From: a virus | Length of the DNA: 64,000 nucleotides | Direction: 5' to 3' (one strand) | Virus record (IMG/VR): IMGVR_UViG_3300048672_000219 | Coordinates: 19,455-83,454 of that record | In this document: positions 1 to 64,000 of the stretch, piece by piece | Layout of the letters: every line of letters starts with the position of its first letter | Numbering within the stretch: the first letter of the stretch is position 1 | The notes under the pieces: model-generated | Database searches by the model: none | Told to the model about the DNA's origin: nothing | What the model saw: only the letters and a program-made list of their open reading frames with translations | Position numbers and translations under genes: made by a program

Positions 1-622
1 GGTAAGCATCATTCCACTTCCAATCACCCCATTCATTGCACAGGTATTTCCAAATTTTAATCCCTACATGGCAATCTCGTTTGCAATACACAAGCATCTC
101 TGGATGATATTGCAAGAACTCTGCCCCTCGTGGGGCATTGCTTTCAATTAAGCCAAGCTCAATTGCTTTAGCTCGCCACTCAATCTTTTCAATACCTAGC
201 AGTCGTCCGAAATAATCGACACTATGCGCACTACGAGTTGGATTTAGCGTCTTAGACATCACTAAAGTATCAGTGATTGTCATAGGTTTGCCACAAACAG
301 AATCAGTACCTACATTGTAAAATTTACTTTCAGACCCTTGGCTTACACCAATTTCAAAGTCTACATCGTAAGCAGCCATCATAACCATGTGGTCATACGA
401 AATAGAATTGTGTGCAATAAGCTCCGTGCAATTTTCAGCAAGAAAATCTTTCACCTTTGTAAGCTCATCTCCTACAAACTCATATTCTTCCATAGTATCC
501 ACATTGATAAATACTGCACAATGCACTTTGAAATCATCTTTGAGTTTGTACGGGGACTGAGTGTAGTCCACTGAATCTGAATTCAGTAAGTTTGTTGCCT
601 CAATGTCCCAATACAATCGCAT
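1..622 (-). CDS. DNA polymerase, family A, N-terminal 3'-5' exonuclease domain (runs off the window edge)
   Basis: Manual translation from ATG at 622 (RBS AAGGAG): MRLYWDIEATNLL...LIAHNSISYD...DTLVMSK...YCKRD matches ExoI (DIE), ExoII (HN...YD) and ExoIII (YxxxD) motifs. Lies downstream of the primase-helicase. Not in the ORF track because it is truncated. Confidence 0.85.
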   Translation of the reverse strand, partial: MRLYWDIEATNLLNSDSVDYTQSPYKLKDDFKVHCAVFINVDTMEEYEFVGDELTKVKDFLAENCTELIAHNSISYDHMVMMAAYDVDFEIGVSQGSESKFYNVGTDSVCGKPMTITDTLVMSKTLNPTRSAHSVDYFGRLLGIEKIEWRAKAIELGLIESNAPRGAEFLQYHPEMLVYCKRDCHVGIKIWKYLCNEWGDWKWNDAY

Positions 623-631
623 TACTTCTCC

Positions 632-1240
632 TTATTGTCCATGTGTTTCAGAATAATCTTTACCCTGCTCAATTAGCTCCGCAATCATTTTAGCACGATA
701 TTCACAGGCTAGTCTATATGCTTCCTCTTTACCTAGCTTACTTATATTGAAGTGTTTGCCTCTCAGAACTCCATCTACATCGTACCATCTTGCTACATAA
801 TATTCGGTAACTTTATGGTCATTAGGAAATGGGTGTGATTTCTTATTCAGGCAAACACCTGTAGTGTCATCCAATCTGTTTTTAAACTTTGGGCGATTCC
901 GTTTATTAGTGTCTTGTGGTACTTTGCGCAGATTTTGCAAATCGTTATTTAGCTTATTCTGATCTGCATGGTCAATCTCAAACTCTGGTGTCAAATCTCC
1001 ATACTCCATTTGGTATAGTATCCTAGCTAGTGAATAACTCTGACGTTTTAAAACTACTCTATAATATCCACAGTCATCTATATAAGTATTCACACGTTTT
1101 CCTATACGCTCACTTTTTCTACCTTTACTCAGAGTGCCGGGGTCTTTCCAACAGACGAAATTATTAATAACGCAGTAGTGTTGATGCAACCATTCTTTAC
1201 TTGGTAACTCTTTAATATATGTAGGCATTTTGAAGTCCAA
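632..1240 (-). CDS. HNH homing endonuclease with C-terminal AP2-like DNA-binding domain
   Basis: EIDHADQNKLNNDLQNLR HNH motif; TGVC...YYVARW...KHFNISKLGKEEAYRLACEYR AP2-like tail. Inserted between helicase and polymerase. Confidence 0.85.
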   Translation of the reverse strand: MDFKMPTYIKELPSKEWLHQHYCVINNFVCWKDPGTLSKGRKSERIGKRVNTYIDDCGYYRVVLKRQSYSLARILYQMEYGDLTPEFEIDHADQNKLNNDLQNLRKVPQDTNKRNRPKFKNRLDDTTGVCLNKKSHPFPNDHKVTEYYVARWYDVDGVLRGKHFNISKLGKEEAYRLACEYRAKMIAELIEQGKDYSETHGQ

Positions 1241-1257
1241 TAGTTATTCAGACGATC

Positions 1258-1286
1258 ATTATACCAGAAAACATCACTGTTGTCAA
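1258..1286 (-). promoter_or_regulatory. sigma70 promoter for the HNH and polymerase genes
   Basis: TTGACA-17 bp-TATAAT on the minus strand. Confidence 0.8.
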
Positions 1287-1289
1287 GTT

Positions 1290-3020
1290 CTAGTAGAATC
1301 CCTTGTTCTCAGCAGGTTGAAACTCAGAAATACGTTCAGCCGCACTCTCCAAGAAGCCTTCCGGTGGTTCCAAATACTCACCTGTATCTTGGTCGTAATA
1401 CACTTTGAAATAACCGCTGCGCCCGTATTTACGATCTTCCAGCAGAACAATAGTCGAAGTGTTACGCTCTTTGTTAGAGATGTCTGGGTCTTTGTTGCGT
1501 TCAATACCCCACATATAATATGTAGAGCGCATCATAGCTCGACTACCTGTGAATTGGTGACTCTGTACCTTACCCCCTCGTTCATGTGGTGGGCCGCTTT
1601 CTGGAGCTTTTAAGTGGCAGAAACAGTAGTAAATAAAGCCTAAGTCTTTTGCCATCTTGGAAAGCTCATCTGCAAAACGTTCCAGCAGCGTATTAGCCTC
1701 TGCTGCACTGACACCTGCCACCATACGAGAGATTGGATCGAGGACAACATCTGTTACACCTTCCACTAGCACTGCATGTCGAATAGCCCCTTTTACAACA
1801 TCCCAAGAACAAGCACCATAGTTATTGTAGTAAATGACATTATCACCCACTTCATTTACTGCGTCTGTCAGAGTCTTTTGGTCAAAATACCCACGCGTAA
1901 TATCGTAGATTTCTTTTCCATAAATATCTGTCAGAACCCCATCCTCTTGGACAAAAATAACTTTCTCTGGATTAGTGAAGTCTTTGCCATAAATCTTACC
2001 AGCAACTTTCTTACACGTAACTTCAGGTTCTTCTTCGAACTTAAAGAGTGCAATACGCCCACCTTCAGTTTTAATGACAAACTCACTTAACTGATTGACA
2101 AATTCGCTCTTACCTATCTTCACCCCTGCGCCAATATAGTGTCCCTCACCCAAACGTCGTCCAAGACTTAGTTTGGTCATGGAAGGCCAAGGCCAAGGCT
2201 TGCCTAGTTTTGGAAGCTCACAAGCTTTCTCTTTAAATGTCTCATACTTGATAAACCCATCTGGTGTGTATTGCACTGGCTTCATACAAGCCCAATACAA
2301 CTGATCTGCCATACCCTCCCGAATCATGTCCACAGGATCGTATTCATCCGGCAGTGCAGCAACTTGAATCTCAGGCATTAGACTATACACTGCTGCAACA
2401 GCATCTTTGCCTTTCATAATCTTCTGCTTCTCACGTTCTTCTTGAGTTGCTTTATCTGCATCAAATACTAGAACACATTCTGCGAACTTTTTAATAAAAG
2501 CTTGATTTTGTTTTTGACCAAGATTTTGTACTGCATTGGCTGTACCACTTGAAATGCTCACTACATTAGGATTACCTTGGGGGTATTTCTCTTTTAAGAC
2601 ACTCCAAGTTGCTGCACAATCGTACTCCCCCTCCGTAATGAACAGCTTCTTGCCGCCCGTCTTATTGGCTGCTACCATGCCGAACACATCGCATTTAGCA
2701 CTTTGAAATGCAATGGTAGTGAAATGGAATGGTGCAACTTTGGGAATGCACAAATCCCTCTTTTTAAATCCTACAATTTCCCCGTCAATTGTGTATGGGA
2801 AATAATGGGCAATCGGCGTTTTACCATCCTTCGGACTTAGTGCTGTGCGAATCTGGAAATGCTCTGCTGCTGCTTTGGAGATAAACCTTTCTGGAATAGC
2901 TAGAATAGGATACTTTAGTACATCCTCGATAGTCTCTTGCTCATATTTGTTATTACTACTTTGTTTTGTCGCTGCCAAGTTTTTCTCTCCCTTAAAATAC
3001 CCCATCACCCCTCCCGCCAA
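1290..3020 (-). CDS. T7 gp4-like DNA primase-helicase (TOPRIM plus SF4 helicase)
   Basis: FITEGEYD and VLVFDAD TOPRIM motifs; GAGVKIGKS Walker A; VVLDPIS Walker B; FCHLK and FTGSRAM helicase motifs. Confidence 0.92.
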   Translation of the reverse strand: MAGGVMGYFKGEKNLAATKQSSNNKYEQETIEDVLKYPILAIPERFISKAAAEHFQIRTALSPKDGKTPIAHYFPYTIDGEIVGFKKRDLCIPKVAPFHFTTIAFQSAKCDVFGMVAANKTGGKKLFITEGEYDCAATWSVLKEKYPQGNPNVVSISSGTANAVQNLGQKQNQAFIKKFAECVLVFDADKATQEEREKQKIMKGKDAVAAVYSLMPEIQVAALPDEYDPVDMIREGMADQLYWACMKPVQYTPDGFIKYETFKEKACELPKLGKPWPWPSMTKLSLGRRLGEGHYIGAGVKIGKSEFVNQLSEFVIKTEGGRIALFKFEEEPEVTCKKVAGKIYGKDFTNPEKVIFVQEDGVLTDIYGKEIYDITRGYFDQKTLTDAVNEVGDNVIYYNNYGACSWDVVKGAIRHAVLVEGVTDVVLDPISRMVAGVSAAEANTLLERFADELSKMAKDLGFIYYCFCHLKAPESGPPHERGGKVQSHQFTGSRAMMRSTYYMWGIERNKDPDISNKERNTSTIVLLEDRKYGRSGYFKVYYDQDTGEYLEPPEGFLESAAERISEFQPAENKGFY

Positions 3021-4651
3021 ATATCGCCAACCTTCTCCATCAGTCTATCATATTTATCCTTCAGCGTATCATACTCGCCACAGAGAATGTCATAGTCTTC
3101 AAATGTGACGTATTTACCCCACTTGTATTCCTTCATTTCCCAAATATCCAATTTGACACAATGTAAGTCATATCGTTTAACAGTCATCACCCCTCCAAAC
3201 ACAATATCAAAAATCCAATCACAAATACCCACCAAGGAGCGCTGTAAGCTAGACAAACAATCAGGGCGAATATGGCAACCATCACGTCCAGTCCTTCACA
3301 AATTCAAGTGCTGTATAAAGATCGTCCGTCTCAAATGTCTGCACGTCTTTGTCGCAAATTTTCTCAGTGACAATAAACATACCACCCTCTTGCACAATAA
3401 CAAATTGTCCATCATAAGCATCCATAATCTGTGCTGTACGATTTTCGTCATTGAAGACAATTAGTAAATTTCTGTAAGTAATAGCCATCACACTCTCCCA
3501 TTCAAAACAATAAACTCATCCAGCCATTCTTTAGGAATCTTCTGACCATCTGCCAAATATCTCCCAATGGCTTCGTGAATTTCCTGCAAGCGAAGCACTC
3601 GCACAACTTCCATAGGACGTAAGCCGATTGGTGGCTTATGTGCAGTTGTTGAAACACAATCACTAGGAATCCATTTTGAATGACAATTACATTCTTCCAA
3701 AGGACTTGCACCACAATGTCTGCAATCGTAATGTGCCATTACTCGCTCCAAAATTCAATATATTCTACAGGCTGCATTTCATGGACAGCCTTGAACCGAT
3801 TCTCAGCAGTTTCTTGTGAGTCTCGCCATTGGATAAACTCTTCATACTCAGGAGAGTCCCAGAACACTGTGTTGGGTTTCTCTTTTTCATAATCAACTCC
3901 AACTCGCTCACACGCTTTTTTCTTGTAGGCTTCATAGACATCATTCTCCATCTCGTCCAAAAATTGCTTGAACTTTTCCCAATCCTTCAAAGTGACAGGA
4001 TGATCTGTTTTGTACAAACCACTCACTTTGTACTCTTCGTATGTGCCTGAAGCAAATGTAAAGAAGTAATTCATCACTCACCCTCCAGCCGAGCAATAGC
4101 ATGTTCCATAGCCAGAGCCTTCTTCAGATATTTCTGATAGCTCACAAGCTTTGCGAGTTGTTTGCGATATTTTTGTAGATAGGCATGGCAATCATATTCC
4201 TCTTCCAAATCCCCTTCCTCATCGGCCTCTTTCTTCCAATTTTTAAAGTCTTGAATCAGACGTTCCGTGAAAGAAATCTCTTCACGAGTTTTAGAAATCA
4301 TCGACTGGATGGTGCTTGCATAATTCATTTGTGTTCTCCTTATCGTTTAGCATCAATGAAAGTGTTATCCAAAGCCTGAACTACAACAGGGTCAGTGATG
4401 AACACACAATGATTGATATTGATACCAGCCCATTCATTACTCACCAGCGGATAATAGTAATTCTCTTCATCACCTACTCGTGCTTGATAGATAACCTTAT
4501 AGACATCTCCCACTTTATACCAATTATAATCCTTTGCTTCCTTCACAACAACATAAACTTGCTCAGGCTGGTGCAAGTCTTCCATTTCCTTTTGAATCTC
4601 TTCCAGTTGCTTCTGTAGAGCTTTCAGCTTTTGTTCTTTAGTTGTGTTCAC
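3005..4651 (-). CDS. cluster of short hypothetical phage proteins (3005-3256, 3282-3491, 3488-3751, 3739-4077, 4074-4328, 4340-4651)
   Basis: Tightly packed or overlapping co-oriented ORFs with GGAG-type RBS; no recognisable motifs. Confidence 0.6.
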
Positions 4652-4660
4652 TTGTTCTCC

Positions 4661-5233
4661 TTATTTATAAACTGCAATCAACAGTTCTCCCAGATTATCA
4701 TAATACTGAAAATCTTCAAATTTGTCCAACACTTTCTTGAGATAAGCATTACCTTGTGCGTACAAAGTATTTGTCTTAAATATCGAGTTGTGTTTCACAG
4801 TGATGTTAAAGTCTTTGTCAGTTTTAATTTGACCATTCTTGTACCAAGCCTTGCAAATACTCAGCGGAAATTGATTCTCAACTTTGAAAGGACTGTCCTT
4901 GACAAGAATAAGCTGCACGTCAACATCATCAATCTGAGCGTTAAACACAGCACGAATATTTGGATTATGGTTGTACCAGTTTGGCAAATCGTCAGCAGCC
5001 TTGGACGAATCTACTTCAAATCCAGCAATCTTCAACATCTTATTGATAATACCAATTTGCACATGATCTTTCACAGAGAAGAACAAGTCAATGTCTTTTG
5101 CTGGCTTGTTGAAATACCAGTCTCGCGGAGCGCCACCCGCAACAATTGCAAATGGGTCAATAAGATAACTCATTGCCAAAGCACGATCTGCAACTGCTTG
5201 TTGCTTCTTGATTAGATTTTCATTTTCCGTCAC
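4661..5233 (-). CDS. nucleotidyltransferase of the CCA-adding/poly(A) polymerase head-domain type
   Basis: IVAGGAPRDW...KDIDLF signature (GG.vRD...DxD). Confidence 0.8.
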   Translation of the reverse strand: MTENENLIKKQQAVADRALAMSYLIDPFAIVAGGAPRDWYFNKPAKDIDLFFSVKDHVQIGIINKMLKIAGFEVDSSKAADDLPNWYNHNPNIRAVFNAQIDDVDVQLILVKDSPFKVENQFPLSICKAWYKNGQIKTDKDFNITVKHNSIFKTNTLYAQGNAYLKKVLDKFEDFQYYDNLGELLIAVYK

Positions 5234-5275
5234 TTTGTTCTCCTGTTATAAACGTCATTTTGACGCGATGTGTGT

Positions 5276-5304
5276 ATGATAGACTAAATTTTACGGGTTG
5301 TCAA
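5276..5304 (-). promoter_or_regulatory. sigma70 promoter
   Basis: TTGACA-17-TATCAT. Confidence 0.65.
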
Positions 5305-5969
5305 GTGGCTTTCCACGTTTCTTCTACAACAGGAAATGCTTGATTAACAGCTTCAGCAATCAAACGTGCCAGCATGACATGTTCCTCTTGTGTAACACCT
5401 TTCTCTAGTCGCACTTGCAGATAATGCACCCAAGAACGAATCGTACCATTCACATAAGCACGAGACATTGTTAGCCCTTCCGGCAGCAAAGTTCTGGCAA
5501 CCTCTTTAGCAATGCCTTTCTCAATTGCTTGAGTGTAATAATGCTTAACACTGTCAAGAAGATACTTCTGAGACTGTAACCACCACTCAGCAAGCTCTTT
5601 GTCATTCGTTTCAATACTATTCTGACGATTCTTATTATCTTGCAGGCGAACATCCCGATAACAGAAGGCATCACCCAAAGAAGTTACATCAGCATAACGC
5701 TGAGAGAACTCTTGGAAACTGAAGCTGCGATGACGCAGAAGTTGACGCATAATATCGCGGGGCGCTTCCACTTCTACAACGGCATTAGCCATCTCAAGAG
5801 GACTCCAATGGTTATGCTTGACAAGGTACGCAAGCAGCTTGTCAGCAGTGTCCATATTCATTTGATTGTTTGGATTACTCACTCGTGCGCAGAACGCAAT
5901 CAGTTCTTTGGCATTGTCAATACCTTCTACAACAGGTTTAGTTACTGCGATTAGTTTTGCATTCAGCAT
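5301..5969 (-). CDS. thyX: flavin-dependent thymidylate synthase
   Basis: RHRSFSFQEFSQRY ThyX motif; HWSPLE; KEVARTLLP. Confidence 0.95.
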   Translation of the reverse strand: MLNAKLIAVTKPVVEGIDNAKELIAFCARVSNPNNQMNMDTADKLLAYLVKHNHWSPLEMANAVVEVEAPRDIMRQLLRHRSFSFQEFSQRYADVTSLGDAFCYRDVRLQDNKNRQNSIETNDKELAEWWLQSQKYLLDSVKHYYTQAIEKGIAKEVARTLLPEGLTMSRAYVNGTIRSWVHYLQVRLEKGVTQEEHVMLARLIAEAVNQAFPVVEETWKAT

Positions 5970-8048
5970 TAATTCTTCTCTCCTTGTTCAATTCCCTTAA
6001 ACCAACCATCTGCATATTCCACCATCCCAAACAGCCAAGCACAAGCCCATGCACCAATTGACTGCCAAGAAAACCCATCCTTGAGTATGTACATGCAAAC
6101 GGCAAACTGTAGTGCAGAACTTACCCACCACAAGGGTTGCTTATAGAATGGCTTCATTTCTCAAGTCCTTCCACACGATAATAAACATCCGTCAAATTAA
6201 CAAGCTCGTAAGTGTCTTGCTCATCAAATTTAATCGCCACATACCCTACATTATTAACCCACACTTTATTTCGCTGTGCAAAAGCATTCTTGGCATTGCC
6301 AGCCTTAGTCCAAGCACAACGAGAGTTGTATGCTTGAAACTCTCCCGTTTCCTTATTTCGGATTGCAAATATTTGTGTGCTCATTTGTCTAGCCAATCTT
6401 CGATAATTTCATCAACATTATCCCACAAAATCATTCCACCCTCAAACCATTGGTAGAAGAATTTGCACACAAACCCTGCCAGCGTGAGAGGCCAGAGGAT
6501 TGCAAATAGGCTCCATCTGATAATTAGTCGTTTCTTATTCATCATTTCCCCTTATAAAGATTTTGCACAGCTTCAATAATTAATTCTTGCATATTCTCTT
6601 TCAGTTCAGCAATTGTAGCTTCTTGCACATTAGCTTCCACAATCTCTGCAATCAATGGCTTCTGTTCGTCAAGACACTTCTGCAAATATCTCCACATTTC
6701 ATTGCTTCCATCATCCCACATGTCAGGAGCTTTGAACACAGTGTAGCTTGACAGTTCTTTCACAACACGAGTGGCATTCTGCTTGATAAGCTCTGCCATG
6801 TCAATGTTTAGCGTATCGTCACAAGCCTTACTAACAGCTTGATAGGCTGTATTGGAAAGGAACCGTTGCAAGTCTTGTTCTGTGTTGAGCTTACGCTGAA
6901 TAAACTTACGAAATTCTTGTTCAGCAATTTCCTGCATTGTGTCTTGTGAGAGATGATCTTCTAGGTTGATTTCCATCTATTCTTCCTTATCAAAAGTTTT
7001 AGGTACTACTCGACATTCATATGTGTCTGCACAATTATTGCAAATTGCCGCCCAATCTCCAAGGCGAGATAAGCCTGTTGCTGGAAATTCCGCAAAGTCA
7101 TAATCCAAATTTGCGTCGTAGAATGTCTTACAACCACATACATCACATAGTCGATAATCAGAAGCTGCCATTATGCACCCACATAAACAGTAATGGTTTT
7201 CTCAACAGGCTTCACCTTACGGAAAGTAGGATCATAACGCTCACCATATCCCCAATAACCGCAGTTATCTCGAACTGTGGCCACTTCAAAGTATTCATCC
7301 GTAGGAACATCATTCAAAATAAGCTGAAACACTTCCGTAACTGTGACAGTTTTGTGTTCTGCTTCTTCCTCAAAGAACACACGTTTAAACTCCACACCAT
7401 CTACCTCAGAATACACTTCACCATCTTCGTAATGGTTGTCGATAAATTCTTGCAGATTCATCATTCTTCCCCCTTATATTGTTCAAGCACATCGTCAAGA
7501 TTAGGTACTAAGTCCATCAGAAAATCCAGTTTGTTTGCCAAGTCATTGTACAACTCTTCATAATACTCTGCTTTAGCTTTGTACAAATCTTCTTTCGTTG
7601 CATACATACTCATTGAGAATTCTTGCATTATGTTCCCCTATTTCTTCTGCACACAAACAAATTTATATTCTTTGCTAGTTTCCTTCACAAAGCCCTTAGC
7701 AGCCTCTCCAGCTTGTTGACATGCTACTTGGCTAGAGAAGCCTTCAATCGAATGCAGAGCTACAGAATCACCCTTAGCCCATACGCCAGCATAAATATAC
7801 ATCACGAGTACCCACGTCATTTGTTTTCTCCTTTAACGGCTGATAATTATTTCATGTCCAAGATGATTGATAATATCTTTCAGGACATTTTTTAGTTCAT
7901 GATTGGTTCCATCATAACAGTGAGCAATCGCCGGATAGTCTCCAAATGGCTCTCCATCAATTGTTACATTAAAGCCATTCGACCAACTGCTGCCGCAGTC
8001 TTCACAGTCGTACTCATCGAATGTGTGTTCAATTCTAATTAGTGACAT
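5969..8048 (-). CDS. cluster of short hypothetical proteins (including membrane ORFs 5969-6157 and 7638-7820, and Zn-ribbon-like 6977-7171)
   Basis: Co-oriented, abutting ORFs with RBS; CxxC...CxxC in 6977-7171; hydrophobic stretch in 5969-6157. Confidence 0.55.
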
Positions 8049-8057
8049 GTTTTCTCC

Positions 8058-8468
8058 TTATTTACTGTAATAAAAATGACCATCCACTTTAAGAAGTAGC
8101 TTGCCATATCCTTTGGGAAAGCGTTTCGTATTAAAATACCAGCCAGCTTTCCCTACAACTGGTGGATATTGTAGCACATCAAAATACCTTTGCAACTCTT
8201 TTTCAGTGAAATGCCAATCTTTCTGTGCAGCTGCCCAAGGCCATTGTCCTTTAGCCATTACAACTTGGCAATAGCTCTTGTGCTCCACTCTGGAACGATT
8301 CTGAAGCGTCTCCAGCACAGCCTTAGCGCCTTTCAGAGAACAACCTGCGCATTCCTTCACAAGGGTACGGACAGCACACTGTAAGTTGCTAGGAGGCTTC
8401 CTCACGCCTTTCCCATGTGCCACAGAGCAAGCTAACACTAAGAGAACGGCTGTGAGGAACTTAGTCAT
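8058..8468 (-). CDS. SleB/Hydrolase_2-like cell wall hydrolase with signal peptide
   Basis: Signal peptide; CAVRTLVKEC...GAKAVLETLQNR...CQVV...GQWPW...GHFYY follows the SleB pattern (C.A..+Y.EA.GE...G..AV..V+.NR ... QFSW ... H.FY). Confidence 0.7.
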   Translation of the reverse strand: MTKFLTAVLLVLACSVAHGKGVRKPPSNLQCAVRTLVKECAGCSLKGAKAVLETLQNRSRVEHKSYCQVVMAKGQWPWAAAQKDWHFTEKELQRYFDVLQYPPVVGKAGWYFNTKRFPKGYGKLLLKVDGHFYYSK

Positions 8469-8820
8469 TCGTCTCGATCCGTCCAGTAACGCATATAGCC
8501 TTCACCAATCAGAAAGTCTTGAAACACATCACAATCGTAATGATCGTTCAGCAGCCCAAACAAATCATCAGCAAGAGCTTGTCGTTGTGCGACAGGGATA
8601 TAGTGGTGGATCATTATGTTGTTCAATCGCTCATTCATTATCATTTCCTTTCAAATCAGCATACAATGCTTCGTCTAAATATGTCAAATATTCTTCTGGA
8701 AGGATTTGCACAAAATCCATGTCTCCGATTTTGAAGCTATCCACTTGGAACAGATCATAATCTCCGTCACTATTGGAAGCAGCTTCAAATGTGTATGTTA
8801 CATCGCATAGGATTTTTGTT

Positions 8821-9843
8821 TTATAGTTTTTCATTCATTTCCTCTAAAATAAGTTGTTTCTCAATAAATTCTATCACATCTAAGTAGTTATGGTAGTACG
8901 TCGCCTCTGTTTTAAATCCAGATATTTTCTGAGGGTGTAAAACAAAAGTTTTCTTGAGTTTCCTTTCTATTTCAAAAGCAGTATTACCACCCATTTCAAA
9001 AGTTATAAGTTCATCTACAATACAGCCAACGTCTTTTAAATTTTTTCTGTGTTCTGCTAGTCTCTGGATGAATTTGTTGGATATACCATACCCTGTAAAT
9101 TCAAAACTTCCGACTATTTTCAAAACATACACCACGGCAGATTTTTCTCTGTGAAATCCTGCTGGGCTAGGGCATCTGCAAGGTTTTCGACCTTTTCTTA
9201 GATTTGAAGTAGTGGATTTAAAAATTCCAGAGCATTTTCCAGATGTGACTAACTCATCACAACTACAGATCGGGCAAATTACATCCCAAAGACATCTTCC
9301 TGAAACATTATAAGTTTCCTCTCGGCGTTTGAATTTCCAACCGTCTGAGAACAAACCTTTAGATAGGAGTTTATTTGTAAAATCTTCATCACTCATTCTC
9401 CACGAATTAGCTTTTATTGCAATTTTACATTTAGGGCAACCATTTTTATTTTTGATAAAGCACGTGACACTAGTAGAGTCCCAGACATGACCATCTTTTA
9501 AGCATTTCAAAATTATTTTGTCTTTGGCTCTTACTTTAACATCATTGTTTTTGTATCCAATGAAGTCATAATTCTTTTCTTCACATAATCTTTTTATTAC
9601 AATACTGCATTGTTCTTTTGTTTTGCTATATGTATTTGAGCAGGCGCAAGGGATATGTCCAGATTTCAAAGACGATGCCGCTATTTCAAACTCACCATTT
9701 CCGTATAGCTCTTGATCTTTGCAGCAGATGTGACACTTCACTATGCAGTATTTTGTTGATTTGTTTTTTAAGAAGATATTTAAAACTTCTAAGTGATTCA
9801 TTTCACCAAATGAATCTCCAATTTCTACAGAACTTTTCTTCAC
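8821..9843 (-). CDS. putative homing endonuclease (Cys-rich repeats plus C-terminal GIY-YIG-like domain)
   Basis: Repeated CxxC...PCxC units; C-terminal VYVLK...GYGISN...RLAEH...FEIERKLK...GFKTE. Confidence 0.7.
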   Translation of the reverse strand: MKKSSVEIGDSFGEMNHLEVLNIFLKNKSTKYCIVKCHICCKDQELYGNGEFEIAASSLKSGHIPCACSNTYSKTKEQCSIVIKRLCEEKNYDFIGYKNNDVKVRAKDKIILKCLKDGHVWDSTSVTCFIKNKNGCPKCKIAIKANSWRMSDEDFTNKLLSKGLFSDGWKFKRREETYNVSGRCLWDVICPICSCDELVTSGKCSGIFKSTTSNLRKGRKPCRCPSPAGFHREKSAVVYVLKIVGSFEFTGYGISNKFIQRLAEHRKNLKDVGCIVDELITFEMGGNTAFEIERKLKKTFVLHPQKISGFKTEATYYHNYLDVIEFIEKQLILEEMNEKL

Positions 9844-10029
9844 TTACAAAGTCTCCAGCAATCTCACCAGTTTACGTTTACGCACAACAGCCCGTGCGTC
9901 CTTAATCTTCTGCACAATATCATCATGACCCTTTTTACGATGATATATAAGCTGTTGTGTGATACGTTGAGCACTAGAAATTTCAATGTAATCTGCCAGT
10001 TCTTCTACAGTTGCCAATTTATAATCCAT
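9844..10029 (-). CDS. small hypothetical protein (paralogue family with 18525-18707 and 27929-28141)
   Basis: Own promoter and GGAGG RBS; YKLATVEELA motif. Confidence 0.7.
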   Translation of the reverse strand: MDYKLATVEELADYIEISSAQRITQQLIYHRKKGHDDIVQKIKDARAVVRKRKLVRLLETL

Positions 10030-10052
10030 AATACCTCCAAGGTTAAAAAGGT

Positions 10053-10081
10053 ATTATAGCATAACATTTAGTAAATGTCAA
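10053..10081 (-). promoter_or_regulatory. sigma70 promoter
   Basis: TTGACA-17-TATAAT with TG extended -10. Confidence 0.85.
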
Positions 10082-10105
10082 GGGAGTGCCTTACAACTTG
10101 TGGGG

Positions 10106-11470
10106 TTATCCGGTAGTTATACCTTTTGCCGCAGACAGAATTGCAACACACTCATCGTAGCTGTTTGCTTCAGTTTTGTCAAGGCGTTCTTCTACAAACA
10201 CTGGAAGGAAACAACTGAATGTATCGCTTCCGCGCTTGCTGATAATGTCGTTGGCTTTGATAGTGACGATCTTACCAATCATGTCGTGCTTGTGCATCCA
10301 GAACACTTTACGCATATCGTCTGTCATGCCAGTTCCAACATCCGTTACAAGCTTCCCACAGGAACTGGTGAGTTGCAAAGCACCACACATTCCAGCAGCT
10401 TTACCAGAGCCTTCAACAACACCTGTGATTTTCAGGTCAATCTCAAACTCTACTTTCATCTTCACACAATCTTTGCTTGTGCCATCTTTCCAGAGGAAGT
10501 CTGTAGTTTTCAGTACAGCGCCTTCTTTACCTTGTGCAGTGAATTCAGAGTAGATTTTAAAAGCTTCTTCCATGGAGTGTACCTCAAAGGTTTCCACAGA
10601 TTGAATACTCTCTACGACACTGCTTTTACTCAAAACATCTAATGCAGCAAGACGTTGTGAATATTTACGAACACTTTTTCCTGATTTAAATTCTTCCATG
10701 CTCAGAATATCCCAAGCATACATCCTATAGATATAGTTACTATTTACTTCACCACCTTTAAGGATGCTGTTAAGAATACCATTACCTGTTTTGCGGTCAA
10801 GAAGCTGCATCTCCCCGTTGTAAATCGGGTTTGTGAACACGACAATCTCACCAGCTAGCACAATATCATTTGGCAAACCTTTTGCGATTTGCGCAGAGAA
10901 TTCCTTTGGATATATGCTTCCTGCGCGAGTAATTACTTGAGGTTCCGCATCTACTCCTTTTGCTACATAGGCGAATGCCCCATCAAATTTCTCTTGAATC
11001 AAGTAAGAATTCAGTTTGCTAAACTTCTCCTTAGCTTTCTTATCTAGCAAACTGCAACGCTGATAAGGCACTGAGAAGTACAAATTCGGCCACGTTTTTA
11101 ATACCATAGTGTCGCCCACGCCAGCACCAATGGAGCGATTCATCATTAACTGAATGAGTGTTCGTCCTTCATCGTTTAGTGCCGACACATGCCCGTTCAA
11201 GCTGGCTTCTGCTGCAAGTCCTGTCACTTTACGACCTGCAATTTCATTCAGCATAAAATGAATGTCAATGGAATCAAACTCTTGAGTCCCTGACCAAGTT
11301 TTCAGGTCTGAATGTTGCAGCTTCTTTTGCCAGAAATTAATGGCAGGGTCGTAAGTCACTCGCATGTATTCTTTCAGCAGAGCATTGTCCTTATGCTGCA
11401 TCAGAATAGCTTGCTTTGCATTGCTTCCTTGAGCTTCTTGCAAGCTCTTGATAATTTCGTACAGTGTCAT
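10106..11470 (-). CDS. ATP-dependent DNA ligase
   Basis: QEKFDG adenylation motif; LAGEIV; YAWDIL; EGAVLK; KMK; OB-fold end FLPVFVEERLDK. Confidence 0.95.
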   Translation of the reverse strand: MTLYEIIKSLQEAQGSNAKQAILMQHKDNALLKEYMRVTYDPAINFWQKKLQHSDLKTWSGTQEFDSIDIHFMLNEIAGRKVTGLAAEASLNGHVSALNDEGRTLIQLMMNRSIGAGVGDTMVLKTWPNLYFSVPYQRCSLLDKKAKEKFSKLNSYLIQEKFDGAFAYVAKGVDAEPQVITRAGSIYPKEFSAQIAKGLPNDIVLAGEIVVFTNPIYNGEMQLLDRKTGNGILNSILKGGEVNSNYIYRMYAWDILSMEEFKSGKSVRKYSQRLAALDVLSKSSVVESIQSVETFEVHSMEEAFKIYSEFTAQGKEGAVLKTTDFLWKDGTSKDCVKMKVEFEIDLKITGVVEGSGKAAGMCGALQLTSSCGKLVTDVGTGMTDDMRKVFWMHKHDMIGKIVTIKANDIISKRGSDTFSCFLPVFVEERLDKTEANSYDECVAILSAAKGITTG

Positions 11471-11990
11471 TCCATCTCCTTAAAGTATTCCTTCATCACA
11501 TCATAATTTATTACAACACCCATCAAATTACCCTGCGTATCTTCTACAACAGTGTGGGCATCCTCAATATAGTATTCACTATGACTAGTACCATAAGCCA
11601 CATAACCTTTAGCCATAGCACCCTTCAACTCTTCCAATTCTTTCTCCAACTCTGCAATACGTGCTGCAATGCTCATCTCATTTCTCCTTAATTTCATCAT
11701 TAAAAATTGGCTCAAACACAACTGGTGAATACTCACACAGACGCTCCACTATAGCATGTTGTACAAGCTCTCGCAAGTCTTTTAGTTCACCTAGAGTGAA
11801 GTTTCCAATATAAGAAAACCTATCGTCAGAGTTGACTATCATTTTGCTTTGAAGCCACAACTCTAACTTCTCATTAGCATTGTCCATCACAACTCTCCTT
11901 ATGAATTTGTATAAGCCATTTTAGAGTATATTTTGGAGCATGTCAAGTGAATCCTTCACTAATTTCAAGTGTTATGAAATGTATAGGCGA

Positions 11991-12027
11991 AGAAAAGCCC
12001 ACCCGACCTGTTAGGGAGGGGTGGGCC
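11991..12027 (-). terminator. intrinsic terminator downstream of the 936-aa gene unit
   Basis: GCCCACCC...GGGTGGGC stem followed by a U tract on the minus strand. Confidence 0.7.
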
Positions 12028-12264
12028 AACTCTTAGTTTACAGATTTTTTAGTATCTTATTCAAGTCTTCTTCAGATAGAATTACTACTACGTCATCAAG
12101 TAGCGGATGTTTTATGTTGCCGCCATACTCATTAAACGCCGCAACAGAATACACTCCTTCTTCAAAAACATCAATCTGAAGTGTTCCTTGATCTACTGCA
12201 ACATTTGCTTGTTTGTGCATCGCACAACAGTCTTTGTTGCTCCATACTAAGTCTTTTACGTTCA

Positions 12265-15075
12265 TTACACATTTTCCTTTACTTCTTTAATGTAAACATT
12301 GCTCAGTTTAATAGTACCTTGTGCTGCAACTGCAACCGTAAGCTGATAAGGGAAATCAACCGCTGACGCACGTTTAATATTTGGAGAATAAGCTTTATTA
12401 TTATTTGATCCAAATATGGCAGTTTGTGCATCGGCTGTACCCGCTGTCACTTGCACTGCAAATACTGTGTCAACTGTACGCCGATAAGGGCTGGTAATTA
12501 CCACTTTACCAGCAACAGCCGATGCAGCGTTCCAAAACTCTGCTGGATAGGTCCCACTTGCCTTAATCGCTGCGTTGATGGCAGCAGCAACTTCAGCAGC
12601 AGTGACAGCAGTGTTAGAAACCGCCCCAGATGAACAGTCAATGTTTGAAATCACACCAACATTATCAATATTCAAGCTGATTTGTTTATTAGTAGACAAG
12701 TTAAATGGCTCGGCCACATTTCCAATAATCTGACCTAGTGGGTTCGCGTTGTCGTCATCAATAAAGAATCGCTGTACAACAGTTTGATTTCCATATACTG
12801 CATGAGATAGGAATCCTTCTGTGCCAGCAGTTTCTCTTGGCGAATTTAACGGTAGCAGTTTTCTAGATTTTACAATTTGCAGCCTCAAATACCCGCCAGA
12901 GGATACACCCACCATTTCAACATCCATACCCATTTCGTACTCTTTGCCACGTTCTAGGGTAATGTACTGTGTCACAGGATTGATAGATGCATTACTTGTT
13001 GTAGTGATTGTAAGAACACCATCTTGAGCAGTCATGGAGGCAATATTTGATGACGCCCCAGAAGTAACCCAGCCCGGAATCCTTGCACCTGCCCCACTAG
13101 GAACCCTAGTTTGATTACTTTCATCCACTAGCAAAGTTTCCCCTGAACTGACAAAGTGGGGGTTGAATACATAATTATCGGGGGCTGGAGCGCTTTGACG
13201 AGCCAAAGCAAATTCGTAAGGCGTCACTTGCTGAATTTTTCCTGCCTGTACTAATTTTTGTATGTAAGACAGAGCACCATTAAATGTGTATTCTGAACAG
13301 TCACCATACTCTGGGGCAATTGCTCCTGCTGTCAATCCCGTAAATTTACTGCTTCCGTCTGCATAAATACTGTGAATTAGTCGATTGATATAAAAACCTT
13401 TAGAATCTACCAAAGCGTCTAGTGCAGCACGTTCCCGCTGAAGTCCAACAACACTTGCTGAAATCGGTGCTCCATTGTAGCCTATTGTATTCTTTGCATT
13501 GTACGGCGATGCGCCTCGGAACAGCACGCTGCTAGAGTCGTGATTGGGTGAAGCTTGGGTGGACAGTCCAAATGCTGTGGCCGACCAACCAGAAACTGCT
13601 GAAACAGCATCAATAACCTGCTTGATAGTGGCATAAGCAGGCTGCTTCAAGTCAAACGAGAAGCTGTTAGGTGCTCCTGTCACAACACCATTCAAGAACC
13701 CTTTAGCATCTAATTCAATTGTCGCTGTACCAACACCAGAATAGTAGCACAAAATTCTAGGGCTATTAATGTTCTGATGAATGTGCGCATTTGGCTGCTT
13801 GGATGTGCGAGAAATCCCCATCACAGGGCCAACTGATATGAGATTTGGACTACAACGATGGCTAATAAATTTAGATGCCCCCGGAATTGTCCATGGGAAG
13901 TAGTTTGATCCAGATTGTATAAACCCTTTTAACTCAACACCGTTAGACGCTGCTGTGGCAGCACATGTCTCTTGTTGATTTTGAATCACTTTACTCCGAG
14001 ACATGTAGCAACTGTCCAAAGAAACAGTGCGTTGTCCTAACTCTAAATTTTCAAAGAATTTGAGGCATAGTGTGGACTCATTACCTGTCAGAGAGTTATA
14101 AGAACGAGAAGTCCAGTTAGACAAGTTTCCATTAGTGCAAAGATTGGCTGTCAAGCCACTTACACCCAAAGAGTTAATGGCAGATACCAGCGAAGATAAA
14201 GTTGTCTGAGTCAGCGCATTCCAGTTGGCCAGTTGCACCCCATCACCATACAAAGTGATGTTATTACTATTATAAGGGCGAGAAATAACCATGCGCTTGT
14301 AGGCTGTACCCTCGTATCGCAGAAGAATTGCACCACCACCCACTGAAAAACCGACAGCAGTAAATGGTAATTTTGTCAAAGTTATTGGAGAAACATGACC
14401 TAAAAGGTATGCCGATGGTGTTCCAGCAGGAAGCGATGTATCCACTTCACAACCCCACTTGCCAGTGGCATTAATAGCTGCTGCCAACAATTCTAACGTT
14501 GGATACGATGCCACTGGCAATGTTATGTTATCATTATTAGATGATGATACTAGCTGAACATTTGCTGGAACAGGTTGTGCTCCTACATTGGTATAAGTAA
14601 CTTGACCTGTTGCAGATGAATCATTTCCTGTATACCAAACAGCAATCCCCGTCGAAATTTGCTCCCAAATTGCCGGATGTTTTACGCCATGTGCGTGAAT
14701 CTCTGCGCCTGCATTTTTAATTTGTAGCAATTGCTGCCAACTTAGGCACCCATCGCCTGTTGGTGCTGCACCAGTTAATGGGTCTGTGCAAATTGCAATA
14801 TATGGCTTAATACCATAATTTTGATATGCTGCCATCATTCCGTCATCGCCTTTATTTCCGTACCATGCTCTGTACGCATGATCCCCACCAATCATGACCA
14901 TGGGCAGTGATCCGGTTGGTTTGTTTCTCATTACTGCTGCGACTTTACCACTTGTTGTGGTGGGGACAAAACCATCTGAAACAAATCCGGTTACGTAATT
15001 ACTACCTTGACCTTCATCAAATACAATCTCACCAAGCTCATTGACAGGCCATACTGTACTAGGCGTATTTGCCAT
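12265..15075 (-). CDS. 936-aa multidomain protein: split polysaccharide deacetylase (NodB/CE4-like) domain, beta-rich inserts and a carbohydrate-binding-like module
   Basis: MIGGDHAY (motif 1 variant), LSWQQLLQIKNAGAEIHAHGVKHP (motif 2), RLIHSI (motif 5), QQVTPYEF; NYVFNPHF...IPGW is a CBM-like start. Confidence 0.6.
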   Translation of the reverse strand: MANTPSTVWPVNELGEIVFDEGQGSNYVTGFVSDGFVPTTTSGKVAAVMRNKPTGSLPMVMIGGDHAYRAWYGNKGDDGMMAAYQNYGIKPYIAICTDPLTGAAPTGDGCLSWQQLLQIKNAGAEIHAHGVKHPAIWEQISTGIAVWYTGNDSSATGQVTYTNVGAQPVPANVQLVSSSNNDNITLPVASYPTLELLAAAINATGKWGCEVDTSLPAGTPSAYLLGHVSPITLTKLPFTAVGFSVGGGAILLRYEGTAYKRMVISRPYNSNNITLYGDGVQLANWNALTQTTLSSLVSAINSLGVSGLTANLCTNGNLSNWTSRSYNSLTGNESTLCLKFFENLELGQRTVSLDSCYMSRSKVIQNQQETCAATAASNGVELKGFIQSGSNYFPWTIPGASKFISHRCSPNLISVGPVMGISRTSKQPNAHIHQNINSPRILCYYSGVGTATIELDAKGFLNGVVTGAPNSFSFDLKQPAYATIKQVIDAVSAVSGWSATAFGLSTQASPNHDSSSVLFRGASPYNAKNTIGYNGAPISASVVGLQRERAALDALVDSKGFYINRLIHSIYADGSSKFTGLTAGAIAPEYGDCSEYTFNGALSYIQKLVQAGKIQQVTPYEFALARQSAPAPDNYVFNPHFVSSGETLLVDESNQTRVPSGAGARIPGWVTSGASSNIASMTAQDGVLTITTTSNASINPVTQYITLERGKEYEMGMDVEMVGVSSGGYLRLQIVKSRKLLPLNSPRETAGTEGFLSHAVYGNQTVVQRFFIDDDNANPLGQIIGNVAEPFNLSTNKQISLNIDNVGVISNIDCSSGAVSNTAVTAAEVAAAINAAIKASGTYPAEFWNAASAVAGKVVITSPYRRTVDTVFAVQVTAGTADAQTAIFGSNNNKAYSPNIKRASAVDFPYQLTVAVAAQGTIKLSNVYIKEVKENV

Positions 15076-15177
15076 ACTAAATCCTCTCTATAAACGCCAA
15101 AAGCCCTCATACGAGAGCCATTAGCTTTTGTTTCCTTTGCGCAAAGGGGCTTACACACAATATGCAAGCCAGAGAGG

Positions 15178-15206
15178 ATTATAACAGAGGAAGCTCTATT
15201 TGTCAA
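15178..15206 (-). promoter_or_regulatory. sigma70 promoter of the 936-aa gene
   Basis: TTGACA-17-TATAAT. Confidence 0.85.
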
Positions 15207-15317
15207 TATGCAACAAATTCTAGCCTCGCAGCAAACAATACAACACAAATCCCCACAATGCAATATTAAACAGCATTGAAATAATGAATTCAATGTTTAG
15301 TGATTTTAGGAAAGCTT

Positions 15318-18300
15318 TCATACAAAGTCCTTTGCATCAAAATTAATCATCCCACCTTCAAAGACACTCTCGTAGCCTAGAATCATGGATTCTCCAAATA
15401 TACGAAATAAATGCCACAGTTGTTCTCGCAGAACAGTTCCTTCTTCCATCGTAGTGAGTTTGTAATACTCTGGAATTTTTCTATTCTGCTGGTACTCATT
15501 ATAAATCTGTGCTCCACGCTTTGTCAATACCACTTCTACGTAATTATTGAAGTTGAATTTCATAATCTCTCCCTAGTTCTCAAATGTTGTTTCAATTCAT
15601 AAGGAATACTGTCTTGTTCATCAAATATAACTTTGTGAACCTCTATACCCATGATTCTTTGTGGCGCTGATACAAAAATGCTGCTGCCGTTATTGAACAG
15701 TATTTCTCCAGTTTTGTCTTTTATGAGAACATCTTCCCATATAACTTCTGAGTTGTCAACATAAGAAAGAACATCCTTAACAGATTGTTGAGAGCTACAG
15801 AAGAATGCCACTTTTGTATTAGGATTTGTAAAGCAAACCCTTGCGGCTTGCAGGAGCTTAGATCGGTTTTCTGAGTTCATATTATCCCTCAATCAAATGT
15901 CCAAATACATCACTGCCAATATCCCTAGCATCACGTTTCTTGCCAGTGTAAGGATTGTACAGCCAAGCCACTTTGCCATGCCATTGGCGATATTGTTCTG
16001 CTTCACTAGGAAAGACATCCTTCTTCTCGCCTGTCACTGGATCGTATTGCATTAGTCCTTTTACAATAGGAGTTGGGCAGTACGGATTGCATTCTTCCAT
16101 GTCAATATCAAACTCAACACCAATAGGAGCTCCGCGTGGCATCCAAGAAGTAATTGAAACATTTCTGATGTAGAATTTAGTACCAAGAAATTCTACAGGA
16201 GTTCTCGATTCTCCTGCATCGGAGAGTTTCTCGTGAAAGTTATTCACATCGTCTTTAGTTACGAGTACTTTCATTTTATTCTCCTAGAAATTCCTTAATA
16301 TTCTTCATGTGCTGAATACTGTCAGCGGTGTGATACGACACACGAAGTAGTTCTTTAGCTTGCTTCAGGGCTTGCTGGAGTGAAGCAATTTGATCTTTGG
16401 CTAAAGCTAGCTCAGTTTCGTTGTCGGCTCTTGTCTGATGACTTGCCCATTCTTCAAACAATTCAAAACGAGACTCCATCCAACTAAGCTTTCCACCGTC
16501 GATGTAGTATTCTGGTTCGGGATGACTATAGGGAACAATACCAGTAATCTCGTAAGTTTCTCCAATTTGCAATTCATACTCGGCAAAATCAACATTTTTG
16601 CAAACCACTTTGTCACCGATTTTGTATTTAGTCATCCCCATCCTCCATTTCAGCAATCTTCAATGCTATATGCCCCATTAACATGCCTCCGAGAAAGCCA
16701 ACCAAATTGTTAAATACTGTGCTTTCCATATTGTAGGTAATTATACCAAAAATGTAGAAAGAAGCAACAATTGCCATCCATTTAATACGTATCATTTCAA
16801 TGCCCTTTCACCAATTGTGCTGCATATTCAATCAAATACATCTTAGGAGCAATTAGAATTTTTAGCCATTCTTCGAGGAAATCTACTTCTGTCACTTGAC
16901 TGGCTGGCGCGGCCTGCGCGGTTTCTCCACTTCGTGTCGTTGTGGGCTGGGTGGCAAGAATTTGACCTAGTGCCCAATCTAAATTTTGAGCAATCGCACC
17001 AAAGTCTGCCGATTCAGGAATACGTGCAACAGCAAACGAATTCATTGCCAAATCACGAGCATCTTTCAAAGCACGAATTACGTCTTTGTCCATCTCACTC
17101 CCCTTTATTAAAATCACGTTTGTCTTTAGCAGGACGCTGCCATTCATGTTTCTCTCGTTTCATTTTCACATTCTCTTTAGGCTTCTTTACAAGTTTTACG
17201 AACGTCGAATTAGATTGCATTTTGTGTCTTTCTAAATTGTTTATCGTGAACATATTGTGACAGGGATTTTTGAGGCTGTCAACAGAAATTTATATATTGT
17301 GTTTAACAGCGTCTGGAAACATCCACAAAGGCTTTGTCAAGTCAGCTATCTTCTGGTTGAGCCACATTTCCTCTGCTAGAGGGTATTGCTTGATTGTGAA
17401 ACAATTACGTTCAAATCCTTTACGCTTTCCATCCTCAATAATGTTTGTAGGATAGACAACAAAACTCTTTCCGTCCTTATCCTTTGCCATGCAAGGCTCT
17501 GCTACAACACACATGTCGTGGTTGTTGTAGGATTTGTCAGCAGCATTATGAATTGTGCATATAGTGCCAACAGGGACGTATGTGAAGCTCCCGTATGTGT
17601 AATTATCGTAGAGGGACATTATGTTCCTACCTTTTCTTTATCAATCAAATTCCAAACAGAACCGTGAATTGGTGGATAGAATTCACTCATGGCAAACTTA
17701 CTCCATCGTCTGTGGCGTCGTTTCTGCTTGTGTTCAAAATCATCACATGGTCGGTAATATCCTGCATAGTAACCCTCTCGTTTGTTACGCGATTGTATAA
17801 CTTTCATTTGGTTCTCTCCTAAGAAAAGAGGAATGCAACAAGTATAATAAGCATATCGATAGTTATGCCCACCAATCCCCCTATAAACAAACCGTCGAAA
17901 ATGGCCTCATCATATCCACGAATGGCTCCACGGATGCCGCCTACAGCAGTAGACAACAATAGCACAATAACTAAAGCCTTAACGGCCAAAATATCATTAC
18001 TGTGTTCTTTTGGATGCAGATATTGCACACATTCAGCATAGCTTTGCATAGCTTCCGTAGAAGCATTCTTGCTGTCATATTTATCAATCACTAGCTGGCA
18101 TTGTTCCGCATGTGATTGTGCTGCCATATTAGCGTTAATTGCTGCTATGTTTGCATTTGTTGCTGCTGTGGTTGCTACAATTAATGCTGTGCTCATTTGT
18201 TTTCTCCTTAATTAAGTAGAGCTAATCAGTTCATCTTCAAGCCACAATTCAATGCTCTGAACATCTTCATACATTGGATCGCCGCCAGTATAGACGGAGT

Positions 18301-18427
18301 TTGTAACAGTTTTGATCTGTAAGTTTTCTCGTAGGTAGTCTTTCACATCCTCAAGGAATGCTTCTTTACGAGCTTTGCTGGTCATTTCTTCCATTGTCAT
18401 TTTGTTCTCTCCTATAAATTCCCACAA
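15318..18427 (-). CDS. cluster of short hypothetical proteins (including membrane protein 17819-18196)
   Basis: Co-oriented ORFs with GGAG RBS; two transmembrane-like helices in 17819-18196. Confidence 0.55.
15560..15892 (-). CDS. small protein resembling part of a terminase ATPase domain (no Walker A)
   Basis: KVAFFC...ILFNNGSSIFVS...RIMGIEVHKVIFDEQ parallels TerL RAVFIR...TFPSGATVQF...GGQYSLVVFDEAQ. Confidence 0.5.
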   Translation of the reverse strand: MRDNMNSENRSKLLQAARVCFTNPNTKVAFFCSSQQSVKDVLSYVDNSEVIWEDVLIKDKTGEILFNNGSSIFVSAPQRIMGIEVHKVIFDEQDSIPYELKQHLRTRERL

Positions 18428-18524
18428 GCCCTATGCTCATGTGATGTGTATTGTTGCATGGATTTGATTGTGTGTCAAGCTTGTCTCCACAAATAATAAA
18501 GCCTCCCCAAAAGGGAGGCCATTG

Positions 18525-18707
18525 TCATTGAAGCTGTGCTTCCAGTTTACGTTGCTGCATGAGAACAAAAGCGAGTTCAAGCTTTTCGCCCAGAGGTTTG
18601 CCGCGATGACGCTTACGAATAGAGTGTACAGCTTGAGCACTAGCACGTTGGAAGTGCGTTGCAATCTGTTCCACAGTGGCGAGTTCGTAGTTGAAATGAG
18701 TTGCCAT
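18525..18707 (-). CDS. small hypothetical protein (paralogue of 9844-10029)
   Basis: FNYELATVEQIA motif; own promoter; terminator GCCTCCC-TTTT-GGGGAGGC plus U tract at about 18497-18520. Confidence 0.7.
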   Translation of the reverse strand: MATHFNYELATVEQIATHFQRASAQAVHSIRKRHRGKPLGEKLELAFVLMQQRKLEAQLQ

Positions 18708-18736
18708 GAAATTTCCTTAGAGGTTAATGATACGAC

Positions 18737-18810
18737 ATTATAACAGACCAGTTTAGAAAAGTCAATACAAAATGCTAAAACTTGACAAAAGTTTACAATC
18801 ATGTTATAAT
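18737..18810. promoter_or_regulatory. divergent sigma70 promoter pair at the strand switch
   Basis: Minus: TTGACT-17-TATAAT (18765-18737). Plus: TTGACA-17-TATAAT (18782-18810). Confidence 0.85.
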
Positions 18811-18851
18811 TCTGTTAGGTGATATTGCCGTATTGACATAGAGGATTTAGG

Positions 18852-19907
18852 ATGAAAGAGGATAAGAAAATTGCCAGAGTTGGTGATAAGTATATGCTGA
18901 AATGTGGAGTAGAAGTTGAAATTGTTGAAATAATTTCAAACAAAGATGTATTAGTTACTGACGGAAAAGCTTTTAAGAATTGTCGGTTTTACAATTTAGT
19001 AAAAGGAGGTGTCGCATGGATCGTTGACGGTATTTTACGCACTGCGTACTACACTGGAAATGTAAAGAAATGTGAGCCGCCGGTTAAAGTTGGTGAGATT
19101 TTCAAATTAAATTGTGGAGTGTCTGTCTCAATTAAAGAGTATTTAGGGAGCGACAGAGTTTTAGTAGAGGATGAGCATCAAAATTTAAAAAACGTATCTC
19201 TTAGTTCACTGAGAAAAGGTCATGTTTCGTGGCTTGGAAAAACTAAAACAGAGGTGAATAGACCACCAGTTGAGATAAACATAGGAGATGTGTTTTCAAG
19301 TAAAAGATTCGGTGAGTTTGAGATAATAGGGTACTCTTTCCATAAGAAAAACTTATTTAATGTCAGATTTAAAAATTCTGGCGGTGCTATGTGGAATGTA
19401 TCTGCTGTATCCATCTTAAAAGGTACACTTTCCGACAGAAGTAAAGAGCATGTGTTCAGAAATAAACCCTATAGGCTAGGTGGTAGATTTTATTCAACGG
19501 TTTCTGGGTGGTGTACAGTAATTGACTTAGAGTCAAGTACGAACATTACTGTACAATGGGATCACACAGGAAACATTCAAAAGACATCATATAGAACTCT
19601 AAAGAAAACTACATTCTGTGAAAATGTTAAGGAAAGTCCTTTGTTTGAGCCAAAAGGACATTACGTTTACATCGCTAAAACTGGTGGGGAGATTGTTTAT
19701 ATCGGTTCTGGAAAAGAACAAAGGTACATGCATTGTATAGACGGAAGATCGAGTAACTACGACCTTAATAGATTGCATTTCAGTAAATACAAAGTTGAAG
19801 TCGAGATTTTCAAAGAGGGTCTTACTAAAAGAGAAGCCCTTGATCTTGAACTATCTTTAATTAGAAAACATAATCCAATTTGTAATATATCTGGTAAATC
19901 TGATTAA
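18852..19907 (+). CDS. putative endonuclease: N-terminal repeats plus C-terminal GIY-YIG domain
   Basis: Repeats of VG..F....G.VEI.E...(K)NV...L.KG; C-terminal HYVYIAK...VYIGSGK..RY...ALDLELSLIRKHNPICN. Confidence 0.7.
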   Translation: MKEDKKIARVGDKYMLKCGVEVEIVEIISNKDVLVTDGKAFKNCRFYNLVKGGVAWIVDGILRTAYYTGNVKKCEPPVKVGEIFKLNCGVSVSIKEYLGSDRVLVEDEHQNLKNVSLSSLRKGHVSWLGKTKTEVNRPPVEINIGDVFSSKRFGEFEIIGYSFHKKNLFNVRFKNSGGAMWNVSAVSILKGTLSDRSKEHVFRNKPYRLGGRFYSTVSGWCTVIDLESSTNITVQWDHTGNIQKTSYRTLKKTTFCENVKESPLFEPKGHYVYIAKTGGEIVYIGSGKEQRYMHCIDGRSSNYDLNRLHFSKYKVEVEIFKEGLTKREALDLELSLIRKHNPICNISGKSD

Positions 19908-19999
19908 ATCGTTAAAACTTTTCTAAGTGGTGGATTTTCAAAAAGTACTCGACTCGTTCAAGTGTCGTGAAAAAATGATCCACCGCATTTTCCAGAAAC

Positions 20000-20034
20000 T
20001 TTCATTTTGGAATTTGAATTTTCATTTTGGAATT
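20000..20034. repeat. 15-bp direct repeat TTTCATTTTGGAATT x2 in an A/T-tract non-coding region
   Basis: Copies at 20000-20014 and 20020-20034 (20-bp period). Confidence 0.85.
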
Positions 20035-20514
20035 AATTTCGTCAAAACTCCCTGAAAAATTTTAGCCCTTATTAGAGAAAATTTAGATAGTGCGCTACAT
20101 AAATTGATGACATAATTACAATATTGTCAGATTGTCTTGCCAGAGTGTCAATTTCTCAACAGCAATGTTGCTATTATGCAAGACGAGCGATGCCATTGTC
20201 GCTTTTATGCAACATTCTGAAATTAAAAAGCAAACGCGCAGGAGTGACGCTGCGTCGCCAACGCATAATTGAATTCTACTCTTCTCACAGGAAAACGCAA
20301 GCGGAATTTAAATTTATTTTGGGAATTTGCAACATGAAAATATGACGAGCAGGAGTGACTTAGACGATCGGTGCTTTCATGTCGCAGCAAAGCATCACCG
20401 TTAGACATATAGTATTACAAATTCCTGAATCGTGCAAAGCTTATTTGCATTTGTCGCATAAATGTTACGTTATGCCCTGTAATGTCTTTTCTATGCATCA
20501 TATGCACAAAAAGC

Positions 20515-23500
20515 TTGCCATGCTGGAGAATGCTGTATATTATGGCTACATGTCCTGTAGCACAGGGCTACATGTTCAACGCAATACACGAAAGGCAAGC
20601 CATGAATAACTACTCGCAAAAGACCATCGCCGAACTACTGTATATCCAACAGGATGCATACGAGGCCGCACAATGCGCTAAAAGCTTAGGCAACAAAGAA
20701 GCGGAAGCCAAATATCTGGATCAGGTGAACGACGCCTCCAGCGAACTGCATAAACGTCAGAAAGGGAATTAATTATGGTAACGATCAATAAACAGGTGGA
20801 AGCTGTCAAGCTTGTACAGTACATTAATAATGACGTGCGAATGGGGTTTAGTGCCACCTCGCATTACGATACCGTATTATTATCTTTTACAGGATACGGT
20901 GAAGAGTTTGAAATTTCCCTAGAATTTTCCCATGAATACAAAGTATGGATGCTAGATTTTTGCCAGTATTCTGTAAAAGGGCGATTACCTAACTTTGCTA
21001 GTCATAAGTCACAGCTAGGCTTTATCACACTGGCGATTGCTAAGTACAATGTCGCATTAGAAAAACGCCTATCAAAATAAACTCTTGCAATAGCTCTAAA
21101 GCGTGATATACTAGAGCCAATTCAACGCACAAAGGAATATCATGTCAGATAGTAAAGCTAAACATACAGCATGGCGTTATTTCAACGGCAAACAAATTGG
21201 TTATGTAGAATCATTTGATTGGTCGCCATTCCGCAAAGGCGATCCATACAGCTACACTAACGATCATGCCAAAGCCTTACAAATGACTGAATCGCAATGC
21301 CGTAAATTTTGCAAGTATATGTCGGATTGCGGTACTATTGGATTCTGGAGCTAATATCATGTCAGACAATATCGCAATTCTTGACGGCTACACAGAGCCA
21401 TACATGGCATATAGCAGTAATGGTGAATACGAGATACCTATTCTCGTCAAGTCTGACACAGATTTTGATAGTTGTTTTAAAGCATGGGACAGTGACGAGC
21501 AAAAATATATCTCAATCTTAGGCTGGCTATGGGATTGCGAACCTGTTACAGAGGATAACTGACATGACTAAGCTAATGAGCATACAGGCCGCGTTTAACG
21601 GCGGTCTAGCAGCCTTTTACCGGCACTGCCTTCGCTACGGAACAGTGACACAATACCGTGATTATCTGGATGAATCTGGCGCGGAATGCCGTGATGTTTC
21701 TGTTATCATCCAAGGGCATTTTGCTGTGATAACTAAGCGGCGTGGTGAAGTGGTAGCAGCGCAATATTATTCTAACTGAAGGCATATTATGAAAATCGAA
21801 TCAAGCAATATGACACATGAAGAGTATTTCCGTTTAAACGGCATACTGTCCATAGAACGCACTGAGCAAGTATTACAGGCGCTACAAGAGGCGCAAGCAT
21901 TGGACGTGCGAGAATTTGCCGCCTATGCTCAAGAGGCGCGCTCAGGCTTTGCCAGTGAAGATTTTCTAGTGCCAGAAGTGATATTGTTGCGCCAGCTAGC
22001 AAAGCGCTTGAGAGGCGACAATAAGCAAGATTTGCTAGTCATCATCGAAGTGATCGAAAACGAATTGCAACAATTACAAAGTAGTGCGGAATATGCAAAC
22101 GATCAATTGTCTAACATTGTGCGCACTGTTACAAAATAACGATTGACAGGCTGAAATATGCCTGTTATTCTAAGCACATATAGACAAATTCCTGAAAGGC
22201 TGCAAAATGAAAAACTACAATCTCCCTAAAGCCAAAGCGCAACAGGCTATTAAATCAGCCGATGACGCATTGTATAGCCAACACTACAAAGGTATTTTTG
22301 ATGAGTCTGACCCTAATCATCCAAAATATAATAACGGCTACAATTACGCTACAGGTCAATTTGTAAGCCTGTTCGGATATTCTGAAAATGAATTGCTTGC
22401 TAAACAACACAAATAAGGGCTACAAAATGAAAGCACGTTTCCCTATTGGCTTAGTGTTCCAGCGTAAGCGGTTTCATAAAGCCAAAGAATTAACAGAGTA
22501 CACAATCAAAGATATTTACAAGACATTCAACAATGCCGGTGAATGTGTCAAGCTGGAGTATCTTGTTACACATGAATTCTTTGGGCAAGAAATAGGCGAA
22601 ATGATGGTTGATACAACAATCGCCCGAAGCTTGACGAATGCGCAATTAGCAGAATTTTTGTAAATAATTCTTGCAAAGCCTGAAATTGTATGTAATAATG
22701 GTTTCAGGCTAACAAAACAGAGGAAATACCATCATGTACACTCACAAAATCAGCTACACTAAACAATTTCTTTCCGGTAATCTGGCAGGTTTTAAAGTGG
22801 AAGAGAATTTTCGCACTACCTCCGATGCACTACAATTGCATATTGCAAAATTTACCAAAGTAAATAAGAAATTTATTGTAAGTAATGTTACTGTGGAGAA
22901 AATTTAATGAAACTACAAAGATGGTATGAAGTGATCGAAGGAATAGCTTATATCTACGATTCAGGACATAAGAGATATTCCCTCAGTGTTTCTATCGTAC
23001 CGGTTGCGGATTTGCAATATTACAAAAACAATTTTATACTTCGGAAAATTTGGAGCTAATTCTTGCCGCCTTCGGGCGGCTTTATTTTATCTATTGCATT
23101 ATAAATACAACGCCCGCTCTCGCCTTAGAGCTGCTCCTAAGTGGACACGCTATGAATTAATTATAATCCCACTTCCTGAATCCAGCAAGCCCTATTTTGC
23201 TCATGCCACAAATAAACAACAAAATAAATTTTGTGGCGAATATGCACAAAACGCTTGCTTAATTTTCTGAAGGGGCTATAATTACTTACATCAACAACGC
23301 AACCGGAGAAAATCAAATGTCCAATCTTACTAAAGCCGCTTACCTGAAAGCACGTCGTTGCGTGCTGCTGTCGAGCATCGCTGACCGTATCTGTGACGAT
23401 CTGCCATACGGCAACCAAATGCAAGAGTTAGACAAAGTGGAAATGGCTATCAAGGCGCTCGGCTTTGATCCTCTCAAACCTCTGTAATAGGCGACAAAAT

Positions 23501-26500
23501 GAAACTCAACAGTGAACAATATAAAACCATGTGCGCAGAATTCCGCAAGACATGCGGATATGCAAACAATCTGATACAGGCCACACAATACGCCTTCGGC
23601 AGTGTCGATAACGTGTTGGCCTACTACCCAAAAGGGCTGGTTATCTTTGCTAACGGAGAGCGCTGGATACACAATCTTAACTGGAATCATGGCCGATTCT
23701 ATCGTGTAGATATTCGCTCGGATGAATTCAAGAAATCAACGGAGAAATAATTATGGACATCACACAAACCAAAGCATACAAGGCAGGCTGGCAAGACTTT
23801 ATGACAGGCCAACAATTGTCCCGCAAGGGGACTAGCAGCTCTACGCTGCAATTCGCCAATCGTTACATGTGGGCAGCGAATGCACATGATTTTAACAATT
23901 GTAGCCGTAAGGCTACTAATTCGCTTTAGCGAATAATTGGCTTGATGGCTGGACGGCAGCGGCTAATGTTGGCAAGCAAGAAGCCGATATTATTAATGTT
24001 AAACTGTGAGGGAATGATATGAGCGTAAAGAAACACTCTAGCGGCCTATGGACTGTGCAACAATCTAACGGGCTTGTAATGTTTAAGAGCTTGTCGCGTA
24101 AGACGTGCAGCGAGTGGCTACGGCGCTATAATGGGGAAGATGAAGAAATTTATTAAATAAACGCTTGACAAGCCACACAGAAACGATTATTCTACATACA
24201 TGGGCTGACGCAACAGTGCAAAGCCAAAACAAAACGGAGCTTTCCAAATGAACATGACCAAAACTCAAGCAAACAAAATCGTTCAAGACCTGTTTAACAA
24301 AATTCCTAACATCTATCACGGCTACCGCTACATTGCCGACAAAATGTATGACATGGAATTGAAAGCAGAAAAAGAGCATCGCAAGAGTCGTGATTCTGTA
24401 AAGGGTTTTAGTGTTGGACAAGCTGCAAAGTATTTCACTGTCAAACATTTGATTGAAGGCAAAACTTCGGCATACAATGTAGAAGCAATTCTAGACATTC
24501 GCCATGAATGCCTGATTGCTCAAGCATACGCCACCCGATATGCTGCCGAATTGGCTGATTGGTTTGCGCTGGTAGAATCCAGTGAGTTTAACAAGATTGA
24601 TTATTCCGATATGATGGAATAATTATTTTCTGGAGCATCTTTACTTTCTGTAGGATGCTCTGTAAAATAATCAACGAAGCACATTAAAGGAAACTTTAAA
24701 ATGAAACGTCCTGTCACTCACTCGCGTTCGCCAGAGCGCATCACTGTTAATCGCTGGTTCCAGAAAACCTATGGCAATACGTATTTTAGCGCCTATGTAG
24801 AATTTGATGATGGCTCTAGCGAATGCCTGATTAAATTTGAATACGGATACGGCGATCATGGCTTATATCAAGCACTGAAGGCATTGGACAAACAAGGGTA
24901 TATTACTTTGCCAAATCGCCATTCTAACGGCATGGAAAGCTATAATGCAACAATTTACTTGCGTGAAGTGATGAAATGCGAGTACACTATCAATGACGTG
25001 CAACGTAAAAAGGATATGTAAATGAAATTCTTTAAGCGGTTGTTTTCCCGCCACAAACACGAATTCTCTAATTGGCAATTCGTCAAAGCGATGTATAATG
25101 ACATTGGGCAAGTGAAATATGTACAGATGAGAGCTTGCAAAACTTGCAAATTTGTCGAGATTCACATACAGGAGAAATAAGTCATGAAACAGTCAATTAT
25201 CGGAATTCCTGCTACAATCACTATAGAGCCGACTGTCTACGGCGAGGAATTCGTTTATTGGAAGCTGGAAGATAGTGAGATGATTGCATGTCATGCTTTA
25301 ATAGGCTATTATGCCAGCAAAGAAGAAGCAACGAAGGCGGCAAGAGAGTATTACAATGTATTCGGTGCATTAAAAGGAATGTAACATGAGATATAATATT
25401 ACACGGGTCAGGCCAGAAGTCTATTCCATTGCTTACTATGACTGGTGCGGCGGGTGGGTTTTGTATATCGGGGATTTGCCAAATATAGACAAACCTATCT
25501 ACAACACGAAAGAGGAAGCAGAACGGGCAGCTTATGAGCATTACAACAATTCTCTGGAGAAATGATTATGTCTTGGAAAGTAATACATTGCGACGATCGC
25601 CCATTCAGAATTAAAATTGCAGATGAGAAAGATAACTCCATTCTCGTTTTAGATATGCCTGCCTATTCCTCAACTAGCAATAGTGTATTTGATGTGATGA
25701 ACGGGAAAGGATTTAAAGGAGAAGAAAAAGAGAAAGCAAAAGAGCTTAATAAGAAACAGATTGAATTGGCTTGTTTGCTAGCTGCTGCACCTGAACTGCT
25801 GGCAACTTTACAGGAAATAGCCGACGGTGTATTTTGTGACTTGCGAAGTGTGGAAGAATACGCAGCCCGATCACTTCAGAAAGTAACTGATTCTATTGCA
25901 AAAGCTAAAGGAGATTGCTAGAATGAGCCAACAAGAACATAAGGCATGGTATGAGCAACATATCGCATGGCTAAAGGCTTTTCGGGAATATAAGGAAAGC
26001 TTATTTAAGGCAAATTCACAGGATGGGCAAAAGGAGAGTAAATAATGGAAATTTCAAAGTATTTTGACAAAAACGGCTCTTGCCCTAGTTTAGGTGATCC
26101 GTACCGAGAGCAAACAGAAACAGCTAAACTGATTTTTGATGAGGACGGAGACGTTAGATATAATGTCTATTTTGACTTAGTAACATTCTGTCAAAACAAC
26201 CCTGTAAAGCCATTTTCCGATGCTGTGCGCATTGTCATGGCGCAAGAGATGGGAGGAAATACAAAAGGAAGTTATCCTGCCATTTACATGTGGCGATGAC
26301 ATAGCGCCTAGAAAGCCTTTAAACGGGTTTCTCGCTAACGCTCGCCCTAACGGGTTTTCTAGGCGTTTGGCTACGGTGCCTCATAATTTCTACGTTATGA
26401 GCTTGTAGGGTGCTTAAAATCGTTCCTAGCCACGTTTAAAGCGAAATAATCGGGTAGACATAGCAGGCCAGCAAAGAAACAACACAAATTTACACAAAAG

Positions 26501-26531
26501 CCTTGCAATTTCCCGAAGAGGCGGGTATATT
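20515..26531 (+). promoter_or_regulatory. series of early-type sigma70 promoters (20515, 21085, 22143, 22671, 24165, 26503)
   Basis: TTGCCA-17-TATTAT; TTGCAA-16-TATACT; TTGACA-17-TATTCT (x2); TTGCAA-17-AATAAT; TTGCAA-17-TATATT; most with A-rich UP-like sequence. Confidence 0.7.
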
Positions 26532-27258
26532 GGACACATTGTCACTGTTTAGAACAAAGGAGAAAATTATGTCAAAATATAAGGTAGAAAAACTCGATAC
26601 CCAAGCAACGGAAAGCGGGTATTGGTGGGTGATTTGGTTCCACAATCATGATGTTGTATTTTGGTCAGAAGATGCGGCAAATGAAGCTTGCGAGGCTTTG
26701 AATGCTTATGCTAACATCAAGAAATTGAAGCGTAAAGCAAAAGACTTGGCAGCATCTCTAGAAGTATTTAACGAAGAGTAATTTCTAAGGAGAAACACAA
26801 AATGAAAGCCACTGTAAAACGTAATGACGAGCAAAGCAACATTTTCAAACAGGCTGAAATTGGTGATTCATAAATCCGGCTATCTAGTTTTAGTGACTAA
26901 GGATGCACAGGAGCATGAATCTATCTTTGAGGGTGTGCAAATTGATGGTGCTTATGACAATGGGACATTTATGCCAGATTGGTACAAAGCAAATTTCTCC
27001 CTGTTTAGTGATAGTGTTTTGCTGGAGCAATAGGGTATGAATCATAGATTTGCCAATCTCCCACAACAAGACGTAATAGCACATCTCAAGAAAACTATTG
27101 CTGGTCTTGAGAGTGGGTTGTTTACAATGTATTATTGTGGAATAGAAATTGATGAGGAAAAGCCCCGTATGCTCGGGCCTGATGCAAGATATGGATATGC
27201 TAAGGCTGACAGTAGGGCAGTTAAATGGGAATTGTGTATTGTTGAGAGGATGGAATAA
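20601..27258 (+). CDS. cluster of about 25 small early (host-takeover-type) hypothetical proteins
   Basis: ORFs of 50-125 aa on the plus strand, 1-4 per promoter; no recognisable catalytic motifs. Confidence 0.6.
23066..23088 (+). terminator. intrinsic terminator
   Basis: GCCGCC-TTCG-GGCGGC followed by TTTATTTT. Confidence 0.85.
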
Positions 27259-27866
27259 TGACAACGATTAGGATTCGCTTACGCTTATCCTACGCTCTGG
27301 GGCCGCGTAGGCCCTTCTTTCGTAGCCTTCGGCTTCGTTGCACACAAATAACTATGTAAGGCGCTAAAGGCTTTGCACACAAACAAGAAGATACAGTTAT
27401 ACTATATGGGATCGTGTGGCGCTTGCGTAGCAAGATCTCACACAGGGTTATATGTTTCATTCAGTGCGGGACATTGCCGCGTAAGCCACTCGAAGCACGC
27501 TAGTGCTGAGAGTGAGGCAATAGATTATTGGTTGCACCAACAAGCTGCAAGGTTGTATATTCGACCGATAGGGAGAATAAAATCATTACATTGTATAGGT
27601 CTTGTTTAGTGGCTAGCGTTAGCAAGACACACAAACAGTTTCTATACAATCGCTAGCTGTTTACTTTAGTTGCTTAAAGTCAAAACCTTGCTACGTTTGT
27701 TGGTTAATAAGTAATTAAATAAAGGCTAGTCATAAGGCTGGTGGTTTTCTTAGTTCTACTGCATTCGCACTAACGTGCTCACAAAAGCTGTAAGGCATTT
27801 AGTTGTCTTATAGCTTTTATCTATTAGTTCTATTGTTTTAATAGTTATAATTATTGCCTTAAACTA

Positions 27867-27895
27867 TTGACAATACTACACTATCGTGCTATAAT
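27867..27895 (+). promoter_or_regulatory. sigma70 promoter
   Basis: TTGACA-17-TATAAT with TG extended -10. Confidence 0.85.
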
Positions 27896-27928
27896 TCTGT
27901 TACGTGAAACCACTATAAGAGGTAATTA

Positions 27929-28141
27929 ATGACTAAATTTAACTGGCAAATGTCTACTGTACAATCTCTAGCAGAACACATTTTCAATAGTCCGAAGGAA
28001 TCTATACGGCAACAGGAAAACTACTATAAAGCATCCGGTAATGATGTTATGCTTGATAGGATCACTAAGGCTAAAAAGCTTGTTTTGCTGTGGAACTTGG
28101 AGAAGCAGCTAGAAACACTTAGAAAGGAAATGTATGAGTGA
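27929..28141 (+). CDS. small hypothetical protein (third, divergent paralogue)
   Basis: FNWQMSTVQSLA and KQLETL align with the other two family members. Confidence 0.6.
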   Translation: MTKFNWQMSTVQSLAEHIFNSPKESIRQQENYYKASGNDVMLDRITKAKKLVLLWNLEKQLETLRKEMYE

Positions 28142-28829
28142 AGATGACGTAACGGCTTCAGATACAATTTGTTTTATGCTGCTTGATGGAGAAGTAACTA
28201 AGTGTAAATTAGATTTAGATACAGGTGAATGGGTAAAAGTAAGACCATATCACAAAAAGAAATACAAGATTAAAGCTAAACAAGATGATGGTACAGAGAC
28301 TATCTATAGCTGGAGTGTTGACCCTATAGACATAGAGCAAGCATCAAGAGATGAAGAGATTAGAGACTTAAATATATCTACTGAAACTAGAGGGAGAAAA
28401 CCAAAGGTGTACGATAATTCTTATGTGAAAAGTATGTTATCCCCTTGTCAAACTTATGATAGTGCAAATAAGACATTTCCTTTCTTTGATGAAATTTTAG
28501 TTTCTGTTGCTAACTTGCATGATGGTAACAAGCCTTTAAGTGTTGGTCTATTGTTTAAGCTTTTAGTGTTACTTGATAATGTTAGCACTGATACTGTGCA
28601 ACGTGTATCTAATAAGTCCGAGAGATACAGCCGTACTCTTTCTACTGCTGTACAGATTGCCTCTAGGCAGCTTTCAAAGAAGCTTGAGGGCTTTGTATTT
28701 GAGTACGCCGATGGAGAGTTGCCCACTATTGACAAAGAGCAATTGTTGATAGATAGAAAAGAATATATTGGTTGGTTCAAAGGTCAACAGGCAAAGGGTA
28801 TGTACGAGGGCTTTTCTGTACCTAAGTAA
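28134..28829 (+). CDS. hypothetical protein, possibly DNA-binding
   Basis: RGRKPK AT-hook-like motif; HTH-like STDTVQRVSNKSERYSRTL. Confidence 0.5.
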   Translation: MSEDDVTASDTICFMLLDGEVTKCKLDLDTGEWVKVRPYHKKKYKIKAKQDDGTETIYSWSVDPIDIEQASRDEEIRDLNISTETRGRKPKVYDNSYVKSMLSPCQTYDSANKTFPFFDEILVSVANLHDGNKPLSVGLLFKLLVLLDNVSTDTVQRVSNKSERYSRTLSTAVQIASRQLSKKLEGFVFEYADGELPTIDKEQLLIDRKEYIGWFKGQQAKGMYEGFSVPK

Positions 28830-28841
28830 TATTCTCTACTA

Positions 28842-28910
28842 ATAGAAGCCGAAATAAATTGTTGTTTATGTGCAACGTTTAAATTGTCTTTATATAGAAG
28901 CCGAAATAAA
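28842..28910 (+). repeat. 17-bp direct repeat ATAGAAGCCGAAATAAA x2
   Basis: Exact copies at 28842-28858 and 28894-28910 (52-bp period). Confidence 0.9.
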
Positions 28911-28957
28911 CAACCGTCCTAGAGGCGGTTTGTGCATTGTGAAAGGATTGTGTTGTA

Positions 28958-29658
28958 TGAATGAGCATTATGTGTATATGGTAAAACTCGGTGATGAGGT
29001 TGTGTACGTCGGAAGTGGAAAAGGTGATAGGTACAAGCATGTAACCAGCGGTAGAAGTCACAACGAATCTTTGAACTTATTACATAGGCAAGGTATTGCT
29101 GTTGTGCAAGAGTTTGAATATGAGGGCTTAACTGAGATGACAGCTAGAGTGCTAGAGCAAGAGTTAATCGACAAGTACAAACCTCTGTACAATAAAGGTA
29201 AGGCAGCGAACGAGGAAAAGAAAGCTTTACACAAAGAACTTAGTGACGAACTTAAAAGAATCCGTGAGAGTGCCCAGCCTACGGAGTATGCCAGATACAT
29301 GGCTAAAGCTTTGTTTGCATTGTGGAAAGCTACCGGAAACTATCATATCTTGCAAGCATCTTTCGCAGTATCAAGAGCTAACCCAGATTCTAAGATAGTG
29401 ATTACCCAGAATGAGCTATCAGAGTTTGTCAGCAAGTATCAAAATCAATTCAAAGACAAGATGTTCTTTATGCAATGTAAATCCTCTGTCGGTCAAGAAG
29501 TTTCTTATATAACAAGTGTGGATGAAATCTTAGATGAGATCAATAGAGAAGAATCAGCGCAAATAAACTTTATGCACAGACAAGCAAAGAATTTTAACGA
29601 TTTTGTGCGGTTACAAAATAAAGCTTTGTCTTTGCGCGGGCAGGGTGTACTATTCTAA
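28958..29658 (+). CDS. GIY-YIG domain protein
   Basis: HYVYMVK...VYVGSGK..RY.H...GRSHN...LEQELIDKYKPLYN; likely start at MNEHY within ORF 28870-29658. Confidence 0.75.
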
Positions 29659-30525
29659 GTATGCTTAACTTTTAAAGGAGAAACACAATGCAAATAATGC
29701 TAAATGACGAGCAAGCCGACCAGTTCATGGCTCAAATGCTAATGAATGATTACCAGTCAATCAAGAATGGCGAGTGGTCGGAAGATTGCAAGCGCTTCCT
29801 ACCAGCATACGAACTGTTGTTCGAGTCCTATCTAACTCAAAAGCAGATATGGGAAATTAAACAATGATTATCGGCAAAACAGATCAACAGATACACGAAG
29901 CCCGTCAGAAACGATTAGAGCGCTTATACAAGCAAGATAAGCGGGTGTTCCTATGGTGGCCTAGAAAGCTAATAGACGGGCGTATAGCGTGGCTAGAATG
30001 GGCTGAGAAAGACTACATGGTGATTGAAAATGCCTAGATTAGCTGTGCAGCTAATAAGCCCATAATAGCTAATGCACGCTGTTGCTAAAATGAGACAGAC
30101 AACTAATTTGTATGTTTTGTGCAAATAGGGCTTGCATTCTGCTCTGATCGGTGTAGAATAGAACTTATTCGATAACGCAACGGAGCAAATATTATGAGTG
30201 CATGGAATTTGGGTTACAAGGAAGCAATGAATGATTGTGGATCAATCTACAACAATCCTTTCAAGTACGGTGAAAGTGGCTATGCTGATTGGATAGCAGG
30301 CTATGAAGCACGAATTATTGAAGAAACCGAACGGATGGGTGCATAATTATGAAAACCTTCTCTTTCGATACCTTCGCAGCTAACGGCAAATTCCTGAAAG
30401 TGGTTCGCGTAGAAGCCGCTCTCCGTTCGGAAGCTAAAGCAATTGCAGGGGCAATGGACGGTGTTGCTAAGGCTGTATGCACTAGCGTTGCTTAATGAGT
30501 TACAGGCCACAAGCGGGACATGTGA

Positions 30526-30550
30526 CGCCACCTTCGGGTGGCTTTGTTGT
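30526..30550 (+). terminator. intrinsic terminator ending the early block
   Basis: GCCACC-TTCG-GGTGGC followed by TTTGTTGTTT. Confidence 0.8.
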
Positions 30551-30570
30551 TTGTGCGGTATGTATCTAAA

Positions 30571-30656
30571 TAAGAACTATTCTCATCTACTATCAGTATT
30601 CTATATGAGAATCATTCTCAATACGCTGCTGTAATCCTTAATAAGAACTATTCTCA
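30571..30656. promoter_or_regulatory. three Fur-box-like 7-1-7 sites
   Basis: TAAGAAC-T-ATTCTCA (30571), TGAGAAT-C-ATTCTCA (30606, perfect palindrome), TAAGAAC-T-ATTCTCA (30642), versus Fur consensus TGATAAT-N-ATTATCA. Confidence 0.65.
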
Positions 30657-31370
30657 ATTGGCAGTCTGTTACACATCCACTCGCCTCCCTTCTTACCTTC
30701 CCCGATCTGTCCTCCAAAAGTCATCTCGACAATGCCTCTTCGCCAGTGCCAGAATCCTTATTTAGAATGAACGTTCAGTCTTAGTAGACCAGTCGTCTAC
30801 AACAAGCCAGCAATTATCCGCAGCGAACATACGAGCATAGCGAGTAGACCCTTGCCAATGACAGATTTCCAGCAGCATGGGAACGTGGATAGGAAGCGAA
30901 TACAAGCCGCTGGTGAGGATTTTGCAGAGGTGGCAATGGGGGTGGTAGCGTGGAGGGTGGATAGGGGCTGTAACGGCTCATTTTCAGGAAGCCGAGATAT
31001 CATGCTGGTGAATGGGGAATTGAGTGTAAAAAGGCGCTAAAGTGAAAATCCTTATCAACGATTGGCCTTTAGATGTAGCGGGTTTGCGACAGAAATACCC
31101 TATCAAAAGTGATTTTGAGGGCAATATCAAATATTTTGTTGACAGAGTGATCGGGATGTGGTATGATAGGGGCGTGGTTACACAACACTCGCGTTACTGG
31201 CTCATTAGATATTCTTATCAAACATACAATAAATATTTGCCATAAAGTGACTTCCAGAAAAAATTATTTTTAAAAATTTGAGAAAATATTTTAGAAAACT
31301 CTTGCGCATAAAATAGCAGTGATATATAATGTCTATATTAGTTGGAAATTATTCTGCAAAGGAGGATGAA

Positions 31371-32030
31371 ATGAAGAAACTTATAGGCTACTGTAGGGTC
31401 TCCACGGAACGTCAATCGAACGTCCGAAACGGTCTTTTAGCGCAGCGAGAAGAGATTTTAAGGTTCGCAAAGACGCACGGATACGAGGTCATAAGTATCG
31501 TTGAAGAGTCAATTTCGGGTAAATATGGTCTGGAATACCGCCCTATTTTGTCCGAAGCAATTGAACAAGCAAACAAGATTGGAGCAACAATTGTTGTCTC
31601 AAAACTTGATCGTTTTAGCCGTGATGCTTTGTTCGTAATGCAGCTTATGAAAACGAAATTGAAGTTTGTTGTGGCAGAGTTGGGAGAGGAAATCACGCCG
31701 TTCATGTTGCATATTTATTGTGTCTGTGCAGAACAAGAACGGGTGGTTATTGGCAAACGTACAAAAGCCGGACTTGAGCAAGTAAAAGCCAAGGGTGTGG
31801 TTCTGGGCAATAAAAAGAATCTCGATGTTGCTGGAAAGAAAGGCGCAGTGGCTACAGCGGTGATGGCAGACAAGTTTGCAGACATTATGAAACCAATTGC
31901 AAAGCCTATGTTGGAGTCTGGTATGTCCCTTCGTGCTGTAGCAAAAGCACTAAATGATAAGGAAGTTAAAACTGCACGTGGTGGGGTGTGGACTGCTCAG
32001 ACTGTAGCCAACATCCGGTCTCGGTGGTAA
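31371..32030 (+). CDS. serine recombinase (resolvase/invertase catalytic domain plus C-terminal recombinase DNA-binding domain)
   Basis: GYCRVSTERQ with catalytic Ser; IVVSKLDRFSR; AEQERVVIGKRTKAGL alphaE helix; SLRAVAKALN...TARGGVW; GGAGG RBS; promoter TTGCGC-17-TATAAT at 31302-31330. Confidence 0.93.
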   Translation: MKKLIGYCRVSTERQSNVRNGLLAQREEILRFAKTHGYEVISIVEESISGKYGLEYRPILSEAIEQANKIGATIVVSKLDRFSRDALFVMQLMKTKLKFVVAELGEEITPFMLHIYCVCAEQERVVIGKRTKAGLEQVKAKGVVLGNKKNLDVAGKKGAVATAVMADKFADIMKPIAKPMLESGMSLRAVAKALNDKEVKTARGGVWTAQTVANIRSRW

Positions 32031-32085
32031 TCAAGAAGCTACTCAAATCTATTCGGTTTGGGTGGCTTTAATTTTAACCAGACTA

Positions 32086-32547
32086 TTAACTATTTAACAG
32101 TATGTCATCAATAGTCTTCAATGTATTTGAAACAGACTTAGCATACCATTTCTTACCTCTGGCTGTTTTCACTTCCATCTCATTTAGGTAATCAGCTATT
32201 TCTCTATAGACCAAACCCATTTCACGCATTGGTATAAGATATAGTGATACACTTTTTGCAAAATCTACTTTCTCTTTCTGTATCTGAGCATTTGCCAATT
32301 CTCTAGCTTTTTCTCCATGCAGAGAAATTTTAGGATTCGCCATACCGTGAAGTTTTCCTTGAGACTTAGCTCTTGCAAACCCTTCTTTAGTCAATTGCGC
32401 ATGGTTGTCTCTTCGTTTCCATCCACCATCATGTACTTTGTTATGGCACTCACCACACAGAGGTATCGTCCTAGTCCCTCCCATACTTTTAGGAATTACA
32501 TGGTGGTCTTCTGTAGCAGGTTTATCACATTCAAAACAATAGTTCAT
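32086..32547 (-). CDS. HNH endonuclease fused to a serine-recombinase-type alphaE helix and DNA-binding domain
   Basis: CFEC...HHVIPKSMGG...LCGECHNKVH HNH motif; LTKEGFARAKSQGKLHG; YREIADYLN...KTARGKKW. Confidence 0.8.
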   Translation of the reverse strand: MNYCFECDKPATEDHHVIPKSMGGTRTIPLCGECHNKVHDGGWKRRDNHAQLTKEGFARAKSQGKLHGMANPKISLHGEKARELANAQIQKEKVDFAKSVSLYLIPMREMGLVYREIADYLNEMEVKTARGKKWYAKSVSNTLKTIDDILLNS

Positions 32548-32561
32548 ATTTCCCTTCCCAT

Positions 32562-32588
32562 AAAAGAAAGGGAGCACAAAGGCTCCCT
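32562..32588 (-). terminator. intrinsic terminator between the HTH gene and the HNH-recombinase gene
   Basis: Minus strand GGGAGC-CTTTGT-GCTCCC-TTTCTTTT. Confidence 0.7.
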
Positions 32589-32593
32589 GTTGA

Positions 32594-32821
32594 TTACATT
32601 TTTCTTACTTTAGAAATCAAGTCTTGCAACTGAGCAATTACTTCTTTCTTGAATTCCACTTTAAACTCATCTCGTTTAATACTTCCTTTCTCTACATTCC
32701 GAAGCTCCTTAGAACACCATGCAACACTACAACCTAGTTGTTGGGATATTTCTGCAAAGGACATGCCCTCTTGTCGCATTCGTTTTGCTTCCTCAATATC
32801 AAATTTTCGTACATTAGTCAT
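32594..32821 (-). CDS. helix-turn-helix DNA-binding protein
   Basis: MRQEGMSFAEISQQLGCSVAWCSKEL; own promoter TTGACA-17-TATAAT at 32877-32849. Confidence 0.8.
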   Translation of the reverse strand: MTNVRKFDIEEAKRMRQEGMSFAEISQQLGCSVAWCSKELRNVEKGSIKRDEFKVEFKKEVIAQLQDLISKVRKM

Positions 32822-32873
32822 ATTACTCCTTTCGTGTAATTAACAGATATTATAGCACAAGAGTTCAGTTTTG

Positions 32874-33173
32874 TCAAATCTCCTCTACATATGTATCATC
32901 ATTCTTTAGGATTCCTTTTGGATTATTATCAATCCAGATAATACCATTCTTCCTATACCCATGCATCTTCAAGAATTTCTTCTTAGCCATACCAGAAGTG
33001 TAATAAACAAGGTTGTTAGGAAACTGGCGAACAACCACTTCAGCTTCATCCCCATGACGTGCTGTAACAACAATCAATGGTTGATCGTTCTCATTAGCAA
33101 TCCTCACCACTTGCTCCCAGAATATAGGATTGTCCGTGTAAGTACCATCATAGTCTAGTGCGATTGTTTTCAT
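32874..33173 (-). CDS. small HAD-superfamily protein
   Basis: IALDYDGT motif I; IVVTAR motif II; IWIDNNP motif IV. Confidence 0.7.
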   Translation of the reverse strand: MKTIALDYDGTYTDNPIFWEQVVRIANENDQPLIVVTARHGDEAEVVVRQFPNNLVYYTSGMAKKKFLKMHGYRKNGIIWIDNNPKGILKNDDTYVEEI

Positions 33174-33321
33174 CGTTGTTTCTCCTTTAATTGAAAATCG
33201 GCCACTTCTTTTAGTTGTCCCAACATCCTACTCATTTCAGCAGGAGTAGTGTTATGAATCCCCTCCAGCATAAGCTGCAATTTCTTCTTAAAGTAGTCGG
33301 CATCTAGCCCATACTCATTGT

Positions 33322-33864
33322 TCATTTCTTCTCCTTTGTCAATTCATAATAACGCTTCAAGAATTTCTTATATGCCATCTTACTACTCCAAGGTTTAATC
33401 ACCTCATCCAGAGGCTTTACGTTGCGGTACATGCGATCAAGTTTGGTCGTAGGAGACAAATCCCTACGCTCTGTAACAAATGCAATAGTGTCTGCCAGCT
33501 TGATTTCCTTATCAAATGGAAACTGAATACCAAAACGCTTTGCCATGTCTGCTTCTAGCTTGTGTTCGATTTCACTATAAGCTGGAATCATAACTTTCAA
33601 GGGTTTATTAATGTCCTTCATAAAACCCTCTACGGCATCATGCAGCAAACCATCCAATGCTAGGTGCTCTGGTACAATATAACTTACGAGAACGCAATGC
33701 TGTGCAACACTCATAAATTCAGACGTATGCCCATTACTTCGGCTTTCACGAGACAAGCCTAGAGCAATGTCTTCAATATCATACACAGAGTTCTCAGGAT
33801 TGGCAAAGTCAATGAAATGCCCATTCATAAGCTGCATAACAGGTTTTAGTTTGTTTGTGTCAAC
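33322..33864 (-). CDS. HD-domain phosphohydrolase (YfdR/YfbR-like deoxynucleotidase)
   Basis: DIEDIA.GLSR..R.NGHT...SVAQHC...LLHDAVEG...DI..PLK...IKLAD...TERRDL. Confidence 0.85.
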   Translation of the reverse strand, partial: VDTNKLKPVMQLMNGHFIDFANPENSVYDIEDIALGLSRESRSNGHTSEFMSVAQHCVLVSYIVPEHLALDGLLHDAVEGFMKDINKPLKVMIPAYSEIEHKLEADMAKRFGIQFPFDKEIKLADTIAFVTERRDLSPTTKLDRMYRNVKPLDEVIKPWSSKMAYKKFLKRYYELTKEKK

Positions 33865-33958
33865 CAACAGTGTTCTCCTTAAAATTAACAATACAAACAT
33901 TATCACACATAAAAGAAAAACCTGCAAGTCCCCTTTTGAGACTCACAGGCTAAATTAT

Positions 33959-34639
33959 CTACGCTTCTTTAGATTTTGGAGTGCGCTTAGGCTTTGCTAC
34001 AGGTTGTGGTGTTTCTGCAACAGGCTGTTCCTTGAACACATTCTCTGGCAGTTCAGCGGCAGCACGTTTGTCTTCTCGTGCGTCAAAGCGACGATGACAT
34101 TCATCACTATCAAAGTAAAGTTCTTTGCCATCCAGCAAACGGAGCATCTCTGCTTCAGTAACAAAATCAGTGTAAATGTCTCGTACAAATTTCTCAATAG
34201 CTTTTGTGCTATGGGTCACATGAGCATCCATGTTGCCAGAATGTCCATAGAAGCCGTAGCTTGCTGTGTGGAGCATTACTGTGCTGTACGGATTTACATA
34301 GCAAGAATCTGCCAACATCATAATCACAGTACCTGCACTAGCCGTATCACTCTCTACATGAACATGCACATAAGCATCTGTGTTCTGCATAGCATTAATA
34401 AGAGGAATAATTGCATGTAGAGCACCACCATCAGTAGACAGGCGAATCTGTACGCAATCACCTTCATTTGCACTGTCAAGAATATCCACCAGTTGTGCAA
34501 ATTGTTGTACATCAACAAAATCATCATTGATAGTTACTCGGTGAATCATGTTCAGTGGTTGAGAAATCACTTCAAACTTGTCTAGTTCTGGTTGAATCAG
34601 TTTGAGCAAGTCAACGTTTTGTCGGATTGGTTGTTTCAT
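33959..34639 (-). CDS. ClpP-like peptidase
   Basis: IRLSTDGG; TASAGT (catalytic Ser); VMLHTAS (His). Confidence 0.8.
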   Translation of the reverse strand: MKQPIRQNVDLLKLIQPELDKFEVISQPLNMIHRVTINDDFVDVQQFAQLVDILDSANEGDCVQIRLSTDGGALHAIIPLINAMQNTDAYVHVHVESDTASAGTVIMMLADSCYVNPYSTVMLHTASYGFYGHSGNMDAHVTHSTKAIEKFVRDIYTDFVTEAEMLRLLDGKELYFDSDECHRRFDAREDKRAAAELPENVFKEQPVAETPQPVAKPKRTPKSKEA

Positions 34640-34653
34640 TTGTTCTCCTTAAA

Positions 34654-35400
34654 TTAATATCCTGCTTTATCAAAAGCCATAATTGCGTCTTTGCAAAGCT
34701 TGCTTCGTACAATGTGTTCATGCTTGTCGAATTCAATCAGGGCAGCACTCTCTTGCAGTCGTGGGGAGCCATCAAGAATATTGGCAAAGATAGCCAGTCC
34801 AGACTTGTCTTTCAGTGCTGACTGAAGAATATCTCCACACAGAATCATCTTGCAACCAGCACTACGAGTAACAATGCTTTTGATTTCTTCGATTGTGCAA
34901 TCCTCCACTTCGTCTGCAATCACCCAAACATTTTTGCCAAAGGACATACCTTTGATTGTCTCCAATGGTTGCAGAAGAATGTTTCCTTCTTCAATAGCGA
35001 GGTCTACAACAGGTCGTCCTAGACGTTCATACAAGACAGAAAGCATTGGCATGAGCCAGTTAAAAAGCTTTTGATTTACATCTCCGCTAAAAAACCCCAA
35101 GCTACGCGAATTACTCACCGCTGGTCGTGCAAGAACAATCTGTTTGGCTTCTCCTTTGTAGAATGCATCAGCAGCAAGGCATGTGGCTACATAAGTTTTG
35201 GACGTACCGGCATAGCCAAGAGCTACTACTAAATCTTTATTGTGAATTGCTTCAAAATACTCCGCTTGCCTCTCATTCATTGGATAGATAGGCTTACTGG
35301 CAAGCTTTTCTGCGCGTTGATCCTTAAATTTATCTTTAATGACTCGTTCTTCCTTAACAACAGCTTGTTGTGCAGAACGACCTCGGTGTGTTTTGCGCAT
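34654..35400 (-). CDS. phoH: PhoH-like ATPase
   Basis: ALGYAGTSKT Walker A; LARPAV; LGFFSGD..QK; IKGMSF; IADEVED; CGDILQS. Confidence 0.92.
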   Translation of the reverse strand: MRKTHRGRSAQQAVVKEERVIKDKFKDQRAEKLASKPIYPMNERQAEYFEAIHNKDLVVALGYAGTSKTYVATCLAADAFYKGEAKQIVLARPAVSNSRSLGFFSGDVNQKLFNWLMPMLSVLYERLGRPVVDLAIEEGNILLQPLETIKGMSFGKNVWVIADEVEDCTIEEIKSIVTRSAGCKMILCGDILQSALKDKSGLAIFANILDGSPRLQESAALIEFDKHEHIVRSKLCKDAIMAFDKAGY

Positions 35401-35921
35401 AATCACCCTTTCATGCAATGTTATATACAGAGATATTGCTGTACTGTTAAATAATACCACAATATCCCTGTTACGTCAAAATTTGCTACAAAGCAACATT
35501 AGTGAGGTTCTATCCAGAAAAGTTCGTCTGCATCAACTCTCATAGAAGTCTGCAATGATATGTCATCATTTATATTTAGAACGTCATTTGATGAAAAGCC
35601 ACAAACATGATAATACTGGCCTTCCCAAATTACAACAGTACCAGCCTTCACTTTCCAAACATCCACTTCTGTATTTGCAAATTTGATTTTATTCACAGAA
35701 CATATCCTTTCTCGCTATCAGACTGATTGCGCTCAATAATCTTGTGCAGACCATTCTTTAGTTGATGATAAGTGATTGCCAACATTTGCTGACGCACATC
35801 TGCGTTCTCTGGCAGCATTCCTGTTGAAGCAGCACGAATACATTGTTCAAGATAGACAATGTGCTGTTCAGCTTTGCACAATTGTTGGTACAACTCTTCA
35901 TATGTCATTGGTTCGTCCATA

Positions 35922-36656
35922 TTACTTCTCCTTTAAATTTTGTGCGTCTTCAATTCGTTTCTTAGCAATATTAAAATAATTTTCATCCATTTCAATACCG
36001 ATGAAGTTTCTGCTCAAATTGGCACAGGCTACACCTGTTGTTCCACTACCCATTGTGAAGTCTAATACAGTTTCACTTTCATTGGTGTAAGTTTTGATTA
36101 AATATTTCATCAAAGCTACAGGTTTCTGTGTAGGGTGTAGCCTTCCTCGTTGATCCGCATTACTAACTTCTAAAATAGACTTAGGATGCTTGTGCGTATA
36201 ACTACGAATCTTTCCATCATCTTTTTGCAAGTGAGTGGAGTCACCCTTTGAGAAAGTTGTACGTACTTTAACAGTGTCTCGTTCGGTCATTACCGGATAG
36301 TAGTTATGTGTATCAAAAGAAAATACACAAACATCTTCATGGACTTTCATAGGTTGATATTTAGCTAACTGAAAGTTTGCAGATTTCTTTTTATCCCATA
36401 CCCAGTTATATTTAAAAGCTTTTATGTTAGAGTTGATTAGAATTGTGGTAAACGGCTGTGATGCTGTCATCACAATAGCTCCGTTAGGTTTGATAATACG
36501 TTTCAATTGTTCCCACATCTTCTCAAGATCAATAACACTATCCCACTTACAAGCTGTCGTTCCATAGGGAGGGTCAGCTAAAATCATATCCACACTACTG
36601 TCAGGAATTTCCTTCATCTTTTCTAAACAATCACCGAGCATCAAATTCACCATCAC
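35922..36656 (-). CDS. DNA methyltransferase (N6-adenine/N4-cytosine, beta class)
   Basis: DPPY catalytic motif N-terminal to HPTQKP and LDFTMGSGTTG (SAM binding). Confidence 0.93.
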   Translation of the reverse strand: MMVNLMLGDCLEKMKEIPDSSVDMILADPPYGTTACKWDSVIDLEKMWEQLKRIIKPNGAIVMTASQPFTTILINSNIKAFKYNWVWDKKKSANFQLAKYQPMKVHEDVCVFSFDTHNYYPVMTERDTVKVRTTFSKGDSTHLQKDDGKIRSYTHKHPKSILEVSNADQRGRLHPTQKPVALMKYLIKTYTNESETVLDFTMGSGTTGVACANLSRNFIGIEMDENYFNIAKKRIEDAQNLKEK

Positions 36657-37305
36657 TTCTCCTTTGCAAGACGAGGCTTACGTGCTACAGGCTCTACTTT
36701 CGTATGTTCTGCTTTTGATACTTCAGGTTCATCAGGAATCTCACGCTCTAGGAAAGCCTCGTAATTAAACAAGTTATTGACTGGAAAGTCAGTAGTGGAC
36801 AGGCTGTAGCCTTGCTTAATCTTTTCTTCCAGTTCATAAACGAATGCTGTAAACGAATTCACTACTACGATTTTTTCAATTGCCATTTGGTTCTCCTTTA
36901 AAAATTGTCATCATCTAAGTCTTGCATATTTTCTTCATGCTGCTCGTACTCTTCAATCATTTTATCTAAATCAAAATATTCTTCAGACATCAATCCTCCT
37001 TATTTAATAGATATGAGTACAGCTTCTTTGTAAGGAAGCGAGTTCTTCATCAGTGAATCTTTAACGGCTTTGATAGCACCGTTTATGCTTCTATAGAACG
37101 TGGCATCTGTTCTATGGAGTTTTCCGTTTTCTTTATAGTAGCAACGATATACTTTTGGATGCGGTGTGAATGCCATGTTCTCTCCTTGTTGTTTGTGATG
37201 TTGTGAATTATACGTCATATATTTTCTTTGTCAAGACTAATTTGCATATTGACAAAAACAGATTGCCATGATACAATTCTGGGATTAAGAATTCAGGAGA
37301 ATGTT

Positions 37306-37674
37306 ATGGCAAGGGTAAAGGCAAGGCAACGAGAAGTTGCCATTAAGGAGCACGGTAGTGAAAAAGCTCTAAGGGAGATGAAGCAAAAGAAGCTCTCTAG
37401 CAAGGCTTTGGCTGTATTAGAAGCAGGACTGACAAGTGAGGATAAAGACTATGCTTTCAAATGTGCTAAGATGATTTTGGAGCATGAGCGTAATCTTGAG
37501 AAAGATATTGACAGCAGCGAGATTTCACGTATAATTCTATCCATGAAGGCTGGAACGGATTTGACTACAGTACCTCAACAGAGTAATGTAGTGTTGAATT
37601 TTAATGAAATTAATCCAGATTTTCGTGATATTGAAGCAACAGATTTTAGTGAAGTGAAAGCTGTTGGCGAATAA
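37306..37674 (+). CDS. hypothetical helical protein, candidate terminase small subunit
   Basis: First gene of the plus-strand late block with its own promoter (TTGACA-17-TACAAT, 37249-37277); size and position only. Confidence 0.4.
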   Translation: MARVKARQREVAIKEHGSEKALREMKQKKLSSKALAVLEAGLTSEDKDYAFKCAKMILEHERNLEKDIDSSEISRIILSMKAGTDLTTVPQQSNVVLNFNEINPDFRDIEATDFSEVKAVGE

Positions 37675-37675
37675 T

Positions 37676-37704
37676 TTGACAAAAACTTCATGTTGTTGTA
37701 TAAT
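37676..37704 (+). promoter_or_regulatory. sigma70 promoter driving the tRNA/ncRNA cluster
   Basis: TTGACA-17-TATAAT. Confidence 0.85.
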
Positions 37705-37887
37705 TTCGTTCGTTAAGGAATGACACGCCTTTTCAGAAAGTGTCTAGTGGCTTCTTACGAGGCCACAAAAGAGAGTGTTCCTCTGCCTGCTACGCAATTC
37801 TCCGGCTATAGGGTGGGAATGTGAGTTGAACACTCCCTTTTGTTATTTCAAGCTAAGGTACAAGTGGCTTAAAAATAAATTAACAAC

Positions 37888-37962
37888 TCCCCGTTAGTTT
37901 AACATGGTAAAATCTCGCCTTGTACGCGAGCATAGCGGTTTCGAGCACTGCACGGGGAACCA
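37888..37962 (+). tRNA. tRNA-Thr(UGU), atypical
   Basis: Acceptor TCCCCGT/ACGGGGA; anticodon arm CTCGC-CT TGT AC-GCGAG; T arm GCGGT-TTCGAGC-ACTGC; encoded CCA. Confidence 0.8.
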
Positions 37963-37968
37963 AACAAT

Positions 37969-38042
37969 GCAGCCAATCTAAAGGTTAGACGCCAGTGCTC
38001 CACACTGCACAGGGAAGATTTCGATTATCTCTGGCTGCTCCA
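37969..38042 (+). tRNA. tRNA-like gene, probably Gly(UCC), non-canonical
   Basis: Acceptor GCAGCCA/TGGCTGC with U discriminator and CCA; loop GC TCC AC closed by CAGT/ACTG; tiny D loop; T loop TTCGATT. Confidence 0.55.
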
Positions 38043-38150
38043 TTTTCTTCTACCTTAGAAGACTGTTAGCCTTACGGCTATCGAGGCTTGGAGAACAAGC
38101 TAATGAGTGAGGTGGAATTCCTTGCCGAATATTAACACAAAGGAGAGAAT

Positions 38151-38381
38151 ATGACATACCATGAGAACGCAGGTAAGGGTTCGTTTCGCCGTGAGCGAGA
38201 TAAAAGTGTAACCACTAAAGAACAATTTGAAAGTAATTGGGATCGTATCTTTGGCAAAAAGACAGTCAAGGTCGATCCAGAGCAAGCCGAAGCTAAAGGG
38301 TTTGTTTGCAAGGCTTGTCAAGGCAAAGGTGGTTGCATGGATGCTGGCTGGTATTACGAATGTCCTGAATGTGGTAAATAA
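38151..38381 (+). CDS. small Zn-ribbon protein within the tRNA cluster
   Basis: AAGGAG RBS; GKGS..R...FESNWDRIFGK N-terminus; CKAC...CPEC. Confidence 0.65.
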   Translation: MTYHENAGKGSFRRERDKSVTTKEQFESNWDRIFGKKTVKVDPEQAEAKGFVCKACQGKGGCMDAGWYYECPECGK

Positions 38382-38384
38382 CAA

Positions 38385-38474
38385 GGAAGATTGGCTGAGA
38401 GGTTTAAGGCAGCACTCTTGAAAAGTGTCGAACTTTAAAAGGTTCCGTCCGTTCAAATCGGACATCTTCCGCCA
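38385..38474 (+). tRNA. tRNA-Ser(UGA)
   Basis: Acceptor GGAAGAT/ATCTTCC; G discriminator and CCA; GCACT-CT TGA AA-AGTGT; long variable arm; GTCCG-TTCAAAT-CGGAC. Confidence 0.93.
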
Positions 38475-38690
38475 GAATTTGGTTGCAGTACCTTCGTCGT
38501 AAAATGGAATGCCAACGAGAGCATAGCACATTCTTGCTTCTTCTCGTAATAAATTTTCGCTCAATAGGGACTTCCAGATGGTATCCTGCTAGAGTGAAAG
38601 CACAGCCGAGAGGCTGTTAGGTGCAGGGCAGAAATATGTTCTGCTAGGGTATATGGCATGGTTGTGTGGCGCTATACCATTGTTGTAAGG

Positions 38691-38726
38691 AGCCGCTATT
38701 CCGCAAGGTTTAGCGGCTTTTGTTTT
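38691..38726 (+). terminator. intrinsic terminator after the RNA cluster
   Basis: AGCCGCTA...TAGCGGCT followed by TTTGTTTT. Confidence 0.75.
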
Positions 38727-38806
38727 CGTGGCGAACGGATTGATCCTCCTGTTCAGGCTCTACTCCTGAACTAGCCACACTGATTAACCTAGTAGAGAGG
38801 AAACAA

Positions 38807-39763
38807 ATGGGTAAAGACAATATAAAGCGTACAAATGAGTACATTATTGACAAGTCAAAAGAGTTACATGGAGAGCATACTTACGGGTATGATAAACTTG
38901 AGTACATCAACACTAAGAGTAATATAATATTGCTGTGCAATAAATGCAATGATTATTTCAGCGTCACGGCAGGAGCACACGTTGGAAGCAGAAGAGTAGG
39001 CTGTCAAAGATGTAGTGCAGAACGTAGAACCAAAGCTCAGACAGGAAGTAAAGAGCAAATGATTGCAAAAGCATTGTTAAATCACCCTCACGGAGCTTTC
39101 AATTATGATCGAGTAGAGTACAAAACGGCGAGGATTAAAGTTGAAATAGGCTGCAATACATGCGGGGTGTGGTTTTGGCAAGAGCCACATCAACATACAA
39201 TAGGTGTTGGTTGCAAGAATTGCAGAAACATTAAATTGGCAAAAGACAGAAGTCATTCCAAAGAACAATTTATAGAGGAAGCTATCAAGATCACCGGAGA
39301 TAAGTATGATTATAGCTTAGTAGAGTACAAGAATGCAAGAACATATGCAGAGATAATCTGCAACGACTGTGGATCACATTTCAAGAAGAAGCCTACTGAG
39401 ATATTGAATGGTCAGGGCTGCAAATGCCACAACAAAGGTGGATATGGATATGATCCAAAACAAGCTGGAATTCTTTATGTGCTAGAATGCGGAGACATAA
39501 CTAAAATCGGTATTACAAATAAAAGATTGTCAAGTAGAATAAAAGCGGTAAGTTCTTCGTTTGGTGCAAAATTTAAAGAAATTAAAACTTATAATCTTGA
39601 AGGTCAATTCTGCACCGACTTAGAGACACAGTTGCTAATTGAATTACGAAGTAAATATAGAAATCCTATTCAAAAGTTTGATGGGTACACAGAATGTTTT
39701 TACTATGTAGATAGAGCAAAATTACTGAATAGAATTGAAGAATTGATTAAGGAGAATAAATGA
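38807..39763 (+). CDS. free-standing putative homing endonuclease (repeated Zn-binding domains plus GIY-YIG-like C-terminus)
   Basis: Three repeats of Y.Y..VEY......I.C..C...F......H..G.GC..C; LYVL...TKIGIT...R...LE...FDGYTECF. Confidence 0.8.
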   Translation: MGKDNIKRTNEYIIDKSKELHGEHTYGYDKLEYINTKSNIILLCNKCNDYFSVTAGAHVGSRRVGCQRCSAERRTKAQTGSKEQMIAKALLNHPHGAFNYDRVEYKTARIKVEIGCNTCGVWFWQEPHQHTIGVGCKNCRNIKLAKDRSHSKEQFIEEAIKITGDKYDYSLVEYKNARTYAEIICNDCGSHFKKKPTEILNGQGCKCHNKGGYGYDPKQAGILYVLECGDITKIGITNKRLSSRIKAVSSSFGAKFKEIKTYNLEGQFCTDLETQLLIELRSKYRNPIQKFDGYTECFYYVDRAKLLNRIEELIKENK

Positions 39764-41468
39764 CTGAAAAAATTGTGTATGGCCCCGACAGTTTTGTACA
39801 GAAAACTTTCTTAGATTGTAAGTCGGGGTTGATTATCTACGGTGGTGGGGCTGAAGTTCATCCGGCCCATGTGTAAGTAATTATACATGCAAACTCTTTT
39901 AATTCGGTAGAATCCTAACGTAAAGGCGAGGGCTATACCGAGCTAGGCTAAGGCCGAGTGTAACGACTATCGAAACCACGCTATGCGGAAGGGAGTAGAG
40001 TAGTTCCAAGTGGAACGAAACTGAGAGCATCCTTCTAGGATGATGAGCTAGTCTGCTCTTTATGGAAACATAAAGCGATGCACGTAATGGTGCGGGGAGA
40101 ACGTAACGAATTCTCTTGAACAACTGAGGATGTGGTAAATCGCACCAAGCATTACTGCTCGTGCTTAAATATTGTCAAGACCCTAATTTCAGGGCAGTTT
40201 TCATTCGTGAAACTAACGGGCAGCTTTCTCAAAGTGGTGGACTTTTTGAGGAAGCAAGGGTAATGTGGGAGAAACACTTTGGGGCTAAATTCAAAACTCA
40301 CCCAAGTATGATGGCAACCTTCCCATCTGGCGCAACCGTCCAGTTCAAGGTATGCGGTTCAGACAGGGACGTTTCAAACTATGACGGTGGTCAATACTCA
40401 CTTGTTGTGTTTGACGAAGCTCAAAATCATACAGAAGTTCAAATCCGTTATTTGGAGTCGCGTATTCGCTCTAGGGCAAAAGGCCCACACCAACTTATAC
40501 TTACATGTAACCCAAAATACGATCACGATTATTTGCTTAAATTTGTCACCCCGTATCTTGACCCTGAAACCGGCATACCGCGTAAAGAGATGTTTGCTAG
40601 GGAAATGTATTATGGGGCATATAATGGGCAAGTTGTTGTAGGCACTTCACAAGCTGAGTTGGAAGAGAAGTACCCCGGAATTTCGTGCCAAACATATACA
40701 TTTATAGCCGCTACCGTGTACGACAACCCTCGCATGAGGAAAATCAATCCTACATACGTTACTCGTCTTGAGAATCTAAAACGAGTTGAACGTGAGCGTC
40801 TTCTGTTAGGAAGTTGGACAGCTAAACCACAGAACCAAGGGTTGTTTAAGCGGGAGTGGTGCAATATGATTGATGAAGTTCCTAATGATGTGGTTGACCG
40901 TGTTAGGGGTTATGACCTTGCTGCAACTTTGCCATCAGAAACTTACCCTGATCCAGATTGGACTGCCTGTGTGCGTATGTCAAAAACTAAATCAGGTCGT
41001 TATGTAGTAGAACATGCTTGTAGAACTAGGCAACTTGCTCACGGGGTTCTTGATTACATTGAAAAGAATTATTTCGATGATCTCAATGATGGTGTTGCGG
41101 CTACTGTATGGCTTGAGGTTGACCCCGGAAGCTCTGGTAAACATGCTGCCGGATTTATGGTTCAGTATCTTGTGGAGCATGGCGTAGATGTTCGTAAACA
41201 GGATGTTAATCCTTCCAATGGTAAATTAGCAAGATGCAGACCGTTCCTTTCTCTGTGCGAGGCTGGCAGCGTTGATGTTGTAAAAGGCGATTGGAATGAA
41301 ATGTGGTTCAATGAAATGGAAGATTTTATTGAGGGTAATAGGCGTCAAAAGGACGATTTATTCGACTCGACGGCTAGTTCTTGCAAAGCTTTGATGAAAA
41401 ATAGAACAATCCCCACCTTCTCAATCCCCATTTCAACTCAACCTTCAGTAATACCAACATTGTCTTGA
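39760..41468 (+). CDS. terL: terminase large subunit, two exons (about 39760-39852 and 40128-41468)
   Basis: Exon 1 MTEKIVYGPDS...IIYGGGA plus exon 2 GCGKSHQALL restores Walker A (GGGAGCGKS); VFDEAQ Walker B; LTCNP; RGYDLAA and KDDLFDS nuclease motifs. Confidence 0.93.
39853..40127 (+). mobile_element. group I intron (T4 td-like, IA2 type), 275 nt, no ORF
   Basis: P1 GGGCU/GGCCC; P10 CAUCC/GGAUG; P7 GACUA/UAGUC; 3' part UAGUCUGCUCUUUAUGGAAACAUAAAG...UAACGA...UGAACAACUG resembles the td intron end; removing 275 nt restores the frame. Boundaries uncertain by +/-1 nt. Confidence 0.9.
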
Positions 41469-41478
41469 CGTAACAAAT

Positions 41479-41507
41479 TTGACAAAAACGCATTCCTATG
41501 TTATACT
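41479..41507 (+). promoter_or_regulatory. sigma70-type promoter for head genes
   Basis: TTGACA-17-TATACT with TG extended -10. Confidence 0.75.
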
Positions 41508-41591
41508 TTTGCCTAATTGTGAAATTAAGGCTTCCCACTATATTGTATAACATAGGGTTTCTAATTTCAAGTGTTATTTTAAGGAGAATTT

Positions 41592-43094
41592 ATGGCCGCT
41601 AAAAAGAAGCCTCCGCAGGATAAAACGGCTGCATTAGCGGCTGATGAGGGTGCGGTGATTCCACGGATTAGCTTAGGCGAGAGTGGTTTTACAGGTTTAC
41701 GCACCATTTGGGGAAAAGTAATTGATGATCCCCAACGAGCTTTCCGGCATCCTTATTTCTTGCGTACATGCCAAGAAATGCGTAATGATGCTGTAATTGC
41801 TTCAGTATTTAATACATATCGAATGTTCTTGTCACGAGTTGACTGGAATGTTGTGGCTCCAATTGGTGCTACAGAAGAACAAAAAGAACGAGCTAAGTTT
41901 GTAGAGTCCTTGATGGATGATATGGAAATTAGTTGGGCAGCGTTTATCTCTGACGTTCTTGAGTATCTTCCTTATGGTTTTTCCGTACAAGAAAAAGTGT
42001 TCCGTCGTCGTCTGCACAAGAATGGTAGTCGATATAATGATGGTAAGATTGGACTGCGTAAGCTTTCCCCACGATCCCAAGACAGCATTCTTCGCTGGAC
42101 ATTCTCAGAAGATGGGCGAGAACTTCTAGGTTGCGAACAATCAATTTATCAAATGGAGCATGGTGCTCTGTTTATGGATCAAGCGAATGAACGTGGATTG
42201 ATTCCAATTAAGCGTGAAAAATTCCTGCTGTTTACAGCAGACGCTACAAAAGGTAATCCCACAGGTAACTCAATTCTAAAGGGCGTATATTTAGCCTATA
42301 AAGAAATGACGTTGCTGAAAGAACAAGAAATGGTAGGAATTGCGAAGGAAGCTGCTGGCCTTCCCCTTCTGCGCCTCCCTCCAGAGTTTATGGCAGATGA
42401 CGCTTCGGATGATAAGAAAGCTGTCTACAATGCTTGCAAAACTCTGCTTGACACAATGCAAGCTGGCACTAATAAGGGTATCATCTTCCCTACTAAAACT
42501 GACCCTGACTCTAAGAAGGATATGTTTGACATTAGCCTTCTGGAAAAGAAAGGTGTGCAGGGTGCAAATATTGACGCTGTTATTAAACGATATACAGACA
42601 ATATCCTAAGTGCTCTGAGTGTTGACGTTTTAAAAAGCGGTAACAATCAGCAAAGTTTCTCGTTGAATGATGGTGACACCTCTGTGTTGGCTATTGCGCT
42701 AAGTCATCGTACAAATGAGATTGCTGACGTACTGAATAAAGATTTGATTCCTCAGATTTTTGCCTTGAATGGTTGGACTGATGAAGTTCTTCCTAAATTC
42801 GTTCCGGGCGATATTTCTGCGCAGAGTCTTGAAGAATTGTCGAAATTCTTGCAGCGTACTGCTTCTGTAGGATTGCTGACCAAAGACTTACCTGTTCTGA
42901 ATAAGATTCGTACTGCTATGGGTGTTCAAGAGTTTCCTGATGACACTAAAGTAGAGGATTTGAATTTCACTATGGACAGCAGTAAATCAAGTGCAGGAAT
43001 GCAAGTTGGTAAATCTGGAAATGGAACAGCCAACATTGGTGGTGATAGTTCAAATCAAGATACTTCGGTTAACAACTCAGATAACAAAGCTTAA
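41592..43094 (+). CDS. portal protein
   Basis: 500 aa directly after TerL; YGFSVQEKV, GNPTGNSILKGVY and LNKDLIPQIFALNG motifs of Mu gp29/DUF935-like portals. Confidence 0.88.
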   Translation: MAAKKKPPQDKTAALAADEGAVIPRISLGESGFTGLRTIWGKVIDDPQRAFRHPYFLRTCQEMRNDAVIASVFNTYRMFLSRVDWNVVAPIGATEEQKERAKFVESLMDDMEISWAAFISDVLEYLPYGFSVQEKVFRRRLHKNGSRYNDGKIGLRKLSPRSQDSILRWTFSEDGRELLGCEQSIYQMEHGALFMDQANERGLIPIKREKFLLFTADATKGNPTGNSILKGVYLAYKEMTLLKEQEMVGIAKEAAGLPLLRLPPEFMADDASDDKKAVYNACKTLLDTMQAGTNKGIIFPTKTDPDSKKDMFDISLLEKKGVQGANIDAVIKRYTDNILSALSVDVLKSGNNQQSFSLNDGDTSVLAIALSHRTNEIADVLNKDLIPQIFALNGWTDEVLPKFVPGDISAQSLEELSKFLQRTASVGLLTKDLPVLNKIRTAMGVQEFPDDTKVEDLNFTMDSSKSSAGMQVGKSGNGTANIGGDSSNQDTSVNNSDNKA

Positions 43095-43102
43095 GGAGGA
43101 AA

Positions 43103-44185
43103 ATGGCATTTGTATATCACATCCATCTCCCAGAACAGTCGGGGGAATATGATAAGGGTTATATTGGGTTTACTGCAACAACTGTATCTGAAAGATTTAA
43201 AGAGCACGTTGCTCTGGCAGCCATTGCGGAAAATACCTACACATTACATAATGCGATTCGTAAACACGGTGATGCTCTTGTCGTGACCACTTTGGTAGAA
43301 GGCAGCAGCGAATATTGTCTAGATATAGAGTATAGGTTGCGACCATATCCAAATATCGGATGGAACATTGCCTGTGGTGGTTCTGCACCCATGTTAGGTA
43401 GAAAACATAGTGATGCAACACGTACCAAGATAAAAGCTATATTTACTCCAGAGCATATTAAGAAGATTTCTGATAGGCAAAAAGCTATACCTACTTGGTG
43501 CCGAGGTTCATCCGATAAAGCAGTATGGGCAACCGCTTCTGAAATTTTCAAATGCTACAACGCTAATAAGGATGTAGGTGCTGTTGTGATTGGAAGGGCG
43601 TTTGGTCTTTCAGAAAAGAAATTGGAAGCAATGCTAAAGAAATTTAAATCTGGGTGGGTTCCAGATAATGATGAGGATTGGAAGATTTGGTCTGAGGATA
43701 AACCGAAACTAGAAAAAATTTGGGATGATTCTCAAGGAAAACTTCAAGCTAAAGCTGCTGAAATTACACCAGAATTAAGGGCAGCGCGGTCAAAGGGAGC
43801 GTCAGGGCGAGTCTGGACTGAAGAGATGAAGGATGCTCTTATTTTACGAAATAAAGGTAAACGGCACACCGAAGAATCCAAGTTAAAAATTTCCAAATCA
43901 AAAATAGGTAAAAAACATACTGAAGAACAGATTCAAGCTAGGAAAGATCGACTAGCCAAGCAACCTTGGACTAATGCGGCTAAACCCTACTTTTGGACAA
44001 AAGCTGAAGACATACGACAATTCTTGTTAGCTGGAAAAACGCAAGCAGATATATTGAGGTTCTTTGGTCTAGACAGAAAGAGTGGTTCACTTGCTGTGAT
44101 AATTAAGAAAATAAAGTTTGGTTGGAATCCATCCGAGGATGAAGATTGGATTTCCTTCAAAGAAAATTATGCAAAGGAATCATAA
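43103..44185 (+). CDS. GIY-YIG homing endonuclease with NUMOD3 motifs
   Basis: FVYHI...GYIGFT...RFKEH...GWNIACGG; GRKHSDATRTKI and GKRHTEESKLKIS NUMOD3 repeats. Confidence 0.88.
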   Translation: MAFVYHIHLPEQSGEYDKGYIGFTATTVSERFKEHVALAAIAENTYTLHNAIRKHGDALVVTTLVEGSSEYCLDIEYRLRPYPNIGWNIACGGSAPMLGRKHSDATRTKIKAIFTPEHIKKISDRQKAIPTWCRGSSDKAVWATASEIFKCYNANKDVGAVVIGRAFGLSEKKLEAMLKKFKSGWVPDNDEDWKIWSEDKPKLEKIWDDSQGKLQAKAAEITPELRAARSKGASGRVWTEEMKDALILRNKGKRHTEESKLKISKSKIGKKHTEEQIQARKDRLAKQPWTNAAKPYFWTKAEDIRQFLLAGKTQADILRFFGLDRKSGSLAVIIKKIKFGWNPSEDEDWISFKENYAKES

Positions 44186-45033
44186 TGGCAAATCACAGTC
44201 TTTTACGACTTACCTCTAAAATATACAACACTCCACATCTAATTACAACCGATTCTTTCAATGTAATTTTGGATTACTTGGATAAACGTAATTCTGCAAC
44301 CTTTGAGATGCCAGATGAACCTGTAGAACTCCCTGAACAAGAAACTCCTTATAAAGACGGATTGGGTGTTTTGCAAGTATCTGGTAGTCTTACTTATCGC
44401 CCTGTTTACGGACTTTGCGGTGAAGTTGGCACGAGCTACACTTCTCTTGTTGAGCAAGTTGAATGTATGGTTGAAGCTGGTGTGAAAACTATCGTAATGT
44501 CCGTTGACTCTGGGGGTGGTGAGGCAGCACACGTTTTCGAGACAGCTAACGAAATTCGTCAGATGTGCTCTGACAACGGAATTCAACTAATTGGCTATGC
44601 TGATGTTTATGCCTGTTCGGCTGCCTATGCCCTGATTAGCATTTGTGACGAAGTGATTATAAATCCTTCTGCAACCGTTGGTTCGATAGGCTGCGTAATT
44701 GCGCTCACTGATTGCTCAAAAGCAATGGAACAAGCTGGTTTGAAACGAATCTTCATTACAAGTGGTGCAAATAAAGTTCCATTTGCAAATGACGGATCGT
44801 TCAAACAAGATTTCCTTGATGATCTTCAAACTCAAGTTAATCTACTCAATGACGAATTTGCTCAGTTTGTTTCTACTAATATCGGCGTGCCTGCTAAAGA
44901 TATTAAAGCACTTCAGGCTAAAACATTTAATGCAAAAGACGCTGTAGAAAAAGGGTTGGCAAACAAGATTATGACCAATAAACAATTTGAGTATTATGTA
45001 GCAAGTATCCACAAAGGAGTAATGAATGTCTGA
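44185..45033 (+). CDS. head maturation protease, S49 family
   Basis: VDSGGG; ACSAAYAL; VGSIG; ITSGANK; GLANKI. Confidence 0.9.
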   Translation: MANHSLLRLTSKIYNTPHLITTDSFNVILDYLDKRNSATFEMPDEPVELPEQETPYKDGLGVLQVSGSLTYRPVYGLCGEVGTSYTSLVEQVECMVEAGVKTIVMSVDSGGGEAAHVFETANEIRQMCSDNGIQLIGYADVYACSAAYALISICDEVIINPSATVGSIGCVIALTDCSKAMEQAGLKRIFITSGANKVPFANDGSFKQDFLDDLQTQVNLLNDEFAQFVSTNIGVPAKDIKALQAKTFNAKDAVEKGLANKIMTNKQFEYYVASIHKGVMNV

Positions 45034-45529
45034 AAATAATTCGATGCTGTCTCGCATCACAAAGAAGTTGGGGCTGTCTCCTGACGTTAACAAGGAAGAA
45101 AATATGACCACAGAAAACATTGTTGAGGCGGCAAGCGAGGTACAAGCCCTGCAAGCAGCTTTTAATCTGAAATCTGAAGAACTGGCAACGGCTCTGGCTA
45201 ATATTGCAACACTGCAAGCTACGATTGATGCTTATGCACAGAAAGAAGTTCAAGCTCAAGCTGACGCTCTAAAAGCAAAAATGGATGCTCGTATGTCCGC
45301 TATCAAAGCCAATCTCGGTGACGACAAAGCGGAAGCATTTATGGAAGCAACTAAAGGTCTGGATGATGCTGCTTTTGCTGCCATCACTTCAGCAATGGCA
45401 GGATCGCTTGCAGCCGAGGCGAAATCTGACATGTTTGTAGAAGTCGGCGTAGAAACTAAAGCAGAAGCTCCTGTTGAGGAAGAAAAAGCTCCCCTGCATT
45501 TCAAAAACTTTATTAAAAAGGGTAAATAA
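45026..45529 (+). CDS. scaffolding-like coiled-coil protein
   Basis: Ala/Glu/Lys-rich helical protein between the protease and capsid genes. Confidence 0.6.
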   Translation: MSENNSMLSRITKKLGLSPDVNKEENMTTENIVEAASEVQALQAAFNLKSEELATALANIATLQATIDAYAQKEVQAQADALKAKMDARMSAIKANLGDDKAEAFMEATKGLDDAAFAAITSAMAGSLAAEAKSDMFVEVGVETKAEAPVEEEKAPLHFKNFIKKGK

Positions 45530-45531
45530 AC

Positions 45532-46203
45532 ATGACTAAGCTCGCAAGTCGTTCATATAAACTGTCTGGTGTACTGGCCTTTGAAGAACTGCCAGAATAC
45601 GGCGTATGCCGTGAAAACGTTACTGTAGTTGTTCAATCAGGTATGGATGTTGGTGCTGTTGTTCAGCGTACTCTGGTTGGTGGCACTGGTACTGCTACGG
45701 CAGGCACTAACACTGGTAATCCTACCTTCAGCGCAATCACTGCCGCTTCGTATGCTCAAGTAGGTACTTACAAAGTTGTATTCACAGCAGCTACTGCTTT
45801 CAATATCTATAATCCTGCTGGTGCTCTGGTTGGTACTGGTGCCACTGGTACTGCCACTAATCCTGCCAATGCTGGTGGTCTGACCTTCACTATTACTGCT
45901 GGTGGTACTGCTGCTGTAGCTGGCGATTCCTTCACCATCGCTGTAACTGGTACTGTGAAATATGTTTGGGTTCAAGCTTCGATGGTATCCTCGCTGGATT
46001 CGGTGGTTGGTGTTGTTATCGAATCGGTTAAAGACGTTCCTTCGCTGGGCGCTGGCGACCAAACTCTGACTGTACTACTGCACGGCTGGTCTGGTGTGGT
46101 TGGTGCTTCGCTGCTGTACAAAGACGCTCTTTCGGCTTCGCAACAAGCTGTTGTGCAGGCCGCTCTGAAGGCTCGTCGTATTGTTACCCGCACCAAAGTT
46201 TAA
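45532..46203 (+). CDS. head decoration protein with a Gly/Thr/Ala-rich insert
   Basis: Immediately upstream of the MCP; strong codon bias; LTFTITAGGTAAVAGDSFTIAV insert. Confidence 0.7.
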   Translation: MTKLASRSYKLSGVLAFEELPEYGVCRENVTVVVQSGMDVGAVVQRTLVGGTGTATAGTNTGNPTFSAITAASYAQVGTYKVVFTAATAFNIYNPAGALVGTGATGTATNPANAGGLTFTITAGGTAAVAGDSFTIAVTGTVKYVWVQASMVSSLDSVVGVVIESVKDVPSLGAGDQTLTVLLHGWSGVVGASLLYKDALSASQQAVVQAALKARRIVTRTKV

Positions 46204-46254
46204 TATTTAAGAACAATAGGGAGCTTCGGCTCCCAACATCAATCACATAAAGGA

Positions 46255-47307
46255 ATGAAAATGGGTATGAATATTCGTGACTATTTTAATAGTTTTAAAA
46301 ATGCAGACTTCGTAGATGGTATTTCGCAGACCCCTCTGCAATACGGCTATGTAAATAGTCTGGACTTGTTTAACACTAAATCGACCAGCCAAACGGCAAT
46401 CATCTTCGATAAAGATTATACCACCACCACGCTGCTGCCGCAAGTTGTTCGTGGAACCAATGCTTCGACTCAAGGTAAAGAGCGCCAAGCTGATACCTTC
46501 GCACTGAAGCTGGCATACTTCAAACACGCTGACCGTCTGACCAACGAAGACATTCAAGGCTGGCGCGTTCCCGGCTCGACCGATGACGAAACTCTGGGTC
46601 GTGCAACTGCTGAGAAAATGACCGACATGCGTATGGCTGTCGATCAAACTAACGAATACATGAAGCTGCAAGCTCTGAAGGGTATCTTCAAAACCCCTGA
46701 CGGTCAAACTGTTGCAAACATGTTCTCGGAATTCGGTATTTCGCAAAACACCATCGACTTCGCTCTGGGTACTTCGACCACCAACGTTGACCAAAAGCTG
46801 CGCCAACTGAAATCGGGTATTGCTAAAAACGTTCAAAATGGTGGTGCTATCAGTGGTGTGAATACTCTGGTTGATCCAGTGTTCTTCGACAAACTGATTT
46901 CGCACAACAACATCAAAGACGCTTATCGTTACTACCTGAACAGCGGCGCTCAACTGCTGCGTGATGACCTGTCGGAATACATGAAATGGGGTATCATGGA
47001 TACGTTCTCGTTCCGTGGTGTGAACTTCATCTCGTATGACGCTACCTTCACTCTGCCAGATGGTACTTCGGAAGTGGCATTTGCGGATTCGACTGGTACT
47101 GCATTCCCTACCGGCGTTAAAGACCTGTTCCGTGGTTACAATGGCCCGTCGGCTAAGATCAGCGAAGCTAACCAGCCGGGGCAAGAACTGTTCGTCCGCA
47201 CCTATGTAGACCCGCGTGACGAATTCGTAGACTTTGAACTGGAAATGGCTCCACTGTACTTCTCCACCCGTCCTGCTGCTCTGTGGGCAGTGACTTCAAG
47301 CAACTAA
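46255..47307 (+). CDS. major capsid protein (lambda gpE-like)
   Basis: 350 aa with very strong codon bias; TNEYMKLQALKG, FDKLISH, YGPS-like YNGPS and PLYFSTRPAAL motifs. Confidence 0.9.
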   Translation: MKMGMNIRDYFNSFKNADFVDGISQTPLQYGYVNSLDLFNTKSTSQTAIIFDKDYTTTTLLPQVVRGTNASTQGKERQADTFALKLAYFKHADRLTNEDIQGWRVPGSTDDETLGRATAEKMTDMRMAVDQTNEYMKLQALKGIFKTPDGQTVANMFSEFGISQNTIDFALGTSTTNVDQKLRQLKSGIAKNVQNGGAISGVNTLVDPVFFDKLISHNNIKDAYRYYLNSGAQLLRDDLSEYMKWGIMDTFSFRGVNFISYDATFTLPDGTSEVAFADSTGTAFPTGVKDLFRGYNGPSAKISEANQPGQELFVRTYVDPRDEFVDFELEMAPLYFSTRPAALWAVTSSN

Positions 47308-47378
47308 TATTTAGTTTCTTTACTGTACAGCTTAGAAATAGGCTGTACTAATAAGGAAATTATTCAAGGGGAAAATAA

Positions 47379-49033
47379 ATGACAACAATTGATCCATCAA
47401 CTAATCTAGGTAAATTACGTCTTCGGTTGGGTGATTTCCTAGACATCCAGCAACTTCCTGATGCTGTGTACAATCAAGTAATCCTAGACCACACAGACGC
47501 AAATGGTAATGTCAATCTGAGAGAGTGTGCAATGTTGTGTGGAAGCTACATACTGGCCTCTTTAGCATTTTCTGTAAGAAGCAAGATGTCCATGCTAGAA
47601 GTATACGGTTCAGAAGCATTCAACAGCTATAAATCATACTTGATGATGGTGACTAAAGACCCATCATTCAATCAAGTAAGTCCTATTCCATACGTTGCCG
47701 GTGCTGATGACATTCATCCAATCCTGCAATTCAAAGATGATTGGGTCAATGCTTACAACAAGCCCACTTCAGATCAACGACTGCATAATCTTGCTTCTGG
47801 ACAGTTTGATCCATTTAGCGGGAGTTGGGTAAATGGCTAACTACAACACTCAATTCCAAAATGTTGTGGCATTCTTTATGAAGCGTTTTGGTGCAGATGC
47901 GACAATCATTATTGACGATGGCACAGGAACATATACAAATTCTGAGTATGTTCCCAATATTCAAAACATTTCTGTGAGAGTAATTCCTTTTGACTATATT
48001 AAAAAGTCAGAAGGGCTTACAACAGAGCATAACTCTCTTGTGCAAACAGGAGATAAGCAAGTGTTTATTCAGCCCACAGTGGCTGTACAAAATATTGATC
48101 CAGCTTACACTAAGCTTCAAATGGATGGCAAGCTGTGGAAGTTTGTAGCTATTAAGAACCTCAACCCAACAATGAATGACAGTGTACTGCTTGAGTGTTA
48201 TGTGAGGGTGTGATGGGTAAGTTTGCAGATCAACTCAGAAAAGAGATGGATGCAGAGTTGGAGAGAGTTAATAAAGAAATCCTGAACATAGTGGTAGACA
48301 CTTTTAATTTTGCTGTGAAAGCATCCCCTGTATATCCTATGGCTAAATACTCAAAGGGGGAGTTCATTAATTCTTGGTATCCTGCTGTAAATGGATTTGA
48401 CCACACTGTATCCGGTAATTATGACTCGTCTGGTTCGGGTAGTTTATCTCGTATTGCTGGCCTATTAAGCTCCAATGCTTTCTTAGGTAAAGACGCAATG
48501 GTTTCACTTTCAAACAGTGTTCCTTATGCACATAGGGTGGAATTCTTAGGTTGGCCTGAATGGCCTCGTGATATTAAAGCTTACGCTCCAATCCGACAGA
48601 CAATAAACTATTTCTACGCAAAACAAAATAAATAAGGAGAAGCATGACAATCCGTGAAGAATTGGAGTCTGTGCTTATTGCTTATTGCACAGCGAAAAGT
48701 ATTCCTCTATCTCTTGAAGGGGTTCCTTTCAAGAAGCCAGATGGAACTTATATTGAAGCTTTCATGCTTCCTTCAGTGACAATTAACCCTACAGTAGATA
48801 TGCGAAGAAAACGTATTCGTGGATTCTTCCAGATTAATTGTTATACGAAGGATGGTATTGGAAGTAAAGCTGTTGAAGCCCTAGCTGATGAAGTTGCAGC
48901 GTTATATCCAAGCTACGACAAATTAGCATTTCCAACAGTAAGTATAGAACAGCACCCTCAAACTGGTCAAGCTATTATTGATGGTGTTCACAGGTTTATC
49001 CCTGTTTCTGTCAAGTATCGTCAAGAGAGTTGA
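47379..49033 (+). CDS. head-tail joining genes (47379-47840 adaptor; 47833-48213 head closure; 48213-48635 neck; 48644-49033 tail terminator)
   Basis: Canonical order and sizes; LSNSVPYAHRVEFLGW (HK97 gp10-like); GFFQINCY...G.G...LADEVAALY (tail terminator-like). Confidence 0.7.
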
Positions 49034-49106
49034 CAGGCAGGATAAGGCATAGCTAAGGCTATGAAATTAGTCTCTTTGCAAAGACATTTAACATAAAGGA
49101 AATAAT

Positions 49107-49454
49107 ATGGCGACTATCGCTCAGACAACTGTATCTGGTGTGAAAGCACCTGTTGTAGTTACTAAAACAACTCTCACCTCGTCGGACACTTTCTCGTATT
49201 CGGCAGGCACTGGTCAAGTTCTGGAACTGACTAACGGCACGGCTGGTAGCCTGACTGTGAACATTGACGGTTCGGGTTCGACCACTATCCAGCCTGACGG
49301 TCTGGGTCAAACTGTAGACGTTTCGGCTGGCTTCAATATCGTTCTGGCAGCAGGTGTTACCAAAGCTGTTCCTCTGGATGCTATTAAAGTTTGGCTGAAT
49401 GGCACTATTGCTGTAACTGGTGGCACTGGTATTACTGCTAGCATCACTGTTTAA
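49107..49454 (+). CDS. small beta-rich virion protein
   Basis: Thr/Gly/Val-rich with highly expressed codon bias; directly upstream of the tail tube gene. Confidence 0.55.
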   Translation: MATIAQTTVSGVKAPVVVTKTTLTSSDTFSYSAGTGQVLELTNGTAGSLTVNIDGSGSTTIQPDGLGQTVDVSAGFNIVLAAGVTKAVPLDAIKVWLNGTIAVTGGTGITASITV

Positions 49455-49474
49455 TTTAATAAAGGAAAATAAAT

Positions 49475-49921
49475 ATGGCTTCACTTGCTCAAACATCGGC
49501 TACGACAATTCTCTCAGTTTCAACTACCTTGCCAGCTACCTATGACGCTACCGGCTTTCAAAATCTGACTTGGACTCCAATTGGGGAGATCGGGAGCCTC
49601 GGTACTTATGGCCTCAAGACCAATGTGGTTTCTTGGTTGCCGCTTGACACGGCCTTAAAATCTAAGCGAGGCGGCAGCCAAGACGCAGGTTCTATGCAAC
49701 TGCAAATTGCTCGCCACAACGGCACAGACATGACTAAATTGTCAGCAGCAAATAGCTCCCGTGCTTCAATTGCCTTTAAAGTTACGATGCCTGCGCTGAT
49801 CGGCGGTGCTGATTACTTTACTGGTATTGTAACCAGTTTTGAACAGAACGTGGGTAATGCTGACCAGATCATGCAAACGAACGTTGGCGTAGAACTGGAT
49901 AACTTCATCATCTACACGTAA
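49475..49921 (+). CDS. major tail tube protein
   Basis: PATYDATGF..LTWTPIGEI..LG..G...K..GS.DAGSMQL...YFTGIVTSF. Confidence 0.8.
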   Translation: MASLAQTSATTILSVSTTLPATYDATGFQNLTWTPIGEIGSLGTYGLKTNVVSWLPLDTALKSKRGGSQDAGSMQLQIARHNGTDMTKLSAANSSRASIAFKVTMPALIGGADYFTGIVTSFEQNVGNADQIMQTNVGVELDNFIIYT

Positions 49922-50033
49922 TCAAATTTGACAGAATTGTATCGTCATGATATAATTCTGTTTACTAGAGAGACACGTTGCGAAACGCTCTCTCTTAAAC
50001 TATTTAAAAATTAGATATTTTAAGAGAAGCGTT

Positions 50034-51167
50034 ATGGGAAGAAAGTTAACTCAAAAAGAATTTGTAGAACGTTGCAATAATAATCTTGATAAAAATCAAG
50101 ATGTATCTAAGTCCATATATGTGTCAGCACTATCTAAGGTTAAAGTTATTTGCAAAATTCACGGAGAGTATGAGTCTGTACCTGCAAAATTGATGGCAGG
50201 ACAGGGTTGCTTCCAGTGTGGCAGAGTTTCTACAGGATTGAAGAGACGAATTTCTGTTGAAGACTATTTTAACCGATGCAGAGAAGTCCATGGAAACAAT
50301 TATGATTACTCCGAAGTGAACTTCACATTGATAAGAGATAAAATACCAATAATTTGCAAAGCTTGTAATAACAAGTTTGTCATGCAAGCAGATGCCCACG
50401 CCAGAGGTCAAGGCTGTCCCCTATGTAATAAGGGTGCAGGATCAAGAGCTAGAAGGATACCCTGCGAAGATGTATTAAACAGGATAGAGGGTACATATGG
50501 CAATTTGTTAACTGTAACTGGTATTGAATATAAAAATGGTTTGGCGCACATAACAGGAAAATGTGAAAAACATGGATGTTGTTTCACAAAATCTTTAAAA
50601 CTGTTAATGAAGGCAAATCCTTGCACATCTTGTCAAGATGAGGTTAATGAGACAACCAGAAAGAAATACGAAAAGTTCTTTATAGAAAAGTCTACATTGG
50701 CGCACGAAGGCAGGTATTCGTATGAAAATTTAGGCTATATTAATAGGGTCACTCCTGTCGAAATATTCTGCAAATTGCATAATAAGACGTTTATTGAAAA
50801 ACCATCAAACCATATGGCAGGTGGTGGACATTGCCCAGATTGTGATCCCAGAGGAAGAAAGTGCCACATTTACATACTGGCTGCCGAAGGTATTACTAAG
50901 ATTGGAATAACAAGAAAAACCCCAAGTGCAAGATGTAAAACAATAAATAAAGAGTCTCCTTTCAAATTTAACGTTTGGAAATCTTATGTATTTGATACAG
51001 AAGAGATACCTGAAAATGTAGAGAGTCGAAGTTTACTATATTTCAGAAATTTGTACTCCAATCCAAAACTCCCGTTTGACGGATATACAGAATGCTTCTT
51101 TGATCTGCTACCTGAGATTGCAGACATGAAGATACAAGAGCTAATTGCTCAATATAATCACAACTAA
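50034..51167 (+). CDS. free-standing putative homing endonuclease (paralogue of 38807-39763)
   Basis: Same Zn repeats and IYIL...TKIGIT...FDGYTECF C-terminus; own promoter TTGACA-17-TATAAT at 49928-49956. Confidence 0.8.
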   Translation: MGRKLTQKEFVERCNNNLDKNQDVSKSIYVSALSKVKVICKIHGEYESVPAKLMAGQGCFQCGRVSTGLKRRISVEDYFNRCREVHGNNYDYSEVNFTLIRDKIPIICKACNNKFVMQADAHARGQGCPLCNKGAGSRARRIPCEDVLNRIEGTYGNLLTVTGIEYKNGLAHITGKCEKHGCCFTKSLKLLMKANPCTSCQDEVNETTRKKYEKFFIEKSTLAHEGRYSYENLGYINRVTPVEIFCKLHNKTFIEKPSNHMAGGGHCPDCDPRGRKCHIYILAAEGITKIGITRKTPSARCKTINKESPFKFNVWKSYVFDTEEIPENVESRSLLYFRNLYSNPKLPFDGYTECFFDLLPEIADMKIQELIAQYNHN

Positions 51168-51187
51168 CCAACATAAAGGAAATTAAA

Positions 51188-52104
51188 ATGGCCGATATTA
51201 AGAGCTTTGCACTGACCGACACCGCTGACTTCACTCTGAAACACCCAGACACCGGAGAGGAAATTCTGGGACATGACGATGAGAACGGAATTACCGTAAC
51301 GATTTTCGGTAAAACTTCTAAACCTTGGAAGAAAGTGATGGAAGCGTATCGTAAGAAGTCGCTGAATCCCCCTAAGCGTCCACCTACGGCAGAAGAAACC
51401 CGTCAAGAAAACATCAACTATTTCTGCGACATGACTAAGAGCATTTCTAACATGTCGTACAATGGCGAGCTGGTTGATACGCCAGAAAAGATTCGTGAAG
51501 TATATTCGGATGAGTCGCTGGACTGGATTGGTGTGCAACTGCAAGAAGCTATTGGGAGCGTTTCGCTTTTTTTGAAGCAATAACAGACGCCTTCACTCTA
51601 TGGGCGAGGCAACTCGCCTATTATGGTGCAACACCTTCTAACATGAAGGTGAGTCGTCTGGAAGCTATACGTGACCCAACAAAGCGAGTATTCACTAAAC
51701 AGGAGAACGTTGATAGCAACTTGCCTGACGACAATAAAACAAAAGCTACAACAATGGCTCCCCTAGAAGTTATTATGCCGGAAATTCCTCCTGCTTATAG
51801 CTATCTACGGGAGCTTTTTTATTCGTCTGGACAAGTGAGGGAAACTGGTCAAGGTATAGCAGCATTAACGTATGCTGAGATTGGAGAATGGCGCAAAGAG
51901 CTTGAGCTAGACTTATTTGTGTGGGAACGAGAAGTAATATATCACATGTCTCGTAACTATATCAATGAATATTATGCTGCCTCTGACCCTGCCCGTCCTG
52001 CTCCGTATATGGAAGAAATAGAACCCGAACAAGAAGATAAGATTGCAAAAGCTCTGGCAATCCGAGAGCAACTGAGAGCCTTTGGTAGAAAACAACAAGG
52101 ATAA
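51188..52104 (+). CDS. tail assembly chaperone (51188-51583) with a -1 frameshift extension to 52104
   Basis: LKHPDTGE motif; slippery T TTT TTG at 51568-51574; the -1 frame is open and continuous into ORF 51643-52104; upstream of the TMP. Confidence 0.85.
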
Positions 52105-52106
52105 AC

Positions 52107-55100
52107 ATGGCAGATATTAATATTACAGTAGCCAGTAATGGTGTAGATGAGGCAACAAAGCGCATGAATGATGCGGCTAGTGCTGCCGATAAGTTAGATA
52201 ACAAAGTTGAAAAACTTGGCAAAACTTCCGAGGCTGCTTCTAAGAAAATATCAAGTGTGTTTAAAGCTCTTGATGAGGCAGCTAAATCTGCTGCCCCTTC
52301 ATTAGAAGATTTGTTTCAAGCATATCAAAAACTTGAAAATCAAATTCAACAAAATGTTGTACAGAATAGCGCGTTGGCTAATGCAATGCGTACAAATACT
52401 TCGGCTGTCAATAACCTCACCTCTGCACAAGTTGGACTCAATAGCAATCTGAGCAGTACACAATCAAATTTAGCTGCTGTAGATAGATCGCAACGTTCGT
52501 CCAATGAGTCTATGAGAGAGGCTCACGCCCTTGCTCGTGGACTTTCTGGTTCTTTTGGTGCTTTGTGGGTTACTTACGGAAACATCGCAGGGATGTCAGT
52601 TGGCCTAGCAATTGGTCAAGCGCTTAAAGGTATTGTATCTGTCGGCAGAGATGTGGAAAGCACTTTAGAGGGTATTCGTGTAAGAGGCAATGAGACTGTA
52701 GACTCTGTTAATGAAATTCGCAAGTCTGTTGAAGACTTGGGCAAAGGTGTCTACGGGCCACAAGAAGTAGCTAAAGCATTTGAGACTTTGATTCTTGCAG
52801 GTTTGAATGCTAATCAAGCTCTTTCTGCAATCAACTCCACCATGAATCTTGCTGTGGCGGGTGGCACTTCTTTGGAAAAGTCTGCATCTACGCTGGTTTC
52901 TGTTGGCACTTCTATTGGGTATGTTGCGGAAGGTTATAACCGTGTTGGTGACGTTATTTCCAAAACGGCTGCTCTATCTATGTCTAGCGTAGAAACTCTA
53001 TCCGAGGCATTTAAATCAGCGTCAAGCGTAGCTTCTCTGTATGGTGTCACTCTAGAAGATATCGGTACTTCTTTGGGTGTGCTGTCCAATCTTGGCATTC
53101 AAGGTAGTGCTGCTGGTACTGCCCTGAAGAATATGTATAAAGAGCTTAACTCTGAAGCTGACAAGGTACAAAAGACCTTTAAAGAGTTGGGATTAACTCA
53201 GCTTTCATTCAAAGATTCTGCTGGTAATTTCAAACCGCTGCTTGAAGTTGTCAAAGAGCTTGATGCGTCTCTCAAACAATTGAGCGGGAGTGATGAGAAA
53301 CTGGCAATTGCCCGTTTGTCTAATGAACGTGGTTTGCGTCTGATTACAGCAGCACTCGACCAATACCGTGTCAAGACAAGTGAATCAACTAATGCTCTTG
53401 AGGATTTCCAAGGCAACGTGACAGATAGTTACGGCTTTATGGCAAAAGCTGCTGTGCAAATGTCATTGACAGCAGACAATCAAATGAAAATGGTTACGAA
53501 TAGCATGAAGACAGGATTTGCTTCTGCTTTTGAAACTATTCAACCTGAAATCATTAGCGTTTCGTCTAGGCTCAAAGAGGCATTCCAATCAGAAGGTTTT
53601 AAAGAAGCACTGCGCTCTCTTGCGTTGTTGTTTGCAAATATGGCGGAAGCAATTGCAAGCAATCTGCCTGTTGTGATAAAGTTGGCGGAAGCCTTTGTGG
53701 CATTAAAGGCAGGTTTCATAGTGGCAGCAGTGTGGCAATCTGCTGCCACGGGAATCTTGGCAGTTCGTGAGGCTATGCTGGGACTTGCAACTGCATCTGC
53801 TGCGGTTAATGCCACAATGGGTGCTGTAGCGGTTGTTGTTGGTGTTGCAGCGGCTGCGTGGTATGCTTACTCTTCTGCCCAAGAGGATGCTAACAAGGCA
53901 CAAAAAGACGCAATTGACTACAGCAAAGGCTATATCGAAGGTATTCGTGCAGAAGCAGACAATCTTGAAAAAGTTAATGAAAAGCTGCGTGAAGGTATTG
54001 CTTTAAAAGACGTACAGAAGAAAGTGGAATCAGATAACTCTCGTCTGCTTCAAATTCAAAAAGAGAATGACGCTGTAGAAGAAGCCCGTAAGAATCTTGA
54101 AAAAGCAAACGAAGCAGCAACTAAGTATTCATCTCAAAACAACATTGATAAAATGATTGCAGCACGAGAGGCATTAGCTGCTGCGGAGGAGCATCAGAGA
54201 CAATCCGCCATCAATGCTTTTGATGAAGAACTGCGCTTGAACCGTCTTGCAAAAGAAAATGCTGAGTTGGTTTTGCAAGCTCAGAAGAATGCTCAGAGTG
54301 GTCGTGATGAGCCTACAAAAACATTATCTCATGAAGATAAAACTAAAGCAATGGGCTTGTCTGCAATTGAAGCAGAAATTTCAGCTATTCGTGCTTCTTC
54401 TGAAGAAAAGCGCCGCATTCTGATTTCCGAAGAAAAACTCTATGAAGAAACTTATCGTGGAAAAATGATGAGTGTTTTAGAGTATGCTGATAAGGAATCT
54501 AAAGTTCTGAAGGCACGACAGGATTTGGTTACTGAGACTTATGCAAAAGAAGTTAGTGCGATTCTTGTATCAGAAAATCTCAAAGGTCGTACTGAAACAG
54601 AACGAAACGAATTAGCTAAGAAACGATCCGATCTTTACACTAAATGGGTTGATGATATTGCAAAATTGAACGATGCAATGTCTGCAAACGAGGTTTTGGT
54701 ATCCTCTGTATTTAAAAAGGAGAGGGACGAAGCCCAAGCCACTTCGGATAAAGTGATTGAGGCGATAAAGAAACGTACAGCTTCTGTACAAGCCCAAGTT
54801 GACGCTTACAATTCTTTACCAGACTCGGTGCGAAAAGCAGGTGTTACAGAAAAGCAGTTGGCTGATGAAGTGGCACAAGCACAAATTGACGCATTAAAGC
54901 GCAAACGTGCCACGCTTGAAGAATTGTCTGGCTCGACAATGTATGACGCAGATGCAATTGCAAGATATACACGCAATATACAAGAAATGGAAGATGAGCG
55001 GGATGTTCTTGCCGCACGAGAACTCCAGAGAGCCACAAACAAAAATATCCAAGATTATAATACGGCTTGGAAGCAATCTAACAAGCAAATTGGTGATGAT

Positions 55101-58100
55101 ATTGCCAACGCAATCATAGATGGTGGTGGTAAAGGGTGGAAAAAACTAGTCAACGATATGAAACTAGCTTTTGCAAAGCTCATACTGAATCCAATTATTG
55201 CCCCAATTAGTGCAGAACTCGCAAGCTTGACAGCAATTGCTAACCCTTCATCGGCGTCTGCTGCTGAAGGAACATCTTCTGTAGGTATGTTATCATCAGC
55301 AATGAACATCTACAAAGCAGTATCTGGTGGATTCTCGTCTTTGAGTAGTTCTGCCGCCAGTGGTATGCAGTCTGTGCAGAATATGCTTGGTGAAAGATTT
55401 GGTGGAACTGGTGCAGGTGCTGGCAACTCAACAGGAGCGTTTGCTAATTCCTTTGGCGAGATTGCTGGAAAAGCAGCAGGCTTTGCAATCGGGCAAACCT
55501 TGAATAAATCTTTGTCTGGTGAATTCCAAGTAGGTAGTGGATTTGGTAAAGTTGAAACTATTGCCACAGCAGTAGCATCTTATTTTGGCCCTCAATTTGG
55601 TGCAATTGCTGGTGCGGTGAGTGGCCTTGTAAATAAACTGTTTGGCATGGGTTCCAAGAATATCTCATCTCAAGGTATCTCTGGAAATATTACAGAGGAC
55701 GGTGTAACTGGTCAAGCTTATGCCAATTGGTCGCAAAAAGGTGGCTGGTTCCGCAGTGATAAATCAGGTACAGACACTTCTGCATTATCGGCTGATGTAA
55801 TCAATTCATTCCAGAGTGGTTTAACTTCTCTGAAAGCTGCGTCAACTGACTTTGCTAAGAATGTGAATGTTTCTGCTGACGCACTGAACAACTATTCTAA
55901 ATCATTTGATATTCAGTTTGTAGGCTTAAAAGAAGTTAAAGGTACTGCTGCTGAACAAGCTGCCATTATCGAGTCAAATAGTAAGATTCAACAAGAAGCT
56001 GTAACGAAGTTCTTCACCACAATGGGTGACGATATGGCTACTAAGTTGATTCCAAACATTGCTGATTTTGCCAAGAACGGTGAAACTGCTTCTGTGACAT
56101 TGCAACGACTATCTAGCACATTCACAGCAACTAATCAAATTGCAGCAATACTTGGCAAGAGTGTTGAGAGTGTATTTGGCGGTATTGGACTGGAATCAGA
56201 TAAAACCCGTGAGCGCCTTATAGATTTAGCTGGTGGATTGAGTAACCTGCAATCAAAAACTACAGCGTATGCTACAGCTTTCCTATCGGATTCTGAAAAA
56301 TTAGCTCCTGTGCAAAAAGCTCTCTCTGCTGCTATGGAAAATCTTGGTCAATCTTCTGTTACTACCAAAGACCAATTCAAAGCAGTAGTAAACAGTCTTG
56401 ACTTAACCACAGATGCCGGTGCAACGCTATTTAATAATTTGATGGATATTGCTCCTGCGTTTGCTCAAGTTGCTGATGCCGCAGAGGCAGCACAAGCTGC
56501 CACACGTAAGCTGCAAATTGCTCTGTTGGAAGCTCAAGGCGAAAACCTGAAAGCTCAGTCGATGAAGCGGGAAGATGAATTGAAGCCGTTATCAGATTCA
56601 GATAAGGTGATTCAACAACAAATCTACGCTGCTCAAGATAAAGCAATTACTGACAAACTGCTATTGTCTCTAATGCAGGCTCAAGGTGACGCTCAGGGTG
56701 CGCTGGCTGTAACTCGTGCAAATGAATTGAAGCAACTATCTGAAACAGACCAATTGATTCAGAAACAAATTTATGATGCAGAGGATAAAGCTAAAACAGA
56801 GGCTTTAACATTGACTCTTCTTCAAGCTCAAGGGAAAGTTTCTGAAGCATTGAACATTACCCGCGCTAAAGAGCTTGCGTCATTGTCTGAATCGGACCAA
56901 GTTATTCAACGACAAATATATGCGTTGGAAGATAAGGCGAAGATAGATAAGTTGAATCTCTCTTTGACGCAAGCACAAGGAAATGCTCAAGATGCTTTGG
57001 CAATCACTCGTGCAAATGAGCTTGCACAGATGACCGATGCTGAGAAAGTTATTCAACAACAAATTTATCTCACTGAAGACAAAGCTAAAACTGATTCTCT
57101 TAGCTTGGCCTTGCTGCAAGCTCAGGGCAAAGCTCAAGAAGCTTTGAACATTACTAGAGATAAAGAATTAGCTGCATTAAGTGATTCTGATAAAGTTATT
57201 CAAAAGCAAATCTATGCTGCTCAAGATGCCGCTAAAATTGCCTCGTTGCAAATTCAATTAGTGACTGCATTAAGTGGTGCTCAAGCTGCATTAAGTCTGA
57301 CTCGTGCTAAGGAAGTAGAGGGATTGTCTGCTCAAGAGGCAGCGATGAAAGCCACTATTTATGCTGCTCAGGATGCTGCTGTTTCTGACAGGTTGGGTTT
57401 GGAGTTGATCACTGCACAAGGCAGAGCGCAGGAAGCTTTAACAATTACTCGCAACAACGAGTTGGCTGCGTTGTCCGAGTCCGATAAACTAATCAAGCAA
57501 CAAACTTATGCTGCTCAGGATAAGGCTAAAACTGACTCGCTGAACATTGCTCTCCTACAAGCTCAAGGAAAAGTGCAGGATGCTTTGTTTGCCAATAGGG
57601 TAAAAGAGTTGAGCGTATTGAGTGATTCGGACAAGGCAATTCAGCAGCAGATTTATGCTGCTGAAGACAAAGCTAATTCGGACAAACTTGATATTGAACT
57701 GATGCAAGCCCAAGGTAAATCTCAAGAAGCTCTTAACATTACTCGTCAAAATGAGTTGAACGCTCTCTCAAAAAGTGAGCAAGTTATCCAGCAACAAATA
57801 TACGATGCCCAAGATAAAGCCAAAACAGATGCACTAAATCTGGCACTGTTGCAGGAGCAAGGCAAAGCTCAAGAGGCTCTTGCTGTAACTCGTGCAAACG
57901 AACTGGCTTCGCTCTCAGACACTGATAAAGCAATTAAACAGCAGATTTATGCTGCTCAAGATAAGGCTAAAACTGACGCTTTGGCATTGGAATTGATTAA
58001 TGCTCAGGGTTATGCTCAATCATATTTGGCAGCAACTCGTGCCAAAGAGCTTGAGTCGTTAAATGAGACAGACAAGGCAATCAAACAACAGATATACACT

Positions 58101-59738
58101 GCCCAAGACAAAGCTAAGACGGATGCTCTGTTGGTAACTCTGCTGCAAGCCCAAGGTAAAGCTCAAGAGGCTTTGACAACACAGCGAGAGAAAGAGTTGA
58201 GTACGATGAGTGATTCTGATCAAGTCATTCAAAAGCAGATTTATGCTGCGCAAGACAAGGCAAAAATCGATACATTGAATGTTGATCTTCTCCAAGCTCA
58301 AGGAAAGGCTCAGGAATACTTAGCAGCAACAAGGGCTAAAGAGTTGTTTGGTTTATCTGAAGAAGAGAAGGCTATTAAGCAGAAGATATATGCTTCGCAG
58401 GATGCTGCAAAAACCGCAGCTTTAGAGCTTGAACTTGTAAAGCAACAAGGGTTAGATTACAAGGCACTGTTGATAACTCGTGAGCAAGAGCTTTCACAAC
58501 TGTCCGAGTCAGATCAAGTTATTCAGAAGCAGATTTATCGCCAACAAGACTTGAATACTCTGTATGGTTTGAATGTAAAGCTGTTGGACGCACAGTACCG
58601 CTCACAAGAGAGCGTCAACATGCAGCGCGAAAAGACCCTTGCCGGTTTGTCTGCGGAAGCTGCTGTATTGCAAAAGGCTATTTATGCTGCACAAGATGCT
58701 CAAAAAGCTGTTGACACAGGCATGACCAAGCTCACTGCTTCAGTGAATGCTCAAAAGGCTGTAATTGAAGCTCAGTACAAGCAAGCTAGTGATATGCTGG
58801 CTGCACAGAAGAAAGCTGCCACAGACGCTGCCCAATCTTCGATTGACGCAAGCAAAACTAGTTTGTCATCTATTCAATCTATCCAATCTTCGCTGAGTGG
58901 TGCTTTGAAAGATGTTCTTGATAGTTCTACGGTACTCACGCTAAAGGTTCGGAATAACGCTCTAGCTGCACTTCAAGGCATTTCCGGCTCTCGGGACTTA
59001 AACAGCCCTGCAATGATGGATGCTATTAAGACATTGGCAAAACCGTCAGAGCAATTGTACAGCAATCTTGAGGACTATACAAGATCGCAGATGCAAGTCG
59101 CTAATACGATTGACAACCTCAATTCACAGGCAGTTGACCAAGTTTCTTTGGCACAACAATCCGTCGATTTGCAAGAGGCTAATCTGAAAGTCTTGACTCA
59201 ATGGTTTGATAGTCAGCAAGCATCTTTAGATCAGCAGCATACTAACGCAGTGGCAGAACAAGACGCCATCCTTAAAAATGCCCAAGATCAGATTGATGCC
59301 TTGCGAAACATTGACAATAGTGTACTAAGTGTAGAGCAAGCTGTCTCGGACTTGGCTATTGCCATTGCCAATGCTAAGGCAACAACCATAAGTTATGCCC
59401 CAGCAAGTAATTTGTTAGATGTAGCACAAAAAGCTGTCTCTAGCACTTATCCTAGCTTAGATGTTGGAACCAATGCTTTGCCAAGTGACATGACAATTAA
59501 TGCACATGCTGGTGAACGTATTATTCCTGCGGCAGATAATCGAGAAATCATGCGTCGTCTTGAGCAACCCGAGAACGGTTCTAGTGCAGAGATGGTGCAA
59601 TCTATCGAATCACTGAAAGAAACTGTGCGAGCGGGTCAAATCGCTACTCTGCAACTCAATCAACAGATGTACCGCTTGTGGAAGAAATTCGATCAAGACG
59701 GTATGCCTGAAGTACGTGATGTAGAGGCTATTGGCTAA
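52107..59738 (+). CDS. tape measure protein, 2543 aa
   Basis: TP901-type core (GIQGSAAGTALKNM); Ala-rich helical; C-terminal LDVGTNALPSDM...HAGERIIPA. Confidence 0.93.
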   Translation: MADINITVASNGVDEATKRMNDAASAADKLDNKVEKLGKTSEAASKKISSVFKALDEAAKSAAPSLEDLFQAYQKLENQIQQNVVQNSALANAMRTNTSAVNNLTSAQVGLNSNLSSTQSNLAAVDRSQRSSNESMREAHALARGLSGSFGALWVTYGNIAGMSVGLAIGQALKGIVSVGRDVESTLEGIRVRGNETVDSVNEIRKSVEDLGKGVYGPQEVAKAFETLILAGLNANQALSAINSTMNLAVAGGTSLEKSASTLVSVGTSIGYVAEGYNRVGDVISKTAALSMSSVETLSEAFKSASSVASLYGVTLEDIGTSLGVLSNLGIQGSAAGTALKNMYKELNSEADKVQKTFKELGLTQLSFKDSAGNFKPLLEVVKELDASLKQLSGSDEKLAIARLSNERGLRLITAALDQYRVKTSESTNALEDFQGNVTDSYGFMAKAAVQMSLTADNQMKMVTNSMKTGFASAFETIQPEIISVSSRLKEAFQSEGFKEALRSLALLFANMAEAIASNLPVVIKLAEAFVALKAGFIVAAVWQSAATGILAVREAMLGLATASAAVNATMGAVAVVVGVAAAAWYAYSSAQEDANKAQKDAIDYSKGYIEGIRAEADNLEKVNEKLREGIALKDVQKKVESDNSRLLQIQKENDAVEEARKNLEKANEAATKYSSQNNIDKMIAAREALAAAEEHQRQSAINAFDEELRLNRLAKENAELVLQAQKNAQSGRDEPTKTLSHEDKTKAMGLSAIEAEISAIRASSEEKRRILISEEKLYEETYRGKMMSVLEYADKESKVLKARQDLVTETYAKEVSAILVSENLKGRTETERNELAKKRSDLYTKWVDDIAKLNDAMSANEVLVSSVFKKERDEAQATSDKVIEAIKKRTASVQAQVDAYNSLPDSVRKAGVTEKQLADEVAQAQIDALKRKRATLEELSGSTMYDADAIARYTRNIQEMEDERDVLAARELQRATNKNIQDYNTAWKQSNKQIGDDIANAIIDGGGKGWKKLVNDMKLAFAKLILNPIIAPISAELASLTAIANPSSASAAEGTSSVGMLSSAMNIYKAVSGGFSSLSSSAASGMQSVQNMLGERFGGTGAGAGNSTGAFANSFGEIAGKAAGFAIGQTLNKSLSGEFQVGSGFGKVETIATAVASYFGPQFGAIAGAVSGLVNKLFGMGSKNISSQGISGNITEDGVTGQAYANWSQKGGWFRSDKSGTDTSALSADVINSFQSGLTSLKAASTDFAKNVNVSADALNNYSKSFDIQFVGLKEVKGTAAEQAAIIESNSKIQQEAVTKFFTTMGDDMATKLIPNIADFAKNGETASVTLQRLSSTFTATNQIAAILGKSVESVFGGIGLESDKTRERLIDLAGGLSNLQSKTTAYATAFLSDSEKLAPVQKALSAAMENLGQSSVTTKDQFKAVVNSLDLTTDAGATLFNNLMDIAPAFAQVADAAEAAQAATRKLQIALLEAQGENLKAQSMKREDELKPLSDSDKVIQQQIYAAQDKAITDKLLLSLMQAQGDAQGALAVTRANELKQLSETDQLIQKQIYDAEDKAKTEALTLTLLQAQGKVSEALNITRAKELASLSESDQVIQRQIYALEDKAKIDKLNLSLTQAQGNAQDALAITRANELAQMTDAEKVIQQQIYLTEDKAKTDSLSLALLQAQGKAQEALNITRDKELAALSDSDKVIQKQIYAAQDAAKIASLQIQLVTALSGAQAALSLTRAKEVEGLSAQEAAMKATIYAAQDAAVSDRLGLELITAQGRAQEALTITRNNELAALSESDKLIKQQTYAAQDKAKTDSLNIALLQAQGKVQDALFANRVKELSVLSDSDKAIQQQIYAAEDKANSDKLDIELMQAQGKSQEALNITRQNELNALSKSEQVIQQQIYDAQDKAKTDALNLALLQEQGKAQEALAVTRANELASLSDTDKAIKQQIYAAQDKAKTDALALELINAQGYAQSYLAATRAKELESLNETDKAIKQQIYTAQDKAKTDALLVTLLQAQGKAQEALTTQREKELSTMSDSDQVIQKQIYAAQDKAKIDTLNVDLLQAQGKAQEYLAATRAKELFGLSEEEKAIKQKIYASQDAAKTAALELELVKQQGLDYKALLITREQELSQLSESDQVIQKQIYRQQDLNTLYGLNVKLLDAQYRSQESVNMQREKTLAGLSAEAAVLQKAIYAAQDAQKAVDTGMTKLTASVNAQKAVIEAQYKQASDMLAAQKKAATDAAQSSIDASKTSLSSIQSIQSSLSGALKDVLDSSTVLTLKVRNNALAALQGISGSRDLNSPAMMDAIKTLAKPSEQLYSNLEDYTRSQMQVANTIDNLNSQAVDQVSLAQQSVDLQEANLKVLTQWFDSQQASLDQQHTNAVAEQDAILKNAQDQIDALRNIDNSVLSVEQAVSDLAIAIANAKATTISYAPASNLLDVAQKAVSSTYPSLDVGTNALPSDMTINAHAGERIIPAADNREIMRRLEQPENGSSAEMVQSIESLKETVRAGQIATLQLNQQMYRLWKKFDQDGMPEVRDVEAIG
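56505..58703 (+). repeat. 15 tandem 147-bp (49-aa) repeats inside the tape measure gene
   Basis: QIYAAQDK-like motif recurs from 56619 to 58677, exactly 14 x 147 bp. Confidence 0.92.
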
Positions 59739-59747
59739 TTGTTGTAT

Positions 59748-59778
59748 AAAGGGAGGCTTTCGGGCTTCCCTTTCTTTT
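59748..59778 (+). terminator. intrinsic terminator after the TMP
   Basis: AAAGGGAGGC-TTTCGG-GCTTCCCTTT followed by CTTTT. Confidence 0.75.
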
Positions 59779-59796
59779 ATAAGAAAGAGGGATATT

Positions 59797-60945
59797 TTGA
59801 AAATCATTGCCCCAATCACAATAACAGATTCTAATTTAACATATTCAAATGTATCTGGAACGGATAATCCTGCATACAATCCAATAAAGCTTTACATCTC
59901 AGGAGAGACTGTACAGTTGGCTAATAGAAATTATGAGAGCTTGACAGGATCACAATCAAATGTTACAATAAGCACTTCGTCTCCCGCCACGATTACGTGG
60001 AATAATCATGGATTGGTATTAAATACTCCAATTCAATTTTCGACAACAGGGTCATTGCCTACTGGATTATCTGTCGGAACTACATATTATGTAATTTCCC
60101 CATCCACAACATCTTTCAATGTCGCATTAACTCCAAATGGATCACCTATTGCAACGTCTGGAACTCAAAGTGGTGTACACACAGCAAGGGCTTCCAACAA
60201 TATTGGAAAAGACCCTACCACGGCAACAACATTCTGGCTCGATCTGGGAACAGTTAATAAGTACAAAATGTTTGACACGTCTGTACAATCTCAGACAGTA
60301 AATTCTGGATCAATTGTAACGGTAATTCAAGTGTCAGGCTATTCATCACATGTGGCATTGCTTAATATCGTCGGCACTGATGCCAATGTTGTAATGACGC
60401 ACCCAACAGATGGAGTTGTCTACAATCAAACAAAATCCCTAAGGAGTTCTTCAGGAATTACGGATTGGTTCAAATATTTCTTTACACCATCAAATCCGAT
60501 AACAGACCTTGTGTTTGATGGTATCCCGAATTATGCCAACACCACAATTACAGTGACTATCAACAATGCTGGAGGTTCAGCAGCATGTGGGGCTTGCTTG
60601 ATTGGATTTGCAAAAGATATATCATCTCAGAAGGCTGGTGTTGAACAAGGGGCAAAGCTCACATTAGATGACTATAGTTTAAAAACTCCTGATGCATTTG
60701 GTAATTACACAATCAAGGAACGTGCGTTTGCTCGTAGAGCCGCATGGACTGTGTATATTGACGGAAAAGATGTAGACGGTGCTTACAACTTGTTATCGTC
60801 ACGTAGAGCCATTCCAACGTTGTACATTGGCGGCAAGGACTATGGAAGCAATCTGGTGTACGGCTTCTTCCGTTCATTTGACATCACAATTAATTATATA
60901 GATTTTCCTGCTGTATGCTCAATTGAACTTGCGGGACTCACTTAA
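59797..60945 (+). CDS. tail tip/virion structural protein
   Basis: Likely TTG start after GAGG; follows the TMP; beta-rich; insert ITWNNHGL...PTGLSVGTTYYV. Confidence 0.65.
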   Translation: MKIIAPITITDSNLTYSNVSGTDNPAYNPIKLYISGETVQLANRNYESLTGSQSNVTISTSSPATITWNNHGLVLNTPIQFSTTGSLPTGLSVGTTYYVISPSTTSFNVALTPNGSPIATSGTQSGVHTARASNNIGKDPTTATTFWLDLGTVNKYKMFDTSVQSQTVNSGSIVTVIQVSGYSSHVALLNIVGTDANVVMTHPTDGVVYNQTKSLRSSSGITDWFKYFFTPSNPITDLVFDGIPNYANTTITVTINNAGGSAACGACLIGFAKDISSQKAGVEQGAKLTLDDYSLKTPDAFGNYTIKERAFARRAAWTVYIDGKDVDGAYNLLSSRRAIPTLYIGGKDYGSNLVYGFFRSFDITINYIDFPAVCSIELAGLT

Positions 60946-60967
60946 TAATAACACATAAGGAACCAAC

Positions 60968-62365
60968 ATGACAACACAAATCACACCGCTACCATCAGCA
61001 CCACAACGTACTGACGATGAAGCGACGTTTGCCGCAAAAGGGGACGCACTAATGGGGGCATTATCTCAATTTGTGACAGAGGCTAATGCTTTGATTATTC
61101 AGGCAGACGCTGATGCCTCCGCTGCTACATCCAGTGCATCTAGTGCTGCTCTGTCTGCTACAGGTGCTGCGGTAAGCGCTGCCACTGCTGCAAATGCGGC
61201 TGGTGCAACACTTTGGGTATCAGGGACCACTTACGCCCAATATGCAGTAGTATATAGCCCAACAAGCTTACTGAGCTATCGCAAACGTACTACTAGCAGT
61301 GTTTCCACCATCGACCCGGCTTCTGACTCCACCAATTGGCAACCACTTGCGCCAATCAGTATGGTGCGTAGTGCTAGATCGTCAAATACGCAACTAACAC
61401 CTTCGGACAACTCAAGATTAATTGATATCACTGGTGGCACATTCACTCAAACACTACCCTCTGCTTCTTCACTTGGGTCCGGTTGGTATTGTTTCTTGAA
61501 GAACTCCGGTTCAGGTACGGTTACTATTGGTGGTACTTCGCTCACATTGCAAACAGGTGAAGCTTATATTCTTCAGTGTGATGGGACAAATATCAATACA
61601 TTGAAGATTAGCTCATCAACTCGTGTTGAAACATTCTTGACAAATGGTACTTACACTACCGAAACTGGTCGAAAGTATTTTGTAGAAGTTGTTGGTGGGG
61701 GAGGTGGTGGTGGTAGCGGAAGTACAGGTGGCGGTGCTGGCGTAGGTGTAGGTGGTAACGGGGGGAGCGGTGCGGCAAGAAAATCCACAATGATTTGCAC
61801 AACATCTTCAACATCCATACCATATTATGTAGGGGCTGGTGGAAGTGGTGGGTCTGCTGTAACAAATGCCGGTGCATCAAATGGTGTTGCAGGGGGGAGT
61901 GGGAGTTCAAGCTCTTTTGGAGCAGTTATTGCCCTTGGAGGGGCCGGTGGAACTTACGGAGTAGCAGGCACAGATACGATAGGGGCTAGTGGGACAGCGG
62001 CAAATGACGCTGCTGGCGCTAACGGAGGGAATGGCGGAAGCGGAGTTTCTTCTGGAAATATCGGAAGAAATGGCGGACTGGGTGGGTCTGCTGGCACTAA
62101 CTCGGGTGGGTCTGCTGGAAGCGGTTCTAACGGAGGCGATGGCAGCTTGGTTGCCGACTACTTTGGAATGGGTAGCGCAGGTGGTGGAGGCGCTGGCGCA
62201 GGCATCTCATCAACTACACCAATATCGGCATTTGCTGGCGGCGCAGGTGCGCTTGGTGCTGCTGGTGGGGGAGGTGGTGGTGTTTCTACGCCTCTTGGAA
62301 CAGCCGGAACGTCTGGCAAGGGCGGCGATGGTGGACAAGGATTCATTCGCGTCTGGACACTATAA
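60968..62365 (+). CDS. tail fibre-like protein with a glycine-rich C-terminal domain
   Basis: ITPLPSAPQR.D...F...DA N-terminus; Ala/Ser linker; VGGGGGGG...GGDGGQGFIRVW. Confidence 0.75.
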   Translation: MTTQITPLPSAPQRTDDEATFAAKGDALMGALSQFVTEANALIIQADADASAATSSASSAALSATGAAVSAATAANAAGATLWVSGTTYAQYAVVYSPTSLLSYRKRTTSSVSTIDPASDSTNWQPLAPISMVRSARSSNTQLTPSDNSRLIDITGGTFTQTLPSASSLGSGWYCFLKNSGSGTVTIGGTSLTLQTGEAYILQCDGTNINTLKISSSTRVETFLTNGTYTTETGRKYFVEVVGGGGGGGSGSTGGGAGVGVGGNGGSGAARKSTMICTTSSTSIPYYVGAGGSGGSAVTNAGASNGVAGGSGSSSSFGAVIALGGAGGTYGVAGTDTIGASGTAANDAAGANGGNGGSGVSSGNIGRNGGLGGSAGTNSGGSAGSGSNGGDGSLVADYFGMGSAGGGGAGAGISSTTPISAFAGGAGALGAAGGGGGGVSTPLGTAGTSGKGGDGGQGFIRVWTL

Positions 62366-62374
62366 GGAGAAATA

Positions 62375-62794
62375 ATGAAAGCAGCACACATTGTAAATGG
62401 CAAGGTTGTAAATTACTGCATGGTCGCCTCATATGATTCGGCCTTTGTTGACCCTAAAGATTCAGTTTTAGGCGACTTGTGGGACGGTAGTAAATTCACC
62501 AAGCCAATAAAATCTCTTAAAGAGGTTCAACAAGAATTCTCTGACATTGTACAGAACATTTTGGACAGTAAGGCTAAGGAGAAGCATTATGATAATATCA
62601 TTTCAGCTTGTTCCTACGCAGGTGCTCCGAATCCTTTCCAAGCTGAAAGTCAAGCTTTCTTATCTTGGAGGGGCGATGTATGGCAGAAATGCTATGAGCT
62701 TTTGGCAGCAGTGGAGCAAGGCATTTCAACAGTCCCAACTGTAGAACAACTTATTGCTGAACTTCCTACACTAGTATTGCCAGTGAGTGAATAA
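62375..62794 (+). CDS. tail fibre assembly-type protein
   Basis: LDSKAKEKHYDNIISACSYA...FQAE..AF..WR..VW..CY...LIAELP. Confidence 0.7.
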   Translation: MKAAHIVNGKVVNYCMVASYDSAFVDPKDSVLGDLWDGSKFTKPIKSLKEVQQEFSDIVQNILDSKAKEKHYDNIISACSYAGAPNPFQAESQAFLSWRGDVWQKCYELLAAVEQGISTVPTVEQLIAELPTLVLPVSE

Positions 62795-63078
62795 TGAAAA
62801 CAATACGACTACTCTCAATATGGGCAGTTTGTATTGTAGCATCCTTTCTAGCTTTAGGGAGGATGTTCTTTGCAATCTTCCTAAGCCCTGATAAGGCATG
62901 GCGAATATCAGTGGCAACAGACAGGCAAGCTAATGTTGCATTCAATGGCAACGAAAAGGAAACCATCAGTTCTCGTGCCTACAGAGGTACGAAAGAGGGA
63001 CGAACAGGGTGGTGTATATTATGTAAATTCCTCAATCTACTTGATAGAGGTCATTGCGAGAAATCAGAGGGTGTATAA
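62794..63078 (+). CDS. small membrane-anchored phage protein
   Basis: N-terminal TM segment; DRQANV.FNG...ETISSR...LD.GHC. Confidence 0.6.
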   Translation: MKTIRLLSIWAVCIVASFLALGRMFFAIFLSPDKAWRISVATDRQANVAFNGNEKETISSRAYRGTKEGRTGWCILCKFLNLLDRGHCEKSEGV

Positions 63079-63080
63079 TT

Positions 63081-63620
63081 ATGAAAATTGAAATGCAACA
63101 ATTGAATGCCGACAAATATAAAATGGCTGTAGAGAATATGGATGAGTCTCCCGAAGAAGAGGCTATGGAAACTCCTGCTGAAGAAATGAGTGAGTTTGAA
63201 GAGACAATCAAAGCAGCTTTTGCAACAACATTCTCTTTCTATTTAAAAGCACACAACTTCCATTGGAATGTGGAAGATAAAGACTTCTTTGAATATCATG
63301 GACTATTCGGCTCCATCTACGAAGAAGTCTACTCGTCTATCGACTCGTTTGCAGAAAAGATTCGTGCATGTCAAATCAAAGTTCCTGCAAGCTTGTCATC
63401 ATTCAATCTTCTGTCTGTTGTGGCTGATGAGAATTCTTTCCCAAGTAAAGATGTAATGGTGGATACTCTTCTGAACGACAATGAAACTGTTCTAAAAATC
63501 CTTGGCCTTGCCTACGACGAAGCAGAAGAACTTGGCTATCATGGCTTTAGTAACTTCCTTGCAGAGCGCTTAGACGCACATAAGAAACATAGCTGGATGC
63601 TGCGCTCAAGTAAAGGATAA
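63081..63620 (+). CDS. dps: Dps/ferritin-like protein
   Basis: KAHNFHWNV...F...HGLF...YEE....DSFAEKIR ferroxidase centre; HKKHSWMLRS end. Confidence 0.92.
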   Translation: MKIEMQQLNADKYKMAVENMDESPEEEAMETPAEEMSEFEETIKAAFATTFSFYLKAHNFHWNVEDKDFFEYHGLFGSIYEEVYSSIDSFAEKIRACQIKVPASLSSFNLLSVVADENSFPSKDVMVDTLLNDNETVLKILGLAYDEAEELGYHGFSNFLAERLDAHKKHSWMLRSSKG

Positions 63621-63624
63621 TTCA

Positions 63625-63903
63625 ATGGATTTGAACAATATAGTATTAGGTGCTCTTAACCTGTTGATGTTAGCTTTCGGGGTGGTCATCTGGGCGTCTT
63701 TCAAGGAAACTAAACAAATGGCTAAAGAAGCTCAAGATAAACTAGCAGAATATAAGATACATTGTGCAGAGAAGTTCATTACATCGGACGAACTTAGCAG
63801 AGTGGTTTACGAAATCAATGCCTCATTAGAAAAATATGCAACCCGAAGCGAAGCCGCCATTGACAAGATTCTTGCAAAGCTCGACTCCAAGCAAGACAAA
63901 TAA
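63625..63903 (+). CDS. putative holin or lysis-associated membrane protein
   Basis: One N-terminal TM segment plus coiled coil ending LDSKQDK; precedes the probable endolysin. Confidence 0.5.
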   Translation: MDLNNIVLGALNLLMLAFGVVIWASFKETKQMAKEAQDKLAEYKIHCAEKFITSDELSRVVYEINASLEKYATRSEAAIDKILAKLDSKQDK

Positions 63904-63962
63904 TATGGAACAAGGACGACACAGAAGCGTCCCTTCATAATGATACAACGAAAGGAATAACA

Positions 63963-64000
63963 ATGCAAATTACAAAAGAACAACTCGTAAAGATTATGCC
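63963..64000 (+). CDS. probable endolysin N-terminus (truncated by the window edge)
   Basis: MQITKEQLVKIMP resembles starts of GH19-type phage endolysins; only 12 codons visible. Confidence 0.4.
   Translation, partial: MQITKEQLVKIM

What the first reader, a model, noticed from the sequence alone, without database searches (positions are those of the whole stretch)
30568..30660. Evenly spaced triple Fur-box-like array in non-coding phage DNA, in a phage that also encodes Dps
Seen: three 15-bp sites at 30571, 30606 and 30642 (spacing 35 and 36 bp). The middle one is a perfect 7-1-7 palindrome TGAGAAT-C-ATTCTCA; the outer two are identical TAAGAAC-T-ATTCTCA. They sit just after a terminator with no convincing gene or promoter beside them. 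Known: Fur binds 7-1-7 TGATAAT-N-ATTATCA, and multicopy Fur boxes titrate Fur and derepress iron uptake. Inference: as the genome replicates this could act as a DNA sponge for Fur, raising iron import while phage Dps (63081-63620) buffers the iron. Alternative: these are accessory sites for the serine recombinase about 700 bp away.
Basis: partly seen in the sequence, partly recalled or inferred. Interest (0 to 1): 0.85.

Follow-up and report, generated by a model that had tools for sequence, protein, structure and literature searches.

The report
Host Fur-box array in phage DNA
Three evenly spaced sites in a gene-free stretch of an uncultured freshwater phage match the DNA site that bacteria use to bind their iron sensor Fur, a layout that recurs in many unrelated phages including T5, so the phage probably docks the host's iron sensor on its own DNA for a purpose not yet tested.

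Summary
There are three 15-bp sites at 30571, 30606 and 30642 (spacing 35 and 36 bp). They are the only such sites in the 83-kb phage genome (4 exact pattern matches against 0.00 in shuffles).

The middle site is identical to published Fur boxes. All three fit the Xanthomonas Fur consensus as well as proven sites do. The same two-box pattern gave:
- 75 viral contigs, against 0 for a scrambled control;
- at least 120 bacterial loci, where it sits before metal-uptake genes.

I found no Fur gene and no shared phage protein in the array-bearing phages I checked. Host Fur is therefore the likely binder (about 0.65).

The Fur-sponge-plus-Dps reading is not supported by comparison: 0 of 45 other array-bearing phage records encode a ferritin or Dps. 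The recombinase reading is not supported either.

The array fills a "slot" behind the early-operon terminator, in a non-coding module that relatives also keep. One relative has DnaA boxes in that slot. Phage T5's injection-stop region holds the same kind of boxes beside DnaA boxes. I therefore favour a cis-acting docking array over a trans-acting sponge. Binding is untested.

This scan has already met Fur-box arrays in other phages. I found no paper describing them.

The parts
30527..30552 (+). Intrinsic-terminator-like hairpin (GCCACC-TTCG-GGTGGC) with T-rich tail, ending the rightward operon of small genes
   Evidence: stem 30527-30542, then the tail; relatives have a hairpin plus the TTGTGCG motif at the same place
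30566..30585 (+). Repeat unit 1: CTAAAT + box TAAGAACTATTCTCA (box 30571-30585)
   Evidence: 15 of 18 positions match the Xanthomonas Fur consensus
30601..30620 (+). Repeat unit 2: CTATAT + box TGAGAATCATTCTCA (box 30606-30620), a perfect 7-1-7 palindrome
   Evidence: 16 of 18; it is the reverse complement of the Enterococcus faecalis Fur box listed for EF3082-3085
30637..30656 (+). Repeat unit 3: CTTAAT + box TAAGAACTATTCTCA (box 30642-30656)
   Evidence: 15 of 18
30753..30768 (+). Partial fourth copy of the unit's left part (AATCCTTATTTAGAAT). It overlaps the -10-like TAGAAT of a weak promoter-like site. The palindrome TGAACGTTCA follows it.
   Evidence: D6, 87% over 15 nt; I6; a role is inference only
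30496..31370 (.). 875-bp stretch with no credible gene, the conserved non-coding module next to the recombinase. Order: terminator, repeat slot, ACGT-core palindrome, G-rich part, promoter-like site, AT-rich part.
   Evidence: (the 67-aa ORF has no homologue and is not on record as a called protein)
31139..31167 (+). Strong sigma-70-like site (TTGACA-17-TATGAT with TG). No called gene lies behind it; an AT-rich stretch (about 31255-31300) follows.
   Evidence: 11 of 12
31371..32030 (+). Small serine recombinase (219 aa from ATG 31371). An AGGAGG lies 5 nt upstream. TTGCGC-17-TATAAT at 31302-31330 was read by eye.
   Evidence: homologues in relatives
63054..63620 (+).
   Evidence: PF00210, 57.9 bits; speak against a link

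Best explanation
The three sites are binding sites of the Fur family of bacterial metal-sensing repressors (Fur boxes). The phage has no Fur gene, so the binder would be the host's Fur. My odds that host Fur (or a Fur paralogue) binds here are about 0.65.

The array has no promoter of its own. It sits directly behind the terminator of the early operon, at the entrance of a conserved 0.7-1.3-kb non-coding module that lies next to a small serine recombinase gene in this phage and its relatives. I read it as a cis-acting docking array. Metal-loaded Fur dimers occupy three sites about 3.4 helical turns apart. They would form a protein block or scaffold on this control region, acting as an insulator or roadblock behind the terminator, or as an architectural input to an origin-like or entry-control region. 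That would make the region's state depend on the cell's iron status.

Given Fur binding, I put cis action at about 2:1 over a trans-acting sponge.

Shown:
- the sites, their uniqueness in the genome and their identity with known Fur boxes;
- the recurrence of such arrays in many phages;
- the conserved slot in relatives.

Inferred:
- that Fur binds here;
- what the binding does.
For: 1. Identity with known Fur boxes. AATGAgAATcATTctCATT is the Fur-box consensus derived for 9 Fur-repressed Xanthomonas campestris genes, whose own sites match it at 15-17 of 19 in the rows I saw (PMC1790865, passages). TGAGAATGATTCTCA and TGAGAACGATTCTCA are listed as the Fur boxes of operons that go up in an E. 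faecalis fur mutant (PMC6056675, table passage). Our sites score 15, 16 and 15 of 18.

2. The same pattern in bacteria. I took the 123 ORFs that start within 400 bp of the boxes and face them. Pfam found DUF6662 in 23, QSregVF_b in 18, ZnuA in 10, TonB-dependent receptor barrel in 9, Plug in 9, DUF2325 in 9, FTR1 in 4, ZIP in 2 and FUR in 2. These are largely metal-uptake genes.

3. Recurrence in viruses. The pattern hits 75 IMG/VR loci, against 0 for a scrambled palindrome of like composition. The arrays have 2-6 boxes in the locus listing, and up to 10 per record in two nearby clusters. The DNA ranges from 26% to 67% GC. Nearly all the arrays are intergenic: 13 of 75 lie inside an ORF called by my simple rule, twelve of these of 83-153 aa and one of 312 aa.

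4. No shared phage protein. No ORF family occurs in more than 18 of the 75 loci. Among 13 near-complete array-bearing genomes plus ours, the 12 most widespread families each cover at most 7 of 14 genomes, and none of the 12 includes ours. No FUR-family gene is found in 0 of 45 array-bearing records or in our genome.

5. Cis role, from relatives. Relatives found through PhoH (64-76% identity) keep the recombinase and a neighbouring non-coding module. Behind the same terminator/TTGTGCG landmark they carry other short repeats. L076 and L078 have two copies of TAATnGGGACAGAGTG, 31 bp apart. L079 has GAGTGAGAATCACTC, whose left half is a Fur half-site. L080 has TGTGGATAA-ccc-TGTGTATAA, two DnaA-box matches 3 nt apart.

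6. Cis role, from cultured phages. In T5 the annotated direct repeats C and palindromes E, G and I at 9468-9637 are boxes of this kind (TGAGAATCATTATCA and others). They lie beside DnaA-box pairs. In another T5 record (AY692264) the annotated feature 'injection stop signal' lies under the matching stretch. Exact generic boxes occur only in T5's terminal repeats. Klebsiella phage vB_Kpn_3 has three boxes 35 and 35 bp apart, the middle one perfect and the outer two identical to each other, which is the layout seen here. Phapecoctavirus tuntematon has four boxes at 29-bp steps in an 800-bp gene-free stretch.

7. Architecture differs from bacterial operators.
- Median ORF-free gap: 376 bp in phages, 154 bp in bacteria.
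- Median distance to the nearest facing gene start: 96 bp against 33 bp.
- Three or more boxes: 18 of 50 against 2 of 71.
- Both boxes full 15-mers: 59 of 83 against 50 of 123.
Against: - No binding experiment exists, and the host is unknown; the source is a freshwater metagenome.
- The two outer sites differ from the Fur consensus at two of the 14 symmetric positions: A for G at position 2, and C for T at position 7. Position 2 is, from memory, a base that Fur contacts.
- The repeated unit is an asymmetric 20-mer. A symmetric dimer does not need the extra CTWWAT.
- The slot holds a different motif in each relative. That is also what iterons of a co-evolving phage protein would look like.
- The five relatives have no such array in the 10-kb flanks or in their whole records: only single hits with 1-2 mismatches, as many as the control pattern gives. 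So the array is not conserved in this lineage.
- DnaA boxes are not enriched near our array (80 matches in the window against 83 expected), so the T5 parallel is partial.
- I could name no target that the block would act on. The promoter-like sites 70-110 bp downstream are weak.
- An earlier case of this scan was later given low odds for its bold reading (e1-266660).
Confidence: 0.45

Rival explanations
1. Trans-acting Fur sponge. As the genome replicates, the boxes soak up host Fur, derepress iron uptake, and the phage Dps buffers the iron.
For: The boxes match Fur sites. No promoter overlaps them. In the viral set, arrays often look like tandem duplications of one unit (L004 four copies of 43 bp, L012 five of 22 bp, L019 three of 30 bp, L052 five of 37-38 bp). 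Their boxes are nearer the consensus than bacterial ones (59 of 83 against 50 of 123), as selection for copy number and affinity would give. Within this lineage, our phage alone has both the array and a dps gene. Multicopy Fur boxes do titrate Fur in the Fur titration assay (recalled, not looked up).
Against: Only three sites per genome, two of them off consensus. None of 45 other array-bearing records has a ferritin/Dps gene, so there is no general link with dps. No Fur-like box lies near the phage's dps. The array sits in a slot that relatives fill with other motifs. In T5-like phages the boxes lie at a fixed place in a region known as a cis-acting site. Titration would peak late in infection, when new host transcription is of doubtful use; that last point is inference.
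Confidence: 0.2
2. Iterons or operators for a phage-encoded DNA-binding protein, for example the initiator of an origin in this non-coding module. Their likeness to Fur boxes would be coincidence or mimicry.
For: The unit is a 20-nt direct repeat in three copies at regular spacing. The slot's motif changes between relatives, as iteron/initiator pairs do. The module has origin-like traits: a strong promoter-like site without a gene, followed by an AT-rich stretch. Small HTH genes are nearby (32594-32821).
Against: The motif is the Fur consensus, not merely a palindrome. It recurs in at least seven unrelated phage lineages with no shared protein. The slot of relative L080 holds host DnaA-box matches, so host-factor sites do occupy this slot. 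I found no candidate cognate protein. DnaA boxes are not enriched beside our array.
Confidence: 0.2
3. Accessory (res-like) sites for the serine recombinase encoded 715 bp downstream.
For: Three dyad sites near a resolvase-type gene recall the three subsites of Tn3/gamma-delta res (recalled). The non-coding module and the recombinase travel together in relatives, and the recombinase gene is inverted in some of them.
Against: The dyads are 15 bp. From memory, resolvase dimers need about 25-34 bp with outer 12-bp motifs. The array is at the far end of the module, 715 bp from the gene. Relatives L076, L078 and L079 keep the recombinase (43-53% identity) without these boxes; L077's contig ends inside the gene, so its slot was not seen. 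Only 1 of 80 array-facing genes in the viral loci has a resolvase domain. A BLAST of our recombinase against all ORFs around the 75 arrays found only a 74-residue fragment 3.8 kb from one array.
Confidence: 0.05
4. A relic without function: a captured piece of a host Fur-regulated promoter, or a chance duplication.
For: The array is absent from five relatives. Contigs of another run match both flanks (30120-30486 and 30785-31858), and one runs on into unlike sequence after 30486, so the segment is variable.
Against: Bacterial pairs picked by the same pattern are mostly 27-31 bp apart and about 20-80 bp before a gene. Here three units stand at 35-36 bp with no gene. The outer two boxes are identical over 17 nt (AATAAGAACTATTCTCA). 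A 187-nt contig from an unrelated wastewater run carries the array with one difference. The same layout occurs in vB_Kpn_3.
Confidence: 0.07

Closest known systems
Bacterial Fur boxes (7-1-7 / 19-bp operators of Fur-family repressors), e.g. the Xanthomonas campestris consensus AATGAgAATcATTctCATT and the Enterococcus faecalis boxes TGAGAAYGATTCTCA
   Same: Same sequence. The middle site is identical to a listed E. faecalis box (as its reverse complement) and matches the Xanthomonas consensus at 16 of 18. The outer sites match at 15 of 18, within the 15-17 of 19 of the proven Xanthomonas sites I saw.
   Different: Bacterial boxes overlap the promoter of a metal-uptake gene (median 33 bp to the gene start). 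This array has no promoter and no gene. It has three regularly spaced copies and lies in a virus that has no Fur.
Phage T5 'Repeat Region 3' (the stretch annotated as injection stop signal in AY692264): direct repeats C1-C4 with palindromes E, G and I; and the same region in T5-like phages such as Klebsiella phage vB_Kpn_3
   Same: Gene-free DNA of a virulent phage holds an array of the same boxes: T5 at 9475, 9579 and 9614; vB_Kpn_3 has three boxes at 35 and 35 bp with the middle one perfect. Host DnaA-box pairs stand beside them. A relative of our phage has DnaA-box matches in the very slot that our array fills.
   Different: T5's region lies in the terminal repeat and is tied to two-step DNA entry. 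The ends of our phage's genome are unknown. DnaA boxes are not enriched near our array. The phage belongs to another group: its portal is about 40% identical to those of Pseudomonas PAK_P-like and related myoviruses. The papers I read give the T5 palindromes no function and do not mention Fur (Davison preprint 10.1101/866236, abstract and passages; PMC10644984, passages).
Fur boxes before phage-borne cargo genes (sitABCD of lambdoid coliphages; stx1, recalled)
   Same: A host Fur site carried on phage DNA (PMC6969025, passage).
   Different: There a single box regulates an adjacent iron or toxin gene in a prophage. Here an array stands without a gene, in a phage that shows no sign of lysogeny beyond a small serine recombinase.
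Titration of regulators by site clusters: the Fur titration assay with multicopy Fur boxes, and the datA DnaA-box locus of E. coli (both recalled, not looked up)
   Same: Clusters of sites without a promoter can act by binding the regulator away from its targets.
   Different: Those cases rely on many copies or on special activity of the locus. Three sites per phage genome is few, and nothing here shows titration.
res sites of Tn3/gamma-delta-type resolvases (recalled)
   Same: Three dyad-symmetric subsites near a serine recombinase gene.
   Different: Site length, distance from the gene and comparative distribution do not fit.

Membership tests
Fur box (operator of a Fur-family repressor) | A 7-1-7 inverted repeat of the type TGAnAAT-N-ATTnTCA, or the 19-bp extended palindrome | tested here: met
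   All three sites fit T[GA]AnAA[CT]n[AG]TTnT[CT]A exactly and are the only exact fits in 83 kb. They match the Xanthomonas consensus at 15, 16 and 15 of 18. The middle site equals a published E. faecalis box.
Fur box (operator of a Fur-family repressor) | The same sequence marks metal-homeostasis genes in bacteria | tested here: met
   Of 123 ORFs next to the same two-box pattern in bacterial genomes: ZnuA 10, TonB-dependent receptor 9, Plug 9, FTR1 4, ZIP 2, FUR 2, plus DUF6662 23, QSregVF_b 18 and DUF2325 9.
Fur box (operator of a Fur-family repressor) | Overlaps the promoter of a regulated gene | tested here: not met
   No promoter-like site overlaps the array (and reading both strands by eye). 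The nearest called gene start is 715 bp away.
Fur box (operator of a Fur-family repressor) | Bound by metal-loaded Fur | not testable with these tools
   Needs EMSA, footprinting or ChIP. The host is unknown.
Promoter-less Fur-box array of phage non-coding hubs (T5 injection-stop type) | Two or more near-consensus boxes at regular spacing in a long gene-free stretch of a phage | tested here: met
   Three boxes at 35 and 36 bp in an 875-bp gene-free stretch. Compare vB_Kpn_3 at 35 and 35 bp, T5 at 35 bp and tuntematon at 29-bp steps, and the 75 IMG/VR loci.
Promoter-less Fur-box array of phage non-coding hubs (T5 injection-stop type) | DnaA-box pairs beside the boxes; location in a terminal repeat | tested here: inconclusive
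   There is no DnaA-box cluster near our array, but relative L080 has one in the same slot. The genome ends are unknown: the record is linear with no end repeats found.
Tn3/gamma-delta-type res site | Three subsites, each an inverted pair of the resolvase's roughly 12-bp motif, next to the resolvase gene; found wherever the recombinase is | tested here: not met
   The dyads are 15 bp and lie 715 bp from the gene. Relatives with the recombinase lack them. Arrays elsewhere lack a recombinase. The res dimensions are recalled.
Iteron-type replication origin | Three or more direct repeats, an adjacent AT-rich unwinding stretch, and a cognate initiator gene | tested here: inconclusive
   Direct repeats are present. 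The AT-rich stretch is 600 bp away. No initiator candidate was identified. The slot motif varies among relatives.

The most novel reading that the evidence does not exclude
Promoter-less arrays of consensus Fur boxes are a widespread device of tailed phages, from uncultured freshwater and marine phages to T5 and the rV5/phAPEC8-like coliphages. Through it the phage docks the host's iron sensor, and in neighbouring slots DnaA, on a cis-acting control region. That region would gate an early step such as DNA entry, transcription across a module boundary or origin firing. On this reading, the long-unexplained palindromes of T5's injection stop signal would be Fur sites, and our array would be the same device in a new lineage.
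Probability: 0.25. Interest if true: 0.9.

Novelty: new variant of a known kind. Interest (0 to 1): 0.7.

Why it matters
Fur boxes are textbook bacterial operators. On phage DNA they are known as single sites before cargo genes. Here they form a regular, promoter-less array in gene-free DNA.

The same kind of array turns up in 75 viral contigs of very different base composition, in phage T5's injection-stop region and in phAPEC8-like coliphages. If host Fur really docks there, many phages read or use the cell's iron sensor directly.

It would also make a question about T5 directly testable: what the repeats and palindromes at its injection stop signal do. The tests are fur mutants and box deletions.

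For this window, the comparison also shows that the array is one interchangeable cassette in a conserved non-coding control module. In a relative the same slot holds DnaA-box matches.

Tried and rejected
DNA relatives. Megablast and blastn of the region against 50,697 phage records found no match. An exact search for the specific two-box form in IMG/VR gave 0. The search for related loci with the recombinase found no relative.

RNA readings.
- Rfam gave no match at E up to 1 in 29500-32000. In the relatives' loci it found only tRNAs and group I introns elsewhere.
- The array region folded as RNA is no more stable than shuffles (z -0.87).
- The relatives' non-coding modules give no consensus structure (-5.41 kcal/mol, with the covariation term unfavourable).
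I dropped the ncRNA idea.

Coding reading. The 67-aa ORF at 31042-31245 has no homologue and is not itself on record as a called protein. Neither it nor the 62-aa ORF at 30852-31040 hits Pfam or PHROGs or the relatives.

A promoter over the array. None was found by the scan or by reading both strands.

DnaA boxes near our array. Not enriched.

Inverted repeats that could flank an invertible recombinase segment. None was found. The only long pair is the shared C-terminal arm of the recombinase and the HNH gene.

Dps link. PF00210 was found in 0 of 50 records: 45 array-bearing plus 5 relatives.

Tyrosine integrase. It scored over the cut-off in 5 of 20 array-bearing records, so the arrays are not a trait of temperate phages only.

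Canonical TGATAAT-type two-box pattern. It gave 74 loci, but by my count's rows 41 of them had no full 7-1-7 box (AT-rich chance hits, many from giant-virus bins). Seventeen had two or more. I use this only as a hint that both box flavours form arrays. L099 and L110 mix the two flavours.

Sequencing runs. No RNA holder is listed. In run X2 the bins 30510-30711 have next to no cover while both flanks are covered.

Literature. None found a paper on Fur-box arrays in phage non-coding DNA, on Fur decoys in phages, or on Fur at the T5 injection stop signal. The library lacks most subscription journals, and supplements were closed, so this is no proof of absence. Supplementary files of the Davison preprint describe further repeats that I could not see.

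Error of mine. In some searches I translated the recombinase from 31372 instead of 31371, which gave garbage, and for a while I wrongly noted that relatives lack the recombinase. correct this.

Tools not used: structure prediction, fold search, complex prediction, the search of protein representatives and the protein-atlas search. None bears on a DNA site.
Full report
THE OBSERVATION. The window is the right-hand 64 kb of an 83,454-bp virus record (window = C1:19455-83454; an IMG/VR record, linear, 97% complete by CheckV). It comes from a freshwater metagenome. The repeat is really a 20-nt unit, CTWWAT plus the box, at 35- and 36-bp steps. Exact matches to TRAGAAYNATTCTCA number 4 (three sites, the palindrome counted on both strands), against 0.00 in 100 shuffles. 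The whole genome has no other site within two mismatches. A generic Fur-family pattern finds only these three exactly; its one-mismatch hits are at background (8 in all against 6.99). A terminator-like hairpin ends 19 bp before the first box. No promoter-like site overlaps the array. The stretch 30496-31370 has no credible gene. The recombinase (219 aa from ATG 31371; PF00239, 86.5 bits) and the Dps gene (PF00210, 57.9 bits) are real.

WHAT THE SITES ARE. A full-text search for the middle site's core found two bacterial papers, both about Fur. AATGAgAATcATTctCATT is the consensus derived from nine Fur-repressed TonB-receptor genes of Xanthomonas campestris, whose own sites match it at 15-17 of 19 in the rows I saw (PMC1790865, passages). 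TGAGAATGATTCTCA and TGAGAACGATTCTCA are listed as the Fur boxes of operons that rise 5- to 18-fold in an Enterococcus faecalis fur mutant (PMC6056675, table passage). Our sites match the Xanthomonas consensus at 15, 16 and 15 of 18.

As an independent check I scanned one genome per prokaryote species for two such boxes 12-30 bp apart. I scanned with Pfam the 123 ORFs that start within 400 bp of the boxes and face them. It found ZnuA-type binding proteins in 10, TonB-dependent receptors in 9, Plug in 9, FTR1 iron permease in 4, ZIP in 2 and FUR itself in 2. It also found three less-known families: DUF6662 in 23, QSregVF_b in 18 and DUF2325 in 9. So this sequence marks metal-uptake genes across phyla. 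It is a Fur-family box, not merely Fur-like.

THE SAME ARRAYS IN OTHER PHAGES. The same two-box pattern hit 75 IMG/VR loci. A scrambled palindrome of like composition hit none. The loci hold clusters of 2-6 boxes of the form aaTGAGAATsATTCTCAtt, some as plain tandem repeats. The DNA ranges from 26% to 67% GC. The arrays lie mostly between genes; divergent flanks are the commonest class (21 of 75). Thirteen of 75 fall inside ORFs called by my simple rule, twelve of them of 83-153 aa and one of 312 aa. In 20 of 20 records checked whole, the boxes (2-10 per record) sit at one to three places, and the control pattern gave 0 in all but one record.

No phage protein goes with the arrays:
- The largest ORF family around them covers 18 of 75 loci.
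- Among 80 genes whose starts face an array, the commonest are large terminases (10-12). Only one has a resolvase domain.
- In an all-against-all comparison of 13 near-complete array-bearing genomes plus ours, the 12 most widespread families each cover at most 7 of 14 genomes, and none of these includes ours.
- No FUR-family gene is found in 0 of 45 array-bearing records or in our genome.
A conserved host protein is the economical binder, and Fur is the protein known to read this sequence.

Phage arrays differ from bacterial operators chosen by the same pattern:
- Median ORF-free gap: 376 bp against 154 bp.
- Median distance to the nearest facing gene start: 96 bp against 33 bp.
- Three or more boxes: 18 of 50 against 2 of 71.
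- Both boxes full 15-mers: 59 of 83 against 50 of 123.

CULTURED PHAGES. A blastn search with one viral array against named phage records led to Klebsiella phage vB_Kpn_3, a T5 relative. It has three boxes 35 and 35 bp apart, the middle one perfect and the outer two identical to each other. They stand next to DnaA-box pairs. That is the layout of our array.

In T5 itself (AY587007) the annotated direct repeats C1-C4 and palindromes E, G and I at 9468-9637 are such boxes: TACGAATCATTATCA at 9475, TGAGAATCATTATCA at 9579 and TGAGATTGATTCTCA at 9614, with half-sites between them. They lie just left of the 7.9% nick. Exact generic boxes occur in T5 only in the terminal repeats, at 233 and 9579 and their right-end copies; the control gave 0. 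In record AY692264 the annotated feature 'injection stop signal' lies under the matching stretch, and 625 phage records match it. Phapecoctavirus tuntematon has four boxes at 29-bp steps in an 800-bp gene-free stretch annotated only as a repeat region.

The Davison preprint on T5 injection (abstract and passages) describes eight DnaA boxes. It says the function of the other repeats and palindromes cannot be guessed, and it does not mention Fur. Nor does the BF23 paper (passages). After this I looked up the scan's own notes. Several earlier agents reported the same thing in rV5-like, phi92-like and T5-like phages, including the T5 link. One such case was later given odds of 88/100 for what was seen and 6/100 for its bold reading.

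RELATIVES OF THIS PHAGE AND THE SLOT. The phage is only distantly related to named phages: its portal is about 40% identical to those of Pseudomonas PAK_P-like and related myoviruses. Five IMG/VR relatives were found through PhoH (64-76% identity). They keep the block PhoH, ClpP-like protein, 201-aa protein, and sometimes HTH and HNH. None has a Fur-like array in the 10-kb flanks or in the whole record; there are only single hits with 1-2 mismatches, as many as the control pattern gives.

I first noted that they also lack the recombinase. That was my error: a mis-framed query. Recombinase homologues are present in L076, L077 (cut by the contig end), L078 and L079 (43-53% identity), and in L080 by Pfam. 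The gene is on the PhoH strand in L076, L077, L079 and L080, and inverted in L078 and in our phage.

In every relative where the contig allows, a 0.7-1.3-kb gene-poor stretch lies between the recombinase and the end of the small-gene operon. Read in the window's direction, it begins with a hairpin terminator and a shared TTGTGCG. A slot of short repeats follows:
- L076 and L078: two copies of TAATnGGGACAGAGTG, 31 bp apart.
- L079: GGAACACTGTTCC and GAGTGAGAATCACTC, whose left half is a Fur half-site.
- L080: TGTGGATAA-ccc-TGTGTATAA, two DnaA-box matches 3 nt apart. That is the pairing Davison describes for T5-like phages.
- Ours: the three Fur boxes.
After the slot come an ACGT-core palindrome, a G-rich part and an AT-rich part. 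In L076 the palindrome is TGTGA-N6-TCACA, the core of a CRP site (recalled).

The module gives no Rfam hit and no consensus RNA fold, so I treat it as a DNA-level control region. A 187-nt contig from a wastewater run carries our array with one difference. Contigs of another aquatic run match both flanks, and one runs on into unlike sequence after 30486. So the slot's content is a variable cassette in a conserved frame.

HOW IT MOST LIKELY WORKS.
Shown:
- The sites are Fur-family boxes by sequence.
- They are unique in the genome and promoter-less.
- They sit in a conserved slot.
- Like arrays recur in many phages with no shared phage protein.
Inferred:
- Host Fur binds them (about 0.65).
- They act in cis.

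I favour cis action for three reasons. The position is conserved while the motif is swapped. A relative has DnaA-box matches in the slot. In T5-like phages the same boxes keep a fixed place and a fixed 35-bp step in a stretch tied to a cis-acting signal. At 35-36 bp (about 3.4 turns) neighbouring dimers face different sides of the helix. That suits a protein-coated block better than a loop.

What the block does is open. Candidates are an insulator behind the terminator, an input to an origin-like element (the strong promoter-like site at 31139-31167 has no gene behind it and is followed by an AT-rich stretch), or control of DNA entry.

The sponge reading keeps about 0.2. It fits the lack of a promoter and, in other phages, the tandem expansion and near-perfect boxes. 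But three sites are few, two of them are off consensus, and the proposed partner Dps is absent from 45 of 45 other array-bearing records. The recombinase reading gets about 0.05, and a phage-protein iteron reading about 0.2.

NOVELTY AND SCORE. Fur boxes are known, and single Fur boxes before phage cargo genes are known (sitABCD, PMC6969025, passage). A regular promoter-less array in gene-free phage DNA is a new variant. I found no paper on it in ten searches of a library that lacks most subscription journals. This scan has met it before in coliphages. This case adds a new phage lineage from fresh water with TGAGAAT-type boxes, a collection-wide count with a control, the bacterial validation, and the slot comparison with DnaA boxes. 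Interest 0.7.

Noticed in passing
L076:15500-16300, L078:12690-13520, L079:15475-16800, L080:15255-16060 (compare window 30496-31370): A conserved gene-poor module next to the serine recombinase in all relatives. Order: hairpin terminator plus TTGTGCG, a slot of short repeats that differs per phage (GGGACAGAGTG repeats, a half Fur-like dyad, DnaA-box pair), an ACGT-core palindrome (TGTGA-N6-TCACA in L076), then a G-rich part and an AT-rich part. No Rfam hit and no consensus RNA fold.
   Followed up: partly
window 31371-32030; L076:14850-15506, L079:14822-15475, L080:14596-15261, L078:12036-12698: The recombinase gene lies on the PhoH strand in L076, L077, L079 and L080, but is inverted in L078 and in this phage, where an HNH gene faces it. 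I found no flanking inverted repeats in the window apart from the shared C-terminal arm of the two genes.
   Followed up: partly
L322 (T5, AY587007) record 233-247 and 9468-9637, with right-end copies: T5's exact generic Fur-type boxes occur only in its terminal repeats. The annotated direct repeats C and palindromes E, G and I, in the stretch that record AY692264 annotates as the injection stop signal, are such boxes. A perfect TGATAATCATTATCA sits 233 bp from the left end.
   Followed up: partly
L321 (Klebsiella phage vB_Kpn_3) locus 1503-1587; L323 (Escherichia phage tuntematon) locus 1149-1250: vB_Kpn_3 has three boxes at 35 and 35 bp beside DnaA-box pairs. Tuntematon has four boxes at exact 29-bp steps in an 800-bp gene-free 'repeat_region'. 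Pectobacterium phage phiTE (4 boxes within 1 mismatch) and Cronobacter phage GAP31 (2 boxes 29 bp apart) have clusters too.
   Followed up: partly
G009, G020, G025, G031, G035, G046 (IMG/VR records behind L007, L020, L028, L037, L047, L071): In one lineage of related phages the arrays keep two syntenic places. In three of them (G009, G031, G046) one is just upstream of the small and large (GpA-like) terminase genes, where a cos site would be expected. The other, in all six, lies within about 1.3 kb (mostly under 250 bp) downstream of one conserved 250-280-aa gene.
   Followed up: partly
window 31139-31300: A near-consensus sigma-70-like site (TTGACA-17-TATGAT with TG) has no called gene behind it and is followed by a very AT-rich stretch. 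This is an origin-like or leader-like arrangement upstream of the recombinase's own promoter-like site.
   Followed up: no
window 31043-31057: TGAAAATCCTTATCA is a one-mismatch fit to the generic Fur-family pattern, 390 bp downstream of the array. It is within the chance expectation.
   Followed up: no
L076:6606-6823 and L079:5174-5393: Rfam finds group I introns in two relatives, on the side of PhoH where this phage has its terminase region.
   Followed up: no
window 31950-32005 and 32132-32187: The C-terminal parts of the recombinase and of the convergent HNH protein are paralogous (36.7% over 90 aa; 56-nt inverted DNA repeat at 71%).
   Followed up: partly
L099 and L110 (IMG/VR): Arrays that mix GATAAT-type and GAGAAT-type boxes in DNA of 56-57% GC. 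This ties the two box flavours to one kind of site.
   Followed up: no

Follow-up and report, generated by a model that had tools for sequence, protein, structure and literature searches.

The protein of 153 residues encoded beside a small serine recombinase in this uncultured phage is probably (a chance of roughly 60%, judged from sequence comparison) a free-standing homing-type HNH endonuclease that uses a recombinase arm as its DNA-binding part, its gene being an optional insertion in a nuclease hotspot. This reading draws on the homology between the two arms, the architecture of the protein, the size of its family, the presence, absence and replacement of its gene in one slot, the discordance of gene trees, and arms that track those of neighbouring recombinases. 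The window analysed here, 64,000 nucleotides long, belongs to a source record that is a single contig of 83,454 bp, the final 126 bases of which duplicate its positions 9-134. The features of the stretch are listed in Table 1.

Table 1. Genes and signals of the recombinase, HNH and helix-turn-helix (HTH) stretch, in window coordinates
Feature	Position	Strand	Basis
A/T-rich element with imperfect dyad, just upstream of the recombinase promoter	31262-31303	+	imperfect palindrome 31272-31303
Probable recombinase promoter: weak -35 TTGCGC, 16 nt, perfect -10 TATAAT	31302-31329	+	read by eye
Small serine recombinase, 219 aa	31371-32030	+	PF00239 and PF07508, phrog_125, gamma-delta resolvase alignment
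Strand-specific terminator hairpin behind the recombinase gene	32035-32069	+	15-bp stem, -19.6 kcal/mol, z -6.2
Predicted HNH-arm nuclease, 153 aa	32086-32547	-	PF01844 and PF07508, AlphaFold2 model
Hairpin with T-run between HTH and HNH genes, 7-bp stem	32569-32588	-	fold z -1.69, weak
Stand-alone helix-turn-helix protein, 75 aa	32594-32821	-	weak Pfam matches, homologues
Sigma-70 consensus promoter of the HTH(-HNH) unit, TTGACA-17-TATAAT with TG	32849-32877	-	12/12 matches (promoter scan)

The Resident Recombinase

The initial annotation had placed the open reading frames (ORFs) of the recombinase, HNH and HTH genes correctly. The recombinase ORF runs from 31329 to 32030 on the + strand, with translation likely starting at the ATG at 31371, where an AAGGAGG Shine-Dalgarno (SD) sequence lies ahead and homologues begin with MKKLIGY, so that the protein has 219 residues. 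Its predicted layout is a resolvase catalytic domain followed by helix E, a linker and a recombinase-type helical DNA-binding domain. It matches PF00239 with an E-value of 2.4e-24 over model positions 2-144 of 145, it also matches phrog_125 (“DNA invertase,” E 1.4e-33), and it aligns with residues 2-147 of gamma-delta resolvase, through the GVV(F/L)G motif. Among 32 relatives, R9, S11, Q15, E123, R124 and R130 are invariant or nearly so, V10 and T12 are nearly invariant, and D80, R81 and R84 are invariant. The protein thus has the sequence features of a serine recombinase: the nucleophilic serine in a Y-x-R-V-S-T-x-x-Q motif, a D-R-x-x-R motif, and helix E leading into a linker and a C-terminal DNA-binding domain. 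A resolvase catalytic domain is matched only once in the phage's own genome, while the arm is carried by the recombinase and HNH genes only. The recombinase is conserved in phages that show no other integration gene.

With its full catalytic domain, conserved Ser, Arg and Asp residues and helix E, the protein resembles the gamma-delta/Tn3 resolvases and the Hin/Gin invertases, but its C-terminal domain is not the short HTH_7 of resolvases. That domain matches PF07508 (“Recombinase”) above cut-off (E 2e-5), as does that of the HNH protein (E 2.8e-5), both over the first ~50 of the model's 102 positions (6-48 and 17-50). After this partial match both proteins end, with no zinc beta-ribbon or any other domain, and they are in this respect unlike large serine integrases, whose module joins the full recombinase domain to a zinc ribbon and a coiled coil.

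An HNH Domain Joined to a Recombinase Arm

The HNH ORF occupies 32577-32086 on the opposite strand. Its true start is likely the ATG at 32547, homologues beginning just ahead of a CFEC motif, which gives 153 residues. These are predicted to form an N-terminal zinc-bound His-Me finger (residues 1-40) and a linker, then the C-terminal end of a helix-E-like segment (49-62), a flexible arm (63-76) and a three-helix DNA-binding domain (77-152). The match to PF01844 is slight (22.4 bits for a cut-off of 21.4). Residues C4, C7, H15, H16, C31, C34, H35 and H39 are, however, invariant in 25 relatives of down to 27% identity, and the four cysteines and four histidines of the finger remain invariant or nearly so in 150 cluster representatives. 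Sequence and model together predict the beta-beta-alpha-metal motif of HNH (His-Me finger) nucleases, with its catalytic and metal-binding histidines and a stabilizing Cys4 zinc site. In profile comparison, the closest solved relatives of this domain are the HNH domains of IscB (E 2.9e-9) and McrA (E 1.3e-7). An asparagine is the usual HNH-motif residue, but none is evident in the shortened loop of this protein when its relatives are aligned. The AlphaFold2 model has a mean pLDDT of 87.6, with residues 1-40 at 90-96. Foldseek found no match to the whole model in the PDB at E≤1e-3, and VIA-align related residues 78-153 to generic helix-turn-helix folds at non-discriminating scores (Z 5-7), the highest going to a small terminase (Z 7.3), with serine integrase 9dxd at Z 5.6 and Tn3 resolvase at Z 5.4.

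The resemblance between the C-terminal halves of the two proteins, already noticed in the initial annotation, is borne out by BLASTP: 33 of 90 positions are identical (37%, E 2e-11) between residues 145-228 of the recombinase (233-aa numbering) and 63-151 of the HNH protein. At the DNA level the same homology appears as an inverted repeat of 56 nt (31950-32005 and 32132-32187, 71% complementary). Sequence comparison likewise upholds the view that the HNH protein has the architecture of a serine recombinase with an HNH domain in place of the catalytic domain; unlike serine recombinases, it has no catalytic serine domain at all. The junction between HNH domain and arm is a conserved R/L-T-K motif near the C-terminal end of helix E. 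From there, both window proteins share an R/L-T-K...G-V-x-L-G motif corresponding to residues ~125-147 of gamma-delta resolvase, followed by the helical DNA-binding domain. Using helix E boundaries of gamma-delta resolvase that we take from the literature on 1GDT, the HNH protein retains only the part matching these residues, namely the DNA-proximal end of helix E and the linker; the N-terminal half of the helix, which forms the dimer interface, is absent. The earlier suggestion that the two proteins heterodimerize thus has no structural footing, as they have no more of helix E in common than its DNA-proximal end. Prediction of a complex between recombinase and HNH-arm protein gave a score of 0.01, for a mark of 0.32, and speaks neither for nor against an interaction.

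A Large Family of HNH-Arm Proteins

A profile search with the HNH-arm family returned 15,041 matches at E≤1e-3, of which 1,803 fell at or below 1e-10, and 261 clusters at or below 1e-30. Among the best 150 matches, 111 match PF07508, 64 match PF01844 and none matches PF00239. By these sequence criteria, the union of an HNH domain and a serine-recombinase arm is a large phage family and not a local one-off. Many of its members stand alone and carry an arm of the large-serine-recombinase type (G..PYGY). No publication on such a fusion was found in the literature searched. A search of GenBank phages turned up no near-identical DNA, and a search of their proteins recovered only recombinase C-halves, with no full-length HNH-arm protein (at least 80% coverage) in 74 records. 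The best matches of the arm in the phage collection are labelled “resolvase,” “DNA invertase” or “methionine ABC transporter ATP-binding protein”; for annotation, a PF07508 match alone should not turn HNH-arm genes into integrases or invertases. The genome of the phage itself holds further genes of the homing-nuclease type, with two more HNH matches and a weak GIY-YIG match.

The Slot Beside the Recombinase and the History of its Genes

Gene neighbourhoods were surveyed around 56 HNH genes (23 of them arm-bearing, with flanks of up to 6 kb), 80 recombinase genes and 10 HTH genes. A full recombinase abuts the HNH gene in 7/56 loci, these seven being all the recombinases found there, and an HNH-arm gene abuts the recombinase in 8/80. 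The two genes therefore do co-occur elsewhere above chance, as their proposed association had required. The strict co-occurrence of an obligate recombinase-nuclease system is another matter, since 72 of the 80 recombinase loci have no HNH-arm gene, and 18 of the 23 arm-bearing HNH loci have no full recombinase within the fetched flanks (≤6 kb).

The gene comes and goes precisely between conserved neighbours. Locus L069 reads terminator, promoter, SD sequence, recombinase, and its relative L080 has an HNH-arm gene of ~560 bp between promoter and SD sequence; in L104 the slot again lacks it. Such sporadic presence and exact insertion are typical of homing genes. Elsewhere the slot holds a protein of 351-409 residues with a C-terminal HNH domain (L059/L060, L066, L068, L077), a phrog_953 HNH endonuclease (L149 and L153/L154, E 2.9e-63 and 1.3e-27), an unknown protein of 141 residues (L151) or a second recombinase (L079). 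The recombinase is convergent in the window, L059-L064 and L151, and tandem in L001-L003, L014, L066-L070, L077-L080 and L149. Within the convergent arrangement of the window no “empty” HTH/recombinase site was seen: L059/L060, L061, L063 and L064 (5/5) all carry some HNH gene, and L151 has its unknown gene instead.

The history of the HNH gene is independent of its flanks, as expected of a homing gene, for HNH and recombinase trees are discordant. L002 and L070 have recombinases that are 99% identical and HNH proteins that are only 66% identical. Conversely, the HNH protein of L061 is closest to that of L080 (60%) across two gene arrangements, their recombinases being 42% identical. The arms tell a second story. 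Three unrelated contigs, L008, L110 (where there are two HNH genes) and L013, have HNH arms that group as sisters of the arm of their own neighbouring recombinase (support 100/97, 99/90 and 99/98), with identities of 46%, 65-66% and 60%, respectively, compared with 31-46% for the best other recombinase. A tree that unites every HNH arm in one clade is rejected (p-AU 0.00025). In the lineage to which the window belongs, identity between the HNH arm and the arm of the recombinase beside it is only 28-42%, and the two are not nearest relatives.

A Possible Mechanism

Read as a homing-type endonuclease, the HNH gene would be an optional and horizontally moving element lodged beside a resident pair, the small serine recombinase and the 75-residue HTH protein, in a hotspot of a lineage of uncultured freshwater phages of roughly 45-95 kb. 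The arm would bind a recombinase-type half-site, and the HNH domain would nick or cut close to where the recombinase serine would attack, because a tether of about ten residues links it to the helix-E fragment, which would sit in the minor groove at the centre of the site. During mixed infection, the presumed nuclease would cut relatives that lack the gene, and recombinational repair would copy it in beside their recombinase.

A narrower version of this homing reading can be put forward only tentatively. Here the mobile HNH module would repeatedly acquire the arm of the neighbouring serine recombinase, or be homogenized with it, so that its cuts would fall in the crossover or operator site of that very recombinase. 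Since HNH domain and arm are always joined at the end of helix E, the nuclease would then be positioned where strands are exchanged. If so, the phage could not mutate the target without losing recombinase function. In the window's lineage, identical target sites for the two proteins are doubtful, because their arms are 28-42% identical and not nearest relatives.

Competing Explanations

Cooperation is another possible reason why HNH-arm genes repeatedly lie tight against recombinases, in either order and orientation. The initial annotation had proposed a three-gene DNA-processing module in which the two proteins bind related sites or heterodimerize. Taken as a dedicated machine, recombinase, HNH-arm nuclease and HTH protein would act jointly on shared or related sites, for example to resolve concatemers, form ends or carry out programmed inversion, with the shared arm or heterodimers recruiting the nuclease. 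The two genes do lie directly side by side in several unrelated contigs, in three different arrangements, the sister arms of L008, L110 and L013 would suit such a partnership, the HTH gene stays close to the recombinase through rearrangements, and recombinase orientation varies between sub-lineages (convergent or tandem). The machine is nevertheless not supported by the comparison and cooperation is quite unlikely: nine in ten recombinase loci (72/80) do without the HNH-arm gene, relatives fill the slot with unrelated HNH nucleases or nothing, the trees are discordant, the two elements from which serine-recombinase dimers are built, catalytic domain and N-terminal half of helix E, are absent from the HNH protein, and no long inverted repeats that could bound an invertible segment were found in the window or around the recombinase. 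An ordinary independent homing endonuclease, the outcome named at the time as contrary to the proposal, is close to what the comparative data give.

If the arm instead directed the nuclease to competitors' recombination or attachment sites, whether of co-infecting phages, of satellites or of integrative elements with similarly armed serine recombinases, exclusion and not self-spread would be its main role. This is unlikely, even with the experimental precedents of phage ICP1 and the T5orf172 nucleases described below, and with the many solitary family members bearing arms of the large-serine-recombinase type. Where a neighbour is present, the nearest arm is that of the phage's own recombinase and not of a foreign element, this uncultured phage has no known satellite or rival site, and the idea overlaps heavily with the marker exclusion that homing mediates. 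Very improbable, finally, is a non-catalytic or decaying paralogue left by duplication of the recombinase, serving as a DNA-binding competitor or repressor, or without function. The HNH score barely above cut-off and the lack of an evident motif asparagine would fit decay, as would an HNH gene that may be weakly expressed behind its hairpin, but not the conserved cysteines and histidines, the confidently modelled HNH part, or an architecture kept in full across 261 clusters.

Comparison with Known Systems

Free-standing HNH homing endonucleases are known from phages, as in the T4 Mob proteins and those of the I-HmuI type. Like these, the HNH-arm protein joins a small HNH domain to a separate DNA-binding module, and its gene is intergenic, optional, placed beside a conserved gene, replaceable by other nucleases and dependent on a neighbour's promoter. 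It differs in that the module is a serine-recombinase arm and not a NUMOD, zinc-finger or AP2 domain, in that the conserved neighbour is a recombinase with a homologous arm, and in that homing is here only proposed from comparison. IS607-type elements combine a serine recombinase, TnpA, with TnpB, an RNA-guided nuclease of the RuvC type that cuts the vacant site. The present pair of genes is similar in kind, and its nuclease too may aid persistence by cutting element-free sites; here, however, the nuclease is of the HNH type, guidance by a protein arm is proposed, and nothing indicates that the pair is moved by its recombinase.

Three phage systems offer parallels. In ICP1, the chimeric nuclease Odn carries a DNA-binding domain copied from the origin-binding protein of a satellite and cuts that origin (Barth et al., 2021, PMC8263062), phage T5orf172 nucleases have RepA_N domains in common with satellites (PMC10448857), and Adi of ICP1 converts the large serine recombinase of a satellite so that it destroys attP (PMC9638900). 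The likeness to Odn is that nuclease specificity would come from a copy of another protein's DNA-binding domain, aimed at the site of that protein. Odn, however, combines a T5orf172-type nuclease with a RepA_N-type domain copied from an enemy satellite, whereas the HNH-arm protein has an HNH domain and an arm related to the recombinase that the phage itself encodes alongside.

A limited set of DNA-binding modules is known to be reshuffled among homing endonucleases. A nuclease family built on serine-recombinase arms, sometimes the arm of the adjacent recombinase, would add a new route to specificity for selfish nucleases, and its homing would explain part of the mosaic structure of widespread uncultured freshwater phages. 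Should the nuclease indeed cut recombinase sites, the pairs would constitute matched nuclease and recombinase specificities that can be read and reused, and would point to the DNA sites and role of the recombinase. Acquisition of the neighbour's arm, if real, would make the system a protein-guided counterpart of both the TnpA/TnpB pairing and Odn, and would provide a natural model for directing nucleases by means of recombinase arms.

The HTH Gene, Promoters, Hairpins and Repeats

The HTH protein has Pfam matches that are all below cut-off (HTH_38 7.3e-5, HTH_23 2.2e-4, HTH_7 2.4e-3) and homologues of 46-59% identity in L060, L061, L063 and L064. A homologue lies within ~1 kb of the recombinase in 9/10 HTH-centred loci. 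Homology to the recombinase arm was considered and set aside, profile comparison giving 60% probability over just 21 columns. Between the HTH and HNH genes, the initial annotation had reported a terminator. A hairpin with a T-run does exist, but it is statistically unremarkable (z -1.69, with three terminator-like sites found where 3.1 are expected), and the T-run has a second possible partner in the minimum-energy fold, a purine-rich stretch ahead of the HNH start codon. The hairpin behind the recombinase gene, by comparison, is strong on the + strand, its - strand reaching just -7.6 kcal/mol (z -0.39).

The probable recombinase promoter is missing from the promoter scan because its -35 hexamer matches the consensus at only 3/6 positions. 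The A/T-rich element next to it keeps its position, and part of its sequence, in the recombinase leaders of L060, L061, L063 and L151, and may act as operator, recombinase site or UP element; the window holds no second copy of its 23-nt dyad at ≤3 mismatches. An 11-nt inverted match between the two inward-facing promoters (31297-31307 and 32855-32865) was examined as a shared operator and is treated as chance: it is not repeated in L060, L063 or L064, and the sole word shared with L061 is a different 10-mer. Between the noncoding stretch next to the recombinase (30.5-31.3 kb) and its counterparts in L001-L003 and L014, no DNA similarity could be detected, and Rfam yielded nothing at E≤1 in 29500-33500. 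A 20-nt repeat that occurs three times at 30566-30656 was considered as a recombinase site and is left aside here.

An invertible segment was also considered and rejected. Only short A/T-rich inverted words surround the recombinase gene, the window holds no long inverted pair plausible as crossover sites, and no strand-changing joint appears in the Logan contigs of four sequencing runs, which cannot show rare inversions. These contigs break or diverge from the window at ~31293 (source sample, loose ends) and at ~32874 (two other runs), which is no more than a hint that strains vary in the three-gene stretch.

Architecture of the HNH-arm protein

The gene facing the serine recombinase of this phage encodes a protein which joins an HNH domain to a serine-recombinase DNA-binding arm. 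On sequence evidence, we give a probability of about 0.6 to its being a free-standing HNH homing-type endonuclease that uses this arm as its DNA-binding module. Such endonucleases are of a known kind; the arm in this role is new, and literature searches found no publication describing an HNH and serine-recombinase-arm fusion. The initial annotation had proposed that the two proteins align over their C-terminal halves, and this is borne out: BLASTP finds 33 of 90 residues identical (E 2e-11). In Pfam, both proteins match the first half of PF07508, the recombinase also matches PF00239 and the HNH protein PF01844, while the coding DNA of the two arms forms a 56-nt inverted repeat (71%).

In the recombinase, the common segment begins at a point aligned with about residue 125 of gamma-delta resolvase. 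If helix E is bounded as we take it to be from resolvase structures, the HNH protein therefore retains the last turns of this helix, the linker and the helical domain, and it lacks the catalytic domain and the N-terminal half of helix E. Its AlphaFold2 model (25 relatives as input, mean pLDDT 87.6) has a compact HNH finger at residues 1-40, then a linker and a helix (49-62); a disordered arm (63-76) leads on to three helices (77-152). Fold searches with this model contributed little.

Organization of the locus

The start codons of the recombinase and the HNH-arm protein were chosen after homologues. A strong terminator, specific to one strand (z -6.2), follows the recombinase gene, and a hairpin with a T-run, a weak signal (z -1.69), lies between the HTH and HNH-arm genes. 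In the minimum-energy fold, this T-run can pair with a purine-rich stretch ahead of the HNH start codon. Because of this hairpin, and because the HNH frame follows the HTH gene by 20 nt or less in two related loci (L061 and L063), low expression of the window's HNH-arm gene is plausible. Farther along the minus strand lie genes for a phrog_4256 protein, a 5'-deoxynucleotidase, a ClpP-like protease and PhoH.

Features of the three-gene locus and other elements of the window
Feature	Position	Strand	Remarks
Serine recombinase	likely ATG 31371, stop ends 32030	+	219 aa, behind AAGGAGG
HNH-arm protein	likely ATG 32547, stop codon 32086-32088	-	153 aa, convergent to recombinase
HTH protein	32821-32594	-	75 aa, upstream of HNH gene
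HTH-gene promoter	32877-32849	-	perfect TTGACA-17-TATAAT
A/T-rich element	31262-31303		AATTTT..AA..TTTT..GAAA.TTT
G-rich noncoding stretch	30816-31067		beside recombinase
Three 20-nt direct repeats	30566-30656		spacing 35 and 36 nt, immediately past a terminator; perfect 7-1-7 palindrome in middle repeat
41-nt consensus-promoter modules	18782-18822, 27867-27907, 49928-49968		71-80% identity; TTGACA ... TATAAT and common downstream stretch
351-aa ORF	18852-19907		weak C-terminal GIY-YIG match, E 0.0035
262-aa ORF	28870-29658		no Pfam match
318-aa ORF	38807-39763		ahead of terminase region; weak HNH match, E 0.0048
2,543-aa ORF	52107-59738		holds the 147-nt tandem repeats
147-nt (49-aa) tandem repeats	56523-58700		about a dozen, 60-74% identity

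Several noncoding elements accompany these genes. The A/T-rich element, upstream of and reaching into the recombinase -35 region, is common to the recombinase leaders of five diverged phages (the window, L060, L061, L063 and L151), and its candidate roles are operator, recombinase site and UP element. The G-rich stretch is covered to a summed contig depth of 440-790 in one sequencing run (X2), where the recombinase gene has about 250. Several variant contigs also overlap the stretch, and together this suggests a noncoding element common to many related phages in that sample. In L001, L002, L003 and L014, a conserved terminator-plus-A/T element comes right after the recombinase genes; the L001 and L002 copies are 88% identical over 135 nt.

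A family with several kinds of arm

Judging from profile searches, the HNH-arm proteins form a family, and the window's protein is no local chimera. An exhaustive search gave 261 clusters matching end to end at E<=1e-30; among the best 150, PF07508 was found in 111, PF01844 in 64 and the resolvase catalytic domain in none. When IMG/VR was scanned with the HNH motif, 56 loci were recovered, 23 of which bear an arm matching the recombinase profile, and seven of which contain full recombinases, all directly abutting the HNH gene. Several recombinase types are represented among the arms: that of the window, a large-serine-integrase-like type (G..PYGY) and a resolvase-like type (GRPK plus HTH).

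Where did these arms come from? Twenty HNH arms and 24 recombinase arms were aligned on the recombinase profile, leaving out rows in which fewer than 75 columns were filled (L012, L016, L022 for both genes, L024, L027, L028 and L031). The HNH arm is sister to that of its own neighbour in L008 (100/97), L110 (99/90) and L013 (99/98), with identities of 46%, 65-66% and 60%, respectively, against 31-46% for the best other recombinase. In L110 (237-1745), two HNH-arm genes stand in tandem after the recombinase, and the arms of both are 65-66% identical to its own. The L107 arm is not sister to its neighbour's (44%, against 52% for L115). With all HNH arms forced into a single clade, the log-likelihood falls by 125.9 units (p-AU 0.00025). 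The DNA of close arm pairs is 68-75% identical over 117-265 nt, so that no close pair is a fresh duplication. Either the HNH module captured arms from its neighbours on several occasions, or adjacent arms have been kept alike; both alternatives suggest selection or opportunity connected with the resident recombinase. In the window's own phage group, the nine HNH arms form one cluster (89/80, not starred) and are only 28-42% identical to the neighbouring recombinase arms, so that the fusion there seems to be older and passed on vertically.

A resident recombinase and its visitors

At E<=1e-5, 2,923 relatives of the recombinase were found, and many of the nearest lie on 45-95 kb contigs. The catalytic residues of the recombinase are conserved. 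In a survey of 80 recombinase-centred loci, an HNH-arm gene adjoins the recombinase in eight (L061, L063, L064, L070, L080, L107 and L108/L110, the last two being the same contig), an unlike HNH protein of 351-409 aa with a C-terminal HNH in five (L059/L060, L066, L068 and L077), and a second recombinase in L079 and L096. In L079 (5296-5916), this is a diverged resolvase-domain gene (PF00239, E 4.5e-11). At the remaining loci, no adjoining nuclease was found among the types covered by the models used. L069 and L080 have near-identical recombinase arms in the arm tree (gene DNA 72% over 727 nt); the order in L069 is terminator, promoter, Shine-Dalgarno, recombinase, and in L080 the HNH-arm gene sits between that promoter and the Shine-Dalgarno. 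Full-length identities disagree between the two genes: the recombinases of L002 and L070 are 99% identical, their HNH proteins 66%. The HNH protein nearest to that of L061 is from L080 (60%), with recombinases 42% identical and different gene arrangements. By these comparisons, the nuclease is a visitor at a site where the recombinase is resident.

HTH homologues (46-59% identity) occur in ten loci, nine of which have a recombinase no more than about 1 kb away; four arrangements are seen. Directly after the HTH gene, and in many cases overlapping its stop codon, comes one of several genes: an HNH-arm gene (window, L061, L063/L064), a 351-aa HNH gene (L059/L060), a phrog_953 HNH endonuclease (L149, L153/L154) or one for an uncharacterised 141-aa protein (L151). 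HTH gene and recombinase thus keep together, and it is the nuclease between or next to them that changes, which is, as gene order goes, the pattern of a homing-endonuclease hotspot. The HTH protein was also considered as a homologue of the recombinase arm; the similarity is too weak to call.

Proposed mechanism and alternatives

The proposed mechanism is based on the geometry of resolvase on its site. Given this geometry and the protein's architecture, the arm would bind a recombinase-type half-site, thereby bringing the HNH finger close to the site's centre. One protein molecule on its own would nick the DNA, and a pair bound to a dyad could cut both strands. An allele without the gene would be cut, then repaired from an allele carrying it. 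Such a homing cycle fits the presence/absence pattern, the slot replacements and the discordant trees.

The survey speaks against the other part of the earlier reading, in which recombinase, HNH-arm nuclease and HTH protein act together as a cooperative module, and we now regard this as unlikely. An Odn-like weapon against rivals, slightly less unlikely, has good experimental precedents; this reading overlaps with homing-mediated exclusion. That the protein might be a dead, non-functional paralogue is highly improbable, since its Cys and His residues are invariant. The free-standing homing-type endonuclease is thus the reading we prefer.

Phage and genome

The window corresponds to bases 19455-83454 of a single viral contig of 83,454 bp (97% complete by CheckV), classed as linear in IMG/VR. 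Its last 126 bases equal positions 9-134, which looks like an overlap left by assembling a circular or permuted genome. The phage's portal protein shares about 40% identity with the portals of PAK_P/Otagovirus-kind Pseudomonas myoviruses; in the GenBank phage collection no near relative of this phage was found. Another HNH match lies outside the window (full contig, G000:C1:10480-10647), and relatives of the 262-aa ORF in L077 and L103 are fused to nuclease N-domains. In several Phapecoctavirus records of the GenBank collection (H18, H30, H31, H33, H39 and H40), a small serine recombinase matching the arm carries the annotation "methionine ABC transporter ATP-binding protein," apparently in error.
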